Assembly: GCA_036172245.1 (NCBI GenBank)
Contig: JAYWIR010000003.1
Location: 1,488,001 to 1,552,000 of the forward strand
Direction: 5' to 3'
Source of the DNA: Raillietiella orientalis
Lineage: Eukaryota
DNA length: 64,000 bases
Below are positions 1 to 64,000 of the stretch, piece by piece. Below the pieces are notes generated by a model. That model saw nothing but the letters and a program-made list of their open reading frames with translations. It made no database searches and was not told the origin of the DNA. The translations under genes and the position numbers were made by a program. The first letter of the stretch is position 1. Every line of letters starts with the position of its first letter.

Positions 1-3000
1 TCGGTCAGCGTCGAGAGGCGGCAGCACGTTGACGTCCTGGTCACACACTTTGAAGAAGACTTCCTGGGAGCAGCCCGGCTTCAGGGCTCCTGGGGGAATG
101 ACGATGGCCACCCCCGTCTCCGGGGACTCCAGGATGCCTCCCGTGTGATCGAACACACCTCGGGCGGCTGCAATGATGCGGTGGTTCTCGTACTGGTTGG
201 GGTTGTCGCCGCCGGAGCGGTCCGGGCTGCCGGAGGGAAGGGCGCCGCCCCGTGAGAAGCGCGGTAGGTGAGGGCTCTCACCTGTCGGGTTTCCTGTACA
301 GCTCGAAGGCGCTGCCCCGGTGCGGGATCGACAGGGGCCACGGGGCCACGTTCAGATAGTGCTGTGGGGCATCCCGCCTGCGGGGGCAGTCCTCGTGGTT
401 GCGGTCCAGGCTGCTTCCATGCCCCGAGTCGAATCCATTCGCGTCCTCATCCACCGACGCTCCGGGGGTGGGGATGCACGTCCACGCGGCGGCGGCGGCA
501 GCCGGGAAGTTCGCCGCCCTGCCGCCATACCCCCTGGGCTTGGGAGGGGGGAGCGGCTTGCCGCCGCCCGGTCGTCCGTCCGCATCCCTGCCGGATGCAG
601 CGCGTGACGCGGGCCGGCAGGCAGGACCGCCCGGTACGCACCGTTCGCCCGGGCCCGGCGGGGATGTGAAGCGGGTAAACCTGTAGGGGTCGTGTGGGCT
701 CGCCGAGGTGACCTCGTCGCCGCTGCCGTCCCGCGAGGGCTGGGGGAGCGGCGGGGGCGCCTCCGCCGCCTTCCCATGCGCAAGGATGCCCTCTCCGAAG
801 AGGCGTTCCGTCGCGGAGCGGCTCCTGCCGGGCTTCATGCTGCGGTCGACTTTGGGGGGCAGCGAGGGAGCCGCGCAGCCGGCGGGCTGGAGGGCACGCA
901 CGGCGGCGGCGGCGTGCTGCGCGGGCAGCTCCTGAGGACATGGAGTCGCCGTCGTCGGATGAGGGAAGAAGGCGGGGCACTCGCTCCCCTGCTGGACGCG
1001 CTCCTTCGGGTACGAACGCTGCTGCCACCTTCCGGCGAGCGCAGGATTCAGAGTCGCGCCGCCGCCGCGGGGAGGCGAAGTCCTCGCGGATCTCGCCTGA
1101 CTAGAGATGGCGGCTTCGCGGTAAGGCGGAGGGCCACTGTTCAGAGGGGGAGGCCGCGCCGCCTCGTCGTCGCAGGACAGGTTCGGGTCGGACGAGGACC
1201 GGAGGAAGCGGTGGTGCTCCCCCGACGGGGACTGGTGGGGCGGCAGGCCATCCGCGGCCACCTCCTGGTCAGACTCCGGAGAAGATGCGTACGACTGGCG
1301 CATCGCCATCGGGAAAAAGAAGTCGTCGGAGGCGGGCTTATCGTGCTGGAGGGGGGGCCGCACGGAAGGAGGCGTTGCCAGGGGCGACCCCGCCCGGCTT
1401 CCCCTACTTACCTGGTTCTCCGACATCCATATGGGCTGCGATCGCTGGCGGTCGATGGCTTCGACCACCTTCGGATACCACGACTCGCCCGGGACCAGAG
1501 GCACGGTAGAGGTGAACAGGTACACCCAGTGATGCTCCAGGCGCACGATCTCCTCGTAGAGGCGCCTGCTGCTGCAGTGCATCGACCTGGAAGCCCAGAT
1601 CCGTGCGGTCGCTGGGAGGGCCCTCCTCACTTTGGCAGCCCTGCTCGCAGCAGCTTGATGTCCTGGCGGGAGTCGGAGCGCAGGAAGACCGTGATGGGGT
1701 ACAGGTGGATGCTGTTAAGCCGGTTCACGCAGTTGGGCGTGACGTCCAGCAGCGCGTGCTTGCCGCGCGCCATGATCTCCCGGATGGCGCTTATGCTGAC
1801 GATCTTCTGCTTGTTCTCCTCCTCGTTGTCCATCTCTGCTCGAACCGAGAGGGCGCGCAAAGGGGAGGGACGGGTAGTTACACGCGGGCGTTGGGAGGTT
1901 TCCTTACGAGGGGAGGCGAACTCGTCGGGGTGGTCACGCAGCAGCCTCTCACGAGTGATGTCAGCCACCGGGCCGAAGAGCACCACCGGCCTCACGAAAT
2001 CCGGCATGCACAAGACGACCCTTTCGTAGGCCGGCAGCTTCGTCAGGGAGTCGCACCAGGCCAGGTCGTCCCAGTGGTCCTTGGAGGTGCATTTCGCTCC
2101 TTCGAATCTGCCGCGGGAGGAAAAATGCGCGTTTTGCCCACCTTCACCAGAGACTTGGAGCGGCGGTTGTGGCGGCGCCTGCGGAAGAAGCTGCCCCTGC
2201 CTTCGGACGTGGAGATCTTCTTGATAGCACTGAGTTGGGCCTCCGCCAGCTCGTCGGCGCGGCTGCGGTTCGGGATGGCGCCCCGCTGAGTCTCCTGGTT
2301 ATTGCGGCCGATCCGGTAGGCCAGCCAGGATCCCAGGACCCCGTTGTGCAGGGTGTCCGTGACGTGGAACACGTCCCCGCGGACAAAGCTCATCTCGCCC
2401 TTGGCGGGGCTCTCGTAACTGAAATGAGTCCTGGAGGCGGCGGAGTGCCTTCCCGCGGAAGGGGGGGAGGGGGGCGCGGTGGTCAGTGGGCAGGTGGTCA
2501 CCGTATGTAGAAGGAATCCAGGCGCTGAGACGCCACAACCTGGTCGTATTCATCGGGGGAGTAACGGACCAGCAGCTCGACTTGGTCCTGCAGCGACAGG
2601 AGGTAAAGCACGGCTTCCTCGCGGGTGACGCCCCGCATGTCCATGTGGTTCACCTTGGGGAGAGAGGCGTTTCGGGCGCATGGAAGCAGCAGCGGGGGGG
2701 GAGGAGGGAAGGGAAGAACAAGAAGAAGGGGACATTGCGGCACCTTCAGGATTTTGTCTCCCGACTGGAGCCCCTGCAGAGAAGCCGGGCTCCCGGGGTG
2801 GACGGACGTGACGAAGATGCCTGCGATGTTCCCGCCCGTGAGGCGGATGCCCACGGAACCCTCCTTCTTGAACGACACCGTGCGGAGCTGCGTGCCGGAA
2901 GGGCTGGAACTTCGAACCCAAGGGGGCGGGCAGCGAGGGACGGGTGACCTTGCTTTCGCGCGGCGCAGGCCTTGCTGGCAGTCGGCGGACAGCCCCGAAT

Positions 3001-4165
3001 GCTGGTGCGAGTGAAAGGGGAAGACGCTCTTCATAGGTTCCTTGCTGGACGCGACGGACAGGTCTGAAAGCCCTTCCTCGCAACCCACCAAGAGGACGGA
3101 CGCTCTTACCGCCGGGCAGGGTCAGAGGGTGCCGTGGCGGGGGAGGCAAGCCTTCGCCTGTGGGAGACGACTTCCGCTGCTCCGGAATATCGCCAGATTC
3201 CTTCCAGAAGGGAGATGCCTTGTAGGCGTCGCTGCGTTCCTCGTACCGGGTCGGAGGCGGAGGAGGCATGTTCCGGTACAGATCGTTGCGCGTAGGAGGC
3301 TGGACGTACAGGTTCTGACTGCTGTAGTTGGTGCGACCGTCTTCCTGCACGTCGATGTAATGGAACGGGGCGTCTGGATCTGCTCCCACCCCAAGTCACT
3401 AGAGAGGGGGCGCGCAGGGGTCGTGAAGGTTACCTTTCACAATCTCGCCGACGCCGTCCGGCGCCGCGTGGGCGTTTTCGCGCTTGAGCACCAGGTGCAG
3501 CCTTTCTTTGGAGCTCTCCACCAGCTTCCGGGCCTCCTTCAAGGTCATGTTGTCCGTGGGGTTGTTGTTAATGCGGGTGACGATGTCGCCCTCCTGCAGT
3601 CCGCTTTCCTTCCCTGTCCTGGAGCTGAGCTCCTTGATGTACAGTCGGCAGCCGAGGACGATGCCGAAATCTGGAAGGACCGCGTGCCGAGGCCCGCATG
3701 ACGCGACCTCCCTTTCCTCTCACCATCTCTTTTCCTGTTTCTCACCAGCGTCGCGTTCACGGTCTGCCAGTTGGGTGTGGACAGCACGACGCGGCGTTTC
3801 ACGACCATCCGCACGGTGGGGCTTTCGCGCAAGACGGCCACCGCGGTCGCGTAATCCACGTTCTCTAGAGAAATGTTGTTGACGGAAAGGACCCGGTCGT
3901 TAATTCTGTTTTTTGTTTTTGTTTTTTTTTTTGTGGGGAAGAAAGGGGGAGGAAGTAAGTGCAAGGTTTGGCCAAGGACAACGGAGACTTACTGGAGCTT
4001 CCCATCGGCCGGTCCAGCTTTAAGAACATCACTGATGGCGATCGATGGGTCCCCGTTAGCGAAATGAGGATTGTCTCGGCCACCACTGACGGCGATTCCA
4101 AAACCGTAGGCGGGGACGCGTGTCAGAGTCACAGTATGGAACTCCCAAATAACTCTTTCTCCACC
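1..4165 (-). CDS. pyd: Tight junction protein ZO-1 / polychaetoid (MAGUK: PDZ1-PDZ2-PDZ3-SH3-GuK-ZU5); multi-exon, 3' end beyond the left window edge, first exon(s) further upstream
   Basis: Manual splicing with GT..AG introns gives one continuous frame. Exons: 4165-3993 and 3905-3724 (PDZ1: [29 protein letters not shown]), 3670-3434 (PDZ2: [14 protein letters not shown]), 3379-3110 ([14 protein letters not shown]), 3063-2949, 2903-2744 and 2653-2502 (PDZ3: [27 protein letters not shown]), 2430-2142 (SH3: [18 protein letters not shown]), 2079-1908, 1835-1631 and 1586-1412 (Gu[24 protein letters not shown]), 1345-282 ([39 protein letters not shown]; may hide in-frame introns), 226-<1 (ZU5: [28 protein letters not shown]). 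Confidence 0.96.
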
Positions 4166-7100
4166 CTGAAACATGCCACATTTGCAGCTGGTATGTCAGC
4201 TCGACCTCGGTACCTTCTCTCTCTCTGTTTCTCTTTTTTTTTTTAAAAAAAAAAAAAAACCCCTCTTTTTATCAGTGCTTCCACAATTTTTTGACAAATT
4301 TTGACCTCTTGGACGCAAACAAACAACCAAAGGTTTATCCGCACGAAACGACCTGCTCCCTACGCATCACTGAAAATGAGGATTCGTGAGAATATCGCGC
4401 GGACTTGAAACTGCCTTGCACTCTTCACACGTCGAGGGCTACAGAAACCCACCGATTACTGACCATTAGAACAACATCGGAACTCTCGCGCAAAGCGTCC
4501 TCGCTTGCTCCGAGCTCGTTGCGGGCAAACTCGGGTCCCCCCGCCACCACCACGTCATGCACGAGTGATTCGAACAGGAGCTCTTGAAAAAGGCCCAAGA
4601 ATTACTTTCATGACCGGCAGGGGAAAGGATTCAAGAAGCAGCGGCGCAGTTGGAGCAAAACACGGGCGCCTCAGCCAAAAATAAAAAAACATGAAAAAAA
4701 AAAAAAAAAAGGTTGAAGCAAGTTCTGCGCGAACAGAGATGCATGAAGAGACAAAGACCCCCAACAGATTTCCAGGCCCCAACTCCCCACGCCGGAGGCT
4801 CCAGCCCAGAAATCGCTTCCTTGGAATGGAGACTAACCCGTATGCAAGATCCACCTGCATTTTTGCAAACAAGGAGGAGAGATCTGACCCCACTTTTTAC
4901 GCGCGACGCGCGAAAGCAACACGCCAACCGCAGCAACGGACTACAACCGCAGACAGAAAGAAACTACATCCATTTTTTTTTTTTTTTTTTCTTGTTCTGA
5001 AGATACTATCGGAATTCCCAGACCACCACCGTGCGTGCGTATCTAAGCCAGGGATTGGACAACCCCTGGCTTGTTCGCCGTGTTTTGTTCTGAGGCCCAG
5101 AACAAAACACGGCGAATCGCAACTGTTCACAACAAGTGCACTGAGGATAAAAATGATCACAATGCATTCGTCGGCACAAACACGACGTTTGCATGAGAAA
5201 AAGGAATGCGCGCGCCGATTACACACGCCTGGATGACCACGTGATCGCCGTGATCGCGCCTTGGACCTCAGAGAAAACGCACAGATTCTGAATTGAAAGC
5301 TCGAAAAACCGAAGGAGGAACAAGTGGCCACCTTGAAGACCCTCGTTTACAACTGCAACACGTGAAACAGGTAGCTGGGCCGAAGAAGCACGAGATGTCT
5401 GGGGGCGCACAGCTCACGGCGAACCATCAACGAGTGATAAAGTCCTTCTTCATCCATTGGTGAAATTCGATTTCCCTAAGATAGAGAAGAGATGGAAAGT
5501 CTGCTAAGGGACCGAAAAAAGACCAACAAGACGCCACGCCGTCCAAGAAACCGCGGTCTCTGAAACGTAGGGGAAAGGCTGCAGGCAAACCACGAAACAA
5601 CCGGGATGCGCCACTGTCTCAGGCCAACGGGAGCGTGTCGCTGTACAACCCATAAAGCACATCGAGTGCAGATGTGATGGACACAGGATGAAGACAGCGG
5701 AGACGGCAGCCGAAGTACCAGGCCTGCAAGGCACACCCTTCGCGAGAGCACAAAATTATGTTCCGAGATATGCATGCCCGCACAACAACACGGTTTCAGT
5801 TTCCTTTCCTGTCAAAGGAAATTCTGATGACACCTCCTCACGGGTGCTTCAGGATTCGTGGCAGACGGAACTCGGAGAAGCACCAACGTCGCAGGCTCAC
5901 GGAACACCCGAAAGGAAAATGTGGCCACCAGGGTCGTGCATGGAGACTGCAGCAATAAAAAAATAAGGCAAAGAAGCTTTCTAGATGATGCACTTTGCAT
6001 CAAACCAACAGGAGCAAGTATGCCGCGGGCGGAAATGCAAAGAGAGCGCCCGCGGCGAACAATCGGGAGCGACCAGTTGGTAGCAAGCGAGGATTCTTAA
6101 GCAAGGAGGATTAAGCTCCGTTAAAAACACGCAAGCAGAAAGACAGGCCATTCGATCTCCTATCTCGTGTGTCACACCAGTCTCCAGAGGAGTTACCGAA
6201 TTAATCGGAAAAAGAAACAGTTACACGAGACAGGAACCAAGGATCGAGCGGCTTTGAGGGCCTCGTTTCTGCCGAAAAGTGTGCCACTTTTCGGCTAAGC
6301 TGTGGGTCCACGCCAGTGGTCGAAGTCTATAAAACAATGTTGTGGACTTTGGAGGGGAAAACGAGTGCAGAGCAGGATTCCAAGGTCTTAAGTTTCAAAA
6401 GTGAGGAAGAATGAAGCCGAACAAGCAGGGAAGGATGAGACCGAGCAGAAGGGGTGCACCAGTACGAAGAGGTGCACCGCGACATCCAAAATCCACAGTC
6501 TGGAGGCTTGAATTCACGACGGTGAAGGAGCTTGGCACAGAACGCGCAAATACGTCCGACATTCCGTACAAGAGACATCCACAGTTTCCGAAACCGGTTG
6601 CTGCAAGAGGTCACGATGTGGACTGGTCAGAAGTAACGAACTGCGGGTCCGATCTACACCTGAATGGCTACGAAAATCTTGAAGACAATGGGCGGCGGCC
6701 CTCTTTCGCTACTGGCAGAACAGAGGAACGGCTCGGCGTGCAGCTTGGGTCATTTAGAGTTTCGACACGTTCCTAGATACGACCAAGACCTGACCCACTT
6801 CCAGCTTCCCGGAATCACTGCCCCCGTTCAAGGGGAAGAACGATAGCAAGACTACGGTCCCGAACCTCTACGAGGTTCGGACTCCGGGAGGAATCTCAGA
6901 CACGGTGCGTGGGTTCCCTCGTCCTTGCATAAACTTCCACATAGTCTTTGTCATCTTGTGGCTTTTTTGACTGGCACGCCTCCGGCCACACTTCCCAAGC
7001 GATCGCCACGTGCCCAAAATATTGGCAAGCGAAAACCGCCCAACGAGTCTCGTGCCCCGACGTTCTTTCCCCCTTTCTCCAGAGGACTGCCTCGCACCTC

Positions 7101-10100
7101 TGCCTCCAACCAGCTTCCGTGTGAGGGAGGCACTTCGGACCATTCCATCCACTACGCACCGAACTCCCCTTCTGACCCCGATCTCTCCCTCTCATCTGCA
7201 CGGAGAGCACCACTCGGCTACGACACTTCACCCTCATGCATCCTCAGCGTGCATCCCAGGCCTTGAGCGGCCTCTTCTGGCTTCCCTTAACGCAAAAGCT
7301 CGCCTCAAGCGGCCTCCTCCATCTCGAGTTGTCCCATGGTTCTCCGTCGATGCAGGACCCCGAAGACGCATCAAGCCCTTCGCTTGATGCCAAGGTCGGC
7401 TTAGCGTGCCGGAAAGCAGCGGACGCGCTTCCACGTTGCCCTGCGGACTTGCGAGCCTCGCCCCGTAGCTTTCGGCATTCGAGTCGAGACTTTCAAAGGA
7501 AGCATCAGGGGGCAAGCGGAATGGCTCTGAAGGGGGAACGGAAGGCCTGGAGCTCGATTCGAGGACGAGCACGACTCCTCGTTGTTTCACTTCGTTTCCA
7601 GCGGGCCAGGTGCCAACGCGCGCGAGTGAGTCCTCCCTCAAAAAAATGGTTCTCTGGAGAGACAGGTGATGACCATTGGAAAACCCAACAAAGAGCCATC
7701 GTGAGAAAAGAAGTAAACAAGAAAATTGGGCTGGGCAAACATAAGGGGACATCGATATCGACTCTCGCAGTGTAGAGGTCCTTCAGGAAAACAACCGAAA
7801 ACACGCAGGACAAAAATAACGCGCGGGTGAAACAAGTGCGAGGTTCTTGGGGACGTCTTTGCTCCTTGAAGCTCCCCTCGCGCTCGCACGAGCTGCAGGC
7901 ATTCACACTGTGGAACGGACAGACGGGCACTGCACTCTGGAAGGCGTCTTTGTCAGGACAGACGACAGAGGACAGTGGCCCTAAACAAGGAGAGGAAAGG
8001 AACACACAGGATTCCCCCTTAGCTGCAGGAGGCGCACGGAAGCGATGGTTCGCGAAGGCTTCTTCCGCGGCGCAGTGGCCTCAACGAGTTACCTGCAGTG
8101 GCTGGTAAACAGAGCGGCCTGCGAAGCAACGCGTGCGCCGCAGACATGAGGCCTCGAGCTGCTCTGCACTGCAATCGATCGAAAGATGTGCCCTCTTGGA
8201 GGTCAGACGCGGGCAGAGAGCAGAGTCGCACCTTCGTCTCACAAGCGCGTTCTCCTATATAGAGAGAATGGAGAGAGCGCTCGCGGGAATAAAGGGGACG
8301 GGAGGAGAAGAGCGAAGACGAGAAACGAAGGATCCGCGAAAGCACAGTGAAGGACCTTGGCAACCCCGGAACAATTGGGGAAGAAAGCACTTTTTTCAGG
8401 CTGTCCAAGCAAAAGGGCAGATCGAAAGTCTTTCTGCGCGCATGCCAGCTACGGGTCGAACGGCGCCACACCGATCCACGACCGAAGAACCGAAGGCGCA
8501 AGAGTCACCGAAACACAACGGCGAGGTCAAGGACTGCAGAAACGCGAGAAAGGAACGATCCGATGCGGCGCCCTTCCTTGCGCTCAGGTGCTGTCGCGCC
8601 GGTCGGCTTCGGGCAAAAAAAGAGAACATCAAATTGGGAACGTCTTCCCGTTCCGACCTTGCAGCAAGAACCGGAAAAGAGGGAGGGCAATGCATCCTGA
8701 CTCTGGAAGAAATGAAGCGGGGAATCGTTTCTCTTTCTGGCTCCCATCTGCTGCATTCGACCTCAAGAGTGACCAAGGAGGAAGCGGAGCAATTCAACAT
8801 CGCCTCACTTTTGGACCCTGTCAGCACGACTACGGGGTCGTAAGGCGCTAAACCCTCGGAATCCCCTACAGAAATTCCATTACGATTTTCTTTTGCAGGA
8901 TTTCGCCGGAATTTACCGACACTTGCGCTTCTGGACCATGGCGTCGAATAAATGCTAAAAACGCTAACAGAAGCACCTTTCAAGAATCCCTCTTTTCTGA
9001 AGACCGAGAGGAAATTTGGGATCGCATGAGGTGGCAGCCCCAAGCCCACATGAGCAGCGCAGAGTCAGCAACAGCCGAAGTGCGCAAATCAGAGCATCCT
9101 TTGAATTTGACCCGCTTCATGCGTTTCTACAAAACGCTAGGTGGCTTTGATTGGCCCACACTCGTTCCAAAGAGGACCCGAGAAAAAAAAATCTTTCTTG
9201 GGTGTTACAGCTTTCAGGACGCAAGCTGTGGCACTCTTTTAACAGGAGGGACCAGAAACGATACCGGTCTGGTCCACTTTCTTTTCTGGATGGCCGAGAA
9301 CTTGCACGGACATCGCGAAGGCACAAAGTCTTCTGGAGGATTTACTCCGCTTCTACTCTGTTGTTCGAAAAAAAAGATCTTCGGGGGAATGGAGGGTCTC
9401 GCATATGTTCTGCATTCGACAAGTGCGCAGCATATGCCAGACCTGGATCAGCTGAGAGCCAACAAAAACCCATCGAACCACTGGCTGCCCAATGGCTAAA
9501 AAATCCTGTGAACCACTTGGGTGCACTGTTCTCCCTTCCTCTTTCTGAATAAAAATAAAGGAACGCCAGTTTTTCCCACGATGCGTTTCCAAGGCTGCAG
9601 ACTTTTCAACTGGCAACGATGACGCCCCCCCGCTGGCCTCCTCGACTGCAGCGTTGCCCCTGCGCAAGAGCTGCGGGGCGCTGCAAAGGCGGCCTGCATT
9701 TCGATCCCGACGTCTTTCATGCACACCTCTCTGAAGAAGCGAAAGCGAGTCCGAAGCACCAAGAAAATTTCCTGGAGGCGTTCTCACCGGTTAACCGCCT
9801 TCGGGTTTCGCAGCATCGCGCATTCGGGCAAGAGGGTACCATACCCTTCTCGGGACGCGCTCTTTCTCTGCCAGCAGCGACGGACCAAATGAGCACTCGA
9901 GGGAGATGTGAAAATGCAGTTCCTCTCCCATTAGGAAAAGAGGAAGGATGTAGAAGGGATGGTGCGCTGATAAAAATCCTTCTGCGCTCTTCGGTTTTTG
10001 CTGCTTCCTTCCAGTTTTTTATTTTTATTTTTGAGGGGAGGAGGGGAGAGGTCCCAAGAAGTGCTGAAGAACCCTTTGCCTCCTTAAGAAGGGCTCGCAA

Positions 10101-10132
10101 AGCTCCTTAATGCTGTCCACGTCACTCGAGGA

Positions 10133-10560
10133 GGCGTGTGAACTCTTCAAGTTATAGGGGGGTACCCTATGAATCCAGGAAGGCTCCTGAGGTAGGAGTC
10201 CGTTCCTCTCACGCTTGGGAGCCCAGCTTCGAGGAGAAATTCTCGCCTTGGTTGTCGAAGGGAACGTCGAAGGAAATCGCCTCTTCCTTATTCAATCTGG
10301 AGGGGACCCGGAAGGGATCCGCCCCTGGTTTCCTCCTCTGAAGAGAACCACCCGAAGGGATGCTACCTGATTTTCTCTGGAGGGCGATCCCAGAAAGAAG
10401 CAGCGCGCACTTGGTACTCTGGGGAGGCGTCAACCAGTTCCATGACATACGCGACGGAGGGTTCCCCCCTGAAAGAGGGGGGGGGGGGGGGATCCATTTT
10501 CACAACTGGAGGGAAACCCCGGAAGACGTCCCGGAAGGTCGACTTCCAATCCCGGCTAGT
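10133..10560 (+). repeat. Dispersed non-coding repeat, copy A (non-autonomous transposon-like)
   Basis: Shares exact blocks ccctatgaatccaggaagg (10165-10183) and ggagtccgttcctctcacgc (10195-10214), GAAGGGA-type subrepeats and a poly-G tract with the reverse complement of 28310-28640. Confidence 0.75.
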
Positions 10561-10921
10561 CAACGAGGGCATCCAGATTCCACCAGTGCCGCACTCGAAT
10601 AAGCCAGCCAGAGTCCTCCTGCGGGGGAAGGGGACGCGGAAGACCACGACGCGTCCATTTCCCCACGTGGGGGTTCGAGCCCGCATAGCTCGGCGCCACG
10701 CGCACGAGACTCCGGTGGTCTAGCCGTGACCCGCGGTCTCCAAAGGCAGCTTGCCCCCTTTTACGAAGCGATGAACGGATGAACGAGAAGCTGTACCACG
10801 ATTTCTTCGGGGTCTTCTTTTGCACCACGAAACCCCTGGAATGGTCGCGAAAGTCTATGCCGGGTGCGTAGACGTAATTTTGATCCACTGATCCTCCTCC
10901 ACATGTGATTCACCGGGTTAC

Positions 10922-11110
10922 CCGGATTGAGCTCCCGGCAGCCGTCGGCTCTTGCGGCTTCACGGGAGAAAGCGGGAAGACATGAGAATTGAGTTTAACA
11001 TGCTGGCTACAAAAACTTTGGAGATCTACTTCAAGAACACCCCCCCCCCCCCCGGCCACAACGACCTTCGCCTGAGGGCTGTCGACCGATGAGGATCGAC
11101 TACACTTCAT
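10922..11110 (-). CDS. Candidate alternative first coding exon of pyd (63 codons)
   Basis: ATG at 11110, MKCSRSSSVDSPQAK..EPTAAGSSIR, then donor CGG|GTAACC in phase 0, matching the phase-0 acceptor at 4165. No homology recognised. Confidence 0.25.
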
Positions 11111-14100
11111 TCCGTTCCAAGGTGACCTGATTCTCTCCTCCGCTTTCCGTCGGATCCAGAATTCTTGGTCTGCAGCAGAAACCAAACCCGGAATCGCCAA
11201 CCGGAAAGCGTGCGGCAGGGATGCGCCCCCGCCATTTTCCGACAACAGCGGCAGGTTTCGACGAAACCGCAGCTCCGGGGAGGGAGACGTGAAATTCGCC
11301 AGGGATTATCACTCCCAGAGGAAGGGAACACAACAATGGCGGCGTCTTGCGTTCACTATGGAAAGCTGCGGCCTTCCAGGAGGTTCGCCTTCCGGATGGC
11401 GGTTACCACTGTCAACACGCAAACAGGATGCATCCTTTCCAGCTGGACCGATTCGAGCTTGGAAGCAACCAGTGGTCGCATACGAGGACACTCGCTTTTC
11501 GAGCTCTCCTGGCTCCGAAGAAGTTCGCATCACTCGCTCTTCCGCTCAGGCGAGCCGCCCGTCGGACACGCGGTGCCTCGGTCCTGCGGAGGAAAAAGCG
11601 GAACGCGCTTGAAGGTCGGAACACACCAACGGGTGAAGGAGGAAGGAAAACCGGTGCGCCCTGGAAAGTCAGAGGGCGCTCTACGGAGTTTCGCAAAAAG
11701 GAAACCACGGCTTCCTTTTCTCCCGCAGGGGCAGGCAGGCGACGTTCCAACCAAGGCATTCTTCTCCGGTCACCTGAGGAGCCACTGCTCGAAAGCGCGT
11801 TCCGAAGGAAACCGCCATTACTTCGCCTGCGCTGGTCACAGAGAAATAAGGGATGCAGCACACGCTGGTTCCGGTCCTCGTCCGTGCACTACGAACTGAA
11901 TGCACTGAGGGCACACTTTTGAACAAAGCCATCGGGTTGGACGCTGTTCGATAAACGCAGGGAAAGACCGACAGATCAAGTTTCTTTGATTCCGAGGTGC
12001 CTCACACTGTCCGCACACACAGCACATGAGAAAAGATCAGCGCCCAGCCACTGACGTGGGTCTCCTACGCAGTGCGGCCGCAACCTGAGAAGCACCCTAT
12101 CGTGGTGATCCATCAGGAATCTTCGGCGTGACACGAGGTATGCCTCGCGAGCCTCCACGCTCGTATGCAATCACCCAACCACGTCTACGAACAAGGCGAT
12201 CACTCGAACACCTCGTAGTGATGCTGACGAAAATTCACTTCGACATTCACCGACGATCTCGCTATCCTTCCCTCAGGTTAAGGGATTTGATTAAGGCATG
12301 CCCGGAACCCGTACGGAAAGAATACTGGAACTCTCGTGCCAGGAGCAACGTTGGCGAAACTGCACAAAAAAAAAAAAAATTCGGCTCCTCCAAACACAGA
12401 TAACAAACAACCTGCTTCACTTGAGGAAACCCATGCCTTGAAAGCGAATTGAATCCTCCTAGCACGCAAAAATTAACCTCGGGCAATACCCTTTTCAATA
12501 ACAAGAAAGCAAAAACAACCGATTCTGACACTGTACAACACCGACGATGTCAACGTACGGTATCCGTGCTAAAAGCACATCGGTCTGGACTAAAACGCGG
12601 AGATCGCGAAGAGTTTTTGCCAACTTATCAAAGAGATCGAGTTTCAATTGATCAACACTTGACTCCCTCTCTACGTTACCAACCTGAGACTGGGAATTTG
12701 CATTCGACACCTTTAAAGGGCTTGGTGGATTGGCATACCAGCTACCACGTTTACCGTCCATGCACCAATGCGGCTAAACATACGTGGTTTCAAAAGAAGA
12801 AAAAAGAAAAAAAAGCACACTGAATTGAGCAAAGCCAAGCTCACCGACTCGCAACTTGCGCATACGTGCATTGAAATGTGGAATGGCAAGAAAGCGGGCA
12901 TGACGGAAAGCGTTGCCGTGTTAAGAATGCGCCCTCAGGACAGGGATCCTTAGGCGATGTTTTGCACAAGACGCGACCTGAACCGTAAAGTATGACATCC
13001 AAACAGTAATCGCGCACAAGCCGTTTCATAAATTGAAATGACGCAACCGACTACACAGTTGCGTTTAAAGTAAACAGTAAACACAGAAGACGCAAAAGAA
13101 GAAGAAAATGGATGGAAAAACACATCGCGGCGTGATTGTGGCAAACAAGGTTCCCCACTTTTGTTTCGAGAGGACACGCTGCACTCCCAAGACAATCCGG
13201 AGAAGCCGGGCTCGTCGATCGATCTTTCAAAAACAAATTGAAAATTTACGACCGAAACGAGCAGTACGAATGCATCCTTTGAGAAATCCAGAAAACAGAT
13301 CGGAATTTCGCCAACGCGTCCAGCGTTTAGCAAAAACACTTTTTCCTGACGGATTGCCGTTCGATCGTGGAAAGAGAGGAAGGGTGGCGCTCCTCCGGAC
13401 CTGCCTTTGCGCGTTAGCGCATGGCACGCGGCTGTTGTCATCGGGCAAAAGATTAATAGAAAAAGAAACGATGGGTGCGCACACCGAAAGAACCCTACAA
13501 GTCACCCCCCTCCCCCCCCCACCCCCCCAAAAAAAAAAAACGTTCCCAACAACTTTAATCAGAATTTTTCTGGACTGCTTCCAACTATCAGGAAAACCTC
13601 GCAAAGATGGTGTACACCAACCACCCCCCCCCCCCCAGTCAGATTTCGCGTCAAAGATTCCCCAGCTTTTTTTACAGGATGCGTCTCCTGAAGTAACTGT
13701 TTGGAAGTCGCCGCGATCGGGGGTGCACAGCAAAGCTCTCCAAGAGCAAAGTGAGCCACTGTGCTTGGGAACGTGGACGCACGTCCGGTTCGACCAAACC
13801 ACGAAGGCTCCACGTACCAACGTCAATGAGGAAACGTTTGCACGCTGATGGACAAACTGCAGAGAGTGTTGCGAGAAGGTCACTGGGACGGTCTGCATGA
13901 GGAGGGGGGAGGGGGGGGGAAGAAGAAGAAGAAGAAGAAGAAAAGACTTTGCTCCAAAAAGCATCGAGCACCTTGCTACATGACGGCTGGGTCTCTCGAG
14001 CTAACGAAAACACGAAACACGACAACCCGCTCGACTAGCTGAAAACGGATTGATGATGATGAGATCAGTCCGTCTTCAGTTGGTCCAGCACTTCAACGCC

Positions 14101-16032
14101 AACAGTGGCGAGGCTCCAGACAATATTTTATCGGTCTGTCTTCCGAATGTTCCTTCTCGACCTGGGAAAGCGACCGCAATTCGCGTGAGTTACGTCACAA
14201 AACTCTTTCTTTCGCCCAGCTCTTCGGGAAGCCAACAGTAAAACAAAAATGGCTCCAGTCCAAAGTTCTGGGGCTTGAGACCCACGCTCGCGCATGTGTG
14301 TTCGCAGGAACTTTCTTTTCCCAGCGATCTGTCATGGATGTCCTCTGCATGCATACTCCAGCCTTTCGTTATCTGCCGATGACAGGGCAAAAAAGCATGG
14401 GAGACCCTGGTCTCTACTTATAGATGCAACAAGAACGGCATTCCGGCACTGCAAAGGTCGGACACGGTGGGACTGAAGGGCACTAGGGTTCGAAAAAGGC
14501 GTAACACACGAATTTTCCCTGCCCGCTGTTCTTTACGCTTTTAAGATTCTATGGGATTCTCTGAGGGAATCCCACACGCTGGCTCCTAACGCGTTCCGGT
14601 ACTCCTACCCTTGGCTTCGGCAGGCACTTCCGGGGAATTCACGTCTCACCCTCAGATTACAGACAGCACTGCGATATGCCCGAAACAGCAAACGCGTTTC
14701 AATTGCTTAGAAGACGCCAAACAACTCCGCACAGAGCTCTCCCCAGTTCTCAACACAATGGCACATCCAAGTACCTTTATTGACTACCGTTCTTCACCAA
14801 CTGCTCCCAAGTTAATTACAGATGTGGGAATTTTTAAACATCATTTCTGCCCATATGCAAAAAATAAACATGAACTTCTCTAAAAATCGAACAAACGGAG
14901 ATGACACCTTAAAAGCTCACTTCAGCATGCAGCGCTCTTTTGCGTTCGAAATCTGACCAAATGCTTCCTGCCGATCGTCTCTTTATCGATTTTCGTTACT
15001 TTGCTCGTGAACCTACTGGAGCCTTGGCGTGTTGACTATGCAAGCCTCTGGTATGGGTCCGGGCGGAATTCGAAAGAATTCTGACGTCCGGGTTCGCCGT
15101 TGAATGTGCTGCAGCTCCCGCACACCCAGGGCGAGTGTCAGGTTGAAACCTGCAGCAGACACCACCACTCGTGCCAACGAGCAGACTCGGCCAGTCCGGT
15201 GGGTATTTCTTTCGCAAAAGGACGCATTCCCTGCATGCCAAGCGAACTAAACAAAGCTTGCCCATTGGACGACCTGATGACCAAGGGGTCTCTTGGAAAA
15301 GAAAAAAAAAAGGGTTGGAAAAAAGTTTTCATTATGCAGTTAGAAACTACTCTGATAAGCAAACGTAAGGAATAGTAAATCACGGACCAACCTACAAGAT
15401 ACGCGGTACCTACTACATACACACTTATGAGCACGAGATACCGGCTGAAGTGCTACAGGTTGTACGCTGCGCGTGCGCGCAAGAAGTGCCACACGCGCCT
15501 TCGGTCTGCTTCGGGAGTGAAATCCCGGAATCAAGGAATGAATCCGGAGGCGACCTCCGAAATCCATATCGTCCAGTCAAGTTTTGGAAGGAAGCCCTCT
15601 GACAGAAAGAGCGCTGGTGACCGCTAATTATTCCTCCCCCGCTTTTCGTACACGCCGGATGCTCTCCGAAGAGTCCAGCAGCTTTCCAGCAAACTCGGGA
15701 ACGGATGCGTCATAAAGCGAGAAGTAATGGGAACAGAAGAGAAATTCAAAGAGCGACACACAACAACCACCTCGAAACGTTGTAACGAACACTCCGCAAA
15801 CAAAGAATGCAATAAGAACAAAGCCGACTAATTGATTGGTACGGAGAGACACCCCGTAACTGCTTCCGCGCCGCAACAACGATTCACCTTTTTTTTCCTC
15901 TTGTGCTCTTGAGTCTTCAACGTGCCCCGTGTACTTGGCTTGGCTTCACCACCTCCGTGGCAGTTTCTCATACCAGCGTTGGGGGGGAACTTGGACATCT
16001 CACAAAGTCGCTGTCAGCATTACAACGAAACG

Positions 16033-16068
16033 GTGTGTGTGTGTGTGTGTGTGTGTACGTGTGTGTGT
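16033..16068. repeat. (GT)n microsatellite
   Basis: Directly visible, one interruption. Confidence 0.9.
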
Positions 16069-19000
16069 CTACAAAGCATGCACCGCTCCCGAATCGGTCA
16101 GCTGCCTTCTCTAGCTGCAAAATCGCACTGCTTTTCGACAGGAGCACACATGGGAATACAGAAACTCGACCTTAACGGAGGGAGCTGCCCTCGAGCTGGA
16201 AACACAAAATTACGGGAACAAACTTCACAGAGAACCAGCATCCTGTGCCCCTCATCAGCGACGGGACGGTATGCCACCACGCGCAAGGCTTCAAATTACA
16301 AGACTGCATTTGCCCAATAACTGGAACTGGATTGGGTAGTGACCACCCTACTGTTCCTCGTTTCTCCTTCACAGCTTTTTATCAAAGCATCGCTCAGGCA
16401 ACGCACAGAAAGATCGCGGAGAAACGTTGCCGAGTTATATGTTACTTGATGAGATGGTTCTTTCGTTTGTTTGTCTTTTACTGGTTCGTTGGCAACATTT
16501 CAATGTCACGATTACGAATTTAGAAAAGAAAATGCTAATATCGTGCAAAATACGTGCATTTTCTTTTCCCCCGTGGCTACTCCATGATTACCAACGCAAC
16601 CTTACCACGAGGGACAATCCCGGGGAGGAAAAGGACGCAACCCTTTTCCTTTTTTGCATCCCCGTTTGGGGATGCAAAAAAGGGGGTTTGGCTGCATGGT
16701 ACTCGTTCATGGGCAGTTTCGATAAGCGAAAGATTACGGTTTTCTACCACAGCCTGCGAATCACCTGACGGATTTAGAAGCCCTTAGAACAACAGACCAG
16801 CTACTTGAATGACAAGTATCCAGCAGGGCCGCGATCAGACTTCTGGAAACACATTCAACAGCAGCAAATCTCGCGAAACGGTGCTTCTGCATGAATAACG
16901 GAAGAATATTCTGTATACACATATTAAAGAAAAGGATCAAGCAATGGATAACAAGATGCATGGCATCCAACACACTATAGGGGACACAAGATGGTCCACG
17001 TCTTTCGTCACGGGCAACTTCAAAAACTTTCTTCCATCACCCGAAATGCAGAGCGGCAGATTCACAGGCGAACGCGTAAGGAAGAAACACATTTCTGGGG
17101 GGGAAATAACAAGGTGGGGAAACGCCCAGTTGGAAGGAAAGAGAGAACGAATTCACGCCTCCTGGAAATTTAAGACAGCTTTTTCCCTACGAGGCACCTA
17201 CATCTACGAAAGGAGGGGGGAAAAAAACAAGCTGGATATGGTAGTAGTCAAACTGCTAGATTCGTTGGCACGATCTTGACAGTGCAAAAAAAAAAAAAAA
17301 AGCAATTAACCTATCAAAGACCTTCAAAGGAGCATGGTTTGGACCTGGCTCTTTGGGTAATTTTTCAACAAAAACATTCATAGTGATCACTTGAGTGGTT
17401 TGACTTCAAATGGTGCGAGCCGAAGGTATCTCTGCCCATTTACCGACGGAAATTCCTTAAATTCTTCCCAGCAAACGCAAGACGCTGTATAAAAATAAGG
17501 AAAGAGAAAAAAAAAAAAAAAAAAGAGAGAGAGAGAGAACTTCAGAGAGTCCACTCCCAAGATTACAGTCCGAAGCAGCGCTGTGCGGCCCATCCGGGGA
17601 CTTGACTAGCAATCAGAAAATCCCAAGGCGCGCATGTGATCATTTTTCTCAAGGCTGGCCTTCCAGCATGATTCCGTCCAAGCCTGGATTGATGACAACC
17701 CAGTTCCCGAATTCAAGAATCGAAAATTTGGCGATTTATCAGAGGCTCGCCCAAGTGCGCTTTAAAAAGAGCCTGCGTTCCTGAAGTAACAGGGAACGGT
17801 CCCTCCTCATGTGGAATGCGTTATTCACTCAAAAGCTGAAGACTGGCCGCCGTCGACATCGGGTTTGTCGGATCGAAAGCAGCGTGCAACACGTTTGTAA
17901 ACGGAAGACTTGGATACTGGAGAAAGTTCCTTTTTTTTGGGGGGGGGGGGAGGGTCGAATGCAAAAACATATGAGCAAAGAAATTCACGGATGAAACTTG
18001 GAAGAAAAGAAGGGGGGGATGGAGAAGCGGATTATGGATTAGAACAACGATTGGAAGAAGCGTTTAGGAAGATTGGCTCTTTCTACAAACCGAGGTTCGG
18101 CAGGAACGGTCGTGTCGTGCCGATGCCATTCAAATGTGTTTAAAACAAAACTCCCAGCTACATTTAACGGCACATCTGAAGTCCGATCCATAAAGCAACA
18201 AAAATCATTGTTTTAATGAAATGACCGTGGAAATTGCTTCACCCACGAACACTTCTCACGAGTGTCTCCCATTTGATGCGTTCGGAAGTGAGCGATTTCA
18301 TACGAGCTTTGAGAATTATCCTCGCCTTACGGAACACTAACTCAAATTCCCTGAAGAACCGAAAGCAATAGTTTTGAATTCGAGTTTTGCTTTCCATGCT
18401 CACGTGTGGGTGTTTTTTTTTTTCTTCTTCTTTTTGTTTGCTTCAAGCGCCATACCGTCCACTTACTGTGTAGGCAGACACAGTCATACGCACATTCACA
18501 CATCACAAACGCATTTTCAGAAAGCAAAGGTGCATGACTTTGTCTGAAAAATCCTCAGGTCAAATCACAGAGCATTCGTGTCATCAAAGATGCGATCACC
18601 AATTTAACATCAAAACATGAACACTTCCAAAAATGCTTTTTGTTGACTAGCAAAATAACATTGATGTGAAGTACATCAAACTTATAACAAGAATAAGAGG
18701 AACTCGAGAAAAAGCCGAATGCGCTTTCGCTGTTCTTGCCCATCATCACCTCAGAATATGAGGACCAGCAGTGCATTCATTCACGACTAATAACCTCGTC
18801 ACCATAACGGTCCACAGTTCACTTCTCTCCTTGGTAGAAAGCAAGAAACGAGCAGCAAGACACGCTACCACGTGGGTAGTCCGCCGGGAACCCGCAACAC
18901 AAAGAGGGTTGCGGCCGGGGTCTCCAGAGAAACAGGATAGCTGTCCACAGCCTCTTTGGATGTACACAAACATTCGCGAAGAGACTGCAGATTTTAAACG

Positions 19001-19411
19001 TCAAGTCCGGTGGAAAGTTTCCCAGGAAAAGCGCTGTAAACTGAAAGCATCGGTTCGAATTAGCGGGCGAAAGATGTTCGCGAGCAGGAGAATGAGAGAC
19101 CGGGAAGGTCACAACCCTAAGCTTCCGTTGCCATGGCAGGTCTTATTACTGGAAACAGAAAAACCAAATAAGCTGCTTCAAGTTTCACGACTTTGATATA
19201 ACCATTTTGCAAGGAAACCCACGTCTGCAATTTCAGCAGTGAACGCAATGAGCGCAAACAAAGTCGGCATACATAATATCAAAAACGGGACTTTGGAAAG
19301 CACAATTTTCAGCACTCTTTCGTTTATGTTATCCCAAGGATTCCAATGGGGAACAGACGCATGCACTGGATCACAAACAGGAAGCTGAGGAGATGCTGCC
19401 TAACAGCTCAC

Positions 19412-19585
19412 ATCCAGAAGAACTTGAAGAATAAGACAAGGTGCTGGAAACGCGTCGCAATAGCAATCCGCATGAGTGCCCGCAAGATGAAGACAAGTTG
19501 GAATCAACTGGAGGCTGTGGATGCACATCAGGTGATGCGGTGGCACTGAATAGCCCGTTGTAGAAAATTCCGACAGGCATCCCAT
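19412..19585 (-). CDS. Candidate alternative 5' coding exon of pyd (58 codons, Cys/His-rich)
   Basis: Possible acceptor cag at 19600-19598, ATG at 19585, MGCLSEFSTTGYSVPPHHLMC..CLILQVLLD, donor GAT|GTGAG in phase 0. Confidence 0.3.
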
Positions 19586-22500
19586 CGAAGAACACGTCTG
19601 CGCACAAGAGAACAGCCTCACAACAGCTTTCAACCGGAATCTTATGCGGAATGAAATATTGAAAACACATTCGACGAATCGACTCCAATTAACCAGAATG
19701 CATTCGAGGAACACCGCGCAGTAAATAAATGGAACCGACAGATCGTTTACTTTTGATGCCAATGCTTTAATTAACAGGAAAATGAAACATAATATCACGC
19801 ACTTCTGTTCCCAACCGGGCCATATTTGCATGCTTTCTTTTCGAAAGCACCTCCACCCTATGGATACATTTGCCAAAACGGGCACGCTATTACCGTGAAG
19901 AAATTAATTCTCAGAAGCACAAGATTCCTCCTCTATGGAATATTTTATAGACACTCCTACCCGCCCCACAAAGCTGTCTCTTTGCTTTCGACTTGGTTAA
20001 CATAATGGGCATTCTTCTTCTTTTTTCTGTTTCTTTGTATGTGTGTGTGTGTGTGCGTGAACCACAAGTTTTCTTAGGTGGCTCTGAATACAAAAATGAA
20101 TTTTACCTTCAAGCCAGAGGATACCTATCACATATTGCTGGAAAAAAAAAAAAAAAAAACATGAATGGGGCTGAGATGGTTGGCAACCAAATTTTTAAAC
20201 CATGGAAGTCTGGCAGGAAACGCATTCTGAATTCGATAAGTTGTCGTATTAAACAAACGGGGACAAAAGACTTGTCGATTTAAATTCTTCAAGTTTCTGA
20301 ATGGTGGAACCGTTCGATTTCGAAACCTACCTGTTAATTTACTTGGCGAATCTTGGAAATTAATTCACAAACGAAAGAACGGTAAGTTCTTTACTTCTGA
20401 TCATCATAAATTCGTTGTTGATTTTCCTCAGAACGGTAAGGAAAAAAGAAGCAAAATGCAAAAAAAGGAAAAGAAATGGAAAACGAAATAATCCTTACAC
20501 AGCGTCCTTCTATTAAGGAACGTCTCAATGTTTCGTAATGTAAGCTGATTAAGTAGTCAGACCATGAAGAGGATTCACTACAACTCAGAATGCACTCGAG
20601 ATGAAAAAAAATACGGTGAATCTCTCCGAAGCAGTGTCGATGCCGACCATCGAATATGGTCCAGATTGGTTGTCGTACACTGTGGGCAAAAAAGTCCACC
20701 GTTGTACACGAATACAGAGCCCTTCAAACCGACCTCGCTGTTATCTTAACTTTCATTTCATTATGAAGCAAACCAATGGACGTGTGAGAGCGACCTTTAC
20801 GGAAGCACACCGTTGTCAACTGACACTGCAGATGCCCTCTTTGATGAGGCAAACAAGCACCTGAAGACACCGACGAAACAAGACGAGAACGCCAAGGATG
20901 AATAATGTTGTTTCGCAAACTTCAGTCGGCAGTGAGTATCACATTTTCATTTCCAAATGTACTTTAAAAAAAAAAAAAAAATTCTTTGAATTCAATCACA
21001 CTAAGGTACCATAAACTTTTGCAACGCCCTAAAATCGGTTCTTTTTCCTCGTTTGGAAGAATGGAAGGAAAACAAATGATCGATAATGCACACCTAGGGG
21101 GAGGGGGGAGGAAGAGAAAACGGTCATTCTAACCGAGGTACAAACTGAAATGAGATCAAAGACCTCAAATGTTCTGAGGATGAAGAGTTAAAAATATGCT
21201 CAACGGGGGCTGCCACCCCTTGGTTCTTGAACTAGAGCTTAGAGGCAAAAGCTTCCACCACCGATCAGATTGTGATTAATTAAGGCAACGGGTTAGTTAG
21301 TACAGTAAATTCAAAAGGCGGTTGCATTTTTTTCCCCTCCGGATCAGTGATGCAGAAGACGTCACACTTCCAGGTGACAAACTTGGAACAGCTGGATGTA
21401 CCTGACACTCCTCCTCGGCTTTGGAACAGCAACCAATTCGTTCCAGGGCAGGTTAATGTACACACACAAAGGACTGAGGCTACCGTATTCAAGCAAACAC
21501 GGAATTGAGAGAGAAGACCTTTAGTCTGCAGCGACGTACGCTTGTTGACTAGTGTGGAAAGAAAAAAAAAAAAAAAAAAAGGATTACAGGATTACAAATT
21601 CTGCATTTTGGCACTCTGGCAAAGTATCGCAAGCAAGGAACAGATTGTCCTGCAGGACTGGTGAAGAAGGCAGCTGAGCTACGAGGAGCACTTACTTCTT
21701 GGAACACTTAAAAAAAAAAGGCCGTGAGATAATGAGTCATTCGAAGTAACGGTTAATGGAGAGCGTATTTTTCATTTACGGCGTGCACAAAAGAGGCTTT
21801 GCGATGTAAAGCTGACTCAGATTTATGATGAAAAATGTACGATTTCACGGTACAGATCTGAAAGCGAAATTCCTCTTGTTTTTCGGCGTGAAACCTTGAA
21901 GATCTTTCGAGATCGACCCAAAATTTTCGGGTGCGTCACCTCGAAGAGTTTTTTTTCTGTTCCATGTTTACAGCATGTACGTTTTTTTTGTTTTCTGGTA
22001 CGCCAACCTCTTCATCGCGAGACCTGGAAGAGGCTTCGGAAAAACCCCACGCTTCAAGTCGAACGTGTACATTCTGTTTTGTTCTTTACTGCCGAATGTT
22101 TTCGCTGGTGACTGATGGCTGAGATTAAGCGATGAAATTATGCGATCGTTCTTAAACGAAAGTGATTCCTCCGTGCACCGACTGCAGCGTCAACATGGAG
22201 CTGACCACATGGGGAAACGACTTGTTGATGTCCTCACTGTCCATTCCCTTGTGGCCGCAGTCTGCGTTATCTTTCCACTGTTATGCCACCGCACTATCAG
22301 TAAGCATCGCTTTCAAAACAAACACATGAACCACTTTTCGGTGGCATGCCCGCTTCCATCGCTAATGGACACGTAGAACACGCCTATCTGCTGCTTACAT
22401 TTTCCCTCGTGGTCAATTGGACCGTCGGCACAGGGATTCGTGAACCTGCCTACCCTTTGGTGGCACAGAAATCTACTTTGAAGCCCCTGGTAATAGACAC

Positions 22501-23726
22501 TGCTACTGCTACTGGTGGGAGGCAACCGTTGTACATTCTAAAGTTACCATAACGAATTTTCGAAGTATTTATTGTATTACTGCATCCGTGATTTTTTTCC
22601 CTCTCTGGTACAATAAATGACTATAGGGAAATTGGAATGAACTGAACGCATCTCTTTAAACACGTGGATGCCAGCTTCTCGAACCTCTATAGAAAGGGTC
22701 TTTCGTTTTAAGATGAGCACATCATTTTGCATTGATTTAATTACATTCATGATCTAATAAAGGCGAGGGAATGTAAATAACTGATTGCTGAAGATCGTGG
22801 CAAAGGGAGCCGCTGCTACATCCACGGTTGCGAACCTACGATTTATGTACGATAGAAGTGTATTAAGCACAGAGTTCAAATGAATAGGAGTGATAATAAG
22901 TAACCATGATTGGAAGACAAAAAAAAAAAAAAAACAAATTCGGATCTGACGATTTCGAAGGTCCTCATTTCTTTGAAACGAAATCAGGGTGCCGCCAAAT
23001 GTGAAGCTGTGTTTTCGTCCCCCGGTACCATAAATCACTGGTGTACGTGCACCAGTTGCTGCAAGGCTGGATCGTTCGTTCGCACGTACAACTGTGTACG
23101 TTGCTTTCCGTACGGTCGCAAGTCTCGCTCACAACACTTTCATCACACAAAGATGCTGGGGGGGAGATGGGAAGATAAAAGGGCGACGAGGACGAGCGAG
23201 CGCAGCAGACGCGCAAACAAGCAGACCACCGGAATGTATTTTCCCCTAGTTTTCTTCGGAGTGTTCACAGCACGGTGTTCTTTGCATCCCGGGGAGAGGG
23301 GGGGGGGGAGGGAAGGAAGAAAAAAGGGGCACTGGGGCTTCCATCCGCTGCCGTGCAAACGGAACACACGCGAACGACGCGTGACGTTTCAGTTCCAGCT
23401 CGTGACGCGACAAATGGGCACACAGACCGCGCAACCCATTTCCCGTGCAAGAACATTTCTAAAAATAGACCTGCGGGAGGATCAACTGTTTTTTTTTGCC
23501 TTTGGTGCAGGCACCACCCAACCGAATTCTCGTTTACCCCCTCCCCCCCCCCTTCCAAGCATTTTTTTTTTGTTGTTGTTTGCTTGTTTGTTTGTTCCTC
23601 CCCTCCCCCAACATTTTTGCGCGAATGGCGTGCCGCATCATCGTGTACGTGCACTGGCCGAATTTTCCCCACCGTACAAGAGTTTCCGATTTCCGCTTTC
23701 GTAACACGAATACAACAGGCACTTAC

Positions 23727-23807
23727 CTTTTCTTCAACTGGTTCGATTAGCATTTCCGTCAGTTGTGCAATGTGATTCTGGGGGGGGCCGTGCTCTCCGG
23801 ATCGCAT
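23727..23807 (-). CDS. pyd: Probable first coding exon of pyd (27 codons)
   Basis: ATG at 23807, MRSGEHGPPQNHIAQLTEMLIEPVEEK, consensus donor AAG|GTAAGT in phase 0, which joins in frame to GGERVIWEF at 4165. Lies just inside the GC-to-AT compositional boundary at ~24.4 kb. Confidence 0.5.
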
Positions 23808-25580
23808 GGTCACTTCCGAGGCGTGCGTCGTCAACGGTCACTCGATTCTCCTGCGGGAGCTGGCCACCTTTTTGTTCTCACTGCGAAGTACGAATGCCAT
23901 CGTTTTGCACACTGGCCACACGGCTCATCCTTGCTGCTCCCCCGCGTGCACAACCAACCGGGCACGCAACCCACCTCCGAGCTGGACGACTGCGATGTGT
24001 GCAGCAGAAACACGAAACCCCACTTCACGGTGACGCTTTCTGTGCAGCGATAGGTCACGGGTTGGCCGCGGTCATGCCAGAAGCCGCGCGCCAAAATGCG
24101 ATCGCGAGCAGCAGCATTTCGTCGACTACGGCACGGATTATGCCCGGTAACTATCGAAAATTCCGAACAAAGGACTTTGCGGGGTGGAAAGAGGCAAAAA
24201 AAAAAAAAAAATGAAGGGACGTTCGTACACACAGCAACAGCAAACTGAAACGCTGTTGCATGGAGATCTTGATTTTTCGAGTCACGTGACCGATTTGGGG
24301 GCACCGGAATGGCAGCGCGTTTTGAAAGACGGAATTCCCCTATCCTCAAAAAAAAAAAAAAAAAAAATAGCAAGCGTTATACATTAGAAATGTTGCAGTT
24401 GACGAAAACGACTCGGGGCTGTCCTTTTCCATAATTAAGAGCGATATTGCAAGATCAATAAGAAAGATAAAGCAACAAATAAAGGAAATATAGAAATGCG
24501 ATCTAAAATACCGCACAAAAAGCATTGGTCCATGAACGATTGTGTAAAGCCTCGAAGGACGCTAGCCATCCTTCCTCTTTCAAATCTTTTTCTTTTTGCG
24601 TGAGGTTACGTTTCTTTTCTGGAAAAAAAAAAAACAAATCGCATACATTTAATATTTAAAAGCAAATATGTAGGTTACGTACACTTGAGGGGTTTTCAAC
24701 TAGCCATTTGCAAAAATCCGAGTCAAAATTGAGCGCCATCCGTGATTTACGGGTGGTTGTGACATTCCTTACCATAAAATCTGTGGATGTCTCCAGGAAC
24801 ACTGGGACTGATTCTGCTCATCCCGTTTCTTCAAATCATCCTTGTTTGACATTTATCGCATCTGTAAAATGAAATTCTGCTTCTCAGAGTTGTGCGCATA
24901 TTGAACTATTTTCAATTTCGACTGAATCTAAGTCTCAATCAAAAGACTGATTGTACTACATCACCTTTTTGCAACCTTTTCTTTAAGATTACAGCCTGTT
25001 TCCGCTAATCTTCACCAAAAGTGTAATTTAAGGAACTAAGTAAAGGCTGGATGGGCATACCAAGTATGTACTCATGATTTCAAATACACACATAATAAGT
25101 ATAAGAAATCTCCAATTTGTCAGTAGCTGTGTCATAGTTTTAAATTATTCTCTTATTTTAAAAACAAGCCCTGCAACTCATGAGTCGTTTAGTGGATTGA
25201 CAGTCACTGTTCTGACCACTTAAAACTTTTTGATTGTATCATCGTCTAATTGCCTTAAACGTCTTGGCTTCACAATCATGGGAACCCTGAATGTCACATC
25301 GCAATTACTGAGATTTAAATGATTATGGATAGTATCACCAAAAGTGGAGGACTTCTGGTAATCTTCCTTTGTTACGTACATTTAATTAGAAAAAATATAT
25401 ACACGTATTTGGTAGAAGTAGGAAAGACAGCAATATGATCCAACAGTAGCGCTCCATTACGAGTTATCAAGTCGCGCTGAAGCGTCAAATAAATGCATAA
25501 AATTACACGTGATTTTAATACAAAATAATGGAAATCACATAGCTATCGTTTTTTTTTCCACCTTATTTCATGATTTCCAC

Positions 25581-27232
25581 CTAAGCAACATCAGAATGAT
25601 GAACTCTTTGTCTACTTTTGCGTTTTCCCTCAGTCTTATCTATTGAATGTTGACTTTTCTGAATTCTCATTTCTAATAGCTCGCGGTTTCTATCTGCAGC
25701 TTGCGAGAGAGTTGGCTAGGACAAAACTGTCAAATTGCTCACGAGGAACTAAATCTTTGGGCCATCTCAAAGAGCAGGAAAATTCTACCACATTTTCCAG
25801 GTAAATAGGAGAAAAGGGGACCTGCATTCTGGGAAATCACATCTCGAGAAAATTCTATAATTAATTAATTACCAAGTATCCCCATCCACTTTCAGGTACT
25901 TATTGCATGGTCCTATTTCTAACTAAATAGAGGCTCCTACAATTTCCGAATGACCTTCTTGAAGCACGGCATTTACTGGTCTCCCGATACGCTCCAAATA
26001 ATTGCTGAACCTCATGTTTCTATTGCGATTCACACCGTGCTGAATTCTAATATTCCACACTTCATAACAAGTCTTCACTTGAAGTATTTCTTTACCTGTA
26101 TATTACACGCGAATACCATCTCTTTATCTTTCAGTCATCATCATCGCTTCGAGTGGCGCTAATACGGATCATTTGGTTATTTCCAAGTTAAGGAATATGT
26201 GGTCATCTCCTCACTTTTGCAGAGCCAACCTCCGTTCCTCCAGTGTCCAGTCTTGAACATTGTATGGCACCAAGTCTCCTTCGGAGAGTCGCTAGTAGCT
26301 ATAACATAGGCAGGACCTCAATCAGGGAAATCCTTGGCTGTTTATCACGTGAAGATGTGCTTTGCTTCATAGATTTTCCGTAGCTTTAAATATCTGCGTT
26401 TCGGATGACCGTCTTCGACCAACTTGGGCAATGCTCGCCAGGCACTACGTCTGTAGGAAAACATCATGCTGGAGCATTTATCGCACTTTCACTTGGCATC
26501 CTTTTAATTACATTCAACTATTCGGGAATTCTTTTCCAGGGCTAAAGAAACATCCGCCTCTCGTTTTGCCTCAAAAAAGCTCGGAATCACTCCGAGACAA
26601 ATATGCATGGAATCGCATTTCCTTCACCGCATGAGTCTACTATTCTTCATTTTTCATCCATGAAAAGACGTGTCACACACCTGCTTCGTCCGGTGTAATT
26701 TGCCCATCCACTCAATTCCTTAAAGTTTGAGGATCAGAAAGTAAAACATGCATCTTACAATGCTTTTTGTCCAGCTCGTGGAGCCATGAACAAAAACTTC
26801 GATTTTATAGGGTTCACAGCATCTTTATACTTTTGTTTGCTCAGACTGCTTTGTTCCAGTTGCTTTGCAAACGCCTCAGTTTCTGGCCTTCCTCACTGCC
26901 GCTATTCAATGTTATCGTGATCGGAGTGCAGTGGCTTCGATCTACGAAGCAAAGCTTCATCTTTCAAGGAATTCGTGCCATTATAGGTGCTCAAGCTGGC
27001 ATTTCTCGCCTAATTAAATGGGCGTCATCTGCTCCTTCCGAAAGAATTATCGGCATAGGTTCACTTGCGACTGGCGTACTCGATGTATAAAATACTCGAA
27101 AGTTTTGCTGCAGCAAAAACCGAGGTCATCCTTTTCTCTCAAATGGGCAATTGGAAGTGCTGATCTTCTTTCTTCGTGTTTTTCAAAGTCCAGTAAAGCA
27201 ATCGGCAACGTCGGAGTGCCGTCGGAATCCAT
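25581..27232 (-). CDS. Putative multi-exon gene of unknown function (exon chain ambiguous)
   Basis: Series of ~40-60 nt GT..AG intervals separating short open segments. Clearest is intron 25742-25694 (GTGAG..CTGCAG, 49 nt) joining ..YLENVVEFSCSLRWPKDLVP to HRNRELLEMRIQKSQ..HSDVA* (stop at 25581). Upstream segments include KEILQVKTCYEVWNIR..AVLQE and RSAWRALPKLVEDGHPKRRYLKLRKIYEAK. No family recognised. Confidence 0.3.
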
Positions 27233-28309
27233 TAGCGTCTTGCGGCATTTCTTCCTGAAATGAAAAGCTGAATTTTTCCTCTGAGAGGATCCAGAAAGTA
27301 AATGGGGGAGAAATGAATACCATGCAAGAATGCGCGGTTATCGTACCTGCTATAGTTTTAGACAGCTCTTCATCTGTCTTTCCAGTAGCACTCAGTCTGG
27401 TTGACGAAGACCGTTCGGCCCGGCGGTTGCAGCAACGGTAAAACGGTCGCGCCGATCCTCTCAACTTAAGAAGGCATGAAAATGATGAAAGAAACATTTG
27501 GAGAAAAAGAAGATGGCTTGATATTTTTGCGAATTCCTATTTCTTGATGTGACAAATTGAAAAGAGCAATCCTTATTTCTTGACAATTTACCCTGATAAA
27601 TACCTTCTCACCCAATCAGTGTATACACCCAAAAGTGGCATAATACAACAGGCAATTCGGAAGATCAGTTACAGTTGGATTACTTATGTTAATGTAACTA
27701 CGGAGTAAAAGTTCTGAAACATATCATTTCGCTACCTGCTACAGCCGGAAGTCCCTTATGTACATAATGTACATAAGGGACAAAACGTACATCTTCTAAT
27801 GATAAAGAGACTATTGTTATGCAATGAAGAAGTTGCTATATGAGTTCAAAATCCACATTAAAAAAAAGTTAAACTTTTTTTGATTATAGAGTTTTAAAAT
27901 GGTAAGAGTAAAAATGACTTCATCAGCTTCGTTAAAATGCAGCATAAAGGGAAAAGACAATATACTGTACACGTATTTTCAAACATCTGGATTTTCCATG
28001 ACAACACAGCTAGAGAGATGAAATTTTAAAGTAATAGCGATGGCCTCATAGTAATTTTATGTCGCAAAATGTTTTGCCATTCATACTCATACTGTTCTTC
28101 TCGTAAATTTATCTAATTTTGCTCTGAATCGTTTGTTCGCAGTGATGGATGTACACCGCTTCCCTCTGATGAAATGCATGATCAACTGCGCTTTACTCTT
28201 AAAATCTTTTTATTGTTTGTTTGCTGGTATTGAACAAATGTATACATGTATACATGCACGTACGACGCTGATTAAAAAGAACACAGTCAAAGAGTGATCA
28301 CTTCCGAGC

Positions 28310-28640
28310 CTCTCTTCAAAGGAGTTAACAGGAGCGGATCCCTTGCGGAGGATCCCTCCGGAGGATAAATTCCAGGAGTGGATCCTTTCCGGGTTCCCTT
28401 CGGAGAAGAAAAAATGGAGCGTACCCCCCCCCCCCCCCTTCCTTCCTTCCATGGAGCCATTCCGGAAATAACAAGGAAGGAGATTCCCTTCGGGATTCCC
28501 CTTCGGAGACAACCAGGGTGGAGGTGATCTCCATTTCCGGGATCCTTCCCTAGGCGTGAGAGGAACGGACTCCGAGTCCTTCCTGGATTCATAGGGCGGA
28601 CCCCTCCCAGGATACCTCTTATCTTGAAGAATTGCACGCA
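28310..28640 (-). repeat. Dispersed non-coding repeat, copy B (inverted relative to copy A)
   Basis: GC-rich island in AT-rich DNA. 28578-28596 and 28554-28573 are exact reverse complements of blocks in copy A. Confidence 0.75.
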
Positions 28641-30399
28641 CCCTCAGGTGGCTTGGAACCGTGTCGAAGAGCTGCGAAGACAGAAAAGAAAGGGTTTCCA
28701 TTCCATTGTTTCTTCGCAATTTACAAAGTAATCAAAGGTTTACATTTCGTGGACTATTCTTTTATACAGAATGTTTTCCATGCATATTTAAAGATAAAAC
28801 TGACTTTAAGTGATCAACCAGATGAGTTTGTGATCAGATTGCTTTAGCCTTTTTTATTGCCTATCAAAATGCCGTCTGGATCTCAAAAATCAAATAAGAT
28901 GATGCGTTTACTTTGATGAATATTCTCGGCTAAGTTCACCAAGTATACTATTCTATTGGTATTTCTACAAACAGGCTTGTGAAGATGTGTACTGATAATT
29001 TTATAATGCACGTAATTACAACCTCTTTGTATTTCAATATGCGTATATCATCTCTATTTGATAGTATTAAAACCTTAGAATTCATTTACGGGCATTTTCT
29101 GATCATGTATATCCAACTGGAAATATATGGATACGCAGAATTCAGTAATCAGATAATAAGAAACAATTCATAATTTAGTTCTCATTATGTGAATATTAAG
29201 CGGTTTGCATGCCTGCAAGCACTGTAACTTTTGTGATTGTTTTGCAAACGAATAAATAAAAATTCCTTTTTTTCTTACGACGTTTCCATCAATTGCCGAT
29301 TGAGAGAAATCAGAAAAGAGAAGTCCATAGAACATTAGCGAGAAAAAGTTTATCTAAAGTTGGCTACCTAATTAAAATACTTCGAGGTCTTATGTGAATT
29401 CGGTCTGCAAACTGTAAGGTTAAAGTATCTTTGTAGCAATTCCACAGAAGAGAAATCTTGTTTTATTTTTACTGAATATCCAATTGGTCAATAAGCATTT
29501 AGTGAATATTATGACATAGCTTTAGCGATGAATGCCCCCAGGAAATTGCATCATTTTTCAATGGTATTAGTGTGGTACTTTTTTTTCTCTTCAAACGAAT
29601 TTGGTAAGCGGCAACTTTTCATTCCATGGGATTGCACGTTGTGTGAATGAAAAATACAGAAAAGACATATCAGAGACTTTAAATGTGAGTTAAATCAAAT
29701 GTTGATGGAAGGTTAAATCATCAGATGTTAAATCCTTAGTGAGCAGTATTCGGAAATGAATTATTTAGATGTAGTGCAGTGTAGTATAGTATAACTACTG
29801 AAGTATTAATATAGTATGGCGTCAAAATCAGTACCATTAAGAAAGGACATTTAATGAAGTTCATTTTAGGGAGAGGACAAGATAATCAATTGATGACGTA
29901 TCGGTAATAATCACTTTCAAGGCTTTAAAAGAATGAGAAACATAAATGCAGGAGCGCACGAATGAAATTGCTTAAAATCACGAATAACAAGCTTCAGCAT
30001 GCACATATATATGCTTGAAATTGTAAGCATAAGCGTTTAACCATTTATACACCTAAAAGAGTTTGAAAAAGCTTTTTAAATTCAAAGAGGTAAAAGAACT
30101 TTAAAAAGCCAATTGTAAAGCATCGAAAGAATGCTCCTAATATTTTTTTTCTTCTTTAAAAAAAAATCGCGTTGGCTCTTAAGTTTGCTTTTGTTTTCCT
30201 TGATGCTTTAAATAAGAAAGCATGATGAGTAGAAACGAACGGGTTTGCTCATTTAAGAATATGTCCAATAAGCTCTCTGGTTTGCAAACTTGTCACGCGA
30301 TAGGGATGAAGTTTTCTAGAAGAGAAAACATGGATAAGATAGAGTCATACTTTTCAAGGTACCTCCTTGGCTTTTTGCTAATTTGTAACAATCTCGATT

Positions 30400-30660
30400 C
30401 GCCCATTCGTATTTTCCCTGTCCATTGGGCATGACCAGTGTCCACCGGGGCAGTGTCCGTTCGTGACCGAAGAATCAATAAGCAAACTTTCATTTTCTGT
30501 CTATTTGCGTGTCCGAAATGGAGCTGGTAACAGTGCAGTCCCGGCCTTTTTTTTTTTTTATCTCCTTCAAAGTTAAGTGCAATAAACAACTGCGCGTGTA
30601 TGATACGTCGCTGTCGTGTTGTCAGAGTCTGTGCACCGCTTGTTGCACGCTAGTTAATCT
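30400..30660 (+). promoter_or_regulatory. CpG-containing putative promoter/5' region of TBC1D5
   Basis: Local CpG-rich patch immediately upstream of a CpG-depleted gene body. Positional inference only. Confidence 0.3.
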
Positions 30661-30813
30661 GTGGAGAATTGTCCACGAAATCTTGTAAAAACCTGTATTC
30701 TCTTCCAAATGCGTTGGGTTTTGTATGTTACTGAGGTTTATCATTTTATTTGGTAGAAGGCAGTGCGATTGTATCCAAACCAAGTCTGCAATAATTGCGT
30801 GATGAGTTTTTAA

Positions 30814-32628
30814 ATGAATGAGAACATTCCATGCCGTGATGCTTTCCCTAAATCTTTGGATTCATATTGGTAAGCATTATAACAGTTTGGAAAATTCAGT
30901 GATGAAATATTTTCTTTTTATATTCAATTTTTTTTTGAAGTTTTGTGCATCATGTTAACTTTCAAGATGTGTATTAATTTTTACGTATAATTCAATTAAC
31001 ATAGCCAAGAATGGTCGAAAACGTTTGAATGCTGTAATCAACACAGACTGTCACAGTTAGCATTTAAAGGAGAACTGACAAGTAGATTCTTTCGGAGTGT
31101 TATTTGGAGGATCTTTTTGGGAACTCTACCTCCAAGCATCAGACAATGGGGCACAATTGCACAAAAACATGGAAAGGAGTACTTTCAGCTTTTGCGGGAT
31201 CATGATCTTGATCCCCATAATGTTGAAGCTGATATTGATCCAAATCTCCACAACCCTTTATCCAATGATGTTCATGTAAGAAAAGTTTTGTCGGGAAATA
31301 TTGCATTATTGCGTGAATCACAGAGTCCTTGGAATCGTTTCTTCTGTGATAAGGAACTGAAGGATGTTATAAAAAGAGATATTGTGCGATGCTTTCCAGA
31401 GATTAGTTTGTTCCAGTCAAGTGAAATTCAGGAAATTGGAGTACGAGTGCTTTTTATATTTGCTCGGGAGCATTCAGCATTAAATTATAAACAGGTAACA
31501 CGGAAAATGCAAGTTCACTCTTAAAGTACTCCAAGGGAATGCATGAATTACTTGGCATCTTGCTTCTGATATTGCACCAGGATCAGCAAGCATTCCAACA
31601 TGCACAGATGTTGCTTAACAAAGAGTAATTGACTCACAGGTTTTACATTAACATACTTGTCCGTAGTTCTAGCTTGGGGCATTTTCAACACATAATGTTA
31701 TTGTTACATTCAGTTCTCAACCCATCTTGCCTGGAATCTGAACTTTAGTAAGCACTATATTGTTGGCTCCAGGAGTCACAGTTGTTTTCTCTAGTTATTC
31801 TTTTTCTGCACTTATGAAGCAAGTTGCACCTCTTTATAGAGATGCAGATGGTTCTTCTGTTAGCAGAGGAATAACAGACAAATCTCATCAAGTTCAGGTT
31901 TGCTGTCTTTCATCTTGCACAGTGATGTTTAGGTAGATGAATCAGAGTTCTGTGCATCTTGGAATGGTGTTGCATCATTTGCATCATAATCTGCTTCTGA
32001 AACATGACCCCATGCTTTATTTACATTTGGAACAACTTAATATAAATCCACAGTTCTATGGAATGTAGGTGAGCCCATTGTATTAGAATGAAGAGACTTT
32101 TTAATGTAGCCGTTGGATGCGTTTATTGTTAATCCGAGAATTCCACATCACTGCTGTGCTGAAGCTATGGGATGCCTTGCTAGTTGATATAACGCTTCTT
32201 GAATTCATTTGTGTGGCCATGCTAATGAGCATCCGTGAACAGTGTAAGTGCACACCAATTATCTGACACCTGTGCATCAGTATTGCAAGGCAATCACATG
32301 CAAGTTTTGTCTTGTCTCATGCATCATCAGTTCTCCAGTGACAACATGCATCTTCTACAGTTTGCTCTGAAATTGTATAATTCAAACATGAAGAACCCTC
32401 TTGATTTAATGTAAGCATGTTTTGGATTTGATAGTTACTTTGTCTTCCAGACATAGAAGAGGCATACTGCAAGTTCCGGACACAACTCAACACAAACATT
32501 CACTTTTTCACTCAAATAATAAGTCTGTAGTCAAGAAAACTAGTGCTAGTATTCTGTTAGCTCTGCAAGAAAAACTGATGAGATCACTGAAAACATGTAA
32601 GATTCAAGATGCTCATTTAAAAAAGTGA
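30814..32628 (+). CDS. TBC1D5: TBC1 domain family member 5 (Rab7 GAP, retromer-associated), 10 exons, ~446 aa as modelled
   Basis: Exons 30814-30869, 31005-31275, 31324-31494, 31536-31624, 31667-31747, 31795-31897, 31937-32064, 32110-32243, 32281-32410 and 32451-32628 splice in frame. Motifs: FRSVIWRIFLG, HNPLS..SPWNRFFCDKEL, Arg finger IKRDIVRCFP, Gln finger YKQGMHELL, LHQDQQAF, KHDPMLYLHLEQLNINPQFYGIRWMRLL, LKLWDAL. First and last exons are less certain. Confidence 0.93.
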
Positions 32629-35600
32629 ATCCATATTTGACTGTGATATTCCTGCCATCTGTGTAAATTTGTGACAAGTAATTATTTTGTTATTTTGCAC
32701 AAAACAAATAATGGCAGTAAATATTCTTTACTGCATGTAAATTTTTATTTAGCAGTGCACTTCAGGTGAACTAATCACATGCAGTAGTTCCTCTGTGTGC
32801 CTGTCACACATAGAACAGTAAAGTCTCTAGAAACCCATGATATATTTAGGATGCTTCCCAGGTTTGTAGAGTGAATTGTCAGGATAGCATATAGGGACTT
32901 AGTTGTAGTTAACTTGCATGTAATTGATTCTTTCTAGTCTACAGTGATGTAGTAATATATCAATATTTTCTTATAATAAGTTGCTGGTTATTTACTTAAT
33001 TCGATTTAATAATCAAATTCACTAATAGTCCAAGTTGAAATTCTTTGATTATTATTCACAATAAATTCTTTTTGTGCTGAAAGTGGTCTACATTTTTTTT
33101 TCTAAATAATGCCTTGTCTTAGTATTCATCTGAATACATTACATCCAATTTTCCCTCGTGTTTTTTTAAAATGCTGCTGGCATAGATTTCATTGAACAAA
33201 CTTTCCAATTTTTGAATGCTACTGACATTGTTTCACAAATGCTTGATTGCCTAGAGCTGTAGATTATTTTAGTTTTTTTTTAAAAATGCTGTAAGGCATT
33301 TTGCCATGTGTGAGTGTTTACTTTAAAGTTTTTGTACAGTTTAGCAATTATTGGGAAGAACTAAGCTAAATTAGTTACTAAACTTCGAGCATTGTGCTAC
33401 TGCAGTGTTTGATTTGGAAGGTATCATGAAACCAATTGAGCAGCAAAAGTTCATGTTGAAAAAGAAATGTAAAAGAAAATAGTTTATTTTAAAAATGACT
33501 ATTCAGATAACAGAAAGATGGAAGATAAACAGACAATCTGTTGGAAAATTGACCTCATTTTTAGATGAGCTCTTTACTCCCAGTCATGATGTTTTTTCTG
33601 TGGTTTTCCATCTAAATTTATCAGAAGGAATTTCTTGTAGCTGAAATTATGAGTGTAACCTCTTTTTCTAGTTTTCGACTTCGAAGTTGAATGAGTGTTC
33701 ATCTGATCACTGATCCCATATTAGCCTTAGAAAAAAAGAGTAATAACTTTTAGGGGGAAAAAAATGCATAAATCATGGAGGAGGCACTTGTAGCACCCTT
33801 GTGCCAAATTTCAAAATCTTTGTACAAAAAGAACCAAAAACGATGTCCAAAGGACTGAACCAGTGTAAACTATCATTTATGTCAATGTGATGCAATTTCA
33901 TAAAATTCTGAACATGTCGTACTGTTCCTTCTTCAAGAAACACGAAAAAAATTTCACCTCAGAGAGTTTTTTTTTTAACTGATGCGTCCATTGTATTTCG
34001 AACAAGTACCGTGCTTTTCAGTCTACACATGTTTACATGGTTTCCCTTGAGCCACATTGCAAGTCAAGAGTTCGGTTTCTCCTTTCGGTTGCAACGATTT
34101 TGGCGCTTCTAATCTTTGGAACGTTTGTGGGAATAAAACTCGGTAAAGAACTAAAAACCTAATCGACCTCAATCATTGTATCAGAATCATCGTATTGCAA
34201 CTTAATGGATGTGCTTTTCACCGAATGCCAAATGGCCAATAAAGTTGGGAGTACGGCTTGAAAATTAACATTTGGCTTCAGAAAATTGAAGCCGAACTTG
34301 CCTGATGAATTTCACAATGCTTGTATGATTGAACGTTGTGTGTGCTTATTATGAAATTAGCACAACGTATTTAGAACATTTACTCCAAAATAGTACTGAC
34401 TGTGGAATTTCAAGAAAATACACCTTGAGCATTGATACTTTTGTATGGGTTTCCCTTGGAGCCATCGACCAAAGTAACAGGAGACCAGGGATCCAGGAAC
34501 TTCCATGTGAAGTGCAGATGCTGCATAAGAATATGGGATTGGCAAGTTCACCTGCATGCTTCACCGGACGAAGAACACAGGAAGTGACAAGTGGACTGGG
34601 AATCGAATGAGAGGACACAACGAAGAAAGCATGACCACTAATCCAAAAGTCTTCCTATCCGAAGCAGGAATCCTCTTGTCCTCTTAGGGAAGTCTGAAAG
34701 TTAATTCAGCGGCCGTCTTAATTGAAAGCAGACATTTTTGTGAACAAAACTAAAAGCAATTTTAATAAACACTTCGTTTTTGCTCTGAAAAAAAACAAAA
34801 AACAAAAAACAAAATTAGGGAGTTTCACCCTTTTCTGGTCTTTGATATTCAGCCAGTGCAGAGATCAGGAAGTTTTAAATTTGCGAATCTTTCGACATGA
34901 TCAGCAAATTTATTTCCAATCAGGGTTTAAAATTTACGAACATATCAAGCACCACATTTTTTAAAAAAAAACCATCAAAAACATGCAATTATTTACAAGG
35001 CACTTAGAACCAGGATGTGTGGTTAGCAAAAGAGTGGGAGCGCAATTCCTCGAGGAGTGGTTTATTTTGAATTGGAAAAACAAAGCTTCATAATTCTCTT
35101 TAATTAATCAAATATTAGCAAATCAAATATGTCAAGAATTTCGATTTATTCGGAACTAAGAAAACCCTCGCAAAATTCAGCACAATGCAAAGGATAAGAA
35201 ACTTGAGCTGCCTCAAGAAAATTTTACAATTCACATTACGAAGGCAAAATAAAATAAGAATCTTCTCTACAAAGAAACTCTATCATGCCCCGAAGATGAA
35301 ACCAATATTTCAGCAGAAATTTAAACGAAAACGCGGAATGCAAACAGAAATAAATAATAGCAAAAAGACAAACTTTTCTTCAGATTTTACTTGGGGCTAC
35401 AGGGAATGCTTGGCATCTTGATGTGACTTGGCTTGATGTAAGGTCTCATTCCCTTATGAAAGGAAGTTCAAATGAGGAACACTAAAGCTCTATAATATAT
35501 CAGTAGGTTTCATAGTGTTCAACGGCATTGGGGGAATGATTCTTGCAAATTAGAGCATTGGACTGTTGACATTTTTGTTGAAAGACTAAACCCATAAAGT

Positions 35601-38600
35601 GTACGATCTCTACTGGGATGCTATCCCTTCAGAATTTTCTAGTTAATATAAACGATGTCGAAATGTTCTCTAAGATTAACCCGTGTTTGCTTTGCAAACA
35701 GCAGTTCATTTAAGTTAAGTTTTCCATCTGTAAAAAGCAAACTAAGCGACAAGCAAGTCAGAAGCAATCTACCCCATTTATAGGGTAAAGTCAAATAAAT
35801 GTTAACAAGCTTGGTATTTCCTAATACGTAAGGTTCACAGTTGCCTCTATACATTTTTCTTCGCTCATGGCTATTGGGATAGGCACTATTGACAGAATAG
35901 AGAGGTGACGCTTATCTTTTCATTAATAAAAAAATGCATACAGGAAACAAATTTATTCAGCTATTTTCCGCAAAGAACATCTTGAAACTTGCAATTTTAT
36001 TCTCGTGTTTCAAAAACAAGCGTATTTTGATACTGAAAATCGCAAAAATAACCGATTTAGGTATACTTAAACTGCATAAAGTGTAAATGAAAAAATAGCG
36101 AGACACCCAAAAATTCATTTAATGGTTTCCAAATTACGTTTTCAAGTGAATTTAGACGATATATTCCAACAAATACAAAATCCATCAATCTGTTGTATGA
36201 ATCTATGCCGAGCACTCTAATTAGTGCACTGTCTTATCCATGAGGTGTTCACTGCTCTATCTATTACTCTATTGTGCTATTTTTCCTCAGCACCCAATCC
36301 TTTAGAAAAAATCCCAAGGAATCAGCAAGTTTGCTCAAGCATTTCCCGATTAGAAGATTAAACCTTTCTAAACATTCAAGATGGAAATGGTCATTAGGTT
36401 GGACACCGCTTGAAACCAAAAGCGAAAATCTCGACATTCAGTGAATCTGCGAGGAACTTCAAAGGATTGGTTAGATGAAGGATATTTGATACCATTAAGT
36501 GATCTCTAATGAACACGTTTACATTTCGTGGCTGGTGGGTTTTCGTGACCTCTCTGCAATGGAGACATAGTAGTTTGCCCGGAGTCTGAGATGTTGTCCA
36601 CAAACTCGTAGCATTTGAACTAAACAGTAATTCCAGAAAACTTCTACAAAAGTTGAAATTTGTTAAAATGAAAGCCTGAAATGAAGAATAGGATTCGAAG
36701 CTATTTGGAGCTCACCCACGTATGAAACCATCAAAATCAGAGGTGAAGCTTCACCTCCAGTTTATCATAGACATGCATCCGCAGCCGTAACTTGCGTCTA
36801 TTTCTTTTTTCAGTTTGAGAGAGAGGTTCGTGATCTGATCATCGATAAACACCTTTCTACATTTCAAGGGTGTGCTCAGAGAGGCCAGACGAGGACCTCG
36901 ATCGGAACATGGGAGAGCTAAGATTTCGAAGCATCAGTAGCAGTTGCACTCGTTTCCACGGTTGCCAACTGTCGCAGAATGAATGAGGAAAGCTATCGAG
37001 CAAAAACAGAGCGACAGAAGAAAGTGGTAGCACGCTTCCTTTGTTTTTGGTGTGGGAGAAATTGGTCACGGCTTGATGGCAGGTTTTCTGCTTGCGGGTG
37101 GGTGACGAAGCAGGCAAATGTGAGAGAGGAGCTTACGCGAGGCTGTGGAAGCATAATAATCTTGAGGAGCTATTTCTGTGGTGCAGAAATGAAATTCCAC
37201 ATCAAGGGAGAAACCAACGCAAATGTAGGAAAAAAAGCAAAAGAAAAAGATACTGAAATGTGACGACAAAATTTTTGCGGGGTTGACCTAATTTACTCAC
37301 CCTGCTTCTTTCGAGTACTTTTTCCCACTTCTGTTTACATACGGTTTGTTTGCAGTACAGACGTTTGCACTCGGAACTGCCCGCGATGAAAGTGACCCGA
37401 GTTATGGAGTGGAGCCAGAGATTTGGAGGACGCGCCACTTTTGGAACGAAAATCCAGAAGCTGCAAAGTGCTGCGGAGGCTGCGCAAAGAGTCGGGAAGA
37501 GCGTCCCAGGGCATGGCCGTCGGAAACGCGGTCTTGCAGAGGACCACATGGCTTGCAGCACCTTCATGCAGCTCCCAGTTCACTCTTGAAGACCCTTTCA
37601 AGTGAACCCAGGTGATAGTAGGCTTCTTGGTTAAAAAAGAAAAAAATGCAATGTGGTTGTATTGTAAAGTATTTGCACTCATTTTGGATGAATCTACTTG
37701 TGTGTGATTCGTATTAAATATTAGTAACCATTGTATGTATACTTGATTAGACCCCAGGAAATTTTCAAGAGCTTTTGGATGTTTCGTTGACGTTGCAGTA
37801 TTAAAACCTGATCCTTCTCAAAGTGTACATTTTGACGTAGATGATCACGTAAGTGCTTTTCCACAGCCCTCCATTGCAAAGATACGAACATGGTGACAGT
37901 TTTGAACTTTTGGTTTTATCTGTTACCAGTCTTAATGCTCAACACTGCCAGCATGGAAGCAGCTGGTGAGTACACTACAAAAAAAGAAAAAAGAATGAAT
38001 TGTTAACAAAAACTGTAAATTTTCATCACATTATTAAAAGTCACATATTGTATTCAGAGATACATATCTCAAACTCGAAAAGACCTTGACGTACCTCAAA
38101 AAGAACAAAAGCTTCTTGAACGCAGTTTTTGTACCTTTTTTTGAAAAGCTTTGCATTTGATTATGTTTTCATAAGGAATTCAATTCTTTTCTTCCAATGT
38201 TTGTGTATAAAAGCCATAAATTCAGAACTATACAAAAATTAAAATAAAAACCCTCACATCTCTTATAACCATCTATAATATGCCCTTGACCTTGTAACTA
38301 CATTGTGATTATTATTCTAAAGTGTTACTTATGAGCACAAATTCAAATTTTTTCACACATATGTTGGAATCCAGAATGTGTGTCAAGGTGCAATTCATGG
38401 TTTGCATAATGTGTATTGCTTTATGTCAGTGTGCATTAGGACCAGAACACAGATTTCAGTCTTCCTGTAGTTGTAGTTCTGCTGTGTTAAATCTGCACAT
38501 TATTTTCCCTAGATCATCCGAGTCTTGTAGAACCACATCCTCATATTCCAACCTGCCCCATGGAACTTTTGAGGAAATATTCTTTCTTATCTCATGCCAT

Positions 38601-38727
38601 CCACTGCAGATCCTCTCCATTATCCTAATCTGTGAGTTCGTCCCTATATTACCTAATGTAAATTCTTCATTTTTTATTTCTGAACCCATTCACATCCCTG
38701 AGCTAGTCTAAATAGTACTGAGTCTGT

Positions 38728-38866
<139 letters not shown>

Positions 38867-39131
38867 CAGATGCTCAATTATCTTGTTGAAAAGTTGCCAT
38901 TAATTAAATACATATTTTTATTCTTCAATATGTTTGATTGCACAGCAGTTATTGATGAAACAGTTGTTTGTAGTTTGTATGTCTTTCATAATGAGTTCAG
39001 ATTTATTTCAGACTTTGTAGAGTAAGCTTTGTGGGTATCTTATTTTAAAAAAGGATTCTTGATTTATACTTTCTCATAGCAAGATTTTGGTATTTAAAAA
39101 TTTACTCAGAATGCATAATGGGATGTTTTAG

Positions 39132-40358
39132 TGGCAGGCACTTGTAAAACCGATGAAGAATGCAATAAACCCAATGTTAGGCAGAAATATCCATATGAGT
39201 GTCGAAATTTTACGTGCCAGTGTCCTGGTGGAACATTTGAATGGAGGGGAAGTACTTGTGTTACAGGTAAGAAGCAGATTAAAAATAACTTATCTTTTTG
39301 TTTTTAGAACCTATTTATAGCGTATGTGATCAAGATGAAGATTGCATCCCTTTTCCTTTAAAGTGTATTCAGAAAAAATGCAAATGTGAAAAAGAAGAAT
39401 TAATATGGAATGGCTTGGATTGTATTATCAAGCCTGCTCTGAGTCATGCTGCTTCAGAAACATCACAGACTAATTCAGATTATTTTTATTTCTTTCTTCT
39501 TCTTATATTGGTTGTTGCAGTTTATTTGTATTGCAACCGACAGAAGATAGCAGACTGCTGCAGTAAGTTCAAAGGTCAGCCTGAAAATCCTTCACCGGAA
39601 GCATACTACAGAAATGTCCCTACTGATCCTGGTTTGTATATAGTTTGATGGTGTGTATTGTCTCATGATATTATGCAATAGGACCAGAACCTGTTGCTTC
39701 ATACACTCCAGGTGGAATACCTACAGATCCTTTCCCACCAAAGCAACCAGGATCAGTGTATCCTACACATCCAGATCCTAATGTTCCAACATATCCTGTG
39801 CAACCTGGAATGAACATTCCTTCTTATCCTCATCTACCCCCAGGAGTTCCTGATTACCCCATTCCACCTAATGCAGGAGTTCCCAGTTATCCCACCCCAC
39901 CAAGTGCAGGAGGTCCCATTTATCCCACCCCACCAAGTGCAGGAGGTCCCATTTATCCCACCCCACCGAGTGCAGGAGGTCCCAGTTACCCCACCCCACC
40001 GAGTGCAGGAGGTCCCAGTTACCCCACCCCACCGAGTGCAGGAGGTCCTAGTTACCCCACCCCACCGAGTGCAGGAGGTCCTAGTTACCCCACCCCACCA
40101 AGTGCAGGAGGTCCCAGCTACCCCAATCTCCCCAACACAAGTGTTCCTGGTTATCCCATGCCACCCAATGCTCCCAGTTATCCTGCCCCATCCTCTGTGG
40201 ATCCTCCATCACATTCTATTCCTGAGCCTGGTCATGTGTATCCTAGCCTTCCTGCCGAATCAGATTCTTCATCCAAGTCAGATCTCCCTGATGAACCCAA
40301 TGTGCAGGTGACTCCTCGAGGACATAGGAGAATTATTCGTAAAGTTGTCGAGGATTAA
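39132..40358 (+). CDS. Single-pass membrane protein with two 6-Cys EB-like modules, a TM helix and a Pro/Tyr-rich repeat tail; N-terminal exon(s) probably start near 38870
   Basis: Exons 39132-39266 ([34 protein letters not shown]), 39308-39631 ([62 protein letters not shown]) and 39682-40358 ([11 protein letters not shown] repeats, stop at 40358). Both internal introns are phase 1, GT..AG, 41 and 50 nt. Confidence 0.8.
39885..40115 (+). repeat. Coding tandem repeat, 7 x 33 bp ([12 protein letters not shown])
   Basis: Consensus agttaccccaccccaccgagtgcaggaggtccc, seven near-identical units with degenerate flanking units. Confidence 0.95.
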
Positions 40359-41728
40359 CATTCTGTCTTTATGTGTGCCAAGTGCGTTTAGAGTATGATT
40401 CAAAAGACATGTGTCCCTTTTGAAGAGATTTCAAAGTGATTTGAAATACTACTTATGTTGTGGTTTTCCATGAATTTTCATGTCTAGGAAATTGGTGTTA
40501 ATTTAAAACATTTTTTTGAAAACACATTGACTCAATGCTTTGCTTAATCATTTTACTTGTGCCGACTTTTTCTTTAGTAAGTTTTAATAAATGTGACAAA
40601 CTGTACGTTGAGTAATGTTTTATTGATCTGCCCCAAATCCCCAAAGTTCGAGAATTTCGAAATTTTTCTCTTTTCCGGAAGTGCAGATTTTACGATTTCA
40701 TGGTTTTGTCTCTTGGAATTTGTGTATTTCCTGAAAAGAAAGTGCAGTGGTGTGAGCCTTCTCCGGTTTTCACCAGCGCGCGCGCCGAAAGGATTTTGAT
40801 TTTCTGCCCTTGCAAAATCACAGCTGTTATTGATCAATAAACCTAATCTTGCGTTCATGACATGCAAAATACCCACGAAACCCAATACACGGATTGGTTC
40901 GTCTTCCATAGTTCGTTCCGTTGAGATCTTAGGATTTACTTGAACAACCTTAAGTAATTTTGTGGTTCATTGAAACGGTAAATGAAGTTTGGTGGGGCCT
41001 TCTGGAATGAAGATGGACTCATTTTTGAAAGATATATAAGATGATGACATCGATTGCAAATTGTTCGATTTTTTCTTTTGTACCAAAAAAAAAAGGCTTC
41101 AGATTTTATCAGAGGGCTGGAAGTAGCGTTAGGAAGTCGCTGTCCCCAGTTGATGACGGCGGTTGTCACGTAAGGTTTTTGCTCAAGATATTTGTCAAGA
41201 GGACGCCAAGTAGTATTGTGCACTATATTTGCTGACATCATCCGGTTTTGCAAAGATAAACATGGATGAAAACCTTTGGTTGAAGCAGAGTGCAATTGTG
41301 AATACGAAGCCTGCAGATCGAAAGGTTTGCATCTGCACCTTCAAAGAATTGATGTGGTTGTTGCACCCATGATCTTGGGTCAGACCCCCCCATACATGAA
41401 CCGCGAACAGCATTCAAGCAGGAATTTGCAATCTTATTAGGTATCCAATGATGTCACCAAAAAAAGGAAAAGAAAAAAGCAATCAGAAGTATGAGGAAAC
41501 AAAACGAAACAGTTGCGTCCTGTTTAAGTGTCAGTGGAACCATGTCTTGTACGGAACCAAAGTGAGGCACGAAGTTAAAAGAGTCAGAACTGCGTAGAGC
41601 TAATTCTTTTAAATTCCATCTGCCCGAGTTCATCAGTATTCCAGATGGAAAAATTTTAAAACCAAGGAAACTAAACTCCAATATGTAATGCTAGCCGAAG
41701 AGACGTAGCTCAATCTTCTCCCCAAAAC

Positions 41729-41959
41729 TTCCTTGGCTCTGTTAATACACGTATTAAATCTGCATGACCCAGTTCATCTAAAACAGCAGTTATTGGAATC
41801 CGCCCTGCAAATTCGGGTACTAAACCAAATTTGATTAAATCCCCAGGCTGAACATCATGTAAATTTCCTTTGCTCTTCAGACTGGTTTATATCTGCTCCA
41901 AAGCCAACAGATGTTCCCTTTTTTCTTGCTTCAATAATTTTATCAAGGTCTTTAAAAGC
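41729..41959 (-). pseudogene. clpX: Bacterial clpX internal fragment (Wolbachia-like), frameshifted
   Basis: AFKDLDKIIEARKKGTSVGFGADINQSEEQRK[fs]LHDVQPGDLIKFGLVPEFAGRIPITAVLDELGHADLIRVLTEPR matches the ClpX sensor-1/box VII region (GAF..L..II; GFGA; PEDLxKFGLIPEFxGRxP; ILTEP). Intronless. Confidence 0.9.
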
Positions 41960-42289
41960 TGCTCCAAAAGAAAAACCAGCGATCCAAATCGGAATGTCTC
42001 TGGGATTATGTTCTTGAAGCCAGTCAACAGCCACCTCAGCGTCAGTTAAATCTCCTACACCCTTATCATAAGTCCCAGTGGATTTTCCAAAACACGAAAG
42101 TCAATTTTCAATGCAGAAAAGTTGTTATTGACAAAAGATGTATATATACTATGCACAATCTTACCATCCATGTTACCACCATACTAAGAGTGATGATGCA
42201 AGACTAGCATAACCGGCGCGTTGGTATCCCTGCTTTGGTGGTATTCGCCTTGTGTTTTTCGTTGCCTTGTTCCAAAAAAATTCTACCAT
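41960..42289 (-). pseudogene. Bacterial alpha/beta-fold hydrolase 5' half (Wolbachia/Rickettsiales-like), 2 frameshifts and 1 stop
   Basis: MVEFFWNKAT[fs]QGEYHQSRDTNAPVMLVLHHHS*YGGNMDGKIVHSIYTSFVNNNFSALKIDFR[fs]FGKSTGTYDKGVGDLTDAEVAVDWLQEHNPRDIPIWIAGFSFGA. Shows the HxHPxxGGxM, (N/D)FRGxGxSxG and GxSxG nucleophile motifs. Shine-Dalgarno-like AGGGAG at 42299-42294 before ATG 42289. Confidence 0.9.
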
Positions 42290-44349
42290 AGTGCTCCCTA
42301 ACAAAAACCTGCCTGAAATAATGCGGACTACATATAAGATTATTTATAAATCATATAGTAATTTCACTGTTATTACAATAAATTTTTCGTCACATCAAAA
42401 TTCATAGTCAATGGTAAAGAATTTTCTTAATCGAATGACAGATGAACATCTAAGCTCATTTTCTTCAGAATATAGAAATTACACATATGCCGATTATAAT
42501 GCAAGCTGCCCCAGTCAGTAAGAATGTGGAAAAGCGTATAATTGAGGTTTTATCAAAGCAAATTCTAAACCCTTCAAAAAGGGCAGGAAGCAAGGAAGAG
42601 TCTTGCTTCTTGTCCTCTTCCCAGCTTTCATTCTTTCTTTTCCCAGTTTCTATCCTTGTCAATTGGATTTTGTGGTTCAAATTCACGCCATATATCGGCT
42701 CACGGTCGATGGCTCTCTATCCCTACATCTGAAGGATTCGGTTCCCAAGTGGCACACGAAAAGTACAGCTACCCGCACTGTGAACCTACTTGTTTTGTAG
42801 TCCGTTGTCGAAACATCAGTAACCTCATCGATTTTCCGATGGAACGAACAGGCAGTTTTCCCCTTAAGGCCTTAAGACGTGAATCGCACGCGAGTCCACT
42901 TTTCGTCGAGGTACGTGGTCCAGTTGACAGGTTTACAAAATCAAGATTGCTGGGATGTCCAAGGGATTCGAAGGCGACTCATCAAAGGCCAGCGAAAAGT
43001 CCGGAGGTTTCCATCAATGGAAAATACCTTGAAATCCTAATTGAAAATATTTTTCTCTTCCTCAGGATGTTATGGGGAACAAATTAACGCGGCGTTTGTC
43101 AAGGATCCATGTTGGTGCAGAGTAGTAGGTGGATTGTCATCACATAGATTGGAGCCAGAGAGAAGAGCACTCAAGCGAGAGCCAGAGATCGGAAAGCTCA
43201 CCACTCATTACACTATAGTATTTGCTTCTTCTTTGTTTCCAGGATGTCAATCTGTTTGATTACTAGCCCATGTTTGCTTTTTGTTCCCATGTTGCCGTCA
43301 GAGTACTCTCGGAAATCTACTGGTCAATCTGACACTTTCAATTATTAAAGTGCTTATAATAAGTGCACGAAAGTAAGCAGAACCTCTTGTACTTATTTCC
43401 AGCATGCAGGAGATCCTGTTTAAAACTTAACTTGAATTCGCTTCGAATAGGGTTTCTTCTTTTCTTTTGCCACCATCATCATCCTGAGTCAGCTGAGTTG
43501 GTTAGCAATCATTGTCACACCATGGAATGTTGTTTTCCATCTATCCGTATGGAACCTTAGCACAAAAGTAGGGCCGCACTCATTTCAATTATCAGGGCAT
43601 AGGTGGTAACATGCGATCACTTCGAAGTCTTAAATAGACTCATTTCTATTCATCGCGTCAAAAGCAAAAACTTGCTACTCTTTTTCTTAAATCTAGACTG
43701 ACTGCTCCTTCCATGTCATTATGTTTTTCGAATATGTGAAGCTTTCATGCTTGAAGCTGTGAAGCTTTTTAAAGACAACCACGTGTGTGTTTTCGAAGTG
43801 ATTCGCAATTCTGCAGTTAATTTCTACATTGTCCACATCATTTAACCCGGTTGTTGGCGGTTTCACTTGCCTCTTGAAGATATACGTTAGAAGTCTCCTT
43901 ATTTATTACAGTGGTTGATCTCCAGCACATTCATCTTTCACCTTACAATTTTTTTTTCCTCTTTCGAATATGGAAAAAGAGAAGACCAGTTCCAAATCCA
44001 AGGGTGAGCTGGGAAATGCCATCTCTGGACACCACTGCGACCACTTCATGAAGCCCCCTGCCTCTCCTTTTTGTATCACAATCCTCACGAGAGGCTAGAC
44101 GCTGGACGGATGGTCTGAAGCGGAAAGCACTTTGTGGGAACTCAAGGCTGAGGATGCATGTGAAACATCTCGTTGCCATACAAAGGGATGCTGTCTTCGG
44201 CATCCTAACGCCGAAAAAGATGGAGATGGACCCTGGGCGTAAGCTATTTCAAGTCAAGCCAGGTTCTGGTTCAGGATGGGGGCTCTATGCTTCGTCAGGC
44301 TGCTCCGCACTGACCACCCGTTTTTCCCCATTCCGACTCGCGGTGGGGT

Positions 44350-47050
44350 GAATTTATTCAACAACTTTAGGTCACAGCATTCGTAACATTGAGCAGTACC
44401 ACAGTCTGATACTCACTTTCACTTTCATAAGTGTTTTTCGATGCCACTGATTGTCGCTTGCTTATGACATACAAAGGTATTCTCCGGGAATGCAGTCACT
44501 GGGTTCTTGTGGGGATTCCACTCGACTGTTCCTCAATCCTTTGGAGGATGTAGCGGTAAGTACAAGAGGGAATACATCAACAGCTTCCAATTCCTACTTA
44601 TTTTTCAAATAGTCCCAGAATCAGAATGTCCACTGCCGGCGTATTAATCATTCGGTTCCGCATTTTTGCCTTTCTTATCACGATGCTGCTGATGGAGAGA
44701 GAGATGGTAGTGCGGACCAATGGGCTGTATCGGGAACGCTGCCGTTCCCTTCAAACATCCCAGCCAGGATCTTCATCTTGTTCATTCTCTGCAGACCTGT
44801 CACCTCCTTCATCTTGGCCCAGTAGCGCTGCAGGAGCGGACAGGTGAGTATGTGGAGTTGGTTTTCCCAGACTCCATAGGCCTTGCAGATCTCGTCCTGA
44901 GCTTTCCCCGACCAGGGCTTTGTCCTCGTGCCGCTCAGGATGCCTCCGTGATAAAACATCAGGGGGTCATCCTGAGGGTCGGGTGGTAAGTCTCTCGTCC
45001 AGACCGTGGTTCTAGCCACCAGCGAGTTCACCTGGAGGCATCCGTAGCGGCCGGCGGCAGTAGACACAACTTCCTCCTCCTCCGGATTCTCCATCAGCGT
45101 CTCAGATGGTTTGCTCTGGTGATCAGGCTCCAGCAGCTGGGTTCCTGATGTTTCCAGATCTCTCGATACTTGTGGGTAAATCTTCCCACCATTTTTCCAG
45201 TGAGGCGAAACAGTCGCATCTTCTGGCGGCCGCCGCTTGTTGCAAACTGCTCGTGGTCCCTGATAGATCATCCTTGACCTCTGGAAAATCCACTCCTTGG
45301 TTTCCCTAGGGATGCACATGAAGTATGAGATGACCATGCATGGCCATTTCGTCTTCCAAATTTCTTTACTCCTTGGCACTAGTTTGAGTTGTTGGGTGTT
45401 CACGAGTTCCTGCCTTCTTTTCCAAGTTGGATCGATGCCTCCCCGTTTTCCGTGTTTGCCTATCAAGGCAGACAACAGGCCTCTCGAGTTGGTTTGCAGC
45501 TGCGAGAAAGATCTGTGTCGCATAAGGCCACTTGCCCCATTTGGTGGCAAGATGCAGGATTTGTCGCGCGTGCAGAAGATCCACGGATCGCTCCAGCGAC
45601 TTCATCCCGATCCCGCCTTTCTCTCGTGGTCGGCACAAGAGTTTTGGTCTGACCCGCGGCTTGAACTGTTTTCACAATATCTTCCGCTGCAGTTCTACGT
45701 CCTTGCTTGTCCGCTCGTCCAATCGGCAGAAGGCTGCTCCAAGGAGCATCTTGGGGAGGAGGACTCCATTCCAAAGGTTTGCCCTCTGCTTTTGGTAGAA
45801 GTCGAGCCGGACGTATTTCGCAGCACCTTCTCTCGTTTTCCCCGGGATTTATTTCCACACCTGATGCGGAGCCCAGTCGTCGCCGATGTGGATTCCCAGG
45901 TACTTCATCTCGCCCACCGCTCGGAATCCTTGCTCCGTTAACGCGGAGAGGTCCAGGATTCCTATGGGCAATAGCTGGGATTTCTGGGCGTTGATCTTCA
46001 ATCCCAGGCCAGTTTCCATGGATTGGACGACACTGAGGAACGCATGCTGATCCCTCTCTCCCTTCAGAAAGAATAGAAGATCGCCCGCATACGCTAGGTG
46101 CGTCAGTCTGCTGTCAAAGCGTATTCCTTCAAGACGCCCGCTACTGTGGAACAGCGACGACACCGCCTCCATATACACCACGAACAGCATTGGACTGAGG
46201 GCGTCTCCTTGGCGTATTCCCCTTTCCATCCGGATGACTTCCGTGTCATGCCTATTGATAATTCTTCTGCAGTACTGTCCTTCGAGATTCTTCTCCATAT
46301 AGTCTCTGAAGTGCTTCGGGAAGCCCACTTTCCTCAAGATCTTCAGCAGCATCCTATGGTTCACGGTGTCCGTGAAACCATAGGATATCCGTGAAATTTA
46401 GCACCAGATGTCACCGATGTAGCGACTGTAGTCTATGATGGTCACCACCTAGCCTATGGTGACCCTGACCACCCGTGCGCATCGCGAAGCTCAAGAATTG
46501 GCTAGAAACTTGGTAGTTGCATTTATAATCGTCCGCCATGTATGCATGTCGCGGAGGTCTCCATCGGGAAGGAGGCGCGCAGGGCAGACACTCCGTTTGC
46601 TTTCCTGCTCACGTGTGCATCAGAGGTGCTTTGCCTCCTAGCACTGGCAAAATTATACTGTTAAGCCGACCCTTCCCGGAGTTTTCTGGTTTCTCACATT
46701 CCTTCTTCGAAACGCAGAACCGCGCATCCAGACTATTGCTAAATCGATGGAGAACTAGCTGTTTTTGGTAACTGGTACCATTGCTCATTTGGAACGGGAA
46801 CCGGTACCAGTACACGAGAGTAAGCGTACCGTTAAAAGTAGGAGTGTCACCTGTGTCGTTCTCGGAAATCCTTCGGGCTTGAAACCCAAGGACGTCCCCC
46901 CTGACAGTTTGCAGATCCTCTGGAGAACCAGGGGGGATCCAGGACGGAGGACTACAGAGCCTGATTGTGAGCTGGTGCACTTACTGGCGCGCCCCATTGC
47001 TCACCCTCTCCAAGGCAAACGCAGTCGACCCCGAGCGCGGGTACCGGCTT
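44350..47050 (-). mobile_element. Degenerate L1/Tx1-like non-LTR retrotransposon (ORF1 relic, RT, post-RT region; internally deleted)
   Basis: RT at 45849-46380: RGIRQGDALSPMLF, LAYAGD (YADD decayed), GLKINAQKSQ, MKYLGI. PREKGGIG at ~45620. ORF1-like TIRLCSPPSWIP..FNGTLTL at 46609-46980. Boundaries approximate. Confidence 0.85.
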
Positions 47051-47749
47051 CGGCAGATGGTTGCCAGCGAGGCAGGATCGAGCACAAATCTCCTGTTCGC
47101 TCACGGGCTGCAGTGCCTAAAAACAATGCGGATCGTGGGCGAAAGTCAAAGAGCACACGGGCCCGGAGGAATGCGAAGTCGGCGATTCTCCAATTACGCT
47201 GGCTGCTCCTTGAAGGAGATGATGCCATGCTAAGGGAAGTGCTGGGCAGAAGGAACTTTACTAGCAGCAGCGCTATCAGCCATGAGGAGAAAGATCGACG
47301 TTGACGAGCAAGAAAGTTGACGAACATCCGGCGAGATCACGAAGATAAGAAAGAAATCGCTCTGCTGGACGCCACACTGGCCGGCTGACACTTCTGTTTC
47401 CACTGTCCACCCCAAAGGACTTCGTCGAGAGCATCTCCCAATCCTTTTGAAGGAAGTGAAAATGCCCTCGGCTTTCGTAGACAGTTCCCTCCTTTCCCCA
47501 AAGTGGCAGGAATTCCCTTTCCGACTGCTGCATTCGGGTATCTCATGCTCCAACACTGGTCCAGGAGAAGTGTGGCCCCAGAGTTTGCCAAGTGTGGTGC
47601 AAGAGAAACCTTTCTACGCTCACTTTTCGAGAATGTTGCCCTGCAGAGTGTCTGGGAAAGTTTGACTGCGTTCCCAGAGGCGACGAGAGTACAGCAGTGC
47701 AACGGAGCAGTTCACCGTAGCGATGGATTTTCATCTAAGTTCACAAAGG

Positions 47750-49330
47750 CGTTTATTTACTGAAAAAAAAAAAAAACAATACGAGGATAGTAGGACCGCT
47801 GGCCCTACCGCATCCAGACTGGTTCAAACTTGCCGAGAATCCGATGCGCAGACCGAGGAGGATGAAGGATGGCCTCGATAGCAGAGGGAATGGAGGGAAA
47901 CAAAAAAAAATAAAAACAAAAATATCGATTAAATAACTGGTGAGAGCACAGGAAGGGATCAAAACCTGCTGAAAGACGCCGTCCTCTATATCCTCCCGAG
48001 GATGCCGGCAAGTTCCTTATGTATATTCTTCAGGTGGGACCATTTCGTTGCCCTCCACAAAAAGCTTAGGGGAAAGTGGATGGCGTCCCTATCGCCTCCT
48101 CCTCCTCTGGAGCTGCTGTAGACCGCCACAGTCTCGCGTAGAAAGCGAAAAGCTGCTGAAGATGAGGCTGCTGGCGGTGAGTCGCGCGCGAGGAGGGGTT
48201 CCCGTGAGTCCCTGGGGTGGCCACATGGAGTCCGGAGGATCGTTCCTGCATAACGTTCCCACGAAGGGTGCAGGGCAACGCAGTCCACGAGCAGGTGCGG
48301 GATGGATTCGCGTTCTTCGCAAGCGCTGCGGTTTGAGTCCACAACCCCTTGGTTTCAGTTACAGCTGTGGGAGCTGTATGGAAGCAGTGCAGCAGAGGAA
48401 GCGCTGACCCCTGCCATTTGAGGAGGATGGTGCAGCTGTTAGGAGCACTGAGGGTCCTTCGAGATTTTCACGATGAATTCTCGAAAGCTCGCTTCGGTGC
48501 CAAATTCCTTTTTTTTGGTAGGAGATTTGACGTCGCTGGTACGTCGATGTCAGCTGGCCCGTGGTCCAACCATCTGGCGTCCTGCACTTGCAAATAGTTT
48601 CACTCATTTTGCCGGTAGGTTGCTGTCAGTATGCTCAAGGGGGGCAGCTCCGCGGCAAAATAAGCTCTTTCTGCCCACGCACACTTGGTGGGATGCACGA
48701 GTATCTCCTGAGGGCAGCTTCTGTAAGATGAGTACGACAACCGCTGCCGTAACTCCAGACTCAACTCACTGATCTTCACCCGCGTGAGAATGGTTATCTG
48801 AAACCAGACACTCCCGTTCGAGGGAGACAGGAGAGCCAGGTTCTTTGGTCAGCGGAGCTAATCGCTGGAGTTCATGACCGTAATGGAACACGTTGCAGCA
48901 ACGCTTCTCAAGGAGAGAAGAGCGTCCTTCGCAGCCGCTATCTCGTCTGACCAAGAGTCTGGCCAGTTCACACCAGTAGGTGCTCCCGTTCTTCGCCACT
49001 AGAGCCGAAGCTCTGCAGCAGTGGAGATGAGCTATCTGCAGTCATCCTTCCGTCTTCCACCGAGGTTTCCGCATTTGCTAAGGCAAATGTGCAAACCATG
49101 GCTGCAACGGTGTAAGACGGTCGTGGCGATGGAAGCGACTGTCTGAAGTCTGGAGCGATAAACGCAAAGCGTGAGAAGCCTGCAATCTTGGAAATTGAAG
49201 ATGCTGATGAGCTCAATGCCAAAGTGAATCCATAGAGCTAAGTGGTCACTTTTAAAACGGGACTCATTTGAATATCAGTAGTCAAGGACACTTAACTAGC
49301 ACTATGTCGAATGGGTGCCAACTGTAAACA
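47750..49330 (-). mobile_element. Degenerate L1/Tx1-like element: endonuclease C-terminus, ORF2 3' end and 3' UTR
   Basis: FKSDHLALWIHF (APE SDH motif, ~49225-49255); zinc-finger remnant CEERESIPHLLVDC (~48290-48325); T-rich 3' UTR ending in AATAAACG near 47755. Confidence 0.75.
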
Positions 49331-49349
49331 AATCCAGAACATGGTTCCT

Positions 49350-50490
49350 TCCACCGAAGGCTTAGCTATCCCAATGGATTACGAAAGGCTGGCGAATGCC
49401 CTGATAGGAAAGGGCATCGCTTTCAGTAGAAGGATTTTTATCAGGATAGAGGAGACGACGTGGTCAACTCGGTCATGAGTCCGTATTCACACAAGCCAGA
49501 GGACGCTGTTGTGCCACTTCATGCGGTATGACCAGGCAGAACTCATCCGCCTTCACAACCTCATGGACGAGATTTTTTTCTGTGGAGAGGAGATAGTGGA
49601 GATGAGATTGCACCAAGATGTGGTAGATGTGGTCATTCAGGGCTCTATGAACATTGAACTACACACAGGTGATCTTGCGCTACCGGCAACAACCTTGATT
49701 CTTCACGGACTGCGAACATTTCGGGAATCATGTAGAATTGTTTCAAAGTGCAAACAGAAGGGACACGTGCGATGTACGTTAGCCACAGAGACGTTTTTGC
49801 AAGATGACTAGGCACACGAAGCTCATTGCAGGGAGAGCGAGCAATAGCATGAGATTCTGTCACGCTGATGATTTCGAAAGTGAATGCAGCGAGAGTCAAC
49901 CCGAAAAAAGAGAACCCAAAACCGAAGGAATCTGTTGTCTCTAAAGCTCTAGACTCCAAGATATGGAACCAAAAGAGGTCAAGAAGCGAAAAATGCAGCC
50001 GGGAGAGAGGCAGGAGGGGGAACAAGGCAGTGAGACAGTCAGAAAAATTCGGACGTATGAGGAGCAGGCCAAAAGACAAGAGGCAATGTAAGAGAGAGAG
50101 AGAGAGAGAGAGCAATGCGACGGTGCAAAGAAAAAGCATCATCTTTCAGTTGGTTGAACTATTATGAAGTGTCGCGCAATGCTATGGACGAAACGATACA
50201 TTTTACAATGGAACAAAAATCTATCAGATCTATGAAGAGAAAAAAAAATTCTAGACCCGGGATATGGAGGTCCCGAAAGTGGGATAGAAACAGAGCATAC
50301 TCCAACAAGAAAAATTCCGGTCACTTCTAATTAACAAGGAGCGTTCTAAGAGGGACAACACCAAATAAGACAAGATGGCCAACTTCCTGTTGTCGACTGG
50401 GAGAGTTAAAATCCCTTTCTGGAACATCAAGGGGTATGGAAACCTGTAGAAGTAAAGGAGGATCACTGCTCCCTGTTAAACGCTCTCTGC
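49350..50490 (+). mobile_element. 5' portion of an L1/Tx1-like element (ORF1 relic and start of ORF2)
   Basis: Zinc-knuckle-like SKCKQKGHVRC (~49740-49775), basic low-complexity ORF1 tail, then ATG at 50375 MANFLLSTGRVKIPFWNIKGYGNL (APE N-terminal WNxxG motif) followed by stops. Confidence 0.6.
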
Positions 50491-50499
50491 GTGCTTTCC

Positions 50500-51900
50500 A
50501 CGATGCCGGAAGTTCGATTCGAATTTTGCCCAGGAACCATTTCGTGGAGATCCTCAGAAAGATTCTCGATCAGTGAATGGCATCCCTTCCATTCTGAACT
50601 CTTTTTGCGGCATTCCCGCCCTCCACTATCCTAGGAAGACTGAGAACCGCAAGGGACACTGCTGGCGGCAGTGTGGAAGAAGCGTATTGAAACGTCCTTG
50701 GGCCTAACCACTGGGATTCCTAGGGTTGTCGCAAGGCAATCACAAAGGGGTCGGAGGGCAGCACAGTCTAGAAGCAGGTACGGTATGAACTACTGTTCCC
50801 CGCATCTGCCATGCACCGACATTCGCCCGGTTCCAATGATGAAGACGTGCTTTGCATCGGATTCTTCAATTCAAAACCAATAACGCCATCTGACACTTGG
50901 GAAAGAGGGTACGATTGTTCCAGCACGCTGGAGGCCCCATCAGTTCATCTGGAGGAATTGTTAGCAGCCCCCACGGCGTGTAAGTCCAGATGGAACACTC
51001 GGGGTCACAGAGTCCGCTAATTCCCGTGTCAACCAGTCAGAAAAAAGCTTCCACTTACTAGTTATGCAGCAGGTGACCTTCTGAACGAGGGCACCTGGAA
51101 GCCATCCTCATGTAGGCAATTGCCATGCGGGCGGCTTTCCGACACTGTGCTTGAGTCTGCAGGACATGACGAGCCGTAACGATGGCGCGCATGTAACACT
51201 GTCGTGATAACTGTGCCAAGCGAAAGTCCTCCGCATGCGATGACCGCACAGCAAGTCATAAGTGGTGTCCCCCTGGCATAGAGTTGCTGTAACCAGCCTC
51301 CATCACAGTCCAATAGCAGGAGCGGAATCGATTCCAGCGGTCCCCACCTAGCACACTTAGGAGATGCAGCTCCCCTTGAGACGAGGTGCCAGGGCAGATT
51401 GTACTGGATTCCCTATATAGTACGAGTAACAGCAGTATCTCGTGATTCCATTGAGAGGGAACACTGACATGTTCCAGCACAAGAGGGGAACCACCAGTTT
51501 GTAGGGGGGAGCACTAAACAGTTGACATCACCGACTTATTCCCTTCGCCAAAGTGCGCTAAGTGGCGACATCCACCAACCCACGCCTCTTCCATCCGCCA
51601 AGGAGTTTTGTCTTCCCTGCAGTGAACTCTGTGCAAGAAAGTCCCCGCCCCGTCGGTTGGCAACTGTTATCACATGCTTCAGGGCAGACAGTGCTGCAGC
51701 AAGGGATGTGGCGCCAGCATGTCGAAATCGGTCTGCATGTGGTGGAACAGAATCGATCTTGCCTGTCTTTGTTTATCAACCGCAAGTACAAGTACTTTTC
51801 GAAAAACAACTGGCAACACCTTCTATGCCCCAGTGCTCCATGAACAAGTTGAGCGTGAGCATCGTAGGGCACAATTCTCTGGGCTCACTGGTGCGCTCAC
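50500..51900 (-). mobile_element. Heavily degraded L1/Tx1-like ORF2 fragments
   Basis: MRAIVTARHVLQTQAQCRKAARMAIAYMRMAS (51058-51200) aligns by eye with IRAIVTVRDVLEITGQRCCVTRKAADFIRAAA of the 52.3 kb copy. Confidence 0.55.
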
Positions 51901-51949
51901 CAGAAAGGGAGAGGAGTTTGAAGTTTCCTACCCGGTCACGCCGGGACGT

Positions 51950-53600
51950 TTATTTTGATAAACCAGCTGGAAACAGTTGCTTCCAGCCAACGACTAAGAA
52001 AACCAACAACGGAGATACACCACTGGCACGCAGGCCAGGAAAACGGAAGAACATAAACGAATGGGGGAGGAGGGGTCTACAAACAAACAAAAAAAAAGTG
52101 TAAATGGGAGGAATGGGTCAGGGAACTTTGGTGACGCTCCGCAGTCACCGGGAAAATCAAAGAGTGATAGCACCAAAAGCACTACGGAGCGAATGGGAGT
52201 AGGGGCTCGAGAGCAAAAATGGAGTTAAAAGGGAATGGGGGTGGATCACCGGGTTCGTCTTTCGAAACCGTTGTTAATCCGGCGATGGATGCCGGTTAGC
52301 TCCTCCGTTGCGTTTTCACTCAAGTGTCGCCACCCAGCTGCCGCCCTGATAAAGTCGGCTGCCTTCCTGGTGACACAGCATCGCTGACCAGTGATCTCCA
52401 GCACGTCTCGGACCGTGACGATGGCGCGGATGCAACCAACTGTGGAAATCAAGGCAGCCCTCGAAAGTCCTTGCGCTTGGAAGAACCGTCGCAGCACTTC
52501 ACGGGCGGTGTCCCCCGGTGGCAGGAGTGCCGCTGTCAACTTCCGCCAGAGTTCCTGGAGGGCACCACAGTCCAAAACAAGGTGCGGGAACGACTCCGTC
52601 TCCCCGCCCCGGGCACAGTAGGGAGAAGCCACCCCACCGGAAACTCGGTGCCGCCGCTCGTTATGGCGCAAGCCCCAGTGCAAGAAGAGGAAGACGTCTT
52701 GCTTCCATGCAAGGGGGAACACCGAACCGTCCAAACAGCAGGGAGGGATTATAAGTTCATCGGGGGCAACACCAAGAGCTTCTCCCCACCGAAGTAATCC
52801 CTTTGCTGTAGCACGAGGAGTGGCGGCATCCGCGAGCTCGTTCGTGTCCCATTAGCCGAGTAGTTTCGTTCTTCCTGCGATGGTTCAGAAGAACTCCCAC
52901 CTGGATACTGTCTTCTCGAACCTCGAGGGCAGACAGTGCTTCGGCGAGGGGAGTGGCGGTCAGGAAGGAAAATTTCACCTCGTCCTGCATCACATCTTGG
53001 AGTGGCCAAGGTTGGAATCGACGCAGGGGGCGAAGATCTTCGCGGCTCATTCCTAGGAATGCAGCCCAGGAATCAATGGATTCCTGACGCCAAGCATTGT
53101 AGTTCATTGGGCGGCAGGAAATCCACGTATTGGCTTCCAACAGGGTGGAGTTTGAAGTCGCCTGTAATCACATGGGCTTATTGCACGCCTGCATCTACAA
53201 GCCATCCGTGCTTAAGGGAGCTGTAGAATTGAGTGCGCACCCTTTGAGGATTGTCGCTCGGCGTGAAAGCGTTGGCCACGAAGAGGATAGTCCAAGGAGC
53301 ACTATCAGTTCAGAACGTACTCACTAAACCACGTCCCATATCGCACATCTCAGTGAAGGACCATCCTGCATGGGCACGTGGAGGCACAGTAGCTTCTCAT
53401 CCACGATCCGTCCGCGTTCCTGAGAATAAGGGCGTTTTCGATGCTTTGCCTAGAGAAGGTAACCAGAGACTAATACGTTTTTCCGGAGGTAGAGGATCGA
53501 GCCTCACTGAAACTCATGGATGCTTCGGGCGGCGAACGCTGCACCTAGAATGACGATGGAAAAAGTGACATCAGCCCTATTCGTCCCTTGGTTCCATGTG
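51950..53600 (-). mobile_element. L1/Tx1-like element, 3' half
   Basis: SPYCARGGETESFPHLVLDC zinc finger (ORF 52246-52734), upstream ORF 52757-53140, T-rich 3' UTR ending in AAATAAACG at ~51950. Confidence 0.8.
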
Positions 53601-53649
53601 GTTCTTGAATCGATCACACGGGGACCAGCTCTCTCGACTGCGGAGGAAG

Positions 53650-55150
53650 CATACGAATCCAGCCGCCCTTCTCTACCAGGTGGGTGACAGAAGCAAACAG
53701 TCGGTGCAAGAGTTCTACGAGTGACTTTCGCACAAAGAGGACGACTTAGTCTCCCCAGTGATCGTTGATGAAAGCCGAACGTGAAAGGTTCTTTGCAAGG
53801 AATCCATCCGCGCGGAACGACTCTTGCAAACGAAAATCGTCTTGGAAAGCCACAAGCTATTTCCTACGATCACGAACCATTCGTTCGTGGTTAAAACGAG
53901 TACAGTCGTTGGTTTTGTCCTGGTTTTCGAACTGGCAAAACAGGACACAGCGCACGCGCTTCGTAAGCAGGCAAATACATTCTGCTGTTTAGCGAAGCTG
54001 CCTCGCAGGAGCAGGTGTAAGCGTGCCCGATTGGGCAGCATTCCTGCGTGTCCTGCAGGTGGAAGGCACAGCAGTTTGCCTGTGGCGAGCCGTGATTCCA
54101 CAAACGTGTGGCAACTGCAGTGAACAAGGACATCTGAAAGGTGTTCCCGCGAAGCGAGTACCGTCACTTAACCAACCGGGTCACCTTGGTTGACGTGTGC
54201 TCTCACATGTGAACGTGGAACACCCCAGGAGAGGTTTGACCAAGACCGGCGCAACAGCAGTAGTGCCATGCTTACCACAAAGACAGGGAAGAGGTGAGAT
54301 GACTCCTTCAGACACCAGCGGCTCAGAAGATAGCCGCAGAATAGGAGTCACGTAAGGCTGAGAAGCGAGGACGGTGACAGCGACCTTCTAGAAGAAGAAG
54401 CAGACAAAACATGGGAAGGTACATCGAGAAAAAGGGACCGGAAAAGATGTTGCTGCGGCGCACCGGAACTCCAGCCGCGCGAATCGGAATGGACTTCACG
54501 CCTACACCTCAATACCTACAACAACGCCGTCTCCCGCCCGAAACGCCTCGAAGCAGGATGCGGTTGCAACCGGATGCTGGACTGATCCACGAGGAGGAAG
54601 CGAACTCTCAGCAGACGTCGGATGCGAATGTGAATGCCCCACTGGCAAAGCACATAGGCATCCAGGTGTTCGAAGCGCAGCTGCGAAACTCCGTGGGGTC
54701 TTGCGCCCCGGCCCGGGAGGAAGCGAGGCCCGCTAAGAGGCAACTCACAAGGAAATCGCGGGAAGGATGTTCTGCAAAGATTCCCATAGTTATCCGACAC
54801 AGTTTTTTCATTGGTGGACAAACCGCGACAAAGAAAATACTGTGAAACATCCACGGCGAAGAAAAGAGAAAGAGTCGACTTGACACTTTTATCAATTCGG
54901 CCCAGTACGAATCCTAGCAAGATTCGCAAATGGTCATTGGATGAAGGTGATGATAGCGGGCATCCTCATTCATCCGTCATCAACACAGAAAGCAAAATTA
55001 CTCGGCCGGCATGCTTCGATCGCCTAGCAACTCGACGCTAGAGGGAGATGTTCCTTCACTCAGCTTCTGGAGTCCCAAGTCCCGGTACGTGGGCGGCATG
55101 AAAGACGCCGGTATGAGGGATTTTGATGTCTCCCAACGAGTGGGGCAGTG
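53650..55150 (+). mobile_element. Possible 5' portion of a second plus-strand non-LTR element
   Basis: ORF1-like FVLVFELAKQDTAHAL..RARLGSIP, decayed knuckle CHAYHK, and APE-start-like YVGGMKDAGMR at ~55090. Weak motifs. Confidence 0.3.
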
Positions 55151-55619
55151 TCGAGACCGTTGTGCTTACGAAGTAAAACCCCAGAGACGTGCTAAAGCTC
55201 ACCTTCGTGCTATTAAGGGGAACAACAAAGTGTCTGAAGTACCCAAAAGACTTAAGGGTAAAGCTTGTCAAGCTACTAAAGAGGTTGTAGAAGAGCATAG
55301 GCAATCATCAGACTCTTTCTTCCATACCACCATTTTCCATACCACACGTTTTCTTATATGCTTTTTTTAGTACTCTTTCTGTCTTCCCAGATCTGACTCC
55401 CGATGAGAATTTAGCTGACTTTCCGCCAATACACTTTAGAAACCACCAAACTTTCCTAAGAACTATCGCTTTACTTTGAAACTGTTTCGTCTTTTGGCCT
55501 GTTTGTTGTGAAGGCACAATGAATGCCACGGCTCAGTAGGATGTCAAAGCCCTTGATCGATGTTCGAGACCAAGTCTTTAGTCTCCTGAAGGCTTCTCAA
55601 GCGGTTGCGCAAGAAAGTT

Positions 55620-56770
55620 CACTTGTACATAAAAACCATTAAACAAAGAATCACGCTGTGAGTCAAAAAAACAAAAACAAAAAGAAGTTCGAAGGGCTCG
55701 TTCTTTGAAAACTGTTCGGAGAATTGGTGAGCACAGGACTTAGAACTAAATAAATTATGGAGGGCAATGGGTGAGGTCATCGAGATTCCTGCACCATTTC
55801 GAAAAATGTTGCAAGATGGTGGCGATCTTCCTCTGACTCCCATTTTCAGATGGGATAACCTGCAAGCCTTCATCATGGAGGGAACCACGATACGAGTGGC
55901 TTCCCCGCTGGCAAATGATGCAGCTCGAGCGAGTAGCGGACCTTGTTGATGCCGCGAATGCAACACAAGGTCACAGTCACTGCGGCAAGCGGGAGAGCTT
56001 CTCGCGGAAAGAGCTAAGACAGCAGTTCGGCTGGCCAATCCTCAAGATGCAAGAGGGCTGAAGTTAACAGCTCCCACAACCAATGGACGACGGCGCAGTT
56101 CACTGACAGGTGGCAGGAGAGATTCGATCGCCAAGCACTTGTCACACATTCCGGGGAGAACCTGCTCCTCGTGAATACTGCAGGCGCCCGTTGCAAGGGA
56201 CACTCCTGTGCAAGAGGAACACCATGTCATATTGTCACCCAAGGAGGAACATGGTACTGTTCAGATACGGGGGAAGACGCAGTGTTCTTCCGGGACACAT
56301 TAAGATTTCCGTCCTCTGACAAAGTCGCTTCGCCTGGAAGCAGGACGTAGTCGTGTCGCCTAGCACTTCGTGGTACATTCGTCTAGGAGTTTCTGCGCCC
56401 CTTCAGTGATACAGAACTCCCATCTTGTCAGTAAGATAGAATAGAATTGATAGAATTGGCAGCAGCAATGAGGGTGGGAAGGCGATGAATAAATAAATAC
56501 CAGGTGGGTGAGAATGGGGATACCGAGGTTGCTGCCCCCCTTCCAGAGCCTCATTGTGATGATGATGATTACCCTACTGACTTTCGTTCCAGATGAGGCC
56601 ATCTGCATGCTTTCTTCAGATGCAGGAAGCCTCTCGTTACCGCTGATCAGCCGCAGCGAGTACCAGGTCGTGAGCATGCCGTGGGCGCCACACAAAGTCG
56701 CGATCATGGCGGCAGACGAGAGAACCTCTCGCGTGATGAAGCGGAGAGCAGATCAGTCGGCATTTCTTCA
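55620..56770 (-). mobile_element. Degraded L1/Tx1-like RT and 3' end fragment
   Basis: KVSRVIII followed by a decayed RGxxQGDPxSP region (~56500-56590); C-terminal MMKACRLSHLK resembling RATKWSHLK and AAAGWRHL of sister copies; T-rich 3' UTR. Confidence 0.5.
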
Positions 56771-56779
56771 GGGTAGATG

Positions 56780-59700
56780 AGCTTCGAAGCCAGCCTTTGC
56801 CCTAATGAATGGATGACACCGCAGTTCATCAGCAGTTGGGGGAGCGATTCGATCTCCCCCTGGCACACTCCGCAAACACTCTCTCGTTACATGGTGCATG
56901 CATTCGTTGCAGGGAAGACTTTAAAGCAACAAAAGTACCACTCTGTGTTCCCACCGGAGAGGGAGGACAGACGAGCCAACACAAGGGCGGGAACACGTTC
57001 AGAGTTTCGGCCCACCGTCGGAGTCCTTCGCCTGCTAGCAGAGCGCAGCCGCATCGGCCAGCACTTTCATGGAAAATCCGCCTAGTTTTTCTACTCCCAC
57101 GATGGTGCAGGAGAACTCCCACATCACCAAGAGACAACTGCCATTGCTTTCCCATAGGGAAGACAGCGCTGCGGCCAAAGGTGTGGTGAATGCTGGCCTG
57201 ATTGGTCGGTTCCTCGACGATTCTTTGCAGGATCATCCTTCCGGACCTCTGGATCGACATGAGATCTTTCGGGCTGCTGCAGGCTAACCGTGCCCAGGTA
57301 TCCACAGATCCCTTCCTCCAGGCATGAATGAAGTTCAAATGGCGGCAGGAGATCCCCATTCGTTGGTTCCAAGCAAAGAGAGTCCTGGAGACCGTTATGG
57401 CCTGTGTGCTTTAGAAGCACTGTTATCTGAGTTCTCTTCACCGGACACGTGCATCTGTCCATATCACAGGATGCCACCTCGATATTCGACGACAACAGAA
57501 ACAACTGCTTGGGCTGTTTGGCCGTGATCCCGTCATCCCGTCCGCATTGTCTTTTCCGTTGGTCTTCACAAAGAGGGCGATTGGCCTTACTGCCAGTTTC
57601 CCCTTTGTTTCCTGCCTCATGACGCTCTCCGCCTTCGCTGAACACATCGATGTGTGTTGAATCCCATTGTCGGTGTCGATAGGAGAGTCGCGTCGAACCA
57701 AGCTGCCAGGGATTCGTTTCCTCTCCAGAGCAACAGGAGGGGTCTTCAAGCCTCGTCTCTAGGCCTGCCGACTCATCCCTGGAACTGAACTCAGTACGCT
57801 CTCCAGGGTTCGAATTGACTTGAACCGGCGACGTCGGGCCGTTTTCGGTGACACTAGAACGTTCAGACGAAGTGTGTTCGCCCAGTCCACGAAGAACCGG
57901 CCGTTACGACCGCGGACTACTGCCTGTTAACTACCATGGTGCTTCCACGAGGATGAGGTTGACTAAGGATTGAGCCTCGTCGAAGGGGTGGGCTGTGGTA
58001 AGAGAAGTAGCAGGTCATTAGCATACGCCACCACAGGCAGTGGGCAGGAGCAGGAGGAGGGCAAGGGCCCTAGGGTTGAGTATAAGTCTTCAGAACGAGC
58101 TCAAAGTGCGGACTAAAGAGTCACGGGTTGAGGCAATCGCCGTACCTGATCCTCCTGCTTGGCACGCTGAACACGTGGCGGCAGCTGAAAAAGTTATCTG
58201 TCAGAACACAGCGCCAGGTCACACACAAGTAATTTATTAGAAAGAGAGGAAGATCTAGCCATCCCAGTAGCTCCAGCGGGGTTTTTTGGTACACGGAGTC
58301 GAATGCTTTTTGCAAGTCGACCATGACAGCCAGGTCTCCTGGTTCTGTTCCCCCGTGATGACCTTCTTTTCCAAGAAGAGACTGAGCTGCTACCGAGCCA
58401 CAGTCTTTGCTAGTGTCCAACTGTCGCAGCCAAGACAGCGCGAAGAGAGGGTTGGATCCTATGCTTCGCCTGGGAACCGCGAAGGATTGCACCGAGATAA
58501 TCAGGGCACGCGTCACTCCTCGTAACAGCGCGATCCATAGTTTGGAAAACAGCTTGACGTCCGAATTCACCAGTGTAACCAGCCGCCAATTATTCAGGCT
58601 GTGCAGATCCCCATTTTTCTGAAGGAGTCTTTAATTTTGCTGAGCTGAAGGAGTCTCAAACGCTTCCAGTCCTCCGCATGAGAGCATCGAGTCGATGCAC
58701 CGGGAGCACCGAATCTTCCGTGAAGGATCTGAAGAACTCCGCGGGTAGATCGTCCTTTTTTTAATACTTTCCTGGTTTTTAGGGATAAAAAGGAATGAGC
58801 ACCTCGTCCCTGGAGAATGGTTCATCCAGTCGTGCCCACCTTATATGGGGTCCCGCTTGGGTAGTAGCGCATTCGAAACTGTGCAGTCCGGGAAGCGCTC
58901 CTCACAGTGTGAGGAGTAGGAGACCACTTCCTTACGAATTCTGAGCAGATCAGAGTGTCTTACACTGCTCATCCAGTAGGGTCGTTACACCTGATTGCCA
59001 AGTTTGACGTGCGGCTCTTGCCCGATGTCCTGCGAGCTTTTTGGAGTCGAGGCAATGAAAGGTGTCTGTTACCTGAAGATACAGAGAATAAATTCTGCTC
59101 CCCTCCCCGAAGTCTCTCGGGGGTCGCTGAATAGGGTGTTCAGTGCACAGTGTGCGCACCGCGTTCTTGAAAGCATCCCAATCTTGGATACGAGCGATAT
59201 TGGTTTGCCGGACAAATTGGCGCAACAAGAGGCATTTTCCATAAATCTGAGGGAGGACAGTTGGCTGATCAAGTTCGCTGAACTCTCCAGCCACACTAGA
59301 GTGTGATCGGAGAGTGCGGACCGTATTCTACCTCGATTCACTACCCCTGAGTACAGAGAAAGACACTATCACTCCTTTCATCGTCTGCTCTCCGGACAGG
59401 AAGTTCGAGAGCTGCATCTCTGCAGGCACCTCGTACACCTTTCTGCGGATTCCTTCCCAGCATGTGTCGTCCCTGTGTAGGGGAATGTTGATGTCTGCCG
59501 CTGCCAGATGTGGGATTCAGGGATCCGAAACGCCCAACCAATTCTCCTTAAGATCTTGAAACAAGCGGATCCCCTTCTCCATGGAGTGATGGGGTCTATA
59601 GATCAGGACCAAGGGAAGCTAAGTTTCCCAACTCTATCAACCACATCGAATTTTACTCCAATAAAGAGTGGGAGCAGACATGGGTGCAGAAGAAGACGCA

Positions 59701-62600
59701 ACGTCTCTCGTGCCGCTAGATAGAAGCGTACAGCTCGAAAACGCCTCGGTCGCTTCCTCCGCGGAGCTCGTGTCTCCTGAAGCAGGTACAAATCGAAACG
59801 ATTGATGGTGGCAACTGCATTCTACCTCTTCACGGCATTTCGTAGCCTGTCAATGTTCCAACAGGCTACGGTGAAGCGACGCCAGGAGACTGAGTCTGGA
59901 TGAGTTCTATCGAACTAAAGACTGGATCTCTCGGGAGATCTGTCAGCGATGCTGACAGAGTTGCGCAATACGGCGCTGTGTCCTGGTCCAGCCATGACGT
60001 AGGCCCGTCTGAGGTTTTTCACCCTATCACGACGAGGAGTTTATTTTATGAAAATAAACCAGTTGGGAGCTGTTCCCAACCGAAGACAAAAGAAGTTTAT
60101 GGAGGAGTGCACCGACACGTAGGTCGGGATATGCAGAAGCTCGGAATGGGAGAAGGAAGGAGAGAGAACAAAAAAGGAAACCCAGTAAATTGGAGCAGAG
60201 ATCTTCGGGTTCGCTCCGTTTGCACAGGGATCAAAATAGCTTGGTCTTACTTCCAGAAGCTTCCCCAAAAAATAAAAGGGGAAGTTAGAGAGCGAAAGGG
60301 AGTGGGAATGAGATTTTTTCTTTTTTCAAAGTCCGAAGTTGGCCCTATTTAGTGAGCTTATCGGTCTGCATTCGCAACATTAGGGGGAGCTCGTGCGTCC
60401 GCGCACGACCCGTCCGTCAAAGATTCAATTTCCCCATGGGGGAGGATGAGAAGTGTGTCCCTGGGGCCCAAGGAATCCTTACGACGCGCAAGACATTCAG
60501 AGTTCCCTCCCCACCGGTGCTGTCGAGCCACTGACGGCCTCTCACTTGCGGCTCTTGGGCTGTTGCCCCGATACCGTGATCTGCTGATCACCAGCCTTTG
60601 TGGATGCTTCAGTCTCCAAATCGAAGTCTAACAGAACCACTCTCGATCCGGGGGTGCATCTCCCCCACGAGGGCTGCGCAGCACCATCGCATGCGACGGG
60701 TGCAACCTCGGGCTCCACGTGGCAAACGAATTCCAGTTTTCCGTCGCCTTTCGATCGCATTCGGAATGGAGTTAGCGGGCGCCGTGGCATCACGCGATGG
60801 ACGCAATTTGCGAACCTGCTTCACTAACTTCCAACCTTCTGCCTTCTTCACGCCTGCACGCCTCCTCGCCAGGCGAGCAGCCGGCTGCGACGGATTGCCT
60901 TCGGTCCTCGTAGGCAACAAAACGAGTTTGATGCATTGTGGCCATCAACTATGGCAAATGATTGCCTTGGTAGAGGAGAACCTGCCTTTCCGCGAATTGC
61001 ACTGCCTGGCTGCAGGAGTCGGTTTCTGTATGGGGAAAGCCGATTCTTGTTGCCTTCGACCTGTAGCGTGTGAGGGAGTCTGCTGCTGTCCGCGGCAGTG
61101 ACCCCTGAATTGACTTTTAAGAAGCCAATCGCAGAAAGTGCTTTCTGCTTCATCGCATGCACCGTTGAGGATTTAGCCGGCTCATCCCTGGGACCGATTT
61201 CGCGGATCCCGGGACGAACCCCGCTCAATTCCACTACGAAGGAACGATCCTCCGTAATGAGAAGAATTATGGTGCCATTAATTCTGAGTGATGTTCTCAG
61301 AGAGTGCTGGACCAGGGCCGCGTCCTTGCCAAAAACGCACCACGCTCCCTCTAATTTTCCTGGGAGTCAACCCGTTCAGATCTTTTTCGAGAACTCCAAG
61401 GCGCGTGAGTTCCCTGCATAAGTCGTCCACCGCGCGCGAACCCGTCCGTCTAACCTTATAGATGAGGGTTGGATTGTAGCCCTCAGCAACGTGGGCGCGA
61501 AGTTCGGCCTCATTGGGGAAACGGGTGGGGGGAAAGCTCCATTCGTTGCACTTGCTGCAAGCACGTCGCTCCAGAGATTCGTGGACGCTGAAGACGGTGC
61601 GCTGCTTTGTACCGTACCAGATACCTGACGTGGAGCTTTTATCCGTCATTCGCCTACAGCTCAAGCACTTTTCGGGCGACCTGCCTTGTGCGTCCTGCCC
61701 GAGTGGACTGCCAGAAAGCTTTAAAAATGGAAGGGGGTCGGATTCGGCAGGGACCGCCCCTACATGCGCGAGCTACCGGAGGATCGGGGATCGGGTTCGA
61801 ACTGCTTTCGAGTGGAAGATTTCGTCAGTGAAATTTTCCTCCTGCGCCTATTATAGCTTTTTTCCCTCTTCCTCCTCCTCCTTCAACCATGTTCGGGTGT
61901 GAAGTGGGCGACAGTTTTACGCTGGTTTCTCATCCTCCTGCGGTTTCCCTTTTAACTGGTTTCTCATTTGAGCTGGTCAAAAGGGTTCACAAAGCAACAG
62001 CCTCTGCTGCTTGTCCATTCTTCAGTCCTGTCCCGGGCCCTTGCACCTCTGGGACGAATTTGCCTTGTAGCGCTCGCCTTTGCTGACACTTTAAGCATCC
62101 CCTTCAGACGTGGTGCGCTGACTTTCAAAGAAAAGCACCGCCACTGTGGCTGCAATGCAGCGGCCACGTGTCCTGGCCTTGCCTCACTTCTTCCCGCGCC
62201 TCCAAGGGACATGTGCGGTGCCCGAACTTCTTTTAAAAAACGGGGTCGGATTCGGCAGGGATTGCGCCTGAAAGAAAGAAGGCTGCTGCCTACAGCTGAC
62301 CTGCATTCGCTGGGGATGTACGTCCCTCCCGATACGGTACAAGATTTTTCCCTCCCCCTCGCAATCCATGCCAATGTTCAGAGTCCTCTGCCCCGAGTAC
62401 ACGTCCCCTGGTTCCCATTGGCCCACCACGAGGAATTCCTTACACAGAGGGAGGCGATAAACCAGGAATCCTATTCGCTCAATGTTCCGAAATCCGTGGC
62501 ACCAATCACAAATTCCTACGCATCCAAATCAACTCCGTCAGCCTCCACGAATTCACTGCAACCAATCAAACATGGGAACTTTAGTTTGAAAACAACAACT
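56780..62600 (-). mobile_element. Near full-length but inactivated L1/Tx1-like retrotransposon (ORF1, then APE-RT-zinc finger ORF2)
   Basis: APE start FTVACWNIDRL..FDLYLLQET (59780-59880); LSDHTLV (~59300); RT LNNWRLVTLVNSDVKLFSK, VDLQKAFDSV, RRIRYGDCLNP, VAYANDL (~58020); CQGEIESLPQLLMNC (~56820-56870); ORF1 relics at 60.4-62.4 kb. Many stops and frameshifts. Confidence 0.88.
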
Positions 62601-62699
62601 TGTAGTAATTCTAGAAACCGCCTTAGTAATTATAACGTGGCACGTTGTTTTCCCTTTATAATTACTACGGCAGTTTCTAGAATCGGCCGGTTGAAATTA

Positions 62700-63400
62700 C
62701 GCCCCCAATACGCACACATTGACTTTCCCTTCTCCCCTACTCCCACGCGTTGTTGCTGGTTGTGTATGTTGCAGACTCTTGGAATGACCATCCACTCGGC
62801 TTTGCACGCTTCGCGACCCAAAGTTCCCGCCACAACTGCACTTCGACCGCACGCGGGTGACATTCCTCACTGTCCTCTGTCCGGTTCATGCCCTGCCTGG
62901 GCATGCAAAAATTGCAGTAGAGCGGTCCTTCACGCTATTTAGAGGGGGCATCGAGTGAAGTTTTTCAATCAGCAATAATCGCGCCTCGGTATAACCTTTT
63001 TGCCTACGGTGCTGCCGCTGCAGAAAGCGCGGGGGCAGTCATTGCCATGAACGAGCAGACTCTTCGCTGTGATCCACTAAATTCTCACAGCAACTTCTTC
63101 CGCAGATGGCCACACTGTCTCATGCGTTCTTCCAGGTCAAGTGCTGCCAATTTTGAAATGAGCTTTTCGGTGTACTCGAAGTATTCCTGACCACCTTCTC
63201 CGAGCATTTGTTGTTTGCGTTTCCCTGAGCAAGCCGTTGGCTTCCGACCTCATAACGGCGACTGCACACGTGCTTCGTATTTTCATTAAAACGAAAGTTT
63301 CACAAGTTTCTAGCAATCACCACACACGAATTTTGGCCATCGCGCACCTCAGGATCCGTTGCTGGAACACTACAGCTGAGCTTTAGAAATCCTCACTTGC
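62700..63400 (-). mobile_element. Probable Ty3/gypsy-like gag relic
   Basis: RKQQMLGEGGQEYFEYTEKLISKLAALDLEE resembles the retrotransposon gag QxxxEsvxeY motif, followed by a decayed knuckle LYCNFC..GHE. Confidence 0.4.
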
Positions 63401-63669
63401 TGCTCCTAGAAAATTGTAAAAAAGAAATAATTTCAGATGAACACAATAAGAAGATTTTCTTTCTGGCATCGATTCTCGAAAACGCAGAGAAAAACAACTT
63501 TATAAAAACTAACCTGAAAGAGGGAGAAGAAAATGAAACATCTGGAAATACGAGATAAAACGTTTAGAGAGCAGAAATGGTGTTCAACATAGAATGCCAC
63601 TCTATCAGAGAAGACCTTCATCCAATGCTCCAACTTGGAATGGACATCGTATGCACAACGAATCGCATG

Positions 63670-63672
<3 letters not shown>

Positions 63673-63730
<58 letters not shown>
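63673..63730. repeat. (TC)14(GA)15 compound microsatellite forming a perfect palindrome
   Basis: Directly visible, centre between 63700 and 63701. Confidence 0.95.
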
Positions 63731-63734
<4 letters not shown>

Positions 63735-64000
63735 CAAGGAGCTGAGAAATCAACAGCAAGTATGGTCGATCTGTTCTGGAAATACCCCCAATTCGCGTAT
63801 TCCACGACAGATCTTCTTGGATAACACCTGCACAAGCTTTCGGAAACCGAGGACGAAAACTTCGAATGTAAAGCGCTTCCCCAAATCATCGATGACACAA
63901 ATTCAATCATTCTGAAATGCCAAACGCGACGGGTGCCGCTCAAGGCCGAAGTCGAGACGAAGCAGAAGAGTCCTTTGGGATGCATAAGGGAGAAGTACAA

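Follow-up and report, generated by a model that had tools for sequence, protein, structure and literature searches.

The window analysed here, 64 kb of DNA, very probably contains a nuclear Wolbachia transfer (nuwt), a stretch of bacterial DNA that was taken up into a germline chromosome of the host, has decayed there and is non-functional. In blastn comparisons with Wolbachia loci the insert occupies positions 41729–42604 of the window (876 bp). It consists of fragments of three genes, for a cysteine desulfurase, an alpha/beta hydrolase and ClpX (Table 1), all of them truncated and broken, and no open reading frame within it exceeds 81 codons. The fragments make up two donor pieces, the first comprising the 5′ end of the desulfurase gene, the spacer and the 5′ half of the hydrolase gene in their native order, and the second an internal part of clpX. 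An earlier note on this DNA had placed the insert at 41729..42420. Its lower end proved exact, but at the upper end homology continues to 42604 in most matching loci and to 42576 in the remainder, making the insert 184 bp longer than the stretch first flagged.

Table 1. Parts of the insert, in window coordinates
Feature	Position	Strand	Evidence
Cysteine desulfurase 5′ fragment (~50 codons), class-V aminotransferase / NifS-IscS-type	42442..42604	+	blastn to Wolbachia loci
Native Wolbachia intergenic spacer, desulfurase/hydrolase	42290..42441		collinear with the same spacer in Wolbachia loci
Alpha/beta hydrolase, N-terminal ~110 codons	41960..42289	-	ORFs, protein matches, Wolbachia alignments
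Junction of the two donor pieces	41958..41973		both hydrolase and clpX matches cross the stretch
clpX internal fragment, ~81 codons (about residues 247-331 of 424)	41729..41973	-	NCBIfam profile, BLAST, BLASTP

Gene fragments in the insert

The desulfurase gene is transcribed divergently from the hydrolase gene. Alignment to Wolbachia loci revealed an 11-bp deletion and a 1-bp insertion that break its remaining part. The homologous gene, ORF 299-1435 on the minus strand of locus L053, matches Aminotran_5 (2e-63) and NifS (2e-94), and BLASTP aligned the desulfurase ORF of the window to it with 17 of 32 residues identical (E 3e-8). Of the 104 spacer sites that the A and B clades both conserve, 30 are changed in the insert. 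The spacer also holds the Shine-Dalgarno-like AGGGAG described previously, at 42294-42299 and 5 nt ahead of an ATG at 42287-42289; Wolbachia loci have AGGAG at the equivalent position. The start codon of the hydrolase gene in the reference strain is GTG.

Hydrolases of living strains are 232-237 amino acids long. The fragment in the insert stops at about codon 113, just past the G-F-S-F-G nucleophile elbow. The acid and the histidine of the alpha/beta hydrolase triad sit in the C-terminal half of the fold. A complete fold with a Ser-Asp-His triad is not encoded, since the C-terminal half is absent and the remainder is interrupted by two frameshifts (a 2-bp deletion at ~42260/61 and a 1-bp deletion at ~42093/94) and by a TAG stop at 42184-42186, where Wolbachia has CAA. 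The homologue at positions 1576-2289 of L053 matches Hydrolase_4 and Peptidase_S15. At the nucleotide level the hydrolase part is at best 81% identical to Wolbachia, and its 14 protein matches are 72-84% identical.

The clpX part is a gene fragment, not a ClpX protein. The NCBIfam ClpX profile NF003745 matches its two reading pieces with E values of 8e-14 and 1.8e-4, covering profile positions ~242-326 of 418 with an interruption by an 8-bp deletion at ~41863/64. A full-length ClpX (NF003745 / TIGR00382), with zinc-binding N-domain, Walker motifs and C-terminal domain, is thus not present. BLASTP aligned one piece to residues 283-331 of a Wolbachia ClpX, with 36 of 49 residues identical.

On the minus strand between 41710 and 42282, four stop-to-stop pieces carry the hydrolase and then the clpX reading. 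The first, ...APVMLVLHHHS, runs up to the TAG codon and is followed by YGGNMDGKIV...; the next, ...GKSTGTYDKG...IWIAGFSFGA, is fused to AFKDLDKIIEARKKGTSVGFGAD; and the last contains ...DLIKFGLVPEFAGRIPITAVLDEL.... The earlier reading of this strand as the N-terminal half of a bacterial alpha/beta hydrolase followed by a piece of ClpX was therefore correct, and so was its count of three frameshifts and one stop, which the Wolbachia alignment resolves into the three deletions and the CAA-to-TAG change given above.

Relationship to Wolbachia

We compared the insert with 60 Wolbachia genomes, the species-level genomes of the genus. All 60 matched it, and 58 matched both donor pieces. The best match scored 453 bits, and overall identity to living Wolbachia is ~82%. 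The blastn E values, 1e-128 for the hydrolase-side piece and 2e-82 for the clpX piece, indicate that the resemblance is not due to chance. Among the other 38 genomes of the family Anaplasmataceae, 20 matched, over partial stretches only, with at most 104 bits and 67-81% identity; within this family, the comparison proposed in the earlier note singles out Wolbachia. The order desulfurase, spacer, hydrolase found in Wolbachia is kept in the insert.

ClpX is universal, and Pfam gave only sub-threshold matches to the broken pieces (E 0.12 and 0.19); these two points could speak for an origin from host mitochondrial CLPX, from another eukaryotic gene or from a Rickettsiales bacterium other than Wolbachia. 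We consider such an origin scarcely credible. The clpX part is 73-89% identical at the nucleotide level to 26 named Wolbachia clpX loci (best BLAST match 87%; 88.6% when gaps are left out), it contains no introns, and it is contiguous with the hydrolase, spacer and desulfurase of Wolbachia in native order. Twenty of the 34 protein matches carry a Wolbachia name, and none is named mitochondrial CLPX; best matches of that kind had been set in advance as a result that would count against Wolbachia. The match to all 60 genomes, the comparison with the rest of the family and the tree described below together refute both the mitochondrial and the non-Wolbachia origin. Judged by these comparisons, the insert is Wolbachia-derived DNA nested within the diversity of the genus.

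The hydrolase-clpX junction

In most genomes the BLAST matches of hydrolase and clpX both include positions 41960-41973, and the two donor pieces share a microhomology of 5-7 nt, TGGAG.A(GC), at the junction. In the Wolbachia genomes inspected the two genes are separated by 16 kb to several hundred kb and are adjacent in none. G001, for example, has them on opposite strands, at 216.8 kb and 332.7 kb, and G009 has them at 198.6 kb and 17.3 kb; the closest pairs seen are 16 kb apart in the wrong order (G018) and 23 kb apart and collinear (G002). The insert therefore joins pieces of donor DNA that are not linked in these genomes. The two pieces may also have been fused in the donor before the transfer; a search of metagenome_contigs with the 33-nt junction sequence gave no exact match.

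It is also possible, though we think it rather unlikely, that the 876 bp are what later deletions have left of a much larger nuwt, a variant of the explanation favoured here that differs from it in the order of events. The hydrolase-clpX junction would then be a single microhomology-mediated deletion, for which the TGGAG.A motif would be suitable. A donor with the collinear arrangement of G002 (23 kb) or G031 (57 kb) could give rise to the junction in this one step, and filarial nuwts are described as fragmented by neutral genomic processes (PMC12693587). In most of the ~25 genomes for which coordinates were read, however, the two genes are on opposite strands or in the wrong order, and this includes every member of the nearest clade that was read (G009, G048, G017, G059, G053, G007 and G055). 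Moreover, a search of the remaining ~63 kb of the window against five Wolbachia genomes yielded no match, and hence no second Wolbachia remnant.

Sequence decay

In the coding parts of the insert, the hydrolase and clpX reading frames are interrupted by one stop and three frameshifts, and the desulfurase has further indels. We also counted changes by codon position (first, second and third), using sites that the A and B clades both conserve. The insert is changed at 22/220, 22/227 and 40/188 sites, respectively. The corresponding counts are 6/233, 9/236 and 26/191 for G001, 6/233, 5/236 and 41/191 for G006, and 7/230, 5/234 and 24/189 for G039. First and second positions have thus changed by ~10% in the insert versus 2-4% in these three living lineages, a sign of relaxed codon constraint. 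The long-branched living strain wCori is also raised, with 20/233 first and 16/236 second positions changed (7-9%), so the codon-position argument is quantitative rather than absolute and the frameshifts and stop carry the main weight. Taken together, the stop, the frameshifts and the raised change at conserved first and second positions indicate a neutrally decaying relic rather than a contaminant.

The terminal branch of the insert in the tree measures 0.30 changes per site, whereas the median is 0.022. Third positions are changed at 21% of sites versus 10% at first and second positions, which shows that part of this long branch reflects divergence of the living donor and not decay. How the branch divides between the two is an estimate. 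We infer roughly 7-10% neutral change since insertion, which suggests an age between millions and tens of millions of years, according to how fast the host mutates.

These features bear on whether the insert might be an artefact of assembly, in which reads from a live Wolbachia infection were misjoined into a host contig. Wolbachia contamination is common in host assemblies, two of the protein matches carry host names (Trichonephila clavata and Timema poppense), and both host-insert junctions and the single-copy depth are taken from the assembly alone. A live contaminant would nevertheless be expected to be long, intact and collinear. The piece found is only 876 bp long and has non-Wolbachia DNA on both sides as assembled; the nearest of the 60 genomes is only 81-87% identical to it; it contains a stop and three frameshifts, one of them in the normally indispensable clpX; and it fuses genes that are 16 kb to several hundred kb apart. 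On grounds of divergence, small size, lesions and the fusion of distant genes we reject a live contaminant, and regard a chimeric assembly as very improbable.

Placement in the Wolbachia tree

The tree placed the insert inside a clade of 20 rows comprising supergroups A and B (support 96/98), and within it as sister to a clade of 12 genomes that holds wPch (support 90/46). The strain wPch is reported to cluster with supergroup A (PMC10487741). The insert may therefore weakly be placed as sister to supergroup A. It carries four of nine A-derived states, and has the ancestral state at 21 of 25 B-derived sites. A tree of the hydrolase alone put it elsewhere, near G001, and AU tests did not reject placement with B (p 0.34), with the clade of C, D, F, J and G001 (p 0.23), or with G001 (p 0.145). 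The phylogeny suggested in the earlier note thus nests the insert in the A+B clade, but the AU tests do not decide among the supergroups.

A more specific proposal is that the donor was a Wolbachia lineage absent from the 60 genomes, branching off the stem to supergroup A, and that the host is a metazoan without a close annotated relative. We regard this combination as quite unlikely to hold in full. If it were true, and if the host lay outside arthropods and nematodes, the known hosts of Wolbachia, or in a group without known Wolbachia, the historical host range of Wolbachia would be widened.

Host setting

Three eukaryotic features of the window are in keeping with the host context described previously: a TBC1D5-like gene interrupted by GT..AG spliceosomal introns, a U4 snRNA and a reverse transcriptase of LINE type. 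Matches in all 60 Wolbachia genomes, this eukaryotic setting and the lesions together uphold the view of a Wolbachia-like nuwt in a host chromosome. Pfam searches of 137 host-side ORFs gave only RVT_1 and weak matches to RabGAP-TBC and the EB module. No tRNA genes were found in the window, and the only further Rfam matches, obtained at a permissive threshold, were palindromic and sub-threshold.

A first search with the TBC1D5-like exon returned no protein homologues at E <= 1e-5. An exhaustive representative search returned 718 matches, the best at no more than 45% identity (35-45%). The 20 TBC1D5-like matches examined by name, 18 of which came from the top 20 (all but ranks 10 and 12), are scattered over molluscs, ctenophores, nematodes, sponges, jawless fish, annelids, hemichordates, amphioxus and several arthropods, and an Atlas search with the exon gave no taxon signal. 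The reverse transcriptase piece had one protein homologue, unnamed and at 30% identity. The host is a metazoan. For a neighbouring membrane protein the four nearest Atlas clusters are all arthropod, so that the host-side proteins offer a faint pointer to arthropods.

A host ORF on the plus strand ends near 40358, ~1.4 kb upstream of the insert, and one Wolbachia-like fragment is described as probably lying within the 3′ UTR of a gene in a nematode (PMC4046930). The insert might by analogy be transcribed in a host UTR or as a non-coding RNA and serve a host function. Such domestication seems most improbable, given that no frame is open for more than 81 codons, all three genes are truncated, the changes are spread over all codon positions, and most inserts of this type are described as non-functional (PMC12693587, PMC4046930). 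We infer that the insert is without function.

Discussion

Nuclear Wolbachia transfers are a well-known kind of genomic fossil, of which the present insert is one more example. The lungworm Dictyocaulus viviparus is reported to contain ~1 Mb of Wolbachia fragments, close to filarial and clade F strains and with a mean identity of 84.5% to living Wolbachia (Koutsovoulos et al. 2014, PMC4046930), compared with 82% overall for the insert. As described there, those fossils are also short pieces co-assembled with the host and containing frameshifts and stops, the neutral relics of an old infection; the present case differs in that a single window yielded a single insert of 876 bp, which is closest to the A+B supergroups. 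In filarial nematodes, too, nuwts have been placed in the tree of living Wolbachia to read past infections ('Ghosts of symbionts past', PMC12693587). According to that account they derive from supergroups C, D, F and J, whereas the present insert groups elsewhere in the best tree, although the AU test does not reject a position with those strains (p 0.23). Short, neutrally evolving nuwts are said there to give noisy supergroup calls, and our trees and AU tests mirror this. The transfers reported in Drosophila ananassae and Brugia malayi (PMC4299567, PMC3849323) likewise represent Wolbachia DNA in a host chromosome, but are described as recent, large, duplicated and partly transcribed; the insert is small, old, truncated and single in the window.

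Organelle DNA captured at chromosome breaks (numts) often forms mosaics of non-adjacent pieces joined at microhomologies, and decays neutrally. The insert is a mosaic of the same sort, except that its DNA came from a facultative bacterial symbiont rather than an organelle. We propose that end joining at a chromosome break would have captured Wolbachia DNA released in germline cells. The two donor pieces may have been ligated at capture, or may be the residue of a larger insert after microhomology-mediated deletion. The captured DNA would then have accumulated neutral change without acquiring a function.

As a nuwt, the insert would thus illustrate on a small scale how such inserts come together, from two unlinked donor pieces and a short microhomology. 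In practical terms, a bacterial-like stretch of this kind in a eukaryotic assembly should neither be discarded as a contaminant nor receive a gene annotation. Nuclear Wolbachia inserts serve as fossils of past infections, and this one probably records that a Wolbachia from the A+B supergroups, or close to them, infected the host lineage. The host lineage, or an ancestor of it, would have carried A+B-group Wolbachia long enough ago for the ~7-10% of neutral change to accumulate.

Anatomy of the insert

The minus strand at 42282-41710 contains four stop-to-stop reading pieces, which hold the peptide wording quoted in an earlier note as Wolbachia-like. The last two pieces match the ClpX profile NCBIfam NF003745, one at profile positions 279-326 (E 8e-14) and the other at positions 242-277 (E 1.8e-4). 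Pfam gave only sub-threshold matches on the short broken pieces.

With a longer query the hydrolase-side match reaches 42604, and the low end of the match lies at 41729 in every genome. The low end of the extent first proposed, 41729-42420, is therefore retained, and its high end is moved to 42604. The hydrolase and ClpX pieces recognised in that note are both present, and a third fragment, from a cysteine desulfurase, is added. At L053, a Wolbachia locus homologous to the insert, the divergent gene upstream of the hydrolase encodes a class-V aminotransferase of 378 aa that belongs to the NifS/IscS type of cysteine desulfurases (Aminotran_5 at 2e-63; TIGR03402 at 2e-94). The plus strand of the window at 42442-42604 reads ...YADYNASCP / APVSKNVEKRIIEVLSKQILNPSK... 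and aligns to residues 20-51 of this protein. The SD-like AGGGAG reported upstream of the hydrolase was located at 42294-42299, and its Wolbachia counterpart is AGGAG. No match to five Wolbachia genomes was found in the other ~63 kb of the window; all five do match the insert.

Features of the insert and its surroundings; lesions are scored against the majority of A- and B-clade Wolbachia genomes
Feature	Position	Strand	Remarks
TBC1D5-like (RabGAP-TBC) gene	31000-32400	+	very short GT..AG introns, ~37-48 nt
(TA)68 microsatellite	38728-38863
Cysteine-rich single-pass membrane protein ORF	39289-39645 (region 39289-40358)	+	weak EB-module match, E 0.005
33-bp tandem repeat after membrane protein ORF	39854-40125	+	8.2 copies, coding 11 protein letters
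Insert, clpX fragment, ~residues 247-331 of 424	41729-41973	-	8-bp deletion
Insert, alpha/beta hydrolase, ~110 codons	41960-42289	-	stops just past G-F-S-F-G-A; 2-bp deletion, 1-bp deletion, CAA-to-TAG stop at 42184-42186
Reading piece 1	within 42282-41710	-	NFFGTRQRKTQGEYHQSRDTNAPVMLVLHHHS
Reading piece 2	within 42282-41710	-	YGGNMDGKIVHSIYTSFVNNNFSALKIDFRVLENPLGLMIRV
Reading piece 3	within 42282-41710	-	LSCFGKSTGTYDKGVGDLTDAEVAVDWLQEHNPRDIPIWIAGFSFGAAFKDLDKIIEARKKGTSVGFGADINQSEEQRKFT
Reading piece 4	within 42282-41710	-	TSLKSKGNLHDVQPGDLIKFGLVPEFAGRIPITAVLDELGHADLIRVLTEPRKFWGED
Insert, native Wolbachia spacer	42290-42441		between desulfurase and hydrolase; holds AGGGAG; several indels
Insert, cysteine desulfurase 5' end	42442-42604	+	Wolbachia match, L053 homologue; 11-bp deletion and 1-bp insertion
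Degenerate LINE-type retroelement	44681-46397	-
LINE-type reverse transcriptase	45852-46397	-	RVT_1 at 4e-17
U4 snRNA, full-length	62891-63029	-	55.9 bits vs gathering score 46

Wolbachia origin

A protein search with an 81-residue piece gave 34 matches among 85 candidates. Fourteen were alpha/beta hydrolases (144-234 aa) that share 72-84% identity with the first half of the query, and 20 were ClpX-type proteins with 68-81% identity to the second half. Wolbachia names were attached to 20 of the 34, generic JGI names to 2 and arthropod names to 2 (Trichonephila clavata and Timema poppense); 10 carried no name. At the DNA level all 60 Wolbachia-genus genomes matched, 58 of them in both parts, with best identities of 81% for the hydrolase part (genomes G009, G048, G017, G059, G053 and others) and 87% for the clpX part (G007). 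Among the 98 Anaplasmataceae genomes of the family-wide search, 38 are non-Wolbachia, and only 20 of these matched, over partial stretches, at 67-81% identity and with at most 104 bits, compared with 453 bits for the best Wolbachia. Best matches to mitochondrial CLPX or outside the Rickettsiales had been named as evidence against a Wolbachia source; the outcome favours Wolbachia. A mitochondrial CLPX or another Rickettsiales donor is refuted by the nucleotide match to Wolbachia clpX, the family-wide scores and the nesting of the insert in the tree.

Internal junction and donor arrangement

About 14 nt, at 41960-41973, belong to both the hydrolase match and the clpX match. At the junction the hydrolase sequence is ...TTTTGGAGCA/TGGGTG, the clpX sequence ...TGTGGAGGAGCTTTTGAAG and the window sequence ...TTTTGGAGCAGCTTTTAAAG; base-by-base alignment places the crossover inside a common 5-7 nt stretch, TGGAG.A. 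In none of the ~25 of 60 Wolbachia genomes whose coordinates were inspected were the two genes adjacent. They lie on opposite strands in G001 (216.8 kb and 332.7 kb) and G009 (198.6 kb and 17.3 kb), and on the same strand with clpX upstream in G048 (768 kb and 658 kb). They are 16 kb apart with clpX upstream in G018, and collinear in G002 and G031, 23 kb and 57 kb apart respectively. Because the genes are not neighbours in the inspected genomes, the insert is a mosaic in which two donor pieces from unlinked places meet. These could have been joined either at DNA capture or by later deletion inside a larger insert; a single deletion could yield the junction only with some donor arrangements, of the G002 and G031 types.

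Decay and age of the insert

The three frameshifts and one stop counted in the earlier note correspond to the 2-bp, 1-bp and 8-bp deletions and the TAG codon. Changes by codon position were counted only at alignment sites with the same state in the A clade (12 genomes) and the B clade (7 genomes).

Changed/available sites by codon position
Sequence	1st	2nd	3rd
Insert	22/220	22/227	40/188
G001	6/233	9/236	26/191
G006	6/233	5/236	41/191
G039	7/230	5/234	24/189
wCori (long branch)	20/233	16/236	51/191

At first and second positions ~10% of sites have changed in the insert, compared with 2-4% in ordinary living lineages, which points to a loss of constraint. In the spacer, 30 of 104 sites are changed. 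We infer that the excess of ~7-10% represents change since insertion, and the extra third-position change (21%) suggests that the living donor was itself already some way from the A/B consensus. Along the insert branch, AT-to-GC changes outnumber the reverse (56 A>G or T>C versus 31 G>A or C>T), and the GC content of the insert (36.9%) is intermediate between those of the Wolbachia homologues (34.5-36%) and the flanks (43-44%); both fit a composition drifting towards that of the host. At animal mutation rates, 7-10% would correspond to a few million to tens of millions of years, a range that hinges on the host mutation rate.

Origin of the segment from a live Wolbachia contaminant or an assembly chimera is improbable, being contradicted by the stop and indels, the low identity to living Wolbachia, the mosaic make-up of the insert and its shortness. 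A function in the host is unlikely, as the longest frame has 81 codons and the changes are spread across all codon positions.

Donor lineage

In a hydrolase-only tree (44 rows, quick method) the insert grouped with G001, G006 and C/D/F/J strains in a set of 16 rows (support 97). A concatenated hydrolase and clpX tree, built by a careful method from 41 rows and 941 columns, nested it in a 20-row A+B-type clade with the wCon group, which we take to be supergroup B (96/98, starred). There it is sister to a 12-genome clade holding the Psylliodes chrysocephala strain and WOLB0025 (support 90/46), with an end branch of 0.30; its top identity in the concatenated alignment is 82% over 864 columns. The P. 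chrysocephala strain is described in PMC10487741 as clustering with supergroup A. Of 25 B-derived sites, 21 are ancestral in the insert and 3 carry the B state; of 9 A-derived sites, it shares 4. The donor thus belonged to crown-group Wolbachia; its most likely position is close to the base of supergroup A, outside sampled crown A or B. AU tests fail to reject B (p 0.34), the C/D/F/J/G001 clade (p 0.23) and G001 (p 0.145). With 0.9 kb of decayed DNA, the phylogeny proposed earlier for assigning a supergroup places the donor within crown-group Wolbachia and not in a particular supergroup.

Host surroundings

The setting described earlier, beside an intron-containing host gene and retroelements, agrees with the TBC1D5-like gene and the LINE-type reverse transcriptase found in the window. 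For the TBC exon, the closest homologues are 35-45% identical, none exceeding 45% among 1.84 billion representatives, and the 20 matches whose names were looked up come from widely spread parts of Metazoa. Because homologues of this gene are so distant and come from many animal phyla, the host is an animal that has neither its own proteins nor those of a close annotated relative among the collections searched. For the membrane protein, each of the four nearest Atlas clusters is arthropod, a lead towards arthropod affinity and not a test of it.

The closest protein relative of the retroelement is 30% identical, and a 307-codon open frame downstream of the reverse transcriptase has no Pfam match. 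CpG observed/expected is 0.5-0.7 across the gene-bearing 28-44 kb and ~1 outside genes; the depletion may reflect gene-body methylation. GC content is 28-44% in this region versus 59-72% at 1-4 kb, where long stop-free frames without Pfam match occur on both strands. Sub-threshold matches to several unrelated miRNA models were obtained on both strands of 63663-63742; the sequence there is more likely to be a palindromic or simple repeat than a gene for a miRNA.

Relation to known transfers

Nuclear Wolbachia transfers (nuwts), as described in PMC12693587, span sizes between a few hundred bp and nearly whole genomes and are mostly pseudogenised and evolving neutrally, a definition that the insert fits; supergroup calls are noisy for short pieces according to the same account. 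In the lungworm described in PMC4046930, the fragments are short and frameshifted and were assembled together with host sequence; their identity to living strains is 84.5%. The interpretation of the insert as a nuwt, first put forward from the sequence alone, is supported by the matches, the lesions and the tree placement.
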